Of a stretch of DNA of 64,000 nucleotides, positions 1 through 64,000 are shown piece after piece. The stretch comes from Podarcis gaigeae. Its lineage: Eukaryota. The notes under the pieces were generated by a model. It did no database searches. It was not told the origin of the DNA and worked only from the letters and a program-made list of their open reading frames with translations. The stretch's first letter is position 1, and every line of letters starts with the position of its first letter. Made by a program: the position numbers and the translations under genes. The stretch is from NCBI GenBank assembly GCA_964106915.2, contig OZ066922.1; one strand, 5' to 3'.

Positions 1-700
1 ACGTCGGAACTGTTAAAAACCCGGGAAGGCGGGGACGCAATTCCACGTGTCCACCGCGGGCGAGAGGGGCGCTGCCCCAGAGGGGCTCCCCCGCCCCTGT
101 TCAGCAAGCAGAAAGTCCAGTTTGTAACAGCTCAATCCTAACCTATGGCTACCTGGAAGTAAGCTCTGTTGAATTCAGCGGGGCTTACTCCGTGGTAACG
201 GGGGTTAGGATTGCAGCCCGAGTGCCCTGCCTTTGGAGCCCGCTCTGCTATGACGCTTCCCACCCCTCCCTAAACCTTTCTCCCTTCTTCTTCCCCCAGC
301 GTTGGCCTCTATAGCTCTTCTGCGTGCTTTCCGTCCAAAGCAGAGGAAGCGAGTGTTTTCCCCACTCTCTGAAAGTCGGCCAGAGGTTGCTCGCTCGCTC
401 GCTCTCCTTTCGCTAACGAATAAGGGAGGGAGGGGACTTAACCCTACGGAAGGGATCCTGGGATCTGTAGTGCGCAAAAGTAGTCGATTGCACAGAAGGG
501 CAGTTGACGAAGCAGGCCTGGGAAACGGAGAGAAACTTCTTCTGGAGAATGCTAGATTATTGCCAGGATTGCTCTGGAAAGTTTCTCGGGAGCTCGAGAG
601 GACGACTTTTGGATAAGGGGAGGCGGGATTGTGGCAGTTCAAGGAAATGAAGCGCCTTGTACCGACGGTGGGGGTGCTCAGCCTACTTTTCATGACATGG
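1..700. promoter_or_regulatory. Edge of a CpG-rich promoter-like region, possibly upstream of GAB1
   Basis: Elevated GC and CpG, GC boxes and an E-box CACGTG near 44. The GAB1 assignment rests only on the USP38-GAB1 order known in human. Confidence 0.4.
128..218. repeat. ~90-bp palindromic dispersed repeat (GC(A)ATCCTA...GTAAG...TTGAATTCA...CTTAC...TAGGATTGC)
   Basis: Self-complementary; further copies near 26698-26782, 27118-27210, 28018-28192 (tandem pair), 37619-37710, 48760-48838 and 58375-58470. Confidence 0.7.
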
Positions 701-1643
701 CTGTAAAGCTGAAAAATATAATTGCAGAAATTATATTTTGAAAGTAGGTCAGGTGAAACTCTTTGGAGTAAAATGCTTATGCAACAGATGGTTTTCATTA
801 CCCAGCCTCCTTTTTTATATTCCTCCATTCCACACATTTTCAGAGGAGATGCTGGGCTGAGTTAGAAATTAGAATACGATAATCTGGTGCCCCTCAGATT
901 ATTGCTGGACTAAAACTCCCATCATCCCTGACTGGACCTGAAAGGAGCTGGAGTCCAACAACAACTGGATGACCACATGTTTTCCCTCCCTGCCATATGA
1001 ATATTGTGATAGCCAACTTAAACCAAGCAATGGGAATATCAATCGCATTTCCCATCAACCTAAGCCATTTTCATCTAGTCCCCAAAGCTTTCTGCATACA
1101 TCAAGCCAGATACACGTAAGGAAGATCAAAGTTGGCAAAAATACAGTTTTAATAATTTAACCAAGTCATTATAAGCACCACTCCTTGTGTTTGCAAATTG
1201 CTATGCCTTTGTGAGTATATGGAGGGAAGGCAGGGTAGGAGAGTAGGAGTGATGCAAAATAGAGGTGGGTGAGTCAGAAATGTGGGCACAGGGTTCTCTA
1301 GCCCTTAGCAAGCTGGAGCTGGGAGCTGAGGTGGCTGAAAAGTAGCAGACAGTGTGCAACTTGCTTCCTTTTTTATTGGGGGTGGACTGAACTCACAAGA
1401 CACACACCAATCTCCTGCTGCTCCTTTACTGCTGAAAAGAGCAGGGATGGGGTCGTATCCTGAGGATGTGCTTCCTCCAAGCCCAATTTTTCTGCAAATG
1501 ATTATTTAATTTCATACCGCTTGATATAAAATATCTCTAAGTGGCGTACACAAAACTGAAGCAACAACAGACAACTTAAGCCAAATGTTACAAAAATACA
1601 GATTTACGTATAAAAATGTTACATTAATACAAAGTTACTAATA

Positions 1644-1872
1644 CAGTGGTACCTCAGGTTAAGTACTGGTACTTAATTCATTCCAGAGGTCCGTTCTTAA
1701 CCTGAAACTGTTCTTAACCTGAAGCACCACTTAACTAATGGGGCCTCCTGCTGCTGCCGCACCGCCAGAGCACGATTTCTGTTCTTATCCTGAAGCAAAG
1801 TTCTTAACCCGAGGTACTATTTCTGGGTTAGCGGAGTCTGTAACCTGAAGCGTATGTAACCCGAGGTATCAC

Positions 1873-1874
<2 letters not shown>
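1644..1874. mobile_element. Tc1/mariner (Tigger/pogo-type) MITE
   Basis: TIR CAGTGGTACCTC / GAGGTATCACTG; TA on both sides. Confidence 0.88.
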
Positions 1875-1879
<5 letters not shown>

Positions 1880-1904
<25 letters not shown>

Positions 1905-1928
1905 ATATACACACACACACATATATAT
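1880..1928. repeat. Compound (GT)n-ATAT-(AC)n-(AT)n microsatellite
   Basis: Read directly. Other (GT/AC)n tracts near 11306, 25731, 46983 and 50303. Confidence 0.95.
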
Positions 1929-3146
1929 CTCATTTTCATTCTGGCGCACCTCCTCTCTCAGCCTATGGGTTCTCACTCCAGGTCCAAACAAACCCTCAGC
2001 TCACCCACAAAAGTTTTACAACACTAAGAGTTCCTAGAAACAGTGGGTATCATCCTAGTCTCTTATGTTAGACTTGCTTGTTATGGGTGGATGGTACTTT
2101 CTCAGGCTTCCCACAGCTGTGTCCCATTCAGCTGCACTCTTCATTGCAGCTTCACACAAATGTGTTTACACACCCAGCTTCTCTGCCATTATTATTCTCT
2201 CATTGAGGACACATGAAAAGCCTTGAAGGAACCTTAAAACAGTTTGAAAGCGTATGTTAGGGGAGGGCTAAATATATTACTACATCAAATAGTTCATGCC
2301 TTCAGATACTGTAGCATTCACCCAAACTTGCTATAAGTCTGCATTATAAAGGAGTAATGAGACTGTGATCCACCTAGATGTTGTCATCACCACCTTCCAT
2401 CAACCTCAGCCAATATGACCAGTGGTCAGGGATGATGTGAGTTTTAGTGTTGGAGCAGCTAGAAGGCCCCAGCTTCCACATGCCCACAATACAGGACTAC
2501 TTGGTTCCTATTATACAGAATTTAATAAATCGTATGAAATTAAGCCATGTACACATTTGATGTGCACTATACAGGTCTTTTCCTGCACACAGTTTTTGAT
2601 CATAATTAATCAGTTAGTCACAGTTATAAATACGAGTTTTCCTTTAGAGCTGCTGTGTCTGAAAGGTTTTTCCAGTACGGACGGCAGCATTGCATTAAAT
2701 AAGCAATGCACCAGTATGAATTTCCAAACAAGAACTTATTTGGGTAGCTGTCATAATCAGCGTCAAATATTCTTTAATATGAACCAGGCCATAAGACTCT
2801 TTATGACCACATAGAAAATAATTTCAACTTGTAACAGCTGCTATTAATAGCAATTCCCTCTCTTGAGGGGAAATAGCCCCCCTGGTGTGCTAGACTATTG
2901 TGGGGAATTGTTTTGATAGTCAATGTGCAGGTGAGTCACCCAAGTTCACAACATTTCATGGTTACCAAATGCTCTTGAATTTCAGCCATGCTAATTATAA
3001 AAGAAAAGCAAAAGCAGTGCTTTGGGACTCTGAAATTAGTATCTTGTGACTTTTTAATGAGAGTAATGAAGAGTTTTTGCTGTCTAGTTGGCCTTAGTTT
3101 TTACTTCACCTTAAATGCTAATAATACACAATTATATATTTGCATA

Positions 3147-3507
3147 GGGACGCAGGTGGCGCTGTGGGTTAAAGCCTCAGCGCCTAGGACTTGCCGATCG
3201 AAAGGTCGGCGGTTCGAATCCCTGCGGCGGGGTGCGCTCCCGTTGCTCAGTCCCAGCGCCTGCCAACCTAGCAGTTCGAAAGCACCTCCGGGTGCAAGTA
3301 GATAAATAGGGACCGCTTACCAGCGGGAAGGTAAACGGCGTTTCCGTGTGCGGCTCTGGCTCGCCAGAGCAGCGATGTCACGCTGGCCACGTGACCCGGA
3401 AGTGTCTCCGGACAGCGCTGGCCCCTGGCCTCTTAAGTGAGATGGGCGCACAACCCCAGAGTCTGTCAAGACTGGCCCGTACGGGCAGGGGTACCTTTAC
3501 CTTTACC
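3147..3507 (+). mobile_element. Sauria SINE
   Basis: tRNA-like head with GGTTCGAATCC B box; (ACCTTT)n tail; 14-bp TSD TTATATATTTGCAT at 3132-3145 and 3508-3521. Confidence 0.92.
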
Positions 3508-3883
3508 TTATATATTTGCATGGATGCATTTAAAGCAGTGGGGAGAGCCTTAGATCTGCTAGCCCAATGTGGCTCTCCTGCCCTGGACTTTGACCTGATC
3601 ATGCCCACATGCCCCTCAGTGGTCTGTCATCCTTGAGTACTTTTGCCTGGCTGGAATGTGTCCTTCAACTAATGCTTCTTGCTTGCCTGGATGATGTGTA
3701 TTGTGTGTGTGGAATTCCCTGTCATATGTGGCTGGAATGTAGCCTATTTTACAGAGATAAGAGTCCCATCTGTTGCTCTGCCGGCTCTTGCTTCAGGCAT
3801 GTGGGCCCTGGAAGGTTGGTCAGAAAGGAATGCAGCCCTGAAGCTGGAAAAGGTTCCTTACGCCAGGTTCACAGTAGCATAAA

Positions 3884-4124
3884 CAGTGGTACCTCGGTTT
3901 ATTAGCTTAATCCATTCCGGAAGTCCGTTCTTAAACTGAAACCATTCTTAAACTGAGGCATGCTTTTCCTAATGAGGCCTCCCGCCACCGATGCCCTTCC
4001 ACCATTCAGCTTCCATTCTTGGACCGAGGTAAAGTTCGCAAACCGGGACACTACTTCCGGTTATGCGGAGTTCGTAAACCGAATAGTTCGTAAACAGGGC
4101 TGTTCTTAAACCGAGGTACCACTG
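3884..4124. mobile_element. Tc1/mariner MITE, second subfamily
   Basis: TIR CAGTGGTACCTCGGTTTA / TAAACCGAGGTACCACTG; interior differs from the other copies. Confidence 0.85.
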
Positions 4125-4179
4125 TACATATGGCCTGGGTAATTGAGCAGAATCCTACTTGGTACTTTTAGGGACAGGC

Positions 4180-4340
4180 TAGTAAAGCTCAGTGGGAGAG
4201 TACATGCTTTGCTTGCAAAAGGTCCCAGGTTCAGATCCCTGTCTACTCCAGATTGAGCTGAGAAAGACTCCTGATTGAAACTTCAGAAGCCACTGCCAGT
4301 CCTTGTAGACAATACTGAGCTAGAATGACCAGTGCACCAT
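4180..4340 (+). mobile_element. tRNA-derived SINE (Squam2-like)
   Basis: GCTCAGTGG A box, GGTCCCAGGTTCAGATCCC B box, body GCCACTGCCAGTC..GTAGACAATACTGAGCTAGA. Confidence 0.65.
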
Positions 4341-4485
4341 CATATATTCCTTCCTGTGATAGCATTATCAATGAGATAATGCATTCAAAAAACTTAGTGT
4401 GCCTACATCCTAGTGAAATCAATGGAATCAACAGCTTGGTCCTACACCTATCTACTTGTGAGTTCAGTGGGGTTATTCCCAAGTA

Positions 4486-4717
4486 CCGTATTTTTTGCTC
4501 TATAAGACTCACTTTTTCCCTTCTAAAAGGTAAGGGGAAATTTGTGTGCATCTTATGGAGCGAATGCAGGCTGTGCAGCTATCACAGAAGCCAGAACAGT
4601 AAGAGGGATTGCTGATTTCACTGCACTTGAGATTCATATTTTTTTTTTCATGTTTTCCTCCTCCAAAAACTAGGTGCGTCTTGTGGTCTGGTGCGTCTTA
4701 TAGAGCAAAAAATACGG
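4486..4717. mobile_element. Tc2/pogo-like MITE
   Basis: Perfect 23-bp TIR CCGTATTTTTTGCTCTATAAGAC; TA TSD. Confidence 0.85.
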
Positions 4718-4833
4718 TATGTGCTCATGGGTTTGCAGCAGTACAACAGGTTCTGCCATCAAGCTAGAACTAAAAGCCATTCAAAGAAATGAATTAGTAG
4801 GAGATTCGGGGGAGACAAAATACTTTCCCATAC

Positions 4834-4971
4834 AATCATAGAATTGTAGAGTTGGGAGGGACAACGAGGGTCATCTAGTCCAACCCCCTGCAATGCAGGA
4901 ATCTTTTGCCCAACATGGGGCTTGAACCCACAACCCTGAGTTTAAGAATCTCATGCTCTACCATCTGAGCT
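4834..4971 (-). mobile_element. tRNA(Lys)-like SINE with CR1-type tail (Squam3-like)
   Basis: Minus strand AGCTCAGATGGTAGAGCATGAGATTCTTAAACTCAGGGTTGTGGGTTCAAGCCCC, then GGGGGTTGGACTAGATGACC...ATTCTATGATT. Confidence 0.75.
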
Positions 4972-5413
4972 TTGCATTGTGGATGGAATTTGCTGCCCCA
5001 AAATGTGGCCTTGGCAAATGGATTGCATGTGCGCCATTCCACTCATGCAATGGGATTTCCTCTGCCCTCCCTGCACAACCCCAAATCCTGCTCCGGAGGG
5101 GTCATCCCAACCTTGGGATCACATTTTGAGGGTTTACAGGGCGCTGCAGTGGGAAATTCCATGCAGCAAGCAGAAGTCTGTTGAGCAAGCGGAACAGCAG
5201 AGTTGGATGCAACCCAGTAAGTCTACCAGTGACTGCCATTCTTGATATGGATATTCCAGGTTCAGAGGCAAAATACCAATTGCTGGGGTGCAATAACATG
5301 GCAGGCTACTGCTTTTGGTGCCTTGTTTGTCAACTTCCCAAAGGCATCTGTTTGACTCTTGTGGGAAGCGGGGTGCAGGACTGTGCGGACCTTTGGTATG
5401 ATCCATCATGGTG

Positions 5414-5907
5414 TAATGACAAACCTAGACAGCATCTTAAAAAGCAGAGACATCACCTTGCCAACAAAGGTCCGTATAGTTAAAGCTATGGTTTTCCCAG
5501 TAGTGATGTATGGAAGTGAGAGCTGGACCATAAAGAAGGTTGATCGCCAAAGAATTGATGCTTTTGAATTATGGTGCTGGAGGAGACTCTTGAGAGTCCC
5601 ATGGACTGCAAGAAGATCAAACCTATCCATTCTTAAGGAAATCAGCCCTGAGTGCTCACTGGAAGGACAGATCCTGAAGCCAAGGCTCCAATACTTTGGC
5701 CACCTCATGAGAAGAGAAGACTCCCTGGAAAAGACCCTAATGTTGGGAAAGATTGAGGGCACAAGGAGGAGGGGATGACAGAGGATGAGATGGTTGGACA
5801 GTGTTCTTGAAGCTACCAGCATGAGTCTGACCGAACTGCGGGAGGCAGTGCTTTGGTCCATGGGGTCACGAAGAGTCGGACACAACTAAACGACTAAACA
5901 ACAACAA
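5414..5907 (+). mobile_element. 5'-truncated Bov-B LINE
   Basis: Peptide ILKSRDITLPTKVRIVKAMVFPVVMYGSESW matches the full copy; CAA tail; TSD CATCATGGTG at 5404-5413 and 5908-5917. Confidence 0.95.
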
Positions 5908-6987
5908 CATCATGGTGCTCCTAGTGGAAGTGACTGCAAAAGTAAGCAAGCATATGCTCATACTGTAAATGTGTTCCGGGTTGCAGCCATTTAACTGCAT
6001 TGGTTTATTTCAGGGGGATTGCATTCAATGAATTTGAGACAATTAAAGAAAATATGAAATAATATCACACAAAGTTTACTCCACAAAAAACCCCCACAAA
6101 AAGTCTGTGATTTGTATGAGACATGTCCTCTGAGAACACCTTTTAAAATCCGAATTCACATGAAGCCTCAGCGGCAACTGTGCACCTATTAAAAAAAAAC
6201 ACCAAGTAGAAAGTGTTGTTAGTTACATCTACTGTCTGTAGCTATGTTGCTGCTGGAAAGAAGGAAGAATGCCAACCCAAAAGTTCTAGTTTTACAGTTG
6301 GAATATAAACCAAGCTTCAAGGGCCACCTGTAAATACACCACAAACCACAGTTCGGAACTTATGTACTGGGGCACAAGACTGCTATGAGTTAAACATCTG
6401 CCAATTTACACCATCAGCTAATACTTGAGGCCTCATCCAAAGTAATATTAGCATCTACTATTTTCCTTTTATGCGTAAATAGTGTGCTTCCAAATGTGAA
6501 CCCTCGGTACTTTTTGACTTCAACTTTTAGTGGATATCATCTAGGAGTTCAGCCATACACAGGAATATTTGAACGTTTCCAGGTGTTCTGGATCCTGATG
6601 GGGCTATCGAGACGTATAAAGGATTTTTCCAGTGTAACATTTTCCTCCAGTGAAGTGCTTTTAGAGTTGATTCAAATGTCAGAGCATTGCTGCTCAAGAG
6701 GATCTGTGGCTCAAGGTAAAAAAGTCAAAAAGCTATCTGCTGTTTCATTTATTTATGTGTTTTGAAAATCGGGTGCTTGTCATTGGCCACTTAGCATTTC
6801 GTACAGATGAGTAATTTGGATAATAGAGTTTTAAATGCAATTATACAAATGGGCTTTGCCCATTACGCTATTTAATTTTCCCTCTGATGCATGTTAGTTA
6901 AGTAATTTTAACTAATAGATTATATAAAAAGGGAAACATTCAAGCTCATTTCAGCTACTCAAATCCTATTCAAGTTAGGTATAAGCT

Positions 6988-7131
6988 AGCTGGATAGCTC
7001 AGTTGGTTGAGCGTGTGGTGCTGACAATGCCAAGGTTGCAGGTTCGATCCCTGACAGCTACATATTCCTGCATTTCAGGGGGTTGGTCTAGATGATCCTC
7101 AGGGTCCCTTCCAGCTCGTATGATTCTGTGA
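6988..7131 (+). mobile_element. tRNA(Ile)-like SINE with CR1-type tail (Squam3-like)
   Basis: TAGCTCAGTTGGTTGAGCGTGTGGTGCTGACAATGCCAAGGTTGCAGGTTCGATCCC, then GGGGGTTGGTCTAGATGATC...TGATTCTGTGA. Confidence 0.75.
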
Positions 7132-7823
7132 GATGTCTATAAACCTAGCTGAATGCAGGGTTGAAATCTTAATGTCCAAGAAGGAATCTGGGGTGGGTAA
7201 TGCACTGTACAAAAAAGATTATATTCTTGGGGAATATGCAGAAGAGCATTGAATAATCACTTTGTGATTACACTTGATTTGGGATCTAGAGTGGCTTGCA
7301 TTTACATAGCTAAAGCAGCACTGGCCTCTGCAATGCAACAGTTCTGTTCTGCTTTCCTACCTGTCATTTGCAATCCCAATTTATAAGTGGTTATCACCAA
7401 GCACTCAGCTAACCCTGATGTCAATCAGATTCAAAAATTACTTGCGAGATTGCCTTAGCTCACATATGCCAACCTGACTGTTTTGATGTGTAGAACTGGC
7501 ATTGTTAAAGTTGTCACATAATCATACTTATTCCACATTTATAAGGAATCAATATTTTAGTGTTGCAGCAGTTGTACTCTGGAACTGCCTATTGCACTCA
7601 GGCAGGCACCTTCCCAGCACTCTTTTCGACTTCTGCTTTTCGACTTGTCTTTGTTAGTTTGTTTTTAGATAAGTGTATCCAGACATGTAGACTATTAACA
7701 TTTGTTTTAATATGGCTTTTAGTTTATTGTTGGTTTTAATTACTGTTTTTAATGTTTTAAATAGTTCTTTTAACTGTGTGTTTTTTTAACCGATAATTAT
7801 GTTGTTTTAATCTTCTTTAGAAT

Positions 7824-8171
7824 GGGAAGCGGGTGGCTCTGTGGGTTAAATCACAGAGTCTTGAACTTGCCGATCAGAAGGTCGGCGGTTCGAATCCCCA
7901 CGGCAGGGTGAGCTCCCGTTCCTCGGTCCCTGCTCCTGCCAACCTAGTAGTTCGAAAGCACATCAAAGTGCAAGTAGAGAAATAGGTACCGCTCCGGCAG
8001 GAAGGTAAACGACATTTCCGTGTGCTGCTCTGGTTCGCCAGAAGCGGCTTAGTCATGCTGACCACATGACCTGGAAGCTATACACCGGCTCCCTCAGCCA
8101 ATAAAGCGAGATGAGTGCCGCAACCTCAGAGTCGGCCACAACTGGACCTAATGGTCAGGGGTCCCTTTACC
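7824..8171 (+). mobile_element. Sauria SINE
   Basis: Same head and tail; TSD TTTAATCTTCTTTA at 7806-7819 and 8172-8185. Confidence 0.92.
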
Positions 8172-9206
8172 TTTAATCTTCTTTAAACTTCTTTGAGGAT
8201 TTATTACAATCGAGTGGTATATAAATTTTATGAAATAAATTAATGTTCCCCAATCCCTTCTGAATCTCTGGGAGTTAATTCCCATCCTTCCCAATCTCAC
8301 TGCCTACAGTCCTATTCACACTTATCTCAACTCAATGAACATTTTGTGATGCATTTCTCTATATAAATTGTATTCTTATTATATGAACCCGTTCTTGCCT
8401 GATTCACAAAGCTATACATTATTATTGGAACAATAATGTTTGCTTTCTGTCCTTATTCTAATCCCTGACCACTTGAATGGCACAGTGACTCAAACTGTAG
8501 TCCTCCAATCCATCTTCTCAAGGTTAAGTCTAGATAAGTCATTGAGATACCTCCGAAATCATTTGAGTATTGAAGCATGCAGGATCAATCCAAAGACAGG
8601 TAGGAGAGGAAAAGTGGGGCATTGCCTGCAGCTTTTGCCCACCAGTTCCCACTGCCTAAGAGGTTAGCTGCTTTCTAAACTGAACAGTGGCTTGTCTCTG
8701 GCAGCAGGAATTTCTGGAATGAAAACAAGAAGCTAAGCTCTAGCAGCACACATAATTCTTTCACACACGTGTGTGTTTGTGTCCAGTTGTTCCTGTATTT
8801 TCTCTAGTGAACCTGGCCTTTTTCCTTCAGGCCCGCTATGGAGATTAATTGCTTATCTACCCTGTCTAATACTTTCTGAAGACGTATGCTCCATGCATGT
8901 TGCATAGTATAAAGTTGACAACAGTTGAATAATCTATTTCACTTCTGGAACTGAATTCAATGTGCTTCTGGCAAGATAGTTTAATTTGGATCATTGTGCA
9001 GATTCCCATGTGTAAGCCTCTACTGGGCTGACTTTCAAAGGAAGAGAGAAGTTATAGCAGCTAAAAAGCCAGCTCCTCCTCCTTCTCCTTCTCCTGCTTC
9101 CCCTCCCCCATTTGCTTTGATATAACACAGACAAGGACAATTGAAAGATAACATTTATAATGACTCATTTTGAAAATTATGAATTTGAACTTAATGCAGG
9201 GGAGTA

Positions 9207-9575
9207 AAAAGGTAAAGGACCCCTGACAGTTAAATCCAGTTGCGAATGACTCTGGGGTTGTGGCACTCACCTCGCTTTACTGGCCGAGGGAGCTGACGTT
9301 TGTCCGCAGTTTTTCCAGGTCATGTGGCCAGCATGACTAAGCTGCTTCTGGCGAAACCAGAGCAGCACACGGAAACACTGTTTACCTTCCCGCTGGAGCG
9401 GTACCTATTTATGTACTTGCACTTTGACATTATTTCAAACTGCTAGGTTGGCAGGAGCTGGGACAGAGCAACAGGAGCTCGGGAGCTCACCCCGTCGCAG
9501 GGATTGAACCACTGACCTTCCGATCGGCAAGCCCTGGGCTCAGTGGTTTAGACCGCAGCGCCACCCGCGTCCCTT
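9207..9575 (-). mobile_element. Sauria SINE
   Basis: Reverse copy; 12-bp TSD TGCAGGGGAGTA at 9195-9206 and 9576-9587. Confidence 0.92.
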
Positions 9576-10070
9576 TGCAGGGGAGTAGGCTATGATAAAA
9601 GAAAATTGTTCTTAAATCCTGGAGGGAAAAGGTTGGGAGGATGTTGAGCCACGAAGCAGGTGACATATGAGTGTTGTTGTACTTAAACAAGCAAAACCAC
9701 ACCAGTCTTTTAAATAGCTCTAAATTACATATGACTGAGCATTAAGAATGTGAATCCTCCAATGAGACCAAAAAAAGCAAAAGGACTGACAATGGAATCA
9801 AAGTGAAAACAGAATACTTCTGTCTTTTAAGAACAGATTATTATCATTTTTAAGTGACAATCGCCAGGCTGCAAGCCATGAAACAGCATAAAATATATTT
9901 AAATCCTGGTTAAGAAATTGAGGAAGTAATAGTGGAAGGATATGAAAGGGAAAATCCCCAGGATTTCCTTATGTGTGTTACCTCCAGTTTGAAACACTGC
10001 TTTAAATAAATTAGTAGGAAAAAAGTTTATGGTATGTTGTAGCAGTTTAGCAGTTGACTATTGTATGCTG

Positions 10071-10275
10071 CAGAGCTTTCCAAACTGTGTGTCGCAACAC
10101 GGAGTACGTCGGCTGCAGTGTGTAGGTGTGTCGTGCAAACGCTCCCCACACCCCTCCCGGGGCTGGAAAAGGGTTTGTTTAACCTCCAGTCTGCAAGTAA
10201 AACTGAATAACTATGGCGCGAAATGATCCATGTCTAAAAACTGTGTCACCAACATGAAAAGTTTGGAAAGCTCTA
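10071..10275. mobile_element. hAT MITE
   Basis: TIR CAGAGCTTTCCAAACT / AGTTTGGAAAGCTCTA; degenerate 8-bp TSD GTATGCTG / GTATATTG. Confidence 0.75.
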
Positions 10276-11756
10276 GTATATTGTAAACTTCTTAATATAG
10301 ATTCACTACATTTTTACTCAGCACTATAATTTGCGGTTTCTTATTTTTCTCAGTTCAGTGTTGAAATATCATATGCAGGAATGGAGTGAGAATTGCTATG
10401 TGTTATGTGTAAGCTGTCATAGCAGAGGCTTTTCTGACCTTGGATTCCTTTAAAATCTAACTGTGGCACAATACATGGCTTACTTCCCCCGTACAGGCCA
10501 CCACTGAAATGAATGGAAATTGCACAAGAACAGTTTTAACAGTCCTAAAGGTCAAGGTCAGAAAATATGGCAATAACCAAGATAATGTGCGTGTTTTGAA
10601 GCCTGCAGTGCTTTTCTTTCATCAACATTACGTCATTCGTTTTGTGGGGATCCAGAGACTCTGATTTGCTATTGGAACCATAAAAAAAACAAGGGGCTTC
10701 TGATCACGTTGTCCCAATGTAGTATGAGGATTCACTCTTGAAGGATTTAGAGATGTGCAATGCATGTACTTGTTGTAAATTATGCAAGACGGTGCTTAGC
10801 TCATTTTGCCACCTGCTTCACCTTTGCAAGGTAGTTACAGAGTTTGCAAATAAGTTTGCAATCTGTTACAGAACATAATTTGCATCCAGGGCCTGCTCAC
10901 CCATGAGACAAGGAGAGGCAACCAGTCCAGGCAGCAGGATTCACAGGGCCAGCAGATCTGGCCATGGAATGCATCACCCAGAGCTGCTGCTGCTGCTGGC
11001 ACCATGGTGGCAGAGAAAAGCTGTATAAAACCTTCCTCACCTGTATATAGGTCCACTGAGGAAATAAGATGAGGGGAACCAGAGTCAGGAAAAGAGTTCA
11101 GTATTTTCCACCCCCTACTGTGTGGCAGGCAACCTGTATCTAAAAGATGGCATTTCCTGCATTGTGTGTATTAAATCCTGATTGAAGGCAGGCTGAAAGC
11201 ACCAGGGTCACTTCAGGAGACAAAAACTCATGAAGATTCAATTTGTCTATTTTCAGACAAATTGAAGACAAGACAAGTGGACAGGATAGCTGGCTCTGGC
11301 GTGCATGTGTGTGTGTGTGTGTGTAACCTAGATAGCTGAATATCAGCCAGCTTCTCGATGAGAGTTGGGAGATTGTCTCCAATAAGTATCACAAAGGATA
11401 AGAAAGGACGGTTTCCCTGAGAAAACCTTGAACGTAACAAAAGAAGCAAACCTTTAATGAAGGTAGCCCCTTGAAATAATCTTACAGAGCATAAGAACAG
11501 TTTGTTCAAACCATCTCCAACAGAAGCAAATGCACTGGGTTGCTTATGGGAGGGAGAGAGATAACCCAGAAGAAAATGTATTAACTTTTCATTGTTGTTG
11601 TTTTTGAAGGACACAATGTTAGGAGAGAGCTATTAGGAAGGAGAAACTGGGTTTAGGAACATGACGTTCTTGCAGTCACCAGTGGAGTTACTGAGGTTTA
11701 GAAAAGCGCAAGCTTTGTAACAAGACACTTTTCATCCATGCTAATTCGTGCATAGA

Positions 11757-12303
11757 TATCATGGACTGGCTGGACACAGAGGAATGGTGAGAGGCACCAG
11801 TTGGGGAACCCCCAGGAACGAAGGCTTGGAGCCTGGAGATTGGTGGCAGGATGACAATGAGTGGTCAGAGAGAGAAGAATGAGAAGCTTAGGAGGAGGAA
11901 GTAAGAGGTAGCAGGGTTTAGTGAGCAGGGAGAGTCTGTGGTAGAACAGTCCAGAAGCAGAAGCAGAGGTAGAAGCAGGTGAGGAGGGAGGCCAAGAGGC
12001 AGAGATTATTCAGGCTGGTGAAGAAGCCAGGGTGTCTCCCTATCCTCTGGTGACAAGATCCCCTCCCTGCTGCTCTGCCAAGACCAGAAGAGGTATGAAT
12101 AGGGAGGAGCGGAGACAGATGCATAAGCAGAGTCTCAGATTGCTTGGGAAGGACCTGAGGAAGGAGGAAATTTAGGCAGCTGTGGTAAGGTGAGGGCCTT
12201 CAGCCTCCACAGCTGCCTTGTGGGGCAAGACCTACCAAGAAGAGTTGCTGCGCTCATTAGGCCTGGTGCTCTTGAGCTGACCTTGTTTCTTCTAATAAAG
12301 ATT
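11757..12303 (+). mobile_element. Decayed LTR-like element with a broken acidic/basic ORF
   Basis: Starts TATCATGG (probably decayed TGTCATGG); purine-rich Glu/Trp-coding body; AATAAA at 12294-12299; 3' end not identifiable. Confidence 0.55.
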
Positions 12304-12392
12304 TTACCTGCCTCTCCCAGCTTTGTGTCATCTACAAATCTGATAAGCATCCCCTTTCTTCCTTCACCGAACATTCCAAACAAGTTGAAGGA
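12304..12392 (-). mobile_element. CR1 LINE RT fragment
   Basis: GMLIRFVDDTKLG resembles the CR1 FADDTKLGG motif. Confidence 0.6.
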
Positions 12393-14761
12393 AACAGAGC
12401 CTAGGGCCTTCCTATGTTTAGAAAGAGAGTGGACATTTAGCTATTTACCATGCTGCCGCTTTGCTGAAGTTCACTCCTCAGCCAAGAAAACATAAACATG
12501 GACAAAGGGGACTTCAAACCATCCTTCTACATGTTCCCAGTAAATAATAGCAGTTTACCCTGGGTGGCTATCCAAAGTAAGAATTCTTTACATTATGAAT
12601 TTTGGGAGCTGCCAACACCTGTAACTCTGTAATGTTTTGAGCCATTCCACAACAGTCACCTCTGTATCCCTTGTTCTCAGCTGCTTGTCCCTTCTCTTCG
12701 CTGCCTGCCAGCATTTAAATTCCAAGCCAGCAGGATTTATAAAATGGCCTAGATAAACAGAGAACCAACAATGGTCAGCTCCCCAATCAAAGTAAAGGCG
12801 CTGTTGCTCTAGAAAGCCTTTTTAGGGTAAACCATGAAGTAATAGCTGCAAAACTATATAAATCGTAAAGCCTCCATTATAAAATGCATCTCTTCAGCAT
12901 CAGTGCAATGATATCAGCAATGGGTAGTTCAGTCCTACTTGGTCTGGGTGTTTGAGACAGTTCCCCAAATCCCACAAAAAAAAAGAACTTCCCATGCATC
13001 ATCTGATAGGCAGGGGGTTCAATCCTGCTTGGTCATTATTTGGCGCACCCCACAGGCCACCTTTGACAGGTGGGCAGGACCACCTACCTATCAGTCACCT
13101 GATATCATTGTGAAAGATGATGGCCTATGGGGTGGGGGGACTGACATAAAAATCTGTCCCACTATGCCGAAAAGGTTCCTCACCTCTGATCTACAACATA
13201 TATGTAGAGGTCTAAACATAAACAAGTAGTATCTACATTATATGGCACACATATACAAAATCCTTCAGGAATCTGATCAATTTCCCTAAGAAAGTAGATG
13301 CCATCCTTCAGTTACATGAACTTCAGAAAGACTAATCACGTAATGGCCTTATTACTGCAGGTTGGTGACCTGCAGTATTTTACTGTTGTTGGAATATTAT
13401 TTATTTATATTCATTTATTTCATGGCATTTATATGCTGTGTTGTTGTTGTTTTTAAAAAAAATTCTCAGAGAGGTTGTATGTGCCTCTAACATTTTCATG
13501 GTAATTCTGGGTCTCTTCATTTATTGAGTCAATCATTTAAATGAGCTGAAAACAAACATCTGGGATCTGGTCTTTGTCTTTACCTTTCTCTCACTTCAGG
13601 ATAACTTGGCCATTACCTCATAAAAGCAGCACTGGGTGGAGTTCCCAATTCGCAACCACCGCACAGTGAGGCAAGAGTAACCCAGACCTATGTGACTAAG
13701 TGTCTTGTTCTAATCATGTTTCATCAGAAGAAATTCCCACCTATTTCAAGGGAATACACTTATGTTTACTTGTTAAATGTTTATCTCAGTCATTGAACAG
13801 CCTACAGCTGGCCCTGGATCTGTGGTTTATGCTGCTCTGCCTCTGAAGGAGTGTTGAAGGCTTTTCCTCAGAATAGGCAGAAAAGACTACGGTTTTTCAC
13901 AAACAGATTGTTGCGGTTGCCTCATCTGGGCAAATGTTTACACACCCTTAATACCAAACTCTTACTTTCATCAGTATCTGTTACTAATTGGTTCAATATA
14001 AAATGAAGAATCAAAGTAGGGGGCGAAATAGCTTTAAAACCAGCAGTGCTGGAATTTTAATGCACTGAATAAGAATTGGCCATTTCATTTCCTTCTGTAT
14101 TAGGGAGACTGGCTCATTTTAAAGAACAACCATCTATATAATGCAGATGGGTGGGGTTACCCTATGTTGCTGGTGCTAATGTTTAAGCAGTCTTGGACCA
14201 AAGTACTTGAAGGATTTCTTCCTCCAATATGACCCCTTACTTTGCCCATCCCCATGTTCCCTGCCCTGTACATATGAGTGGGCCTTTTCAGTGGTTGACC
14301 CCAAATTCCCGAACTGCCTTCTCCAGGAGGTGCACCTGCCTTTCTCTTTCTCATTCCCCTGGCAGAGGCTAAAAGTCATGTTATTTTAGAGCACCTTGGA
14401 TATTTGTTGGATATTTGTTGACCACCCAAAGCCACAAAGTCCTCTGGATGATTCACACATTTTATTGAATACTGTGTGAATCATATAGTCCTGTGGTTCC
14501 CAATTATCTAAATACTATGGGCCTCCTGTTTTTCAAAAACCAAGCCACAGACCCCCTATTTCTGGAAAAAAAGACATCTCTATGGCAGTTTTTGGTATGT
14601 GAATGGTGTCACAGACCCCCTGGGTGGGTTACACATTAAAATATTAAACCACCAATAAAAACTTTTAAAGACTAATGAATTAGCATTAATAAACCATTAA
14701 ATAATAAACATCTAAAGCCAATCTTTCAATGTCCTGCCTAAAAAACAACACAAGCAGCATT

Positions 14762-17700
14762 GTTGTTGTTTAGTCGTTTAGTCGTGTCCGACTCTTCGTG
14801 ACCCCATGGACCAGAGAACGCCAGGCACCTCTGTCCTCCACTGCCTCCCGCAGTTTGGTCAAACTCATGCTGGTAACCTCGAAAACACTATCCAACCATC
14901 TCGTCCTCTGCCGTCCCCTTCTCCTTGTGCCCTCCATCTTTCCCAACATCAGGGTCTTCTCCAGGGAGTCTTCTCTTCTCATGAGGTGGCCAAAGTACTG
15001 GAGCCTCAGCTTCACAATCTGTCCTTCCAGTGAGCACTCAGGGTTGATTTCCTTCAGTATGGAGAGGTTTGATCTTCTTGCAGTCCATGGGACTCTCAAG
15101 AGTCTCCTCCAGCACCATAATTCAAAAGCATCAATTCTTCGGCGATCAGCCTTCTTTATGGTCCAGCTCTCACTTCCATACATCACTACTGGGAAAACCA
15201 TAGCTTTAACTATACGAACCTTTGTTGGCAAGGTGATGTCTCTACTTCTCAAGATGCTGTCTAGGCCTGTCATTGCCCTTCTCCCAAGAAGCAGGCGTCT
15301 TTTAATTTCGTGGCTGCTGTCACCATCTGCAGTGATCATTGAGCCCAAGAAAGTAAAATCTCTCACTACCTCCATTTCTTCCCCTTCTATTTGCCAGGAG
15401 GTGATGGGACCAGTGGCCATGGTCTTCGTTTTTTTGATGTTGAGCTTCAGACCATATTTTGCGCTCTCCTCTTTCACCCTCATTAAAAGGTTCTTTAATT
15501 CCTCCTCACTTTCTGCCATCAAGGTTGTGTCATCTGCATATCTGAGGTTGTTGATATTTCTTCCGGCAATCTTAATTCCGGCTAGGGATTCATCCAGCCC
15601 AGCCTTTCGCATGATGAATTCTGCATATAAGTTAAATAAGCAGGGAGACAAAATACAGCCTTGTCGTACTCCTTTCCCAATTTTGAACCAATCAGTTGTT
15701 CCATATCCAGTTCTAACTGTAGCTTCTTGTCCCACATAGAGATTTCTCAGGAGACAGATGAGGTGATCTGGCACTCCCATTTCTTTAAGAACTTGCCATA
15801 GTTTGCAGTGGTCGACACAGTCAAAGGCTTTTGCATAGTCAATGAAGCAGAAGTAGATGTCTTTCTGGAACTCTCTAGCTTTCTCCATAATCCAACGCAT
15901 GTTTGCAATTTGGTCTCTGGTTCCTCTGCCTCTTCTAAATCCAGGAGTTCTGGGAGTTCTCGGTCCACATACTGCTTGAGCCTTCCTTGTAGAATTTTAA
16001 GCATAACCTTGCTAGCGTGTGAAATGAGTGCAATTGTGCGGTAGTTGGAGCATTCTTTGGCACTGCCCTTCTTTGGGATTGGGATGTAGACTGATCTTCT
16101 CCAATCTTCTGGCCACTGCTGAGTTTTCCAAACTTGCTGGCATATTGAGTGTAGCACCTTAACAGCATCATCTTTTAAAATTTTAAATAGTTCAGCTGGA
16201 ATACCATCACTTCCACTGGCCTTGTTATTTGCAGTGCTTTCTAAGGCCCATTTGACTTCACTTTCCAGGATGTCTGGCTCAAGGTCAGCAACCACACTAC
16301 CTGGGGTATACGAGACATCCATTTCTTTCTGGTATAATTCCTCTGTGTATTCTTGCCACCTCTTCTTGATGTCTTCTGCTTCTGTTAGGTCCTTTCCACT
16401 TTTGTCCTTTATTATGGAAATCTTTGTACGAAATGTTCCTTTCATATCTCCAATTTTCTTGAACAGATCTCTGGTTCTTCCCATTCTATTGCTTTCCTCT
16501 ATTTCTTTGCATTGCTCGTTTAAGAAGGTCTTCTTGTCTCTCCTTGCTATTCTTTGGAAATCTGCATTCAATTTCCTGTATCTTTCACCATCTCCCTCGC
16601 ATTTTGCTTGCCTTCTCTCCCCCGCTATTTGTAAGGCCTCATTGGACAGCCACTTTGCTTTCTTGCATTTCCTTTTCATTGGGATGGTTTTCGTTGCTGC
16701 CTCCTGTATAATGTTACGAGCCTCCATCCATAGTTCTTCAGGCATTCTGTCCACCAAATCTAAATCCTTAAACCTGTTCCTCACTTCCACTGTGTATTCA
16801 TAAGGGATTTGACTTAGATTGTATCTTACCGGCCCAGTGGTTTTTCCTACTTTCTTCAGTTTAAGCTTGAATTTTGCTATAAGAAGCTGATGATCTGAGC
16901 CACAGTCAGCTCCAGGTCTTGTTTTTGCTGACTGTATAGAGCTTCTCCATCTTTGGCTGCAGAGAATATAATCAATCTGATTTCGATGCTGCCCATCTGG
17001 TGATGTCCATGTGTAGAGTCGTCTCTTGTGTTGTTGGAAAAGCGTGTTTGTGATGACCAGCTTGTTCTCTTGACAGAACTCTATTAGCCTTTGCCCTGCT
17101 TCGTTTTGATCTCCAAGGCCAAACTTGCCAGTTGTTCCTTTTATCTCTTGACTCCCTACTTTAGCATTCCAATCCCCTATAATGAGAAGAACATCCTTCT
17201 TTGGTGTCACTTCTATAAGGTCTTGTAAGTCTTCATAGAATTGGTCAATTTCAGTTTCTTCAGCACAAGTAGTTGGTGCATAAACTTGGATTACTGTGAT
17301 GTTAAAAGGTCTGCCTTGGATTCGTATCGAGATCATTCTATCATTTTTGAGATTGCATCCCAGTACAGCTTTCGCCACTCTTTTGTTGACTATGAGGGCC
17401 ACTCCATTTCTTTTACGGGTTTCTTGCCCACAGTAGTAGATATGATGGTCATCCGAACTGAATTCACCCATTCCCGTCCATTTTAGTTCACTGATGCCCA
17501 GGATGTCAATATTTATTCTTGCCATCTCATTTTTGACCACCTCCAACTTACCCAGGTTCATGGTTCTTACATTCCAGGTTCCTATGCAATATTTTTCTTT
17601 ACAGCATTGGACTTCCCTTTCGCTTCCAGGCATATCCGCAACTGAGCGTCCTTTCGGCTTTGGCCCAGCCGCTTCATCAGCTCTGGATCTACTTGTACTT

Positions 17701-17977
17701 GCCCTCCGCTCTTCCCCAGTAGCATGTTGGACGCCTTCCGACCTGAGGGGCTCATCTTCCAGCGTCATATCTTTTATATGCCTGTTGTCTTTGTCCATGG
17801 AGTTTTCTTGGCAGGGATACTGGAGTGGCTTGCCGGTTCCTCCTCCAGGTGGATCACGTTTGGTCAAAACTCTCCACTATGACCTGTTCATCTTGGGTGC
17901 CCTGCTCGGCATAGTTCATAGCTTCTCTGAGTTCTTCAAGCCCCTTCGCCACGGCAAGGCAGTGATCCATGAAGGGG
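14762..17977 (-). mobile_element. Full-length Bov-B (RTE clade) LINE with one frameshift
   Basis: 3.2 kb. APE motifs IGTWNVR, ILGISE, QVYAPT, GDWNAKVG, QIDYIL, GSDHQL; RT motifs YRTIAL, GVRQGCILSP, LRYADD. C-terminus VHGVTKSRTRLND; (CAA)n tail; 12-bp TSD ACAAGCAGCATT at 14750-14761 and 17978-17989. Confidence 0.97.
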
Positions 17978-18989
17978 ACAAGCAGCATTACCACATTTTA
18001 AACCCAGCAGACATATTTGCTACTGCTATTTAATTTGCTGCTATTTGGTCATTCATCATTTAAAGCCACTTTGCTGTGACATTATGTTTTAACTATCATC
18101 TTATGCTTTGTTTTGTTTTTAATTATTTTGCTTTTTAAATTTAAAAAGTTAGTATTTTTTATATAGAAACACAGGATAGAAATGCTGTACTTTAGAATGA
18201 GCACAATAAATAAATGTTCACCAGGATAACTTGACAATGCAATGTCTGAAAACTGTGGATCAGTACAGGATTGGAAAACACAGAACAACAATGAAAGATT
18301 GGTTGTCTTCAGTACTCATTCAAAAGGAGAACACTGAAGCCTCACATTCCTCTTGCAAAAACTTCAGACGCTCGTGAGAAGACTAAATTGTGGCATCAGC
18401 AGTTTTGGTCCGTTTGTTTGTTTTACTTCCCTCAGCCCAGCAAGTCAGTCAGTAAACAACACTTTGACGTCTGCAAGTCACAGAGAGAAGGTGACGTTCT
18501 GTGAACAAAGCAGAGGGTCAGAACAATTGTCTTGCAACTAAATGTCATGCGTGACGACTCCTCCGTGGAGACACAGTACTCTTTTCAAATCACATGTTTC
18601 TTAGTAAGAGATGGGGAGAGACAGCGCAGATTGTGCTTTTATAAAGAATTCAAAACATTCTCACATGACTTACTACAGTGGCTGGTGTGTGCTTGAGACA
18701 CTAAGAGGAACGAAATGACTCCAGCTTTGCAAGTCAAGGGTGTGTAGCTTGTTTATGGGTTGCTGTAAGGAAAAAACAGGGTTTGTTCTGCTGTAAGGCA
18801 TTGGCTGAACTAGCAAATGCCTAATTTAAAAGAAAACTCAGTAGCTGCATGCTGGCCACGGTGCAATAGAGCTAAACCCATTTAAGCACGCCATATTTTC
18901 TGCTGGATTGTAGTATTTTGCTTCATTTTGTTTTCCTTTCAGATGGCACAGAGCTAGTTTTCCTCATAGTGGCATCCCCAAAGGTTCAA

Positions 18990-19152
18990 GCATAGACCAT
19001 ACTTTTAAAGCACATGACTTTCCCCAAAGAATCCTGGGAACTGTAGTTTATTAAGGGTGCTAGGAACTGTAGCTCTGTCAGAAGGTAAACTACATTCCCC
19101 AAGATTCTTTGGGGGAAGTTGTGTGCTTTAAGTATATGGTGTGGATGTGACC
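18990..19152. mobile_element. Palindromic MITE (possibly PIF/Harbinger)
   Basis: Long imperfect inverted repeat TTTAAAGCACATGACTTTCCCCAAAGAATCCTGGGAA / TTCCCCAAGATTCTTTGGGGGAAGTTGTGTGCTTTAA; half copies at ~23350-23435 and ~27775-27860. Confidence 0.65.
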
Positions 19153-20544
19153 TAAATGTGCTGATCATGCTCGCACAGACTTTGGATACAAGTCACACTG
19201 CCTGCAGAGTAGGAGGAGGTTGAAACTGGTTTGCCCAGCTTGCTGTCTTGAAGAAGAGTTGGAAAACAGGAATTGGTTTTTTAAAAAAATAAATAGCAGA
19301 TGCATTTCAAACCACCAGTCCAGATCCCAGCCAATAAATTAACTTTGGGTTAATGATTTCAGGCCAGTTGCTCTATGTCTGGTACTGCCTGTGAGCTGGT
19401 TCTGTACCCATATTACCTGCTTTACCTGTAAATTTATAGAACAATTAGGCTATTACAAAAGCACCACACATCTCCTATGCTTGCTCATCCAAATGGAAAG
19501 CATAGAACAAGCTGTCTACGTGCAGAATTAGATCTGATACATTTCACTGATGCTGGAAAAATTAGTGTTCAGTCTATAGTTTCCTTCTACCAAGAATTTG
19601 TTTTGTGAAAAAAATCCAATTAACTTTTCAAAGCAACTTTATCCAATAAGCTTGGGGTAATTCCAAAAAAATAATAATAATAAATATTGCTGCTACTTCC
19701 CCTGTATTTGGCATTTGGAGTGCTTTGAATAATAATAGAAACAAGCAGAAGTTTAGATCTTTGGGAGAGATATTTGCACAAACCGACAGTGACACTGGAT
19801 ACTACTGGAGGAAAAAAAGGCTTGCATACAATGGGATTGGCCAGATTTGGATAAATTGTGTTTTATGTGTCTCCCCTCCCCACCCCCCCACCTTCAAAAA
19901 AAGTTGGGCAAAGGGATTTCTGAAGTACCCACCCACACGACCTTGCATATTATATTTCCCTTTTTTTAAAAAAAAAAAATAACACTGTAATCCTTTATTT
20001 TTAAAAATGCCAATAAGTTTAATATGATATGAAACTTTAGATGGGATGGGACAGAAAGATGGAGAAAAGTTCTAACAGCTGACACAGCCACAACCCAATA
20101 TCCCGCCCTTCTGCATTCTTTTAAAAGTTATCCAGAGGTATTCTATTCTTCATGAGATGCATTTAATGAAATAACAACAATCTGCACTTTTGCAGCCAGG
20201 AACAGCATCGGCTCTTTTTCAATCCTTAGCCAAAGAGAAGAGGCATATTATGCTTTTCCAAACATGGCTTTGGACCACACACACGCAAAATACACAGCTG
20301 AAGGTAAATACTGTTACTGCTCCTGTTCAGGCCCTTCTGCATCAGCAGGGCCAAAACCATTATTTATCTCTCAGCTGAGCTTCAAGTACAAGCCCTTTCC
20401 TTAAAATGGAGGAGTCAGTTCTTTACCCTCTGAGATAGATTTGCAAAGTCAGCTTTCCAATAAAGGGAAGCGAGAAAGAACTTCTGACATGAAAAGAAAG
20501 GCAAACAGAAAGTACAGAAAGAATGGGAAATCTTTAAAGAGTAT

Positions 20545-21046
20545 CTGGAAAAACATTACAATAACAAATATCTCCTGGCAGAAATAGAATGATCCTTATA
20601 AAACAACAAATATAATGTATTTTGATATCTGACGAAAATAAAGAAAGCACTACAATAATTTGGAACTGTGTGTGAAAAAATAGTAGAAATAATAACACAA
20701 TGAGTCTAATTGGAAGTCAAATGTGTTTATTTTCTTTTGTTTTCTTTTTTCTTTTTCTTTTCCTCCCCCCTTCTTTCTCTTCTTTTTCCTTTTTTGTGCC
20801 TCCTTTCTTGGTCTTTCTCTCTATGATCTGTTAAGAAAGAGCTAAAGAGATAAAAGTGTAATATGAAAACTTCAGTAAGTTAAAAGTGATGTTGTATCAT
20901 TTTTCAATTACTATTTACATATTGTTAAAATTGGTTAATTGTAATGCATTGATGTAGCAATTACTGTGGGTTTTTCCTTTGTTGTTGCTGAATTCTAAAT
21001 AAAGTATTATTCTTCAAAAAGAAAAAAGGGGGAAAAGAAAAAAAGG
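20545..21046 (+). mobile_element. Probable L1 3' end
   Basis: A-rich coding-like remnant, pyrimidine tract, AATAAA at ~20998 and A-rich tail; family inferred from composition only. Confidence 0.4.
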
Positions 21047-22131
21047 CAAATATGGTCAAGTACAACATCTATGCCTCTTCTTTTCTGCGCCCCTTTGGTT
21101 GAGATTGCCTTGCCAAAGAGGAAGTGTGCAACCCCTCAGGAACTTTTCCCCTTGCCACATTCATTCCACAAATGAGATCTGAGGTCACCATGTTCTCCTG
21201 CTTTGAAAGAGTTTTGCTACATAAGAAGAGAGACTTCTTTCACTGAATATGAAATGTTTCCTATGCAAGGAATAAGGCTGATAGCAAGGTCTCCCTGCCC
21301 AATGAAAAATGTTATGCAAGGTCTCTTCAGATAATGAGAAGGCCTTTTCTGTTCCCAGGTCAAACAATGCAGCCACACATCCATATCAGAATATCCCCCT
21401 GAAAGAGCAACTCTACCTGAGGCTTGCCTAGCCTAGATCACACCCCCCAGCCCCCATGACATGCTGACATACAGGTCACCAGTAAACCAGCATTTTGAGA
21501 AGTACCACACCTGTCTTTCTTATGCTCCCGGATTGTACTATTATTACCGGTAACAACTGGCTTGTCTTCTCTTCACTGTTCCTTTATAACGGGGGGGGGG
21601 GGGGGGAGACTTTTTAAGACCATAGGGCACATTTCATTCCATGCGTCCTTCTAGGGGGAATATGCCGATAGTGGGTGGAGCAACAGGTGTCAAAAATTTC
21701 CAGTTGTACAGAAGGTTAGTTTCTACATACACTTACCCTTCTCTATCCTCCATCCATCCAGGCAAGCCAGAGGCATTATCAGAGTTCAAGGACACATTCC
21801 AGCCAGGCAAAAAGGCTCTAGGAAGATGGGAAGCAAGGCCGGTGGGATGTGTTGTCTATGGAAAGCAGTTGTGGCTGAGGAGGGGAAGTGGCCTGGGAAG
21901 AGTTCCATATTTGGCCCCTGGGACTGAGGTTCACACCCCTGCTTTATATTTATTATTTATTTATTACATTTCTATTCTATCCCACTCTTCTTCCTAAGGA
22001 GCCCAAGTGGGGAAAAACAAATTGCCAGACCCCTTATGTGCCTGCAGTTGAAGTTTGAAAGAAACCTACGTAAGTATAGGTGCAGGGGTCTCCTCTGCAG
22101 CTGGCAGTGCTGATCTCTCCAGGCTTCTCTC

Positions 22132-22380
22132 TTTTTTTTTTTTTTAAAAAAAACAATTTTTATTAAATTTTCCATTTTAACAATCCAATCAAATCACATT
22201 AAGTATTCCAAATTATACAAATACATATCATATAGTCCAAATATTCTGCCAAATTATAAATTTTTATTGGGGCTTCTCATGCTTCAAGTTCAGTGGGGTT
22301 CCAATCATCTTATGTTTCTACTTCCTTGAGTTTCCAATAGTTCCTTCTTTAAATCTTCCTGTTGTTATCTTTCCTTCTTT
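22132..22380 (-). mobile_element. Probable L1-type 3' end
   Basis: Poly-T head with TTTATT (AATAAA on minus strand), followed by AT-rich 3' UTR-like sequence. Confidence 0.4.
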
Positions 22381-23554
22381 CGTGGCCTCTCAGTGTTTCC
22401 ACCGGCGAGTTGAAATAAACAATAATGTGCTTCTGTGTGAAATTTGTATGACTCTCCTTTTTTCTGCAGCTGGTAAGTCTGTTGTTTGCAGAATGTCCTC
22501 ACACGCTGGTGTTTATGCCGAATCAATCCAAAAGTCCTTCTCTGGTGGCAGACGCCATCTTCACTCAGTTCCGATGAAATAAAATCTGGGCGTTTGCTCA
22601 TTAGATCTCTCTGGGCTTCTCAAGTGTGTAGAGAGTACTGCATGCATTCCACTGTATGTGTGCAGATCCATTCATGCTCACGTTGAGCATGTGGATGTCC
22701 AGAATGTGGCCAGCAGGTGTGCCAGTTTCAGTGGTGAAGCCAGGCGTCAGGGATGTGGCCAGCAGTCACAGACTCACTTTCCCCTCCACATGTCCCTTGA
22801 ACAAATGGGGGAAACATGTGAAGAACGCTTTCGCTTGCCTCTGTTTCTCACAGCACTGCTTGTGAGCATTGGAAGACATTATGTTAGCTTGATCAATAGA
22901 GACAAGAAGACGCCATCAGAAATTCCTTAACTTATTGAAAGGCATATACTTTCATTGCTGGCTACTGAAAGCCATTTTTTCCCACAGACTCATTCAGTAA
23001 TTCATAAGGTATGTTTAAATTTGCTACATCTGGGATTCATCATCTACAGAAAACAACTCTTCATACTTCTCTGCATGTGTACCATCTGGAACCATGGCTT
23101 TGCCCCAAGAAAGGCTGGCTTTTGCTTTCACAAGGAAAGCTAGCCTCCATAGAATATGCATTTCTGCCAAGTCCAGCCAGTTTCATTGCTTAATGCAATT
23201 CATGATAACATGAGCTTTAAATCATATAATGTATGCTCCCATTTGCAGTACTATGTTTATATGTCTATGACTGTTTATGGATCAATGATATTGGTGTGAT
23301 GTGTTTGAATCATAGAGTCTTAAAAAAAAAAAAGCAGCACAGTTTTAACAACAGAGCTACAATTCCCAGCATCTTTAAAAATTACTTTCCCAGGAATCCC
23401 TTGGGAAAGTCATGTGCTTTAAATGTATGGTGATCAGTCCTTAACATTCAGCAGAACATGTGAGAAATAACAAAAAAAGTTGACTTTTGTTTTCTGTATG
23501 TTCTTTCTATCATTGAAAATCATTCCCCATTATTTTCATTTACTGCTGAAATGG

Positions 23555-24930
23555 GGTACCTTAGACTAAAAAGGTGGAATAGAAACAGGGCTGTGTTCTC
23601 GTCCTGACTATATTTGTCAGCTACAGTGGTACCTCAGGTTAAGTACTTAATTCGTTCCGGAGGTCCGTACTTAACCTGAAACTGTTCTTAACCTGAAGCA
23701 CCACTTTAGCTAATGGGGCCTCCTGCTGCCGCCGTGCCGCCGGAGCACAATTTCTGTTCTCATCCTGAAGCAAAGTTCTTAACCTGAAGCACTATTTCTG
23801 GGTTAGCAGAATCTGTAACCTGAAGCATATGTAACCTGAAGCGTATGTAACCCGAGGTACCACTGTATTCTTCTCCCCGTTACTCTCCTATGCCTTCAGC
23901 TCTACTCAACACAAGTGTGTACTGTCAATGAGTGATGGGAGTCTGTTCAATCTGGCACACCTCCGTTCCAAGACAAAAGTGTGGTGGGTCCTTATCTGAG
24001 CGGTGTTGTTTGCAGATGACGCAGCCTTGACAGCACACTCCAAGGAAGCCCTACACTGGCTCATCAGCTGTTTTGCTCATGCTTGCAGGTACTTTGACTT
24101 TACCATCAGCCTGATGAAGACGAACATCCTGGGTCAGGACGTCACCAGCACTCCATCCATCAGCATTGGTGATCACACACTTGAGGTGGTAGGCAATTTT
24201 GTCTACCCGGGTGCCACCATAACCAGCAACCTCTCCATCAATACAAGTGTATTGGCAAGGCAGCTACGGCAATGGCTTGCCTCTCCAGAAGGCTATGGGA
24301 GAATGTGATGCTAACATCCAAGATGAAGGTCTACCAGGCTTGTGGGCTCAGCATGCTGCTTTATGGAAGTGAGTCATGGGCAACTTACAACCATCAAAAG
24401 CGATGCCTCAACACCTACCTAATGTGTGTGTCAGGAATGGTATGGATATCACATGACAGGGCAGAGTTTCAAACAAGCTCACATACCCAGCACTCCTGTC
24501 TAAGCGACGTCTATGCTGGATTGGTCATGTCCACAGAATGGAAGATGCCAGGATCCCCAAGGTGAAGGACACACTTCGTAATAGCTCTGTATTACAAAGA
24601 TGTCTGCAAATGTGACAAGAAGGCTGGCAACATCCATGTGGGAATCCCTTGCAGATGACCACAGTGCCTGGAGACAGAGTTAGGTTGTGCGTCACTTGCA
24701 ATGACCAGAGGAGGAATGACCACTGGGAGGAGCACACAGAGAGAAAAACACCATGGTGCATCTGCAACAGCATGACTGGACGCCTTTATCTGCCCAGCTG
24801 CAACAAAGCACGCCTCTCCCATATCGGTCTCTACAGCCACAGCAGGTGCCGCAACCTTCCAACAGTTTGACTTCATTCCTAAAGGCGTACCCTTCCATTG
24901 TCTCCAGAGACAGACAGAAGCCAACAACAG
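23555..24930 (+). mobile_element. Decayed RTE-clade LINE (not Bov-B), interrupted by a MITE
   Basis: LFADDAALTAHS...TISLMKTNIL, LLYGSESWATY, and a C-terminal HIGLYSHSRRC-like motif; many frameshifts; boundaries approximate. Confidence 0.8.
23624..23865. mobile_element. Tc1/mariner MITE inserted in an RTE LINE
   Basis: TA-CAGTGGTACCTC...GAGGTACCACTG-TA; same family as 1644. Confidence 0.9.
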
Positions 24931-26373
24931 AAATAAACAGGAATGACTCATCTTTTAATTTGGCTATAAACTGCCCAGAGCCCCTTGCAGACGAGGTCAA
25001 AACCTAAATGAAATTAAATATGTAGCATTTTTTCTTCTTTATTTTAATTTGCTGCTTTACCTACAGAAGCAGATCAGGTTTTTAAAAATTCATCCCAGAA
25101 AGTGTCTAGAGTGCTCTAAAATCTTCCTAGCATATACAAGAAGGGAAATTATTAGAAGAAGCACCTTTTTATAGTACAGTGATTTACATCTAAGTAGCTA
25201 ATGAAGATATTCAGAGCATTTGCAAATAGACTTTTGGCGGATCCATGGAAATGCCAGAGTATTAGATTTTACTCAGTGATCTTACAAAGCCTCTTATCTC
25301 CTATTCAGAAAAAGTGAATGTAGAACTAATAAGATGATAGCTTTTATTGGGCCAACCAATCTTTTAAATGCCAGTAGCATTGTTTCAAGATGCATACAAC
25401 TGTTCAGTGGAAAGGCTTGGTTTCAGCCTGGGATTAAGAGTTCCACTGTGCAAGCAGAACTCACATTTCTTAGGAGCCGGCCCAGAAAATATTGTATATT
25501 ACATATTTTATTCCGTTTCTCTCTCAAAAGCTTAGGGCAGCACAGTAATGTCCACATTCTATCCTCAAAACCACCCTATGAGGTAGGTTAGGGCTAAAAG
25601 GGAGGTGGTCATTAGCTGAAGAACACCCAGTGAATTTTGAGGCTCAACAGGGATTTGAGCTCTAATCTCCCTGGTCTGAGCGCCAAACTCCGACCAATAC
25701 ACTATATGCTCGGTTGAAGTATACTAGCAAACACACACACACACACACACACAATCATTTTCACAAAGTTCTTTCCTCAAGTGTTTCCTATTTTCTTCAG
25801 ATCAAGTTTGTGAATTATTCTACAGGAATGTGATGTGAAGGGAAACTTCCTTCCTTTATGTTTTAAACATTACTCGAAGAGGATTAATTCCAAGGAATCG
25901 GAATTGATATCTATTTAGGAAGCTTTTTATTGCTTTGGCTTTCATCCCTAAAGAAACCAACACGTGATTGATGCTTTCCATCAAATTCAACTGCTGACAC
26001 CCAACCTACGTGCAGCAAGTTAGCATTGTAGTTCTGTAACTCAATATTGCGCATGTACGTAAGAACACTTAACACTTTATTTCAAATACAGTTGCTATAG
26101 CTGTTAAATATCACTGGTGCCTTCTTACAGAAGCACAAGGATAAAACTTTTGTGTGGCTACATACCTTTCGCCAGGTCCATCTTATACTGTGTTCACTCC
26201 GTCAAATGATTAAAAAAATAAAAATAAAATCCATGCAATCTGATGTAGCATTAGCAAAATGCAACAATACCCATAGTTGTTAGGAAATGTGTAAGTATAA
26301 TGTTTTGTTTTGGCTGCAAAACCATATTGCTAGCCTCTATGGAGAAAAGGTAACCAATTCAGAACAAGCTAAA

Positions 26374-26537
26374 CAGGCATGTCCCAAGTCCATCTCGGGG
26401 GCCTAATCCGGCCGCTGGTCCATTTAATCCAGCTCAGCAACTTCAATCTTAACAAAAGTTCAACAACTTTGGTTGGCCCTCATGCATGTTCACTTCATCA
26501 AATCTGGCCCTCTTTGAAAAAAGTTTGGGTACCCCTG
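26374..26537. mobile_element. hAT MITE
   Basis: CAGGCATGTCCCAA...AAGTTTGGGTACCCCTG flanked by AGCTAAA repeats. Confidence 0.7.
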
Positions 26538-29500
26538 AGCTAAACAGATGGGATAAAAAAAAGGGACAACCCCCCCCCCCCCATGCTTAATGTAAATCGG
26601 ATGTCCCAGTTTCCTCAAGTGCTTTAAAATATTGCACCAGATACGTTCGGCTTACCACTGCTTTGCACATTACTTTAAATACATCCATGAGACTGGCAGG
26701 GCAACCCTATGCATATCTACTGCATATATTCCATTGAATTAAATAGGACTTACTCTAGGAAGTGTACATAGGATTGCTGCCTTAGCTCTCAAATCAAAGG
26801 CTACACACATTACTTCTTTGGAAGTATACTAAAGTGGAGCCAGAACTGGGACTGTCTTAAATCTCATTTATGTCGCTTGCCTAGATGTTGCTTAAAGTGA
26901 TGAAAGCAAATTTGTCCTGCATGACATACTTAATTGAAAACAGGTTGCTCAGAACAAAAGGGTTAGGAAGTGTACATTCATTTTGATTGGTCTTAAATGT
27001 CTGGATATCTGGGGGGGGGGGGGGGAAATCACCAATAGATTTATACAATCCATTCCATTTTCTTACTGAAATAGTCAATTTGCCAATTAATACTCAGCAG
27101 GAATATGAGACATTTTCAGCATAAGCTATGCATGTCTACTCAAAAGTAAGTGTCACTGATTTTAATGGGACTCACTCCCAAGTAAATGAGTAACTGAGAG
27201 AGGATTTTAGACGCTAAAGGTAAGTAAGCATTTGTACAGAGCTATTCCCACTGTCCCCAGGTAGGTTTGGAAATAGGCATTTAATGAGGTTTTATAGCAA
27301 GCCGGAAATTTAACAAACCACCCCAATGGGATCTAATATCGTTTCGGTTGACAAGATGGTAACCTCTTTTTACTCACACTCAGTAAAACCATCTTTTATC
27401 ACTTGGCCAAAGCTTTGCCCTGTGATACAATATAGAATAACTCTAAGGAACATGAGAAGGTTATGAAACAATTTCCGCTCAGTAAGGAGAAATTTTTTTA
27501 CTTAAACAATGACTCCATTCTCCATCCCTTGCAGATAGCCATTCTAGCTACTGAACCAATATGTAGCAAATATGGAATTATTTGTGCTTTAGTCTAACAA
27601 ATTTACATAGCTATGCCAGATAAAGGTGAAACAGAATTGTTTTGCATTACATGTGATGTGGATATTTGGCTCCACTTGCCTTCTGTTCACTAATGTCTGT
27701 TTTAGTCTTAGCTTTCTTCCTAGGTTCTCTTCCCCACTATTAAACTCACAATTAGTGATGCAGTTATGCAAACTACAGTTCCCAGGATTGTGGGGGGGGG
27801 GGGAGTCATGTACTTTAAATGCATATCAGATGTGCTTTCAATGTGTGGTATGGATCTTCCCTTACTTTTAAACTGTGTTAATGTATTTCCCTCTCCTCAC
27901 ATCTTTCCTCATTTCATGCTTTACAAATTCTACATTCCTGATATGTTGGGGCAGGGGAGGAGGAGAGAGTTGGCAACCCTGATAAAAGCCTCTAATAATT
28001 GCAAAGTTTCATATTTAAGGCTGCAATTTAACCTTACATATCTAGGAATAAGTTGCACTTAATTCACTAAGACTTCTGAGTAGATATGGTTAGGGTCGAA
28101 CTCTTAGGCTGCGGTCCTTTAGCCACTTGCCTGAGAGTAAGTCCCATTAACAGGGCTTACTTCTGAGTAGACATGGCTAGCGTTGCACTGTTAAGCTCAC
28201 ATACATACTGTATATTTAGTTCCTGTCATGTGCTGTTTGCGTAGGTAGTCTACCTGCAGATGTACTTACAGTGCCACTATAACTATGGTGATGACAGAAT
28301 TCTGGCTCAAAAGTCTAGCCCTGATGGTGCCACAGACGAAAACCCTCTGAGGCAGATGAGGTTGAAAGATAGCAACTGGCTCAAGATAATGCAGTGAACT
28401 TCACAACAGAGCAGGGATTAAAAACCTGTGTCTTCCCAGTCTGAGTCCAACACCTCTCTAAGGTCCAGAGAGGCCTGGGGTCACTTCCAGCTTCCCTGTC
28501 CACAATAAAGATTAGAACTGCTGACACACACAAACAATATAAAGCACCAAAATATGAACGGGACACTACAATGAAACAATTCTCTACCTTTCAACACACA
28601 CTTGACCCAGCCACTAGTAGTGCTCTGTTTATATAATCAGCTGATCTGAGTTTATCACAGTCTAATTTTGTGCCATTAGTTCTGATATGCTTTTATTAAT
28701 AACTATGACAGTAGGACAAGATCTGTATCCGTCAGTAAACACATCATGTCTTTTACCAAATCACATCTCTTATTTACTTAAATTTGCCGCATGTGCCACA
28801 TTTTGGGCTGATGTGCATGAAAACAAATTGTGAAACTTATCAAACACACACACAAAGCAAGTGTCTAAATTTTGAGGCCCCCTTTGAGCTTGAGATTCAG
28901 GCCAAACTGTCCTTCTGTCCTTCAACACCAGCCCATGGAACACCACACTGGCTTTCCCATCTCTTTCACGGCAACAGAATGGTCTCGTTGAGCCAGGTCA
29001 CTCAGCTTTTTCTAAATGTAAGCAGCAACTTCTAGGAGTTAGAAAAATGATCCCTGTGGTGAGAGCAGCTTTGGCTGCCACATCAATGAATGGACAGCTC
29101 ACAAAATATGTTTCCCTGCATGTGGGCCTGCCCACAGATGTCCAGTAATGGGTCTCTTTGCTGGGATATAACTATGGAGTCAACATGCCCATAGATGCTA
29201 CGAAGATATTTACACAGACACATGAGATTTAAGGCGCATCTGTATGGTCGTTCTGAAGAGAGACAAGTATACGCATGCACAGGGGACAATAGATTAGACC
29301 ATTTTTATGTTTCAAAAAACAAACAAAAGCCCCCCTGACTCCTAGGTCAGAGTCAGGAGACGGGAGGGTATGCAGAACTAGGACAGAACTTGCAAGGTTG
29401 AAGGCAGAGAATCTGGATTGAACCTCTCAGATCAGGGCAAAGCTATGTGATTCAGTAGCGTTTATTGGCACCAACCCTTTTGGTTTAGCACACAAGCAAT

Positions 29501-29539
29501 GAACTGGCAAGAGGGAATGCCCAAGTCCTGTTTTTCTTT

Positions 29540-31310
29540 CTTTCTTCTTCTTCTTTGGCGATCACTCATCGCTGAGTAAGATTGTCTTCCATAAACAGGG
29601 TTTTAACAATGAGTCCGTAAATGTGATGGCCTGGGACTCGGGCTCAGACTCAGAACCAGAGAAGTCTCAGTCTGCACCGGATCCTTTGCTTCAGGCATCA
29701 TCTGAACCAAGTCTGGGGCCTGATCCCGAAGAGTCCCAGTCTGCACAGGTTCCCCTGCAACAAACACCAGCTGGGCCGAGTCAGGTGCCCGAGCCTGCCC
29801 TAGCTCCAGATGGGGGGATTACCTCGTTGCCTTCAGCTGGGCCATCACTTTCAGCTGCTCCACTACAGGTTGGGCCAGGGGAGGCTGAGGCGGCCCCTGG
29901 GTCTAGTAATCCACCGACGTCTCCCGAACTGCAGAGACTAAGGTCTGAGAGAAGGAGAGACCTGAGTACTTGCAGGAGGAGTGCTCACCTTCGGGCGAAA
30001 CAGGGAGGTGAGTCGCTGGGGGATCAGGACTGGCCATTACCCTGACAAAGATAAAAGGCTGTCGGACCCCGCCCCAGGTTGCGGGAGCAACATTGCTTTA
30101 TGACAGACCCTGCCTGAGATTCTGTACCTGTCCTTGTCTGGTTTCCTGTCTCATGCCCTGCCTTGACCCTGTCAGACCGACTCCTAGTGGAACCTATGGA
30201 TTCTGGACTGGACCTGGACTGTGGTTTTTGGGTTACCCCCGGGCCCAGCACAGTAAGTGACTGTGGAGGTTAATTCTGGATCCACATGTCCTTCCACATT
30301 GGGGACATTGGTTTCCGGGCGGGAGTTGATCACGGTGTGAATTTGCCAAACGTGCCTTCCTCTTAGCATGTTTCTCCCTCGCGTCCTGTGTTTGAGTGTC
30401 TTCAAAGCCCATGACACCTTTGGTAAAGGCTGTTCTCCAACTGGAGCACTCGCTGGCCAGTGCTTCCCAGTTGTCAGTGTTTATGCTACATTATTTTGGA
30501 TTTGCCTTGAGACAGTCTTTAAACCTCTTCGGAATAGAGTAGTTGCTTTGGAAGACGATCATCAGGCATCTGCACAACATGACCAGTCCAACAAAGTTGA
30601 TGTTGATGTTGAAGAATCATTGCTTCAACACTGGTGATCTTTGCTTCTTTCAGTACACTGATATTAGTTTGTCTGTCTTCCCAAGTGATGTGTAAAATTT
30701 TTCAGAGACACCATTGATGGAATCTTTCGAGGAGTTGGAGATGGTGTTTATAAGTGGCCCATGTTTCACAAGCATATAGTAAGGTTGGTAGTACAATAGC
30801 TTTGTAAACAAGCATTTTGGTTTCCCTGCAAATGTCCCAGTCCTCAAACACTCTCCCCTTTAATCGGGAGAAAGCCGCACTCACAGAGCTCAGGCGATGC
30901 TGGATTTCAGCATCAATGTTGGCCCTTGTTGAAAGATAACTGCCTAGATAGGAGAAGTGATCAACATTTTCCAGCGTTACACCACTGAGTTGGATTTGTG
31001 GTGCTGCAGAGGGGTTATTTTGTACTTGTTGGTATAGTACTTTGGTTTTTTGGATGTTGAGTGAAAGGCCAAGCTTTCCGTAAGCTTCTGCAAAGGTATT
31101 TAGGATGGTTTGGAGGTCATCCCCTGAGCGTGCTCACACTACGTTGTCATCAGCATACTGAAGCCCTATGATGGAAGTTACAGTAACTTTATTCTTTGCT
31201 TTCAGCCTGCTCAGATTGAAGAGCTTTCCATCTGTTCGATATATGATTTCTACTCTGGTCGGGAGTTTCCCTTCGACAAAGTGTAGGATCATGGCAATGA
31301 AAATAATGCT
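29540..31310 (-). mobile_element. Decayed RTE-clade LINE (third lineage), interrupted by a solo LTR
   Basis: YRTDGKLFNLSRLKAK, QYADDNVV, TKMLVYKAIVLPTLLYACETW; (GAA)n tail at ~29540; boundaries approximate. Confidence 0.82.
29622..30252 (+). mobile_element. Solo LTR (probably Gypsy/Ty3) carrying a 140-codon ORF
   Basis: TG...CA ends with short inverted termini (TGTGATGGCC / GGCCCAGCACA). 5-bp TSD GTAAA 29617-29621 vs GTAAG 30253-30257. TATA-like GATAAAAG at ~30050. Splits the RTE element cleanly. Confidence 0.8.
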
Positions 31311-34300
31311 TCTACATTTGTCCAAGATCTTACAACTATTTAAATTCCATAAATATTATGTTTTTATGAGCACTGGAGGAGTCTTTTCGTGGACCGCAGT
31401 TTAGCCCCTACTAGCCAGCTAGTTTGCTGTAAATGTTCCAGGGACCCAGAGTTAGGACTAAACTAAAATTATGTGAAGCTCCCAAGAAAGATGTGATGTT
31501 CCCATAGGATAACTTATGGCCTATATCCTGCCTCTAGTGATACAGATGTTGCCACCCACACTGGTCTCCCCATGGACTTTCCTTTTCCTCTGCCAACAGC
31601 TTCTATGTTTTGTTTTAGTTTTTGGTTGGGGCTGCTGGAAACCTAAGGCAAAACAGAGCAAGGAAGCTCAGGTGGTCTTGGTTGAACTTGCATTCCTAGG
31701 CAGGGAAAGGCTGGGAAGCAATTCTTGCCAATTTCAGTATTTAATTCAAATCTAAATTCATTCTGCTTACATGAAGGATTAGTTCATACTGTGCCCTGTC
31801 GAGTCTGTTCTACATATAGTGTAATGCAGGAGCAAACCTCAGTTCACGTTGTTCCACATTTACATGCAGTATGAACATTTTGTACGGACATGCATCTAGG
31901 TGTATATACACTCATGCAGCATTGTACAAACTCATCAGTTCACATGTGTATGTTGGACATTTTAGGGATGCATCATCATTAAAATTAGATAACACTATAG
32001 GCTATGGGTTGTAATGAGCCAGGAAAGAGGAGCCACAGAGAAGTCAATAATCCAGACTGATAAATTAATCAGGACCAAAGGACAAAACAGGAGGCAGGAT
32101 AAGGGAGCAAGCCAGGACAAGCAAAAGCATAGCACTCAAGTAAGGCTTAACTGAAACAGGAAACCCCATGATAGTTCTTCCTGTCCAGAAGGATCCAATA
32201 GCCAGCCTTGATGATGGGATATTGTCCAGAATTTGGAAGATACTCTCCCGATAGGTAGATGGTACAACATGCAGTTCAGTGAGTCATCATATGGCAGTCA
32301 CACAAACTCAAAAGGCTCCAAGTATGAGCCAAGTAGAGGTAGCTCCAAATTTCTTTTATTATCAACAGTTGGCACCTAAATCATATAGTGACGAGACAGT
32401 ACATTTTGGCAAAACAAGCACAGGATTAGAAGGCAAAAAACTTCTGAAAGGAGGGTTTAATGCAAGCCAGGGCTCAGCCTCAGACTGTGTTGTGACTGTG
32501 GTTTGAATGCCAGTCAACATTGCTTGCTTCAGAGTATTACAGAATAATTTGTCTTAGCCGCACCCTGTGAAAAGGCAGAATTCCAGAAATGTATGTCTCC
32601 CTCATGATGCCATCGTCCACTACATGGCCACGAATCCAAGATAGCTACTCAAGATGGCTACCCCACCGCCTTCCCCTTGACAATCCTATGCTGTATAGGG
32701 TTTTCCCTCTGTGCATGAATGAATGAATCAATTTATTTTGGCATGATGTGTTCCCCTCCAGAAAGGCTGATGGGCCCCATCAGGTTTATGTAGCAGCAGC
32801 AGCAGCAGCCAGGCAATTTGGAAAGGCCCATTTGAATTTCCAAGAATGCCCCTGTTGTATCATTCTAAGGCATTGTGGGTCATTTAGCATGGTGGCTCCA
32901 CATGGCTTGGCATGGGAGACCAGCACAGTGGTGGCCTCTGCCATATTTCTGAAGGCATAGCTAGCTGCCCAAGGATGCCATATGCCAAACCTGATGAACA
33001 AAGTTGTGAAAACCAGCTTTGCTCCACTGATCAGTTAGGATTCATCTGAGAGTAAGGGAAGCTTCTTCATTCTGAAATATTCCTAGCTGGCTAAAGAATA
33101 CTTGCTTTCAGCTCTCCTCATACTGCCCAAGAAGAGCGTCCCATGGACCATGATGTCACAGAAACGCAGGGGAGAGAGATCACCAAAGTTTAGGTGATCC
33201 TTTACTTGCATTTCGACAACTTCATTGTCCAAGGGACATTCCTCTCATGGGGAACAGGGGAAGTAAGTGTTTGTGCAGTAAGTGTGTGCAATTCTATTTG
33301 TATCTAGCTCCATCCATTGCTGAAATGCAGTCTTTGGTGGAATCTACACACATGTTAAAAACGCTGTGAAAATGCTTTTTAAAAAAAGTTTTGAAAAAAT
33401 ATATTGAATTTGCCATAGCTCACCATCACCATCTAGTGTCACAATTGTATATTGCGCTTTACAACACATTCAAAACGTTTAATTTGCAGCTGTATAGCTG
33501 AGACCCTTGACATCGGTCCATGGGGGTAATACGGCAAGATAAGTGGGAGAGTAATTTGAGATGCAGACCAGAAGTGAACTGCCCTCATTAGAGTCTGAAA
33601 TTCCAATGATATCCAGAGGACTGCCATACAGTCCCCAGCCCTGTTAAATAGAAGACATTGAAGTTTAGTGAAGGTAGTCGCAGTGAAGCCAACATTACTA
33701 AAATCTTAAACCTACTGTTTCATTTTAGCTTGTGGATTGAAGATTCCTGTGTTACTGTTATAAAGTCTGCATCTCACACCCTGAGACTAAGGCTGAAAAG
33801 ATAAAAGCATGAAATTGTTATTTTGTCAAAGCTTCACTCTTGAAAACACTCTTTAAGTGTATAATCACTTCCAATAACCATAGAAAATCAACACCATGTA
33901 GAACCCCCTGGATTCCATTGTACCCTTGATTTGTTCATGTTCTGCAATAACCTCAAAATTGATACTTTCACAGTGCTGTTCATATTTACATTCTAGTTTC
34001 CGGCGAAATGCCATACATTTCTCTTATCCAGCAACAGAAAAGACTAGGAGGACATGAAATGCAATCCCCTGCCTTCATTCAGAATCTTCCACATTCTCCC
34101 TAATAATTCAAACTACAGATATCACAAGGAGAATACACGGTCACCCTAAGTTCCCTATATGAAGAAATGAATCCTGCCTTCTACAGCTCTACAAGCCACT
34201 AGGATCTGGGAGATCCATGTTCACATCCCCAATCAGCCATGAGCCTCAATTGGGGAACATAAGCCAGAGGCCTATCTATTCCAGCTTTCTATTTTCTTTA

Positions 34301-35325
34301 GCAATCAGATTCTTCTTGGAAGTCCCGCTGAAGCCTCTCCTGCTGTTGTTCTCCAGGACCTGATTTTCAGAGACTTGTTGCCTCCAATTCTGGAGGTAAC
34401 ATATGGACATCATTAGTTGGGTTTACAATATTTTACAGCCATTTACAGTCTTGGGACTATCACTACCTTGGGGCAGTCTTTCAGTTTATTTTATCACATA
34501 GGGTTGTTCTGAGGACAAACAAAGGAAGGAGACAGACTCATATCTACCATGAATTCCTCTGAGGAAGATTGAGATAAAAATGTAATAAATGACTAAAGCA
34601 AATAACTTAAGAGGGAAGGCAAGACATTTCCCTCTGGAAGAACATGATTTGAAGGATGCAATCCTTTGCACATTTACTTAGGAATAAGTTCCCAAACACA
34701 TTGGGACATTCAGCTGAGTATATATGCACAGGACTGGGGTGTTAATCTCAAATACAAAAATTAGGCAACTTGAGTTAGGAGGCAGGAACTTAGCACTGAT
34801 CTGCATCACACCCATTACCCTTCCTCTACTTGGGGTTGTACCATCTGGGAAAACCTCCAATGAGTTGATTTAAAAAGTATGTCAAATAAGCCGACAGTAC
34901 TTGTGTTCTGCTGCTAACTCAGTTATAATAGTGAATGTACGAAAGTAATAGTGTTTTAAATTAATTTTGTACTTGGTAACTTGCACTGGAACACAAATTT
35001 ATAGAGCCTCTAAATGGTATTTGCATTTTAAAAAAAAGTTTGAATGAGTTTGGTAGAAGATTGGTAAGAAATGTGTTAAAGATCATGGGTCAGATCACTG
35101 ACCTATAACCCATCACTTCTAGGATTCCTTTCAACAGAAGAAGAGGAGAACCTTTGGTTCCAGCCCTATCTTTTCTACACAAAGTTAGTGGGGAAAATTC
35201 TTTAACTATTTGATGACACTGCCATCGTTCAGCCCCATCCCAGGTGCTGAAAAGCCTGTGCTAGAGGGGAAAATGGCGCATTTACTTCTCCACATATCCA
35301 CATGTCCGCAAGTTACCAAGTACAA

Positions 35326-35680
35326 GGGATGCGGGTGGCACTGTGGGTTAAACCACAGAGCCTAGGGCTTGCCAATCAGAAGGTCGGTGGTTCGAATCCC
35401 CACGACGGGGTGAGCTCCCGTTGCTCGGTCCCTGCTCCTGCCAACCTAGCAGTTTGAAAGCACATCAGAGTGCAAGTAGATAAATAGGTACCGCTCCGGT
35501 GGGAAGGTAAACAGCGTTTCCGTGTGCTGCTCTGGTTTGCCAGAAGCGGTTTAGTCATGCTGGCCACATGACCTGGAAGTTGTACGCCAGCTCCCTCAGC
35601 CAATAAAGCGAGATGAGCACCGCAACCCCAAAGTCGGCCACGACTGGACCTAATGGTCAGGGGTCCCTTTACCTTTACCT
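35326..35680 (+). mobile_element. Sauria SINE
   Basis: Very similar to the 7824 copy; B box and ACCTTTACC tail; no clear TSD. Confidence 0.92.
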
Positions 35681-35992
35681 ATGTCCACATTGTTGGTGCA
35701 ATATATGTTATATATTAAACAGAGAATTTTAACAGAGAAGATCCAAGTTTGGGGTAAAGTACTCTTTGAATTACTGCTGGAGTTCTCTCACCAAAGTCAC
35801 AAAATAGGCAGCAAAGTTAAACATGGACTGCCAGACATTTAAAATATGTTTCCCTCCAAGTGAGTTCCAAAATGTCCCCTTAAATAATTACTTTCCAAAG
35901 TTTCCTTCTTCCCCAGCATAGGAAAAAGACCACGTTTGGTAAATGGGCTATTTACAAAGTCCTTAAATGTCAGAGTAACATGCTTCAGAAAA

Positions 35993-36177
35993 AACAAAAC
36001 AAAATTCCTTCCAGTAGCACCTTAAAGACCAACTAAGTTAGTTCTTGGTATGAGCTTTCGTGTGCATGTACACGAAAGCTCATACCAAGAACTAACTTAG
36101 TTGGTCTTTAAGGTGCTACTGGAAGGAATTTTGTTTTGTTTTGACTATGGCAGACCAACACGGCTACCTATCTGTAA
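35993..36177 (+). mobile_element. Penelope-like element 3' end with inverted 5' copy (fold-back palindrome)
   Basis: ~75-bp arms centred at 36066/36067; tail GACTATGGCAGACCAACACGGCTACCTATCTGTAA shared with the 61.0 kb copy; 13-bp TSD ATGCTTCAGAAAA at 35980-35992 and 36178-36190. Confidence 0.85.
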
Positions 36178-36617
36178 ATGCTTCAGAAAAGTTGCACAGG
36201 CAGTAAAACTTAGCTTAGATACAAAGTGTTCCTAAATTATTGGTATAGGCTGTGGTGTGGTGTGGTGTGTTTTTTTTCTAGAGAAAAGGGTGCTGTAACA
36301 CACCTTCCTCAGAAGACCCACCCCAGAGCCCAAAGAGCTCTGGGCTCTTTGGGCTGAGGGGTGGGGTCTACTCTCCAGCAAGAGCCTTGCAGAGGCTGCT
36401 CCACTGAGGCATGGAGAGGCTTCTGTGCCTCAGCTGAGCAGCTTAACAAGCCCACCCACCCCCAGCTTCTGTGAACTGGAGCTGCATGGGGATTTGCTCA
36501 GCTGAGGTGCAGCTTTCCTGCACATCAGCTGTTAGCTGGAAGGCTGCAAAGCCTCACTGCACCTCTGGCTCACGAGAAGACCCTCTCCGAGGCCCATGGA
36601 GGATGCCCCCTTCAGGC

Positions 36618-36903
36618 TAATAATAAAAATAAAAATAATACCCCACCCATCTGGCTGGGTTTCCCCAGCCACTCTAGGCTGCTTAGAGCACATAAAAAAT
36701 TGTAAAACATTAGACATTAAAAAGTTCCCGATACAGGGCTGCCTTCAGATGTCTTCTAAAAGCCAGATAGTTGTTAATTTCCTTGACATCTGATGGGAGG
36801 GCGTTCCACAGGGCTGGTGTCACCACCGAGAAGGCCCTCTGCTTGGTTCCCTGTAACCTCACTGCTTTCAGTGAGGGAACCGCCAGAAGGTGCTCGGAGC
36901 TGG
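36618..36903 (-). mobile_element. L2-clade LINE 3' end
   Basis: RAFSVVTPALWNALPSDVK...FRRHLKAALY is a typical L2 ORF2 C-terminus; (AT)-rich tail. Confidence 0.8.
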
Positions 36904-39900
36904 CTCTGGGGAAGATCTCCTTAAGGGCTTTGCTGAGGTTGCTCAAGTCTCTCCACACACTTCTGAGGCCAGCTGAGAGGTGCTGGGACACTGTTCCGGA
37001 GAGTTCTGGCTGAAAAACTGCCCTGGGTATAGGAACACAGAAGTGGCTGGCGAGAGCCATGTGGTTGAGTTGGAACAACCAGCTTAAACCTTTTCACACG
37101 CTGAGTACCATATGTACAGGGTTCTCACTTGCACAGGGAGCCTCCACATATATAAAAAGGTATATGCTGCATAGGTTTATTATCATGCAAGGGGCCATGA
37201 AAATTCATGCAACCTTGAGGTAGGGATAAATACAGAGCCCCATTGATACCTTGTTGGCTCTTCATTCCAGCAGTACCAGCAGAGGGCTTATCCACATGCA
37301 ATGAAGTTGATGAACTGGTTCCAAAGTTGTCAAACCTTCTTTGACTAATGCAAGCCCAATGCCTCCTGGGACATGCAGAACTAGTTTCACGGTTCATTAT
37401 TAAACTATTTTGTCAATATATTATTAAATCCATAGCCAACTTTTCCTCCAAGGCAGCGTGCATGGTTCAATTTAATCCTCACAACTCTGTGAAGATGAGA
37501 GTTGGTTTCATGGTCAAGTGATGATTTGAACCTGGATTTCTCTAATCCTAGTCTGACACTATAAATATGACACCCTACTATAGTTTTGCTCGGTGTAGGT
37601 ATGGTTGTAGAATATATTTGCAGCCCAATCATGTCTACTGTATATTTACTCAGATGTTCCATTGATTTCAATAGGATGTAATTCTACAGCAGTGTGCATT
37701 AAACTGCAGGCTTGAAATGAAACCAGTTCAGCTATGGTGATAGACCAAAACCTCTCTGGGCTTGGCAACTACACAGTCAAACAAATAAAAAACCTCTTAC
37801 ATCTAAAACGGAATGTAGATTTCATTGGCTACACTGTTGTTAAGGGAGGGATTGGGCCGAAGGAAACGTGAATCAAAAGTTCTTTCAAGACCTGTAATGC
37901 TGTAACACGTGAAAGATTTATGGATCTAAAATATTTGCCTGACTAAGTAATCTTGAACTTCAGAATTGCACTGCAGAGATCAGTTTAATGATGGTGTTTT
38001 CTGGCAGCAAGTGCAGCTCCTTAGGAGTGTTCTTTAGCTGACAGCAGCACCGCAGGCAAACACAGCTTGCACAACTGCATATTCATACCAAACTGGAGCG
38101 ATGCAATTGGACAAAAGTCATGCTCTCGGTTTTTACAGTTGCACAAGGAACAATTTAAAACAGACAAAAAAAAGTTTGGCCTTGGAAGCAAGAGCTCGTC
38201 CCCATGTGCTGTAGCAACAGAAGGAAATGAGCTGGAGGTTTCAAGAGTCAGCACTGATGATGCAAAGGAGCTGACAAGGGCATTTCATGTGAAGCTGCAA
38301 CTTTCACAGCTGCCCCCAACCTGAGAAAAGCCAGCCACTGTTCAGTTTTAAAAGCTGCTTTTCTCCTTTGGTGGTTTTTTTTTGGGGGGGGGGGGCTAAG
38401 CAGTTAAACATACCAGGGAAAACTGGCTCCCAGCACTGTTCTGAGGAACAGGAAGGAAAAGCTTTCTCTAAAGTGAATTCTTCAGCTCTTTGTAGGGCTG
38501 AAAAACAGCTAGCACTAGAGCACCATCTAGTTTCTAGCAAGAAATACTGGCTCTACACAAGCTGCATTCACTGCCATATTTGACTACAGAGATTGAATAG
38601 GGTTGTGTGAGCAGCAAGCAGATATTTTGGAGGCACCCCACTTTGTTTCAAAGCCTTTAACATTTGGATCTTAACTCGTAGTAAAGAACCCTGTGACTAC
38701 TGGAAACTTGGAGGGCTTTTGATCTAGGGGAAAATTTTAGAACCTGGCTACAAGCTATATATTTAAAACAAGCCTGACGCTTTGCATTAATGTGGTCACC
38801 TCAAAATCTATTTTCTTTCCAAAGGAACAGAGGCAAATGACCATGATATAATGGTTATCTGGTGTGTTCGGTTCCTGCTATACATTTATTGTCAATTTAT
38901 TGTAGATATAAACAAACAGATAAAAATAACAGTGATGATGATGATGAATACCATGTGACATTCATTTTTATACTATGCATCAGAGTTTGTTCCTTGAATA
39001 ACTGACTTGCTGCAGTATTGTAAGTGCTCAGCCCCTTTCAGGATCTGGCCTAATATTACATGATAAGTAATAATCCCTGGACAGGTCAGTGACTTTGTTC
39101 ACCAACTGAACTACAAAGACAATCCAGGACTATTTATAAAAGTAACTGATAACAGAGAGACACTACCAGTGTCAAAAGCAGCTGTAAAATAGAGGGCTAA
39201 ACAAAGCCCAGTTAATAGAACAATTCAACTGTTAAATAGAATTCCAGTGATACTGCACAAAAAGAAAGCACCCCATTAAATTACCGTTATTTAGATGCAC
39301 CAATTAAGAGGTTGCAGTCATTTTTTAAAATGTGCTAGCCCTCATTTGTCACAATCAATGGGCCATATCCAATGTTGCAGCTCTGATGGTCAAACAGATA
39401 CACACAATGGATCTTCCTCCTTCTTTCCTGTCCTGTCTGGTCTGCTGCACACCCTCAAAATCAGCTCCTGGACTCTGAGGAATCATCTGGAGCAGATTTT
39501 GGGGAGTGTGCAGGAGGAAAGGAAACAGAATCCCATTGTGCCAGCAGTTCTAAGCTATTCAGTTCTAAAAAATAGGAAATTAAATGTAAGAAAACAATTG
39601 TTTCCTGTCACATACATGACTCTTCCTGACTCCCTTATTTATTTACCTGGACATTTTAGTGATGGTTTCCTCTTAAATCTATCTCAAGCAGGGGTGGTGA
39701 ACCTGTGATCCTCAACATATTGTTGACCTCCAACATCAGCTTCATGAACGGGGGTGGGGGTGGATGTTTTGTTTGGTCTAACAACATCTGGAGAACCAAG
39801 GGTTCATTGTCCCTAATCTTAAGGCATTTGATCTTTTCATTCTGATTTTCATCCTGTGGCTAAGTGAGCCTATTTTAGGTGCAGTTTTGGTTGCAGCAGC

Positions 39901-40471
39901 TTCCATGTGTGTGAGAACTGGATCTCTCCCCCCCCCCCCTTTACCCATCTAATTTAACACAAACTCTTGGCCTGAAGTACATTTCAGTTGAATTGTAGGA
40001 GATATTGGCTGAACTGTTTAACTTGGCATCCATCTCAAGGCAAAGTGGAACATTCTGCTTGATCACTTCCCTAAAGCAATACTCCAAATTTAGACTGGAA
40101 TGTTTTTCATTGCTTTTGCTGAACGTTTTTTTTTTAATTCAAACTCTGTAGAATTTTAAAAATACGTTTTTTTCCTTTTTGAAAAACAAACACCCTGTCT
40201 TTGAAACACCATCTTTAGTTGGTTTTGATGCACATAAATATACCCGCCTCCAAATATTAAAACATCTCAAAAGGAAGAGGTCAGTTCTCAAATTCACCAT
40301 CCCAAGCTATTCATACACTTCATGCTAAATATGTCAAAAAGATGAATGGCTTGGCCCAACATACCCCCTTGCCCTAGACCACTCCCAGGAAGAAAGTTGG
40401 CATGTGCTGGGGAAATAATTCAAGCTGAAGGATTATCGGGGGTGCGGTGCATTAAATTCTAAGGACTAGAA

Positions 40472-40604
40472 CAGGCTTCCTCAAACTCGGCCCTCCAGAT
40501 GTTTTGAGACTACAATTCCCATCATCCCTGACCACTGGACCTGCTAACTAGGGATCATGGGAGTTGTAGGCCAAAAACTAGAGGGCCGAGGTTGAGGAAG
40601 CATG
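40472..40604. mobile_element. Palindromic hAT-type MITE
   Basis: TIR CAGGCTTCCTCAAACTCGGCCCTC / GAGGGCCGAGGTTGAGGAAGCATG; TSD GACTAGAA / GACTAAAA. Decayed relatives near 885-995, 2375-2485, 39688-39815, 47835-47970 and 54525-54608. Confidence 0.8.
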
Positions 40605-41730
40605 GACTAAAAGCTTGATGTTGATGCAGACAGGAAGAACAAGTACAGAAAATCTAGCAGGGTGAGTTCCTCATTGTATTGGGATATGTGCATTTTTTCT
40701 TTTCTTTTTACCGTAAGTTTGTGGTTGAGAGAGCATGGTAAACTTAAGTAGAGCTTTGCATATGGAGCCATTCACACTAGTAGTTTTCAACCTTGAACTG
40801 CCATTATGTGGTTGTGTTTTCCCCTAGATCAGGTTAATGCCTTTCTTACCTACAATAAAACAAGTAAGACTATCCTGGTTATTTTGTTATTTTGTTTTGA
40901 AAAACAAGGCCAACTATAAAACACAGGAAGCAAGTTTTCAAATTATACAGAACTCTTCCTCAGGCGTAGGTGTCAAGTGCCAAAAGAAAAGAGCAACAAG
41001 TTTGATTTTAGAACAAGATGTTCCCTTGTAAATTAGATGTTCACTTTTAGCGAGAAATGTTCAATCCTAGGTTTGTTGACCAGTTCTGAGCAAAAATGAA
41101 CATTTGTGGACCTTATGTTGATTTAAACGCAGAAGAGAGGTGTGCCAAGGCATTAAAATGGTACCGTTTCAGCTGTAGAAGATTTAATGAACTGCGGAGC
41201 CTTTATTAAAAACACACACACCTTAGTATTCATTAAGAGTCAAGAGGAGTTAATGGAGGTTCAAAGTAAACAAAAATATTATTCTTTCTGTCCAATGCTA
41301 TTCTTTAGCACTGGTGAATACAGGGCAAGTTTTATCAAACATTTTCACACTGAAGGTACTGAATGAGACAGAGAAGTTAGGGGAAGCAACTAAGAAGAAC
41401 ATATGTGAGAGGCAACAGTGGATTAAGGTGAAAACACACCAAAATATGGGCGTTGTCGTTGTTTCTTAAAAGCACTCGTAGCAGCTTGGATGTATCTGAT
41501 CCAGATTAAACCTTTTGATTTTGCGCCTTAGTGTATCAGCTTGGCTTTTTGGTGGGTGGAGGGTGGTATCCTGGTGCTTTGATTGCCAGCTCCCATGGCT
41601 AATTATTTATATATTTATTTTAAAGCTTTGCTGCTTTTCTACCAGAAATGAACTCACCATTAAGAGGATCTGAAAGCTAAGATTCAATGAACAGAAAAAA
41701 GGGACTCCATTCTTATTTGAAATTTCTGTA

Positions 41731-41948
41731 CAGTGGCACCATGGGTTACAGACACTTCAGGTTACAGACTCCACTAACCCAGAAATAGTACCTCGGGTTA
41801 AGAACTTTGCTTCAGGATGAGAACAGAAATTGTGAGGCAGCAACAACGGGAGGCCCCATTAGCTAAAGTGGTACCTCGGGTTAAGAACAGTTTCAGGTTA
41901 AGAAAGAACCACCAGAACAAATTAAGTTCTTAACCCGAGGTACCACTA
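41731..41948. mobile_element. Tc1/mariner MITE (reverse orientation)
   Basis: TA-CAGTGGCACC...GAGGTACCACTA-TA; interior is the reverse complement of the 23624 copy. Confidence 0.85.
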
Positions 41949-42360
41949 TACTAGGAAGAATATTCCAGTTAGCTGCTTGCCCCAACGTAAGCAACATTCA
42001 CTCTTCATGAGCAATTCAGCACACAAGTGCATGCTGGTAGGGTTTGCAAAAAATAATAGATTTGGATTTGATCAGTAGGGCTTCACTACAAAGGTTATAG
42101 AGAGATTCATGGAATGCTTCAGGAGAGCTGTACAGGCTAGCCCCACCCTCTGATGTGACCAGTGGCCATCCATGCATGGGAAGGGGGCGCTACATAAATA
42201 CTGAAGTATGTATAGAACTGCATGGGGAAAGGGGCTGCTGCTTGCCTTGTGCACATTTCATTGCACACGGGGGGGGGGGGGCAAAGTCTACCTTACATGG
42301 GTGCCTTTTCAGGAGGCACAAGGAGCTACAGTGGAAATGGGAGGGTTGAAAAACTCATTA

Positions 42361-42576
42361 AAGGTAATTGGACCCCTGACCATTAGGTCCAGTCGTTGCC
42401 GACTCTGGGGTTGTGGCACTCTTCTCGCTTTATTGGCCGGGTCATGTGGCCAGCATGACTAAGCCGCTTCTGGCGAACCAGAGCAGCGCACGGAAACTTC
42501 ATTTACCTTCCCACCGGAGCAGTACCTATTTATCTACTTGCACTTTGACGTGCTTTCAAACTGCTAGGTTGGCAGG
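42361..42576 (-). mobile_element. 5'-truncated Sauria SINE
   Basis: 3' half only, with an internal deletion; imperfect TSD AAAACTC(A/C)TTA. Confidence 0.85.
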
Positions 42577-43423
42577 AAAAACTCCTTAGGATCCCATTAT
42601 ATTCAAATATTGAGAGGCTAAATATGGTAGCTCTTCCCCAAGCCCTTAAAACAAGTAGCCACACACACAGGAAAGCTACTTTCTTCTTCTTAATTCAATT
42701 TATATACTGCCCTTTATCCACTAAAAATATAATTTGTATAATAAAAAAAAATTAAAAGTAAAAATTAAATTATAAATCAATTACAGAAAAAATCCTAAGC
42801 CCCCCCCATTTTTTTGCCAACTGACAAAACTAGTGCAATAATTTCAAATCACTTCTACATGTAGAGATAAACCGCTGCACAGCCCTTTTATTAATTTGCA
42901 TACGGTGGTTTCGTTTGTACTCAAATGCTGCAACGACATCGCATTCTCTCCCTCTGTATTCTGGGGACTGATTACAGAAAAGTGGAGACTAATGCATAAG
43001 GAAGCAAATGTACACTTTACAGAATCAGGTGGACATGCTATGAGTTTAGGACACTGGACTTCTGCTGGTGGGTCCCCAAAGCTGGCTTGAGCCTAAGTAG
43101 GTTGCAAAAGGAGACCAATTAGGATTCAGATGGGTCAAAGTGGGCAGTGTGGGGGCAGCAGGAGAGGCACCAAGCAGAGGGCATCTTTAGGACAAAAACT
43201 TGCAAGTGGCCCCATATTATGCACTGGGGTCAATAGTAATCTCAGGGTTAATGCTTGCATCTCAGAACACAGTTGCTACATCCATCTAAGGACGTTGTAG
43301 AATTGGACTGTGGCAAATGACAAGCTTAAAAGTGCTTTCCTTTTAAAAAGTAGTGCCTGTTTCCATACAACAGCTCCTGCAACATAATATTGATGCTGGC
43401 TCAACACCATTTAAATTAAAGAC

Positions 43424-43744
43424 CACGGGTAGGCAAACTAAGGCTCGCGGACCGGATGTGGACCAATCGCCTTCTAAATCCAGCCCACGGTCGGTCCGGG
43501 AATCAGCATGTTTTTACATGAGTAGAATGTGTCCTTGTATTTTAAATACATCTCTGGCTTATTTGTGGGGCCTGCCTGGTGTTTTTACACTAGTAGAATG
43601 TGCGCTTTTATTTAAAATGCATCTCTGGGTTATTTGTGGGGCATAGGAATTTGTTCATTCACACCCCCCCCATATAGTCTGGCCCCCCACAAGGTCTGAG
43701 GGACAGTGGACTGGCCGCCTGCTGAAAAAGTTTACTGACTCCTG
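43424..43744. mobile_element. hAT (Charlie-like) MITE
   Basis: CACGGGTAGGCAAACT...AGTTTACTGACTCCTG; 8-bp TSD TTAAAGAC / TTCAAGAC. Confidence 0.78.
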
Positions 43745-44919
43745 TTCAAGACTACTGCAAGTTTAAAATGTTATTTTCTGGTACCTGCAGTTAGTTTTGT
43801 GACCTCTTTTTTAACGTGATGTCAGCTTAAGAGCTGCAAGAAACTTTTAAGGATGCTATTCTTTTTGCCAGTGGTGTTTTTGTATTTTCAGGATATAGAT
43901 TTCTGGCCATGGAAAATGCATATAATACAAGCGCCAGCAGAGGAAAAGACTCCAAGGGAAGAACACTGAAACCTCTTTCATGATGCCAATACCGTCAGCT
44001 GACCACAGAATCTGCCAAAAGGTAGAAACAGAACATAAATCGGCATGCATTCCATGACCAGCTCCATATGGCAGAAGTTAATCCTCACTTACTTGGCACC
44101 TAAAAAAATTCACCTGCATTTTTAGCCTTTTATTCAGGTTCTAAAAGTCTATTATCTAACTTGAACAACAGCGAGATTGAGAGCTTTCCAAGGGCACCCC
44201 GTTAGCCATTGTGGGAAAGGGGATGCTAAAAGTAGATAGATCTTTGTTCTAATCCAGCAGCTCCTTATTCATTTATTTCCCACTGCTTATTCTCTATGGT
44301 GAATACAACTGGAGAATGCAGACTTGCAAAGAAAGGGTCAGGGCTCCTAAGCCTATAGGCTGCATCTTTTCAGATGGCAAACCACAAGACACAAGAGTTC
44401 TCACCAGTCCAGCCTAACCAAAAGCTCTCCTCTCTTGCTTATCTTTCTTGGCTGCAGCAACACATGTACTACTAATGCACCAATCCTCTTTTAAGCAGAA
44501 CAATATTTTGGCTTAGATCCTAGGGTCTTAATTTAACCTCATAGATGAAATATTTCCTGTTCCTTCTTCCCTCCTGCAGCCACTGTGCTTCCTTCCCAAG
44601 CATCTCTCTGGAGGATTGAGGGGCCTCTTCTGAATGTGGGTTGGGGGCACAGGGAAATGCTGAAGATGGGGGGGGTGGGGTGGGGAAGAGAATTATTCTG
44701 TAAACTTCATTTAGTTTAGATCAAGCCCAGATTTGGAGTATCCCTGCCCTTCCCAGCAGCCCCATCACATTGTTCTGAAGTCCTTCACCCCCAAACCCTC
44801 CAGAAAGGTTTATGGGTCACAGATGACTGCAGAACAGGAAGTGTTTCCTCTATGAACTTCCGTAAGTTTACTTAACTTAGGATCGAAGCCTTTAATTATT
44901 AAAGCAAGGAAAAGCACAA

Positions 44920-46476
44920 GACATGTCAGTAAACAATTCAACATGCTTGTTTTGTATTTTTACAAATAAGCATGTTTAGAATCAGACTACTGTATTTACT
45001 TTTAAAATTTCTCTTACCAAGGTGCTCTAAACATTTCCTTTGAACTAATCCTGTACGATTATATAAATAAGATTTGTAAAGAGTACTCCATGCAAAGCTC
45101 ATTGGATAGTTCTGATGGAGCACAGAGTGAAGGCATAAGGAAAATCTAGGGGGAGGTGGTGGTCTTAGCCAAACATTTAAAACTTTGTTTTATATCCATT
45201 ATGTTGGCTTTTCGAAAAGAGGGATGAATAAGAGGTTTCCTGTTGTTGTTTAGTCGTGTCCGACTCTTCGTGACCCCATGGACCAGAGCACACCAGGCAC
45301 TCCTGTCTTCCACTGCCTTCCGCAGTTTGGTCACTCATGTTTGTAACTTCGACAACACTGTCCAACCATCTCGTCCTCTGTCGTCCCCTTCTTCTTGTGC
45401 CCTCAATCTTTCCCAACATCTTGTGCCCTCAATCTTTCTTGTGCCCTCAATCTTCCCCAACAAAGAGGTTTCCTGCCACACCCCAAATATGTAAAGTTCA
45501 AAAGCATGAAAATGTCAGTTGCCAAAAATGTTTCATCTCAGCAATATGGATAAAGTTTCATTACCATCTTTTTTTGTATCCCACAAAAGCAGTGATGTCA
45601 ATATATACAGAATAAAATGGAAGTCCATTTTGAACTGAAAATCACGAGCAACAAATGTATTTTTAGAACCATCAGACTTTACTTCTGGTGAAGCTAACAC
45701 TTTCCAAAAACGTATTAAGTTCATATTAAACAAGAAATTAACATCTCATGTTCTACACTCTTCTGCAGCCTCAAAAGGTTTTGTACTTTGTTAAAGTACA
45801 AGGCACGTACAAAGTCTTTTCCTTCAAAACACAGATGTACTCCCTGAAATAATTTTAAAATCCTCAAAGCAATTAAAAATACTACAAACTTTGCATTTTT
45901 TTTACTTAATTCCCACCCCCTACAAGACCATGCACATTTGGAAAAATGATTTAACAAGCACATTAAAGTGACTTTTTAATATATGTACCTGTAATGCAAA
46001 TATATTGAGTTTGAGTATTTCTTATCCTGGATTACATTGTTAGCACATTGGATTTTCATTTATTTTCAGGTTACCAACTCCAGAGCCTTTGAGGATTTAT
46101 AGATTTATGGACAAATTAACCCCACCGCAAACACTGCTGGGGTTGAGTAACCATCGCTTTTTCAAAGAATAATTATTCTTTCATCAAGGGATTTGGGATT
46201 ACATATTGCAAGTGCTTTTTACTAGTTCATCTAGTGTCATAAAAATCTTCTAACTCCTCTTTTGGAAGAATATCTTTCCATAAAAACAAGTGAATTTAAG
46301 AGGTAGATTTCTCCATGATGCACTTATTTATTTCAAATAAAAAAAGAGAGTTCTCTTTAGAACAAAGATCACATCTTGAAAAAAAAGCTTAGTACATTAT
46401 TTAATACAGTTCAGTAAGAACAGTCCTAAGCAGTATCAGGAGCTGTTTGGAAACCAATGCATTTGATGCTTTCTTC
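44920..46476 (-). other. USP38: Probable USP38 3' UTR (3' end uncertain)
   Basis: AU-rich sequence after the stop. Minus-strand AATAAA at 46327-46332 and 46059-46064; Pumilio-type UGUAUAUA at 45602-45609; AATACA plus GU-rich tract near 44955; another AATAAA at 44129-44134. Confidence 0.55.
45243..45462 (-). mobile_element. Short 5'-truncated Bov-B with a reiterated 5' junction
   Basis: Bov-B 3' end (MLGKIEGTRRRGRQRTRWLD; VHGVTKSRTRL); 13-bp TSD AAGAGGTTTCCTG at 45230-45242 and 45463-45475. Confidence 0.93.
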
Positions 46477-46638
46477 CTAGAACACTAATCTGCCAAGAGT
46501 GCTAAACCCGCCTCCACCACCTCCGCCAGTTGGCCCACAGCTTCCTGGGGGGTCATTGTCATCAAATCCATTTGGCCGAAAGGAGCACGAAGCTGCAGCT
46601 GCTTGAAGGGCCTGTGTTCGAGCGCTAAGCTCCTGCTC
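46477..46638 (-). CDS. USP38: USP38 coding exon 10 (stop codon)
   Basis: EQELSARTQALQAAAASCSFRPNGFDDNDPPGSCGPTGGGGGGGFSTLGRLVF*; tttcag| acceptor. Exon lengths sum to 3153 nt = 1050 aa + stop. Confidence 0.96.
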   Translation of the reverse strand, partial: EQELSARTQALQAAAASCSFRPNGFDDNDPPGSCGPTGGGGGGGFSTLGRLVF

Positions 46639-48876
46639 CTGAAACAGACAAATAAACCTAGTTATGAACATTTAAGTTAATTTCAGAGTAAGGGGGGGCG
46701 CACGGAAATTTACATTAGGCACAGCTACACCAGTTTTGTTCAGCAGTGCTGCAGAATGCTCAAGCAGAAACTCAAAAGCAGAAGCAAGTAACAGAAGCAG
46801 AGATTATAATCATCATCAATTAATTAAATTTATATACTGCCCTTCATCCAAAGATCATGTGGTAGTTTACCATGTAAATAATTTAAGATTGTCCGTAACT
46901 TAAATGCTTTAAGTGGCAGGCATCATTAAAGGAATGAAAGCTAAATCAATTGTTACTTTTGCTTCCCCAAAATTACTTTTAAAGACACACACACACACAC
47001 ACCTGGAGGGCTGCTACTCGGTATATACAAAAGCTGCTTCTTGTGAAACAGCCTGAGGACACCCAAAGCTATTTCAATCACATATTCAAACACTGCCTGA
47101 CAAATTTAAGTGCTACAAACTTTTAAAATGAACCCAAACCTATCATTCTTACAATCCTAGCAAGATCACGAAAGCTGTAGAATGACTTCAAAAGATACAG
47201 GTTGTATACTTTCAGTTCTCTTGCACATACTGGCCTGGTGATTAAAGCCTCAATACAATTCCCAGGTGAAGATATTGCAATGACTGTTTCATGGTGTACA
47301 CCAATGGTGTTCATTAAGCTACTAGGGGTTATTAAGTTCATCAAGTACAAGTGTTACAGGAATTCTGTCTTTAGTAAGCGTACTTGAGCAATGTTGAGTT
47401 TTGATGTTGCTTGAGGGAAAAACGAGCAGCTGAACCCAAACCTGCATTTACACCATAGGTTTCATCATAAAATCTGATAAGGCTGAAGCCAACTCCTTAT
47501 CAGTGTAAACTTGCTCTTGCAACCATGTTTAGCCAAGAAAAAGTTGAAGGCATGCTAATATTAGACCTAGCATTTATCCCAAAAGGTTTTAGAAAGTTGC
47601 GGTGTGTGTCACAAAATAGCCAATCGTTTAAGGAATACATTTTAAAAGGAATAAATTCCCTTCAAATACCCTCGAGAGTTCAAAAATCTCCCTATTAAGC
47701 TCCACTATAAAATGTTACCTGTGCAAAATAAACAACATGTTTATGCAAATCAACTGAGTAATTCTACAGTTATGAAATTAAATGAGTTAACTAAGCTGCA
47801 TCTACATATCATAAACTATTTAATGCTGATACATCAAGGGTGGGGAGAATATGGCTCTTCAGATGTTGCTGGACTCTTAACTCCTATCCACCCCAGCCAC
47901 CATGGTCAATAGTCAGGGTAAGGGAAGCTGCAGTACACCAGCACCTAAGGCCACAGATTCCCCATCCCTACGATACAGACTTCAGAAAGTTTAACAAAAA
48001 TTATAGCTGTAACTTGTAAAGGATGAAGTGGTGCAGACTCTTTCCATGAAACACATTTGTTTGTTCCTTTCCTTTGTGCTTGTTTAGAAAATATTAAACC
48101 ACATTTATTTTTGCATCACAACTGAGGTTACTTTGCATTGTTAAGATAGTCATACAGCAAATTGAATTGGCAGATATTCCAGCTTTTCTCAACTAAATAA
48201 AAATCAAGTTGCATTCTACAAAAATAATGTTTGGAAGCTTTTAAACACCTCCTTACTTAATGAACAAAGATTCATCCATGAATTTTCAGTGAAAGCCATT
48301 CCCCCCCCCCAATTCTTCACAGAAAACATCTGGTACTGCAACTACGTTGTTCTGTACAACGTATCATCAGAGCTACGTCTGCAAAATATTCACACTCAAT
48401 GTCACATAGCATTCTTGTGGAAAATATAACAATAGGCTACACAACTGAAAGATCTACTAGGTAAAGGCTCAGTTCAGACATCACACTCAAACATGGCTAA
48501 GGAACCATAATAATGTTGGGTGAGATGTCTCAACTACTGAAGCCAGCTTACAAACTTGACAAGCCAAAAAACAATCTGAAGTGAGTTGCCAAACCATTGT
48601 GTGAAGAGATGTCAGCACTGTGCTCTTACCTCCAGAAGTGCTGCCCCATGTAGATGGAAGGGATCCAGCAGCTTGAAACCATGCAAAGTCTCTTGCATTT
48701 GTCTGCAAGCGACAGCCTTGGACTTATTGCATTAAGCTTTTACAGTACAATCATATACATGTCCACTAAGAAGCAGTATGTCCCACTGAGTTCAATGGTG
48801 CTTATTACAATGTTAAGTGGGTATAGGATTACAGTCTTAAGACAGCTGATCGCATTAACAATGTCTGCAACCTTAC

Positions 48877-50224
48877 CTGCAAATATAGCTTATTGTCTTT
48901 TGTAATGGCATCCATAAGATCTTTCTGCAGAGGGGGATCTCCATTGACCCAGAGCCCATTGGTTGACTTAGCGCTAGGTGTACTTGTACTGTTCTGTTTT
49001 TTGTAAACCAGCACATAAGCAGTGTCCTTGGGGAATCTGCTCGTAATTTTCTGGACTGACTGAAATGAGGTAAATGTCACTCGGCTATCATTAAATAAAA
49101 ACCACTCCTTTGACACCTCATTTTCATCCAGTTCCTTTTCAGCAGCTGCAACGGGAGCCTCTCCAGCCATCAAGTTGCTTTGTGGATAAGCTAAAGCCAG
49201 ACTTTGGGTTTGATCACAAGATCCTAATGAAGGCCCTGAACTGGCAACGTTTCGGGCATAAGAATAATAATGCCCACTTTCAGATGATATGCCAGAATGC
49301 ACAACTACAGAACTTATAACATAAGGGACTAGTTGAGGGCAACACACTTCTGCAGCACCAGAAGGCTTGAGTTTTTTAGCTAGATTCTCACCAGTGTCAG
49401 AAAATTCAACACCCATAGACCACACGCCCGATACAGGACTTAAGGGTGACGCAGTTCTTTTGACAGGTAACTCCAGAACAAGCGGCAAAGACACATTGTC
49501 TAAGATTTTGCGCCTAATGTGACATTTGGGGTCGTAGGAAAACCTTAGGAGAGTAAGAATGAGGTATTCTGGCTCCTCCACAATTTGCATAGTTTTTTCC
49601 GCATTCTGTAGAGAGGCACATTTTTCACAATAATATTTGTTATCCCCTTTAAGAACCTCGGGTGCCAGAAAATAATTCAGCAAGTCAGTAACTGAGGGAG
49701 TAGCTTCACTGACGTGTTTCCGCAAACTATCCCTGTTCTCAGCCTTGCATGGAAAAGGATCTTTAGTGTTTTCAGAGTTTGAATCAGTGGGAGGGTCTTT
49801 TGAGGTCCCATCATTTGTGACCATTTCACAGCAATCGCCAATTGCTAAACCATCAGCTGCTGTTTCTGCCACAGGACTGAATGCCCTAGTACTGACTTGT
49901 TCCATGCAGTCATCTTTTCCTTCAGGTGAATTTTCTGTACTTGGTGGGTCAACGTTTTCTAAGAATACAGGAGGACAGAAAGCAAGTGAAAGATCTGTGA
50001 AGGCTTCTTCTTTGTAAGAAGTACTTTTGCAGTTCAAACAACATATGCTTGTTTGCAGTTTCCCCCGAAACATTTTCTCTATTAATGTTCTTTCCTCTCT
50101 GCAAGGTTGTTTGGTAATCAGCTGCGTTTTGCTGGACACTTCCTGGACGACAGACTCTTCATTCATATCTTCCGAAAGCTTTCCCAAAGAAAGGGCTTTC
50201 AGGGTCCTCTCTTCTTCATGCAGC
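48877..50224 (-). CDS. USP38: USP38 coding exon 9 (His and Asp boxes, CxxC fingers)
   Basis: LHEEE...CLNC...YYCEKC...VVVHSGISSESGHYYSY...WFLFNDSRV...DNKLYLQ; ctttag| ... CAG|GTAAGG; 1348 nt. Confidence 0.97.
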
Positions 50225-51378
50225 CTAAAGAGGAGAAATCAAATGAGATTATTTATTTCCCTACCAATTTCTCTTCATTGATTAAAGCATCACTGTTTTA
50301 GTTTGTGTGTGTGTGTGTGTGTCACACACAAATAACTGTTGGTACCAGCCTCGTGATTTACTTTTTACCCCTAATGGAACTTGATTAAGGAAGGAAACTG
50401 GAGAGTTATTTAGTATATTACATAAAAAAGTTTTCTGCGTTAAAAAAAAAATCCCTTGCAGGGATTCAAGAGTTTTCTAGAACAGACATAACTATTGATT
50501 GTAAGCCAAGTTGAATGTCTTACTGGAGAAAAAAAAAGGTTAGACTACAGATGTAAACACCAATGGCATGCATGCATGTTGGAGTTAAGAAGGGTAGTCA
50601 GCTATTTTGGCTTTGCAAATGCATGCTAATTAAAGAGACCAAACAAAACCTAGACCCCCCCCCCCAGCAGCAGTTCTCTACCACAGATATTCAGGGCCAC
50701 ATTCAATTAAACTAAGCAAATCACCCTTATGCAACAGGGTTACTCCTCCTCCTAATCAGGAGACCCTCCAGATCCATGTGGGGGGAGGGAGACAGGAGCA
50801 GTGTTTGAAATTCTCCAGGCGCATTTTGCATCTGGCTATTGACCCCTTGCTACCAAGTGAAGATGCCCAGGTGCCAGGATGGTGCCTGTCGTCTCCACCA
50901 TCTGGATGTGCATGCCTGGGGATCCTTGGATCCTGATTGTTTTCCCACACTAGCAACACATCCTGTATAAATCTATCTGTTATATTTTATCTGCACAATC
51001 GGAACAAATTTCAAGAACTCAAATGACATATTGAAATATATGTTTGAACCATTTGGCCCCAAAATGGCAACTAGTCATTCCATTTTGGAGACTGTAACCC
51101 TGGTTTAAGGAACCATTTGGCGCCTAGCTTATATATCTGTGTTTCTAACACTGGACGGGAGAGCATGCCATTTGGCAAGCAGAGATGCTTGCACTGAAGG
51201 AAAGCTCATAATACTGTGACACTGAATTCCTCCCTCAGTTCTGAATCCTTGAAGATTGGGAATACTGTTATACCTTGCAATTCTAGGTAAAACTCTAGCA
51301 CAAAAGAACTTAGAAATCTGTGATGGTATCTCTGGTTATTTTTCTCTGGTCAACAATGTGGATTTCAGAGCACCATAC

Positions 51379-51485
51379 CTATCTAGCAGGAACCGGAGAT
51401 ACTCAGAGCAGTCCTGCTGGGACCTAGGGGTGAACCAGGGTGGCCTGGAAGCCTCAAAGAAAATTCGAGGAGCATAGGCTTCTCT
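51379..51485 (-). CDS. USP38: USP38 coding exon 8 (QQD box)
   Basis: REAYAPRIFFEASRPPWFTPRSQQDCSEYLRFLLD(R); tacag| ... AG|GTATGG; 107 nt. Confidence 0.96.
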
Positions 51486-52196
51486 CTGTATCAGGAAGCA
51501 AGCAAAATCAAGTGAAATGCAAAGTAATGACACCACTCTATGAAGCATTCCTTAATTTCTGCATTGGGACGCTCAAATAAATAGATTGCAAGTGCATGCA
51601 AGTATGACAGAATAAATCTCAGGTATAAAAAAAATCCATAGGTCTAGTGCACATAGTTGTACCTTCAAATCTATCTCTTACATAAAAATAATCTAGAACC
51701 TAAACAAATCTTTTTTCTACAAAATATGCAAGTAGACAAACGGCTTAAAGCTAGAAAAGTTATATGGGTGTAGCAAGAATATGAACTACTTCATCCCCCT
51801 TTCCTAATCTTTTCGGTGCAATATGTACAGCGATTTTTTTAGATGTACACAGCAGCCATACTTGGATGCTCATTTCTGACTTCACAAAGCAAGGTCTGAG
51901 AAGCTGGGAACAAACATCTGAAACTGGTGACAATCAAAAATTGCTACTCTGAAAATCTCAACTATGTTGGCTAGATTTTAACTATTCTGCACAGGTTTTT
52001 AGAACTTATAAAATTTCACTCATGGAAAATAAGGCTATTCTTTTCTTTTGGCTTAGAAAAGCTGAGAATATTCAAATATTCTATATGAAATATGAATGTA
52101 TTTTTGTCTAGGTACATTCTGGTAGAACATTGAGACAGATGCAAGTTTTGGATATTATGGCTACAACATTCAGAAAATTAAAAGAGTTACACACAC

Positions 52197-52290
52197 CTGA
52201 GTATGAGCCAAAAATGCAAATAGATGTTGCAACTTTCTCATTAATGTATTGCACCCATTTAGATTTAAAGATAATACGTGCCTCCTGAAG
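52197..52290 (-). CDS. USP38: USP38 coding exon 7
   Basis: FRRHVLSLNLNGCNTLMRKLQHLFAFLAHTQ; ttttgcag| ... CAG|GTGTGT; 94 nt. Confidence 0.94.
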
Positions 52291-52998
52291 CTGCAAAAGA
52301 GAAAGAGATGAGATGACAATGGTTTCATGTTTCGTCATATACACAGTGTTTTGATGGCGCAGAAGAGATTTATCTGACATTAGCTTTGGCCAGTGTTTGC
52401 TTTTGTAATGCAGAATGGTCTGAATGACCCAGCACACTGGGCAATATCCAACACTAGTCCTACTAGAGTTGTTACAATGAAATCAGTGAAATCCTTTTAT
52501 TCCACTGATTTAAAGTGGCCAACTCCAAGTATGACTTAGTCAGATTATAAACCATTATTCATACAACACATACCTTGTTTTAATTCAAACTGGATTTAAA
52601 AAAAAAATTATAGAAGGTGATAAGACTAAAAAAAATTTGGGCATTTTTCAAAAAACTCCCAATTGGTGATTTTCTTTTGAGTGCATAAACATCTATCAGG
52701 GAACAAAGTAAACAAAATTTTATTGCCATGATGACTTATGTAAATGGAATAATTTTTACCAATATTAACGTGAATACATGATGACATGCAGGATATAATG
52801 TGAACTCCAATATATTTGAGCCCAATGTTTGGTTAAGGAAAACTAATTTGGGCCAGTGGACCAATTTTGCCATGTTACCTAGTTCTTCACTGGCAATATC
52901 AAAACCATAATGATGTGCTCCGTTAATTATTATTTTTTTAAAATTCTTTAGTACAAACAAATGCCTGGGATTCCTCACAAGAGGAAGTTTAAACTTAC

Positions 52999-53192
52999 TC
53001 TGTAGCCATGAATAATGCCTGAATCACACTGTTCATATAACATGTATTTCCTAAGTTAATCAGACCAGTCTTTCCCGTTTCAGATTTTCCAGAAAATCTA
53101 GACAGACAAGATTGCAAGGAACTGGATTGAGATGTCCAGGCACTCTGATTTAGTATCATTTTAATTTTCTCTTCACTGGGTTTGGGAAGGTC
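52999..53192 (-). CDS. USP38: USP38 coding exon 6 (catalytic Cys box)
   Basis: DLPKPSEEKIK...GKTGLINLGNTCYMNSVIQALFMAT(D); USP Cys box GLxNLGNTCY; ttgtag| ... GA|GTAAGT; 194 nt. Confidence 0.96.
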
Positions 53193-54160
53193 CTACAAGA
53201 AGGGAAAATTCAACACTGAGCATGAACAGCAACAACTTTAAGCACTTGTTTTCACAACAATACCTACAAAGTAGTAACAGTCACCCACATTGTCCTCACA
53301 ACTCAGGCTCTTTACTCATGGTAATGCTGAAAAAATATCACAGTTGTCTTTGTGAGAACTGACAGTACAGTTGTTTGGCCAGCCATCAAAGATTCACTGT
53401 GAATGCACAGCCAAGAAAAATTACTAGAGGCTGTGTCTTATCAACTCTAAAGATAGTGTCAAATCAGAGACTTGTAGGTAATCTTTGATCTGTTTCTGCT
53501 ATTTCTTTGCCACAAAGAGTGCCTCTCAAGCTGTAAAGTGTAGCAAAAACACTTGACAGCCTCTGTTCACCATAAGATGCATTTTTTAAAAATGATACCC
53601 CAACCAAAAGATACAACAGTCAAAGCCAAATATACTGCTGTGTGTGTTTTCTGCCTTTATGGAAGGTATTGTTCCACATCTTATGACAATGGTGGCACTA
53701 TATATATTGATTTGATCTGAATGAAAAGTGGCATAGAAAAACAATAAATCAAATAAAAGTCAGTGTATACATTCTTCCACAATGCACAACACAAAGGCAA
53801 TAGAAACAACATTTCTGATCAGGAAATATCTTGGTCATTTCAAACCACTTCCACTATCACTGAGTTAATACATGGTGACTTTTCCCTTCGATAATCACCA
53901 ATAATCTTCAGTAACTCTTATGAAAATGCTCCCATAAAGTAAAGGTGCATATTACCATATTTGCTTTTTAGTGCTTTTCTGGATTAAGCAACCAGAGATC
54001 TTATTTTATTTTTTCACATCTTCCTAGCCAGTGATTTTTCTAGTTCTACAATATAATCCAATTTCTTCCCTCAATCAGAAAATGGCCCAGATTCACTGCA
54101 GAGCATCAAGACCACCCCTCGCTTTCAACCTGTAGGTAGCATTTAATTTATTTGCATTAC

Positions 54161-54319
54161 CTTAATAGCTTCTAAAATAGGTTCATAGAGTTCTGGGAAT
54201 CCAGAGTAATGATACATCATACAGTGTATTAGCTCACTCAGCTGTCCCAAGAATGTTGCACTGGAGGCAAGGCCATTGATTTTGAAAGATTTTACCAGCT
54301 TGTCCACATGAGGAACAAT
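54161..54319 (-). CDS. USP38: USP38 coding exon 5
   Basis: Translated by hand: IVPHVDKLVKSFKINGLASSATFLGQLSELIHCMMYHYSGFPELYEPILEAIK; cattag| ... AAG|GTAATG; 159 nt. Confidence 0.95.
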
Positions 54320-55652
54320 CTAATGTTAAGAGAAAAAGACCAAAGCATTTGCCCAAGTTCATCTGAAAAACTATGCTATTCCTATCTACTTGAATGCAAT
54401 TAATGATTGATAACCATTTTAATAGTAAGGAGCAAAAGTTGTAATAGAAATCCCACAATTCCATTAAGATACATAAATCAGGATAGATAGCAACAGTGCA
54501 TTAGTAATGCATCGTTCTTCTAAATCAGCCTTCCCCAACCTGCTGCCTTTCAACAGTTTTGGACAACAAAACCCCAAACAGCTGAAGAACAAATTTGGGG
54601 AAGGCTGTTCTAAATATTATGAGTGAAACATTTAATGGCCTGTATTGTTTACTGTCACCCTGATAACGTACAACCTGTTCTGTATTCTATGGATTTATCT
54701 TGGTATTAGCTTGTAGCTCCATCAAGAGTGGCTCACCTCCACCTTGCCCATAAATTCAAAATCTTAAAAGGAATTCACAATCAAAACAGTACGAATTAGA
54801 AAATTCTAGAAAAGCCTGTCTTCAACAACTTTTCAAGCAGGCTAGCTACATCTTTGACTCCCAACAGAATTTTAGAAACATCTTTATTGAATTATGTGCC
54901 TTCATATTACTATTTAAGTGAGAGGCGTTTAACCCCCCAGTTTGAAGGCCTGATCTGCCCCCCCCCAGCAATTCTGGCCCCTCTTGAGACCCCACAGATT
55001 TTGTTGGTGGCAGCAGGAAAAAAGATGAGTAGACACAGTGCTAGGGTGGGTGGAGTTGAGGACCCTGATGTCCCCTATCTCTAATCTGATGGGTGCATAA
55101 TCTCCCTCCCTCAGATGATGTAGAAAAATTAGCTGAGATGGTTGTGTGCCTGTGTGTAGCCTGCACATTCAAGACTGTGGAGTAGCCGCTGGCATGAAGA
55201 GCTCAGAGGCCAACTGTGAATTTGGCCCTCAATACAGACTGTAGGAGGTGTTTAAAACATAACTGAACATCATGAACTGGCAGGAACGTTGAGGCATCTT
55301 GTGTGGCAGTGGCTCTATCTAACTCCCCTTGCCAAGTACTTGTGTACAGGTAAGTGTACAAGGAGTTCTCACAATTCTTAGTATCTAGTTCTATTTGTTT
55401 TAAAACTTGTTTTGTACAATATATCTTCAGCACAGAGCAGGATAAAACTGAAGTTGCAATACATGATGTGACTAGAAGAATAGACCTTATTATCTGCAGT
55501 ACAGATGTGAAGTTGGCTATTATGGCTGGTTTGCAACAAGCCACAACCCACCCTCCAGTACGAACACAAGACTGCAGTCTAGGTTTTACAAAGAAAGCTA
55601 TGGAAGTTGTTTGTAAGCAGTAGGTTTAAAGCTCAGACAAATGAAAACTTAC

Positions 55653-55754
55653 CAAGTGAAAAGCCTCTGGAGAATGCTGAAAACTAAGCAACATGTGAGA
55701 AAGGACAGCCAAAGCACCAGGTCTCACAAGAGGAAACCAAAGTCGATTAAAAAC
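55653..55754 (-). CDS. USP38: USP38 coding exon 4
   Basis: Translated by hand: VFNRLWFPLVRPGALAVLSHMLLSFQHSPEAFHL; ttgaag| ... TTG|GTAAGT; 102 nt. Confidence 0.95.
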
Positions 55755-55876
55755 CTTCAAAAAAAACCAAACACATCAGAATTGAGATATTCTTCAGTTT
55801 TCATTCTGTGTTACACAATATTTACACCAGTCTGGAATAAGCAGAAAAACTGTTCTACAAAAGCAACCATACCTAC

Positions 55877-56006
55877 CATTTCAATCTTAAGCAAAGTAAC
55901 ATCAATAAGTATAGTAAACTTCTGGACTGCAGCCAGCCCTTTCAAGAGTGCTATGACCCAGGTCTCCACATGCTGAGCCAATGGCCAGGACAGCCATTCA
56001 ATCATT
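55877..56006 (-). CDS. USP38: USP38 coding exon 3
   Basis: MIEWLSWPLAQHVETWVIALLKGLAAVQKFTILIDVTLLKIEM; tttcag| ... ATG|GTAGGT; 130 nt. Confidence 0.95.
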
Positions 56007-59000
56007 CTGAAAAAAGATGGGGTGCTTGTTAGTATTTCAGCCAAAAAAGAAGAAGTTCTAACTATTTCATTGCCCCACAGTTTGTGTTGGTTTTCATATT
56101 ATGACGATCACATTAAGTCACACCGAGAGTCGTGGCACTGCATAATTCTCTAGCCTTTGCAAACAACTTTCTCCAAGGTTTTGTGGCAGGGGGAAGTTCA
56201 TTAATCTCAGTACTCAAACTGCAGTACTACACCACTTAGAAAATAAGAATTTATTTCATCAAGCTAATGGGAGCTTTTTCGTTTGGAGCGCTGTGTGGAA
56301 TACTGTTGTACAAGTGTCATGAATGCAGATCAATGCTTTTATGCCCTCCCCATTTTCTGCCATTCTGTAAACATTTACCAATAAATGTCAAAGCCAACCA
56401 GTAGTCTTTATTAAACACTATCCTCATGTCCAAAGTTTTCAAATAAAACATTTATGGTAGAGATCTGAATTAAAAGAAGCAAGATCTTGACGTAATAGTT
56501 TCTTTTTTCCGACTGGTCCTTGCACAATGCTAAGATATGCTAGGAAACCAAAGCATTTAATGTAACATTTACTTTTCTTTCAGAAAGGAAAAAAAACCCT
56601 GTGCAGAAGCAGCAAGCGCATATCCCTCACTGGTACAACCAACAGCCAACAAACAAGGTGACCCAGCATTCCTTCAAGTTTGTGATTGCCTGCATTTAGC
56701 AATAGAAAGCAGAGATGTTGCTGTCGTTAGTAACCAATGACTTGGCTCAAAATATGAACCTTAGTGACTCACGGTACTCACTTTCAAAACAAACTGAGTA
56801 TACAACCCCCAACCCAGAAATAAGTTTCTTCTTTCCAACCTTATGATGTCTATGTTTTTGCGAAAATGACATTTCTCAGAATTCTAGGTGCCTGGAAGAA
56901 GGGAGAAATAGACACCCCAATTTCTTTCTCTAGTGCCAAGGTGGAGGAAGATGAGGAAGGAAAAATATTTCTCCCACCACAGGAGCAGGAGCCAGATAAA
57001 GGATGTTGGAACTAACCAGGATGGGAACAGTTTTTTGGGGGAGAGATGGGGAAAATAACTTTTTCCAAGCATCTTGTACATTTGCTTATAACTGCTGCTC
57101 CCAACCAAATCAAGCCAGGGAGAGCTCACCCATGTTTAGCTGCAAACCCTGTAAAAGACCATGAATGCATAAAGGATGACAGGCTCTGTCAAGCAATTAA
57201 CGTTTCTTCCAGCTCACCTAGATGCAGTCTTTTGTGATCGTTGACATTATACTACACATATCCTCATATTAGTTCAAGAGGTAAAAGAGCAGCCAACTTC
57301 TCTTTTTACTCCTCTTCATCTAGCTGACAAATATAAATGACTGCAGTTGCTCAGCTAGAAAGAAAAGGCAGGTGAAGCTGGCTGCCTCAGAAAAAATTCA
57401 CCAACTGATGATGTATTTATCCTGTAGCCATGGGACTTGTCTCTTATGGTCTAAAAGAGTTGCCAGCACTAAAATTTAATGTGATAGGCAAATAAGATTT
57501 GTATGTGGGCTAGTAAAATACTGTGTGTGTGTTAGCTAGAAAATGTTGAGCACTTATTTGCAAGGCTATGTAAGTTTTAAAATCTATGGCCCACAAAGGT
57601 ATAAGAATTTAAAAAATCAAAACCAAATAAATCATTTTCAGAAAAAAGGAAAAAAAAAACCAGTTAGATCCCTAGGTTTACTTAGCAGCCTACCATATAT
57701 GTGTTGATTGACAGATGTTTGTTTGTCAGAAACTGTTGTTAATAACCATATGCATGTAGCAAAAACTTGCAGCCAGCACCATAATCTCCAAAGGCCCCAG
57801 AACGGCTACTAATAGGCTTAATGAATTCAGCCATTTGTTTGTTCTTAGCAATGTGATTAAGCACCATCTTCTTCATTTCTATTTATTGCCCCTTTTCAGC
57901 TGCTAGACTGGTATCCAGAATTTGATTTATTACATTTACAGATTTCTAAATGCTGGATGTCACAAGCATTGTCAATATTTGAAAAATACAGATAATCTGA
58001 TGTTTAAGATTTCAGTAGCAGTTAGCTCTTCTTTGTAAGAAGACTGACTTGGATCCAGAGATAAACCTCCTCAAACAATAAGACTTTCCTGCCTGTTATA
58101 TATTGGAGTCCCCTGAAAAGAAAATCCTAAAGATCAGGGGACATTCCAAAATGGGACTGAATGTGGTGCAGGGGACTAAAACAGAAAGGATAGACTTGCC
58201 AGAAAACCCTGAATGAAAGCACCTTTGTATAAAAGATACTGAGATTATACTCAGCATCACCACAAGCCCCAAACAATGCATTTTGCAACTCAATATAGAT
58301 TCACATAGTGCTACTTTTGTCCTCTAAATGTCCAGCTAGGTTGTACAAAAATGTATAGAATTGTTTTATCTCAGTGAATGTGCACGATCATATGCATGCT
58401 TCATTGGAAGGAAATACCATTGAAGTCAATGGGACTTGCTCCCAAACAAATGCACATAGATGGCAGCTTTCATGTTGCTGGAGTGTACCCCATGTTCAAA
58501 ATCACCTGTTTTTAAATAGCAGCAAATTTTACCCATCAACTTTTATCCAAAGGCCAGTAATTACTACTTGCTTCACAAAAGCTTACTAAATACTTACTAA
58601 CCAAGAAGAACAAGATTATGCTGCTGAAAAGAAACAATATATAACTTATTATGACAAGGTAACTTCACAGGTCAGATTCTTTGGTGGAAACTGTTTTTAC
58701 TTTAAAAGGCAGATTGCTGTATTAGGATACCATAATAAGTTCTTTGTCAATGATTAAACTGTACCACTACAGATTTTCCTGAGTCACAATTTCCAATTTT
58801 TAAAGATTTCATTCGGTTGCAAATATGTTAATGGCATTACTGTTTTTATGGCTGCAATATCTGACATCAGGGTTTGCATCCCTGATGAATCAGACAATAA
58901 AAACACACAACACAAATGGATGTTTATTTTTAGTACAAATATTTACAAAAAACATGGATGGCATGCCAGAACTTAGTAGAGACTTTTTCCCCTCTTCTCT

Positions 59001-59217
59001 CACAAAAGAAGGAATGCCTCTTCTAAGACTGTGCTTGCCACAACAGTGTCTAAAACATAGTCTAAAAACAAATGTTTTTTCCTCTTCAGAAAGTATATTG
59101 TTCATTTACCAATTTATGCAGATTGAATCTATCCATTAAAACTCACATGATCCAACAGCTATGAGGTTTTCAATTTGGGTAATGTTGTCATCCTCTTTTC
59201 TAACACAAAGACTATAC

Positions 59218-59347
59218 CTGCACAAAGCTTGAGTCATACTTGCATCTTTTACATTTGGATCTGTGGTAAGGCTTCCGATGAGCACTGTAATCATCTGTAA
59301 TGGGATATGCTGCACAAGACTTGCCAAGGCAACTGAGGGTTCAAAAT
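59218..59347 (-). CDS. USP38: USP38 coding exon 2
   Basis: (D)FEPSVALASLVQHIPLQMITVLIGSLTTDPNVKDASMTQALC(R); acceptor ttgtag|, donor AG|GTATAG; 130 nt, frame consistent. Confidence 0.93.
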
Positions 59348-59744
59348 CTACAATAGACAAATACGCAAGAAAGAAGTTTTATGCTTTGCTTGTACTCTTT
59401 TTCCTACTGAATTTTGAAACACATTTCAAGAATATATTAAAGTTCTATTACAACAGATTATTCAAGTTCTAAGCAACATATTAATCCATTCAAATATGTT
59501 TTTGTAAATTAAGCCCAGCAGAAGAATTTCTTCCTTTGGTCTGTCTTAGTATTTTCTAGGAATTTAAGTGATCAAACGAGAAGGAAACTTGGGTATTCCC
59601 CCACTTTCATCTCTTTGGGAGTAGTCCATCTGTATGTACCACATATCTAGCAACTTTTTGAATTCCAGAAATGTGTTGCTCATGAACAGAGCACAAACAC
59701 GTGTGGGAAAGTTAATAGCCAAATAGTTAATATTCTGGAACTGA

Positions 59745-60080
59745 GGAAACATATGAAAAGCCTCTGCTGGATTAGGCCAGTGGTCCATCTAGTCCAGTAT
59801 TCTGCTCTCACAATAGCCAACCAGGTGCCTACAGGAAGCATGAAAGCAGGACCTGAGCACAACAGCGCTCTCCCCTTTTAAGATTCCCAGGAAGTGGCAT
59901 TCAGAGGCATATCACCTCCAACAAGGGAGGTAAAACATAAACCATTGTGGCTAGCAGCCATTAATATCCTTATCCCCTCTGAATCTGTCTAACCTCTTTG
60001 AAAGCTCTCAAAGTTGGAGGTCATCACTACTTGTGGGAGCAACACTTCATAGTTTAACTATGCACTGTATGAAGTAATGT
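59745..60080 (-). mobile_element. CR1 LINE 3' fragment in USP38 intron 1
   Basis: GCTGGATTAGGCCAGTGGTCCATCTAGTCCAGTATTCTG... is a CR1-like 3' UTR; decayed. Confidence 0.65.
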
Positions 60081-61030
60081 TTTATAAGAATGTAAGAAAG
60101 GTGGTAAATTAGTTCTCTCTCTAGAGCATCAGAATTTTTTTCCAGTACAAACTGAAATATTTGTGATGCAAATTACTCTAATTTCTCTAGGAAAAATTCC
60201 AGGAAATTCACACCATTAGCCAGATTAAACTAATACTGAAATGTTTAAGTTAATAGTGTTATCCCCAATATCTGTTTCAGTTAAAGTTATAACTTCTTTT
60301 TTTATACTTCAGCATGCTGTAAGGTTAGCACAAGCCACTCTATGACTTCAGCCGAGTTTCAAAGTTATCTAAAAGTAACGAAACAGCTAACTAAAGACAA
60401 AGACTTTCTCTCTGCAAGAGTTGTCAAGGAAGAGACTCAAGCTGCTCTCTGAGTTCTGTCCAAACTTGGCTAAATATTAAGCACCAAATGCACAATGATT
60501 TTTGGCCCAAGAGGGAAGGACTACAAGGAAGATGTGGCTCCCTGATCTAATAGCTAGTATGTCATGGACCCATTGCTTTTTAAAACTCACCTACTTTGAA
60601 AAAGGTTACATAAATTTTAAGTGCTTTACTTATTACTTTATCTACACTTCTTGTTGCCTTACACTTTGGCCCAATACAAATGTTACCTTTGAAACCCAGG
60701 AGCAATGACCTTTTCCAGAAAAATGTGCAAACAAGAACCACAGGAGAACTGAAGATAAAGCCATGACTTGCTCTTGCATCACCACTCCTTTAACTAATGC
60801 AACCACAGAGCTTTATTCTTGTTTACACATGTTGCCAGAGCGGCCTAGGATGACATTAGGGAGAATGCTGCTCATGTTGTACAGTGGTACCTCGGGTTAG
60901 AGATGCTTCAGGTTACAGACTCCGCTAACCCAGAAACAGTACCTCAGGTTAAGAACTTTGCTTCAGGAGAAGAACAGAAATCACGTGGCGGCGACGCAGC
61001 AGGTCCCATTAGCTAAAGTTTCAGGTTAAG

Positions 61031-61254
61031 TTACAGATAGGTAGCCGTGTTGGTCTGCCATAGTCAAAACAAAAAAAAATTCCTTCCAGTAGCACCTTAA
61101 AGACCAACTAAGTCAGTTCTTGGTATGAGCTTTCGTGTGCATGCACACTTCTTCAGATACACTGTGTATCTGAAGAAGTGTGCATGCACACGAAAGCCCA
61201 TACCAAGAACTGACTTAGTTGGTCTTTAAGGTGCTACTGGAAGGAATTTTTTTT
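61031..61254 (-). mobile_element. Penelope-like element 3' end with inverted copy, nested in a MITE in USP38 intron 1
   Basis: ~95-bp inverted arms centred at 61163; same family as 35993-36177; contains hammerhead core motifs. Confidence 0.85.
61123..61160 (-). ncRNA. Minimal type-I hammerhead ribozyme of the Penelope type
   Basis: Minus-strand RNA GUAU-CUGAAGA-A-GUGUGCAUGCACAC-GAAA-GCUC-AUAC: stem I GUAU/AUAC, CUGANGA core, stem II, GAAA, palindromic AGCU mini stem III, CUC cleavage triplet. Confidence 0.8.
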
Positions 61255-61447
61255 GTTTCAGGTTAAGAACGGACCACCAGAACGAATTAAGTTCTTAACC
61301 CGAGGTACCACTGTACAAGGAGAACATTTGGCGATAACTGTATGGGTGAGAGCACAAACCTACTTCTTGCTCTTCCTAAGGTGATACCCCTGCAAACCCC
61401 AGAGGGGCACTGAAGCCCGTGCCTTACCAAGCGAAAAAGCAACTCAC

Positions 61448-62174
61448 CAGTGGAGGAGATGATGGCAAAGAGCTCCTGTAAGGAGGGCAGCAGCGTGTCG
61501 GGCTCTGCCTTCCAGATGCTGCGCAGGAGGCCGCTGACTTGGGTGACCTGGGAGACGTAGAGGCGCAGCTCGGCCTCGCGGGTGCCCTGCGTCTGGAAGT
61601 GGGCGATGCTGCGCACCAGCTGCTGGCAGAAGGCGAGCGCGGGCTTCCTGCCGCGGGGCAGGCACTGCGGGAAGTCGCTGAGGAGCTGGCAGAGGCGAGC
61701 GCACAGCGGCGCCGGCGGCCTCTCGCTCACCAGGCGCAGCGCTTCCCCTTGAAGCAGCGCGAAGAGCTCCAGCACCGCCGGGCAGCTGATGAGCAGGCGC
61801 AGCCCCACCTGGATGTAGTCCAGCACGGCCGGGTCCAGGCTAGGCCCCAGGCCGGGAGCCACGACGGGGAGAGGCGGCGGCGGCGGCAGCGCCGGGTCTC
61901 CCCCCTGGAGCAAGGCCAGCACCAGCCCGCGCGTGAAGAAGGCCTCGAAGTCGTCGCGGTGGTGGCGGGCGTAGGCCTCGAGCACCTGCCGCCCCACCTG
62001 GCGCTGGAACTGGTCGGGGCCCTGGAGGATGAGGCGGGTGCTGAGCGAGAACATGGCCCGGCACTCGGGCGCGCTCTGAGGCGTCTCGGCCGACTCCACC
62101 ACGCGCCGCACGATCACGCGCTTCAGCGGCAGCGGGTGCGAGGAGCTCACCAGGCCCTCCAGGATCTTGTCCAT
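61448..62174 (-). CDS. USP38: USP38 coding exon 1 (start codon)
   Basis: Translates MDKILEGLVSSSHPLPLKRVIVRRVVESAE...LLPSLQELFAIISST, the USP38 N-terminus. Strong Kozak gccATGG; donor G|GTGAGT at 61447; 727 nt, phase 1. Confidence 0.97.
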
Positions 62175-62700
62175 GGCGAGCGCCGGCCCACCATCGGGCG
62201 ACCAGGCCCCGCCGGCCCTTCTCTTCCGCCGCCCCCCTCGTCACCCCCCCGGCCGGCAGCGGCGCCTCAACATCGGCCCCAGCCCGCCTTTCTCGGCAGG
62301 TTTCGAAACACCGGTACCTCAGAGGCCCCGGACGCCGGGAAGAAGCATCTGACCCGGAAGCGACGGAGCGGCGCACAGTCACGCCAGGCAGGAAGTGGAA
62401 TTACTCGGAACGCACATAAACAACCGGCGGAGCGCTCGTTTTTTCTCCGTAAGCCCTAGCAACGCGCATGCGCCCATTCCGCCGCGGAGGGCGTGCTGCG
62501 GCCCTTGCGCTGCGGACCAATCACAGAGCTCGTGTAGATGGAGAGGCGGAGCCGCGCGATAAAAGAGGGAGGGGCGAAACCTGAGGAGGAGGAGGAGGAG
62601 GAGTTGAAGGGGCGGGGCTCTGCTGGTCACTTGAAATGGTTGGTGGTCTGTCAAGCGCCCTCGCGCCTCTTCTCTAAAGCAGCGCGTCGTGGAAAAGTAA
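62175..62700 (-). promoter_or_regulatory. USP38 CpG-island promoter / 5' UTR
   Basis: CpG-rich with no obvious TATA box. ETS sites CCGGAAG 62354-62360 and CAGGAAGT 62389-62396; NRF1 palindrome GCGCATGCGC 62464-62473; CCAAT 62517-62521; GC box GGGGCGGGG near 62609. Confidence 0.85.
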
Positions 62701-63224
62701 AGCAGGGGCTCAGGACTCAGAAACAGCTCTCTGGTGGGCTGTATGGTACTTCAGACAGCAAAGGTCTCGTCTGGTTTGTTTTGTTTTAAACGCTCTCCTA
62801 TGTGCAGCACTCCTCTCAAGTGGAAAATTAGCCCACCAGGGAGAGAGTTGGGTTTTCTACCTTGGGGGATATGGGGATTTCTACCTTAAGAAGAAGAAAA
62901 CTGCCCTGGATCAGACCAAAGGCCTGTCAAGTCAAGCATTCTGTTCTCCACAGCGGCCCAGCAAATAAGAAAGAGATGGTTCCTCAGGGGCAGCTTGTCT
63001 CAAAGGCTTCTTCCTCCATTGGAGGCTTCTTAGTGGAATGAGGAGAAAGGGTTTTTTTTGGGGGGGGGTTGCCCTCCCCTTGAAGTCTCCTTATACCTGC
63101 CCCTAATCTGTTTCAAAGCAGTTAGAGACCCTTTCAAACAGTGTGAGAGGATACAGAGAGAAGGTATTTTATTATTTAAGGCATTCATATGCCTCTTACA
63201 CCTCTTACAAATACTAATGATTAT

Positions 63225-63382
63225 CACAGTATTGTTCGCTCTGACTGGTCTGACCTTGGTCTTAGGTTGGGCTCTTTCATTCCCTCAATCCACAAAGATC
63301 TATTTAGTTAGAGATGCCAGGGACTGAACTTGGATTGTTCTATGTACAAAGGACATACCCTTATCGCTGAGGTATGACCCCC
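63225..63382 (-). mobile_element. tRNA-derived SINE (Squam2-like), decayed
   Basis: Reverse-strand similarity to the 4180 copy (CAGTATTG..CTCTGACTGG; CCAGGGACTGAAC). Confidence 0.5.
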
Positions 63383-64000
63383 TCCAGACCAAAAGTATTG
63401 CCTTGTTCTCATTTTGGAATTTGTCATATAGCAGCCACTGCCATTTCTCAAATATTGAAAAGAGCAGGCAAGGAATATATTTTATTGTAGTAAGGCAGTA
63501 ATTTTGTTACATGACCTGCTTTGTTTCTGGGGTAGGAAGCTTCTTTTCCAAAACTTCCCTTTTATAGATGTGAGCTAGAATTTGGGTGAATTTCACCCTG
63601 TAGCTAAGCTGCATTCTTAAAGCACCCTCTTCTCCATGCTGTCTGACTGATCTAGAAGATTCAAATGTGCGAGAGATTGATTCTGTCCTGCATTTTGTAC
63701 CATGTTAGCCTATATGGTTAAAATCTAGTACATTTGGCAGAAAATAGTAACAGTTACACTTTCCCTTACATTTCACTTCAAAGTTTTTAACTGTGTGAGC
63801 CAGCTTGGAACAAAATCACACAGAACACACTCCTCATCCAGTAGGCCCTGTATTAGATGTAAGCCAGAGTTCTCACACCGTAAGTGAAAATTGTGAGGGG
63901 AAAAAGATGAAAGAATTTTGCAGGTAGGTCGCTAGGTAGTGAGCAGCTCATGATGTGAACAAATGTGGCATAAGCTGCTAAAAAGGAATGTCAGGACCTG

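Follow-up and report, generated by a model that had tools for sequence, protein, structure and literature searches.

A decayed lizard solo LTR whose U3 frame matches the integrase tail of a sister chromovirus subfamily and includes a candidate nucleosome acidic-patch motif

The lizard elements described here have several characters in common with the Tf1/Sushi chromoviruses of fungi and vertebrates, namely the domain order PR-RT-RNaseH-IN-SH3-chromodomain, an aromatic-cage chromodomain, a self-priming site instead of a tRNA primer site (self-priming is described for this group in PMC6317226), LTR ends TG..CA and 5-bp duplications. Tf1/Sushi relatives of frog, fish and fungi end about 40–90 residues past the chromodomain motif in non-chimeric models, whereas the lizard family adds a U3-encoded tail of 117–143 aa. 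A targeting motif encoded in the 3′ LTR is described for plant CRM group A (PMC3059260, in the part available), and a polyprotein frame that enters the 3′ LTR is common to these elements and to two lizard groups analysed here, subfamily B and a second clade. The CRM elements differ in that a CR motif, for which the available part of PMC3059260 identifies no partner, replaces the chromodomain, and in that they are primed by tRNA-Met and are plant, centromeric elements. In contrast, the lizard element keeps a canonical chromodomain, adds a short HMGN-like motif and has a predicted self-priming site.

This motif, RRSARLxA (x is R, K, Q or W in relatives of the window copy), agrees with HMGN RRSARLSA at seven of eight positions, the anchor arginine included, resembles RRSSRLTS of Dsup and RRSARIAT of Dot5, and has, in common with these, a context predicted to be disordered. 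The full HMGN core is unmatched, because relatives reach seven of eight positions and the copy studied here reads RRSAHLRA. The first-pass annotation had named RRSARLSA as the acidic-patch motif of HMGN, in agreement with the accessible sections of PMC12487698, in which R26 of HMGN2, the fifth motif residue, occupies the H2A E61/D90/E92 pocket as the anchor and R367 is the anchor of Dsup. Yeast Dot5, an unrelated protein, binds the acidic patch through RRSARIAT (PMC13347269, available part). HMGN is a stand-alone small protein of the HMG14/17 family, whereas the lizard tail is part of a transposon polyprotein and has no HMGN family match, and its motif is a candidate acidic-patch anchor. Prototype foamy virus Gag and KSHV LANA, also named in the annotation, are likewise reviewed as mobile-element proteins with an arginine anchor on the acidic patch (PMC9040877), and the foamy virus anchor bears on integration-site choice in the portions available of PMC9040877 and PMC12125541. 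Their anchors differ in lying on Gag or a latency protein instead of integrase, in not being LTR-encoded and in having other sequences. The available part of the same review (PMC9040877) covers LANA, IE1 and foamy-virus Gag and does not mention retrotransposons. Our literature search turned up neither this tail nor an acidic-patch anchor on a retrotransposon integrase; a prior description is possible in subscription papers and Repbase, which lay outside its scope.

The window, a 64,000-nt stretch of Podarcis gaigeae DNA (contig OZ066922.1), contains at 29622..30252 what is, on sequence grounds, a solo LTR of a lizard Tf1/Sushi-type chromovirus (Ty3/gypsy). A search of the 1.5-Gb genome with this LTR gave 2391 first-look candidates, and thousands of related LTRs are present; the 40 candidates scored (of the 2391) were the window LTR itself and full-length copies 89–91% identical to it. 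The following features were mapped.

29617..29621, plus strand: left target-site duplication GTAAA, from the flanking letters (5-bp duplications with at most one mismatch flank 23 of 30 fetched LTR copies)
29622..30252, plus strand: solo LTR of subfamily A, beginning TG and ending CA, 631 bp (relatives 89–91% identical)
29623..30045, plus strand: U3-encoded frame of 140 codons, the homologue of the C-terminal gag-pol/integrase tail that full-length sister elements have
29656..29793, plus strand: in-frame duplication of 2 x 23 codons inside the acidic Pro/Ser-rich linker
29923..29964, plus strand: conserved basic segment PELQRLRSERRRDL, whose equivalent in the sister tail is the sole predicted helix
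29974..29997, plus strand: HMGN-like motif, here RRSAHLRA (RRSARLxA in other copies)
29986..29988, plus strand: anchor-arginine codon, decayed to CAC (His) by comparison of copies
30050..30056, plus strand: TATA-like GATAAAA, common to subfamilies A, B and C
30081..30090, plus strand: GCGGGAGCAA, predicted self-primer and transcription start, complementary to the stretch that directly follows the 5′ LTR in full-length elements
30253..30257, plus strand: right target-site duplication GTAAG, from the flanking letters

The window copy, with histidine at the anchor position, is likely a decayed and inert fossil. It sits inside an older repeat (29570–29621 and 30253–31133; a LINE-like RT fragment on the minus strand), other copies of which are without the LTR insertion, and RNA reads from such copies cross the empty site. 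Elsewhere in the window, exons of a USP38-like gene (Pfam Usp38-like_N and UCH) lie on the minus strand at 46.5–62.2 kb, the LTR being about 17 kb past the last exon and on the opposite strand, and a near-complete LINE with two long frames, which we take to be of RTE/BovB type, occupies 14.8–17.9 kb on the minus strand.

The first-pass annotation had described an uninterrupted ORF running from LTR base 2 to just before a TATA-like box, with an acidic, Pro/Ser-rich product, and both descriptions hold. The frame at 29623–30045 comprises 140 codons free of internal stops, reads ...TSPELQRLRSERRRDLSTCRRSAHLRAK and terminates (30043–30045) 5 nt upstream of GATAAAA; its net charge is −12 over residues 1–100 and +6 over residues 101–127, and proline and serine make up 31%. 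Among 30 subfamily A copies the frame was stop-free in 19, with 2–11 stops per copy in each of the other five frames, which exceeds chance expectation. In many copies a sense codon, CGA or another, stands in place of the terminal TGA of the window ORF, and their frame extends to the TAA within GATAAAA. TGC and CAC had been proposed to be CpG-decayed CGC, and the copies agree: CGC is the commonest codon at both positions and TGC and CAC are the main variants (codon 117: CGC in 17/30, TGC in 5, CAC in 5; anchor codon 122: Arg in 17/30, of which CGC in 15/30, with TGC in 7 and CAC in 6), so that the anchor arginine has been lost in 13 of the 30. RRSARL itself was found in 13 of the 30 copies and the exact RRRSARLRAK in 3; arginine stands at motif positions 1, 2 and 5 in 13/30 subfamily A copies and 14/20 sister tails. 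A Pfam search with the window peptide returned no family at E values up to 10. Pairwise differences among subfamily A copies average 9.3%, so this subfamily is older than B and seemingly survives almost only as solo LTRs.

The 23-codon tandem duplication (29656–29724 and 29725–29793) had been given with the right figures, as 12 of the 23 residues are identical and 8 of these use different codons, but it is weak as a sign of protein-level constraint. The two units share 48 of 69 nt, and the differences at codon positions 1, 2 and 3 number 5, 6 and 10; since only 10 of the 21 fall at third positions, we did not accept the duplication as evidence of selection in its own right. It was also absent from the output of the repeat finders.

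Full-length elements were found in the sister subfamily B. A search for a G-rich tract ahead of the LTR start led to a recurring polypurine tract, and the 20 places fetched were all of subfamily B, whose LTR shares about 70% identity with the window LTR where the two align. These elements are mostly 5.3–5.8 kb long, and their LTR pairs are 98–99.5% identical where both LTRs were found. Ten of the 20 have no break in the frame from the chromodomain through the polypurine tract to the LTR, which the frame enters in the phase of the window ORF, and in 9 of these 10 it continues unbroken to RRSARL; in the other 10 a stop or frameshift separates chromodomain and LTR. Two B ORFs (1370 and 1451 aa) matched Pfam gag or zinc knuckle, protease, RT, RNase H, integrase, SH3 and chromodomain, follow the order PR-RT-RNaseH-IN, and end in a 117-aa domain-free tail after the chromodomain. 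The chromodomain (PF00385, E 2.5e-14), aligned to HP1/CBX, has Y, W and Y at positions that we take to be those of the aromatic cage. The closest named protein, a UniRef entry from Podarcis muralis, is 96% identical across the whole integrase end and tail.

The proposed Pol/integrase tail, encoded by a frame that continues into the 3′ LTR, is thus seen directly in subfamily B. For subfamily A, to which the window copy belongs, we infer read-through only, because none of the genome pattern matches (sets of 0, 0, 4, 2 and 28, with solo-like flanks and no recurring tract) was an A-type 3′ LTR preceded by a polypurine tract; the grounds are the shared frame, purifying selection and one related 5′ LTR. 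The latter came from a search for an A-type 5′ LTR with a primer site, which gave seven matches, one being the 5′ end of a truncated element: an A-like LTR (77–80% identical to A copies) runs into a primer site of the same type and a gag start 76% identical to that of B, after which the element is truncated. One apparent pol match from these searches was spurious on checking. Genome matches to further families of polypurine tract and LTR starting TGT[ACT]A remained at control level (9 versus 11). The U3 frame is very probably an integrase tail, and the 140 codons are real coding sequence, though likely not a stand-alone peptide.

The comparison of dN/dS across subfamilies that the first-pass annotation had suggested gave a value well below 1. 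Real copies of A and B were compared pairwise over a DNA-only alignment of 342 sites. Net differences between A and B were 0.23, 0.22 and 0.38 at codon positions 1, 2 and 3 (permutation p=0.0004), and differences within A were 0.083, 0.079 and 0.094. In two gap-free blocks chosen by protein alignment, net dN/dS between A and B was 0.22 (bootstrap 95% 0.07–0.48; 50 codons), and four other frames gave 0.98, 1.36, 2.07 and 4.41, the antisense frame that shares third positions giving 0.42. The same count within A gave 0.59, which, with the flat positional differences, we read as the neutral baseline under transition bias. The distances from LTR start to motif in the subfamilies (268, 298 and 334) differ by multiples of 3, whereas 9 of the 11 post-insertion indels are of 1–2 nt (7 of 1 nt, 2 of 2 nt and 2 of 6 nt). 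Purifying selection between subfamilies, together with neutral decay of inserted copies, indicates that the tail was a functional protein segment in the replicating lineages and was not maintained after insertion.

A profile of 13 tails found five matches among 1.84 billion representative proteins, all of them Podarcis gene models. The same genome also contains a second, very young chromovirus clade, with LTR pairs up to 100% identical and many 1331-aa pol frames (an example is at G000:C19:12587000-12594000). Its frame reads 83–109 aa into the 3′ LTR in four of six fetched stretches, those in which both LTRs were found. The tail is again acidic and then basic, with an L[LA]CW motif in place of RRSARL, and the chromodomain match is weaker; read-through therefore does not need RRSARL. 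Related gypsy proteins of Anolis carolinensis gave no chromodomain match and have a long acidic tail with an FEGF motif, which is also present in the second lizard clade. In an RT-integrase tree (28/29 rows, with no named Sushi reference in the set), the family, the Anolis elements and the second lizard clade were joined (84/97), apart from frog and fish elements. As both lizard clades read into the LTR and the tree joins both with the Anolis elements, LTR read-through looks like a trait of a squamate clade, of which RRSARL would be one lineage's version.

Immediately inside the 5′ LTR, full-length elements carry a sequence that has no TGG start and is not a tRNA primer site; it is complementary over 10 nt to LTR positions 30081–30090, which begin 31 nt after GATAAAA. 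Self-priming is known for Tf1/Sushi elements (PMC6317226, available part). If this site marks the transcription start, the ORF lies upstream of it, in U3, and only the 3′ LTR of a full-length transcript would allow its translation. RNA reads from a sister element did not pile up at the putative start, and U3 depth was about equal to R/U5 depth; this element had low-depth internal reads from one strand in the two bulk RNA runs, and its LTR reads often entered from unrelated flanks. In four RNA runs (6–12% of each run read) of a related or the same species, which is not known to carry the window insertion, the window LTR had almost no reads.

The pattern R-[DE]-L-x-x-x-RRSARL is encoded at 2532 places in the genome, against one for a reversed control. 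The first 30 of these places fell into subfamily A (9), subfamily B (9) and a third subfamily, C (12), and all end in RRSARLxA. AlphaFold predicted the sister tail as coil apart from a helix at residues 79–93, directly followed by the motif, with a mean pLDDT of 63. A PDB profile search with the motif alignment gave E values of 0.87 or worse and no HMGN chain among the matches, and an ESM Atlas search yielded no lead (best score 0.79). Among the matches listed for C1:1–37 Mb, the density of motif-bearing LTRs over the first 14 Mb of contig C1 was about four times that at 24–36 Mb, which suggests a regional bias of insertion or retention.

We propose, with a probability of about 0.5, that the window holds a decayed solo LTR whose U3 encodes the last 117–143 residues of gag-pol, consisting of a disordered acidic linker, a basic helix and RRSARLxA, and that this motif would act as an acidic-patch anchor which, with the chromodomain, holds the integration complex on nucleosomes. 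In the proposed mechanism, a single frame would run from gag through PR-RT-RNaseH-IN-SH3-chromodomain and the polypurine tract into the 3′ LTR, as it does in subfamily B, and the shared frame and selection point to the same read-through in subfamily A. With a predicted start about 31 nt after the TATA-like box, as self-priming would imply, a solo LTR promoter could never yield a translated U3, which would be read only at the 3′ end of full-length RNA. Selection on the protein acted while the lineages replicated and ended after insertion, as the contrast between subfamilies and inserted copies indicates. By analogy with HMGN2 R26, the fifth residue of the motif may enter the H2A E61/D90/E92 pocket, and the aromatic-cage chromodomain would read methyl-lysine. 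That RRSARLxA is an arginine anchor on H2A-H2B is, by itself, about an even chance.

A rival reading is an integrase tail whose basic end is a nuclear-localisation signal or a non-specific nucleic-acid-binding segment, with an incidental HMGN match. Integrases of yeast Ty1 and Ty3 have C-terminal nuclear-localisation signals, many chromoviruses end in short, unrelated basic tails past the chromodomain, and the acidic-then-basic tail of the second lizard clade does without RRSARL. Within the family, the arginine-rich helix LQRLRxERRR is conserved as much as RRSARL. However, the exact S-A-R-L-x-A spacing, which such a signal does not need, has been kept in three subfamilies with differing flanks, and the exact 6-mer arose in 0.008% of whole-tail shuffles and in 0.15% even of trials inside the basic segment (the looser RRSxR arose in 0.6–11% overall and in 4–11% of basic-segment trials). 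We consider this reading rather unlikely; a localisation role and an anchor role are compatible. The conserved 18-mer might instead be a U3 promoter element about 60–75 nt upstream of the TATA-like box, RRSARL being merely what the pol frame happens to spell there. Its motif codons are nearly invariant as DNA in A, B and C, one DNA spelling accounts for the great majority of the 100 motif matches listed, and 1 of the 6 motif codons varies synonymously against 9 of 15 neighbouring conserved codons, in a sample that had been selected for motif presence; this near invariance keeps both a promoter role and a plain localisation signal alive as rivals. The codon difference is not significant (Fisher p=0.09), though, the surrounding frame is clearly under protein-level selection, and a chance DNA element would rarely spell a 7/8 match to the HMGN core, so that a promoter element seems to us improbable.

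The first-pass annotation had also allowed for a separate accessory peptide. A peptide of this kind, accessory or exapted by the host, would be made from solo LTRs through the ATG at LTR base 5. RefSeq XP_077791897.1 (Podarcis muralis LOC114604991) starts at the ATG of a subfamily A LTR, keeps RRSARL and continues into other sequence, and is possibly an exonised solo LTR; the RNA reads that enter sister LTRs from unrelated flanks would represent host read-through of solo copies. Against these points, inserted copies decay neutrally and many have lost the anchor arginine, the window copy among them, and the ATG and its frame lie upstream of the predicted transcription start. The window copy is moreover antisense to the USP38-like gene and almost without RNA reads. 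We therefore set the accessory peptide aside as very improbable.

Returning to the proposed acidic-patch anchor, we would suggest tentatively, and with less confidence, that an HMGN mimic evolved on a lizard chromovirus integrase by overprinting of the U3 promoter region, which would yield a bivalent nucleosome reader that combines a methyl-lysine chromodomain with an acidic-patch arginine anchor, and that squamate chromoviruses may use U3 as an interchangeable module for tails that target chromatin. It is known for few LTR retrotransposons how they select their target chromatin and stay on it, and the RRSARL tail is a short natural candidate anchor with evidence of selection. If the proposal is true, it would provide the first demonstrated case of a retrotransposon integrase that docks on the acidic patch, and more than 2500 motif-bearing LTRs would be raw material for host exons that bind it. 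Vertebrate chromoviruses, like plant CRMs, can encode the integrase end inside the LTR, and the annotation of squamate LTRs and of solo-LTR 'ORFs' therefore needs to take this reading into account.
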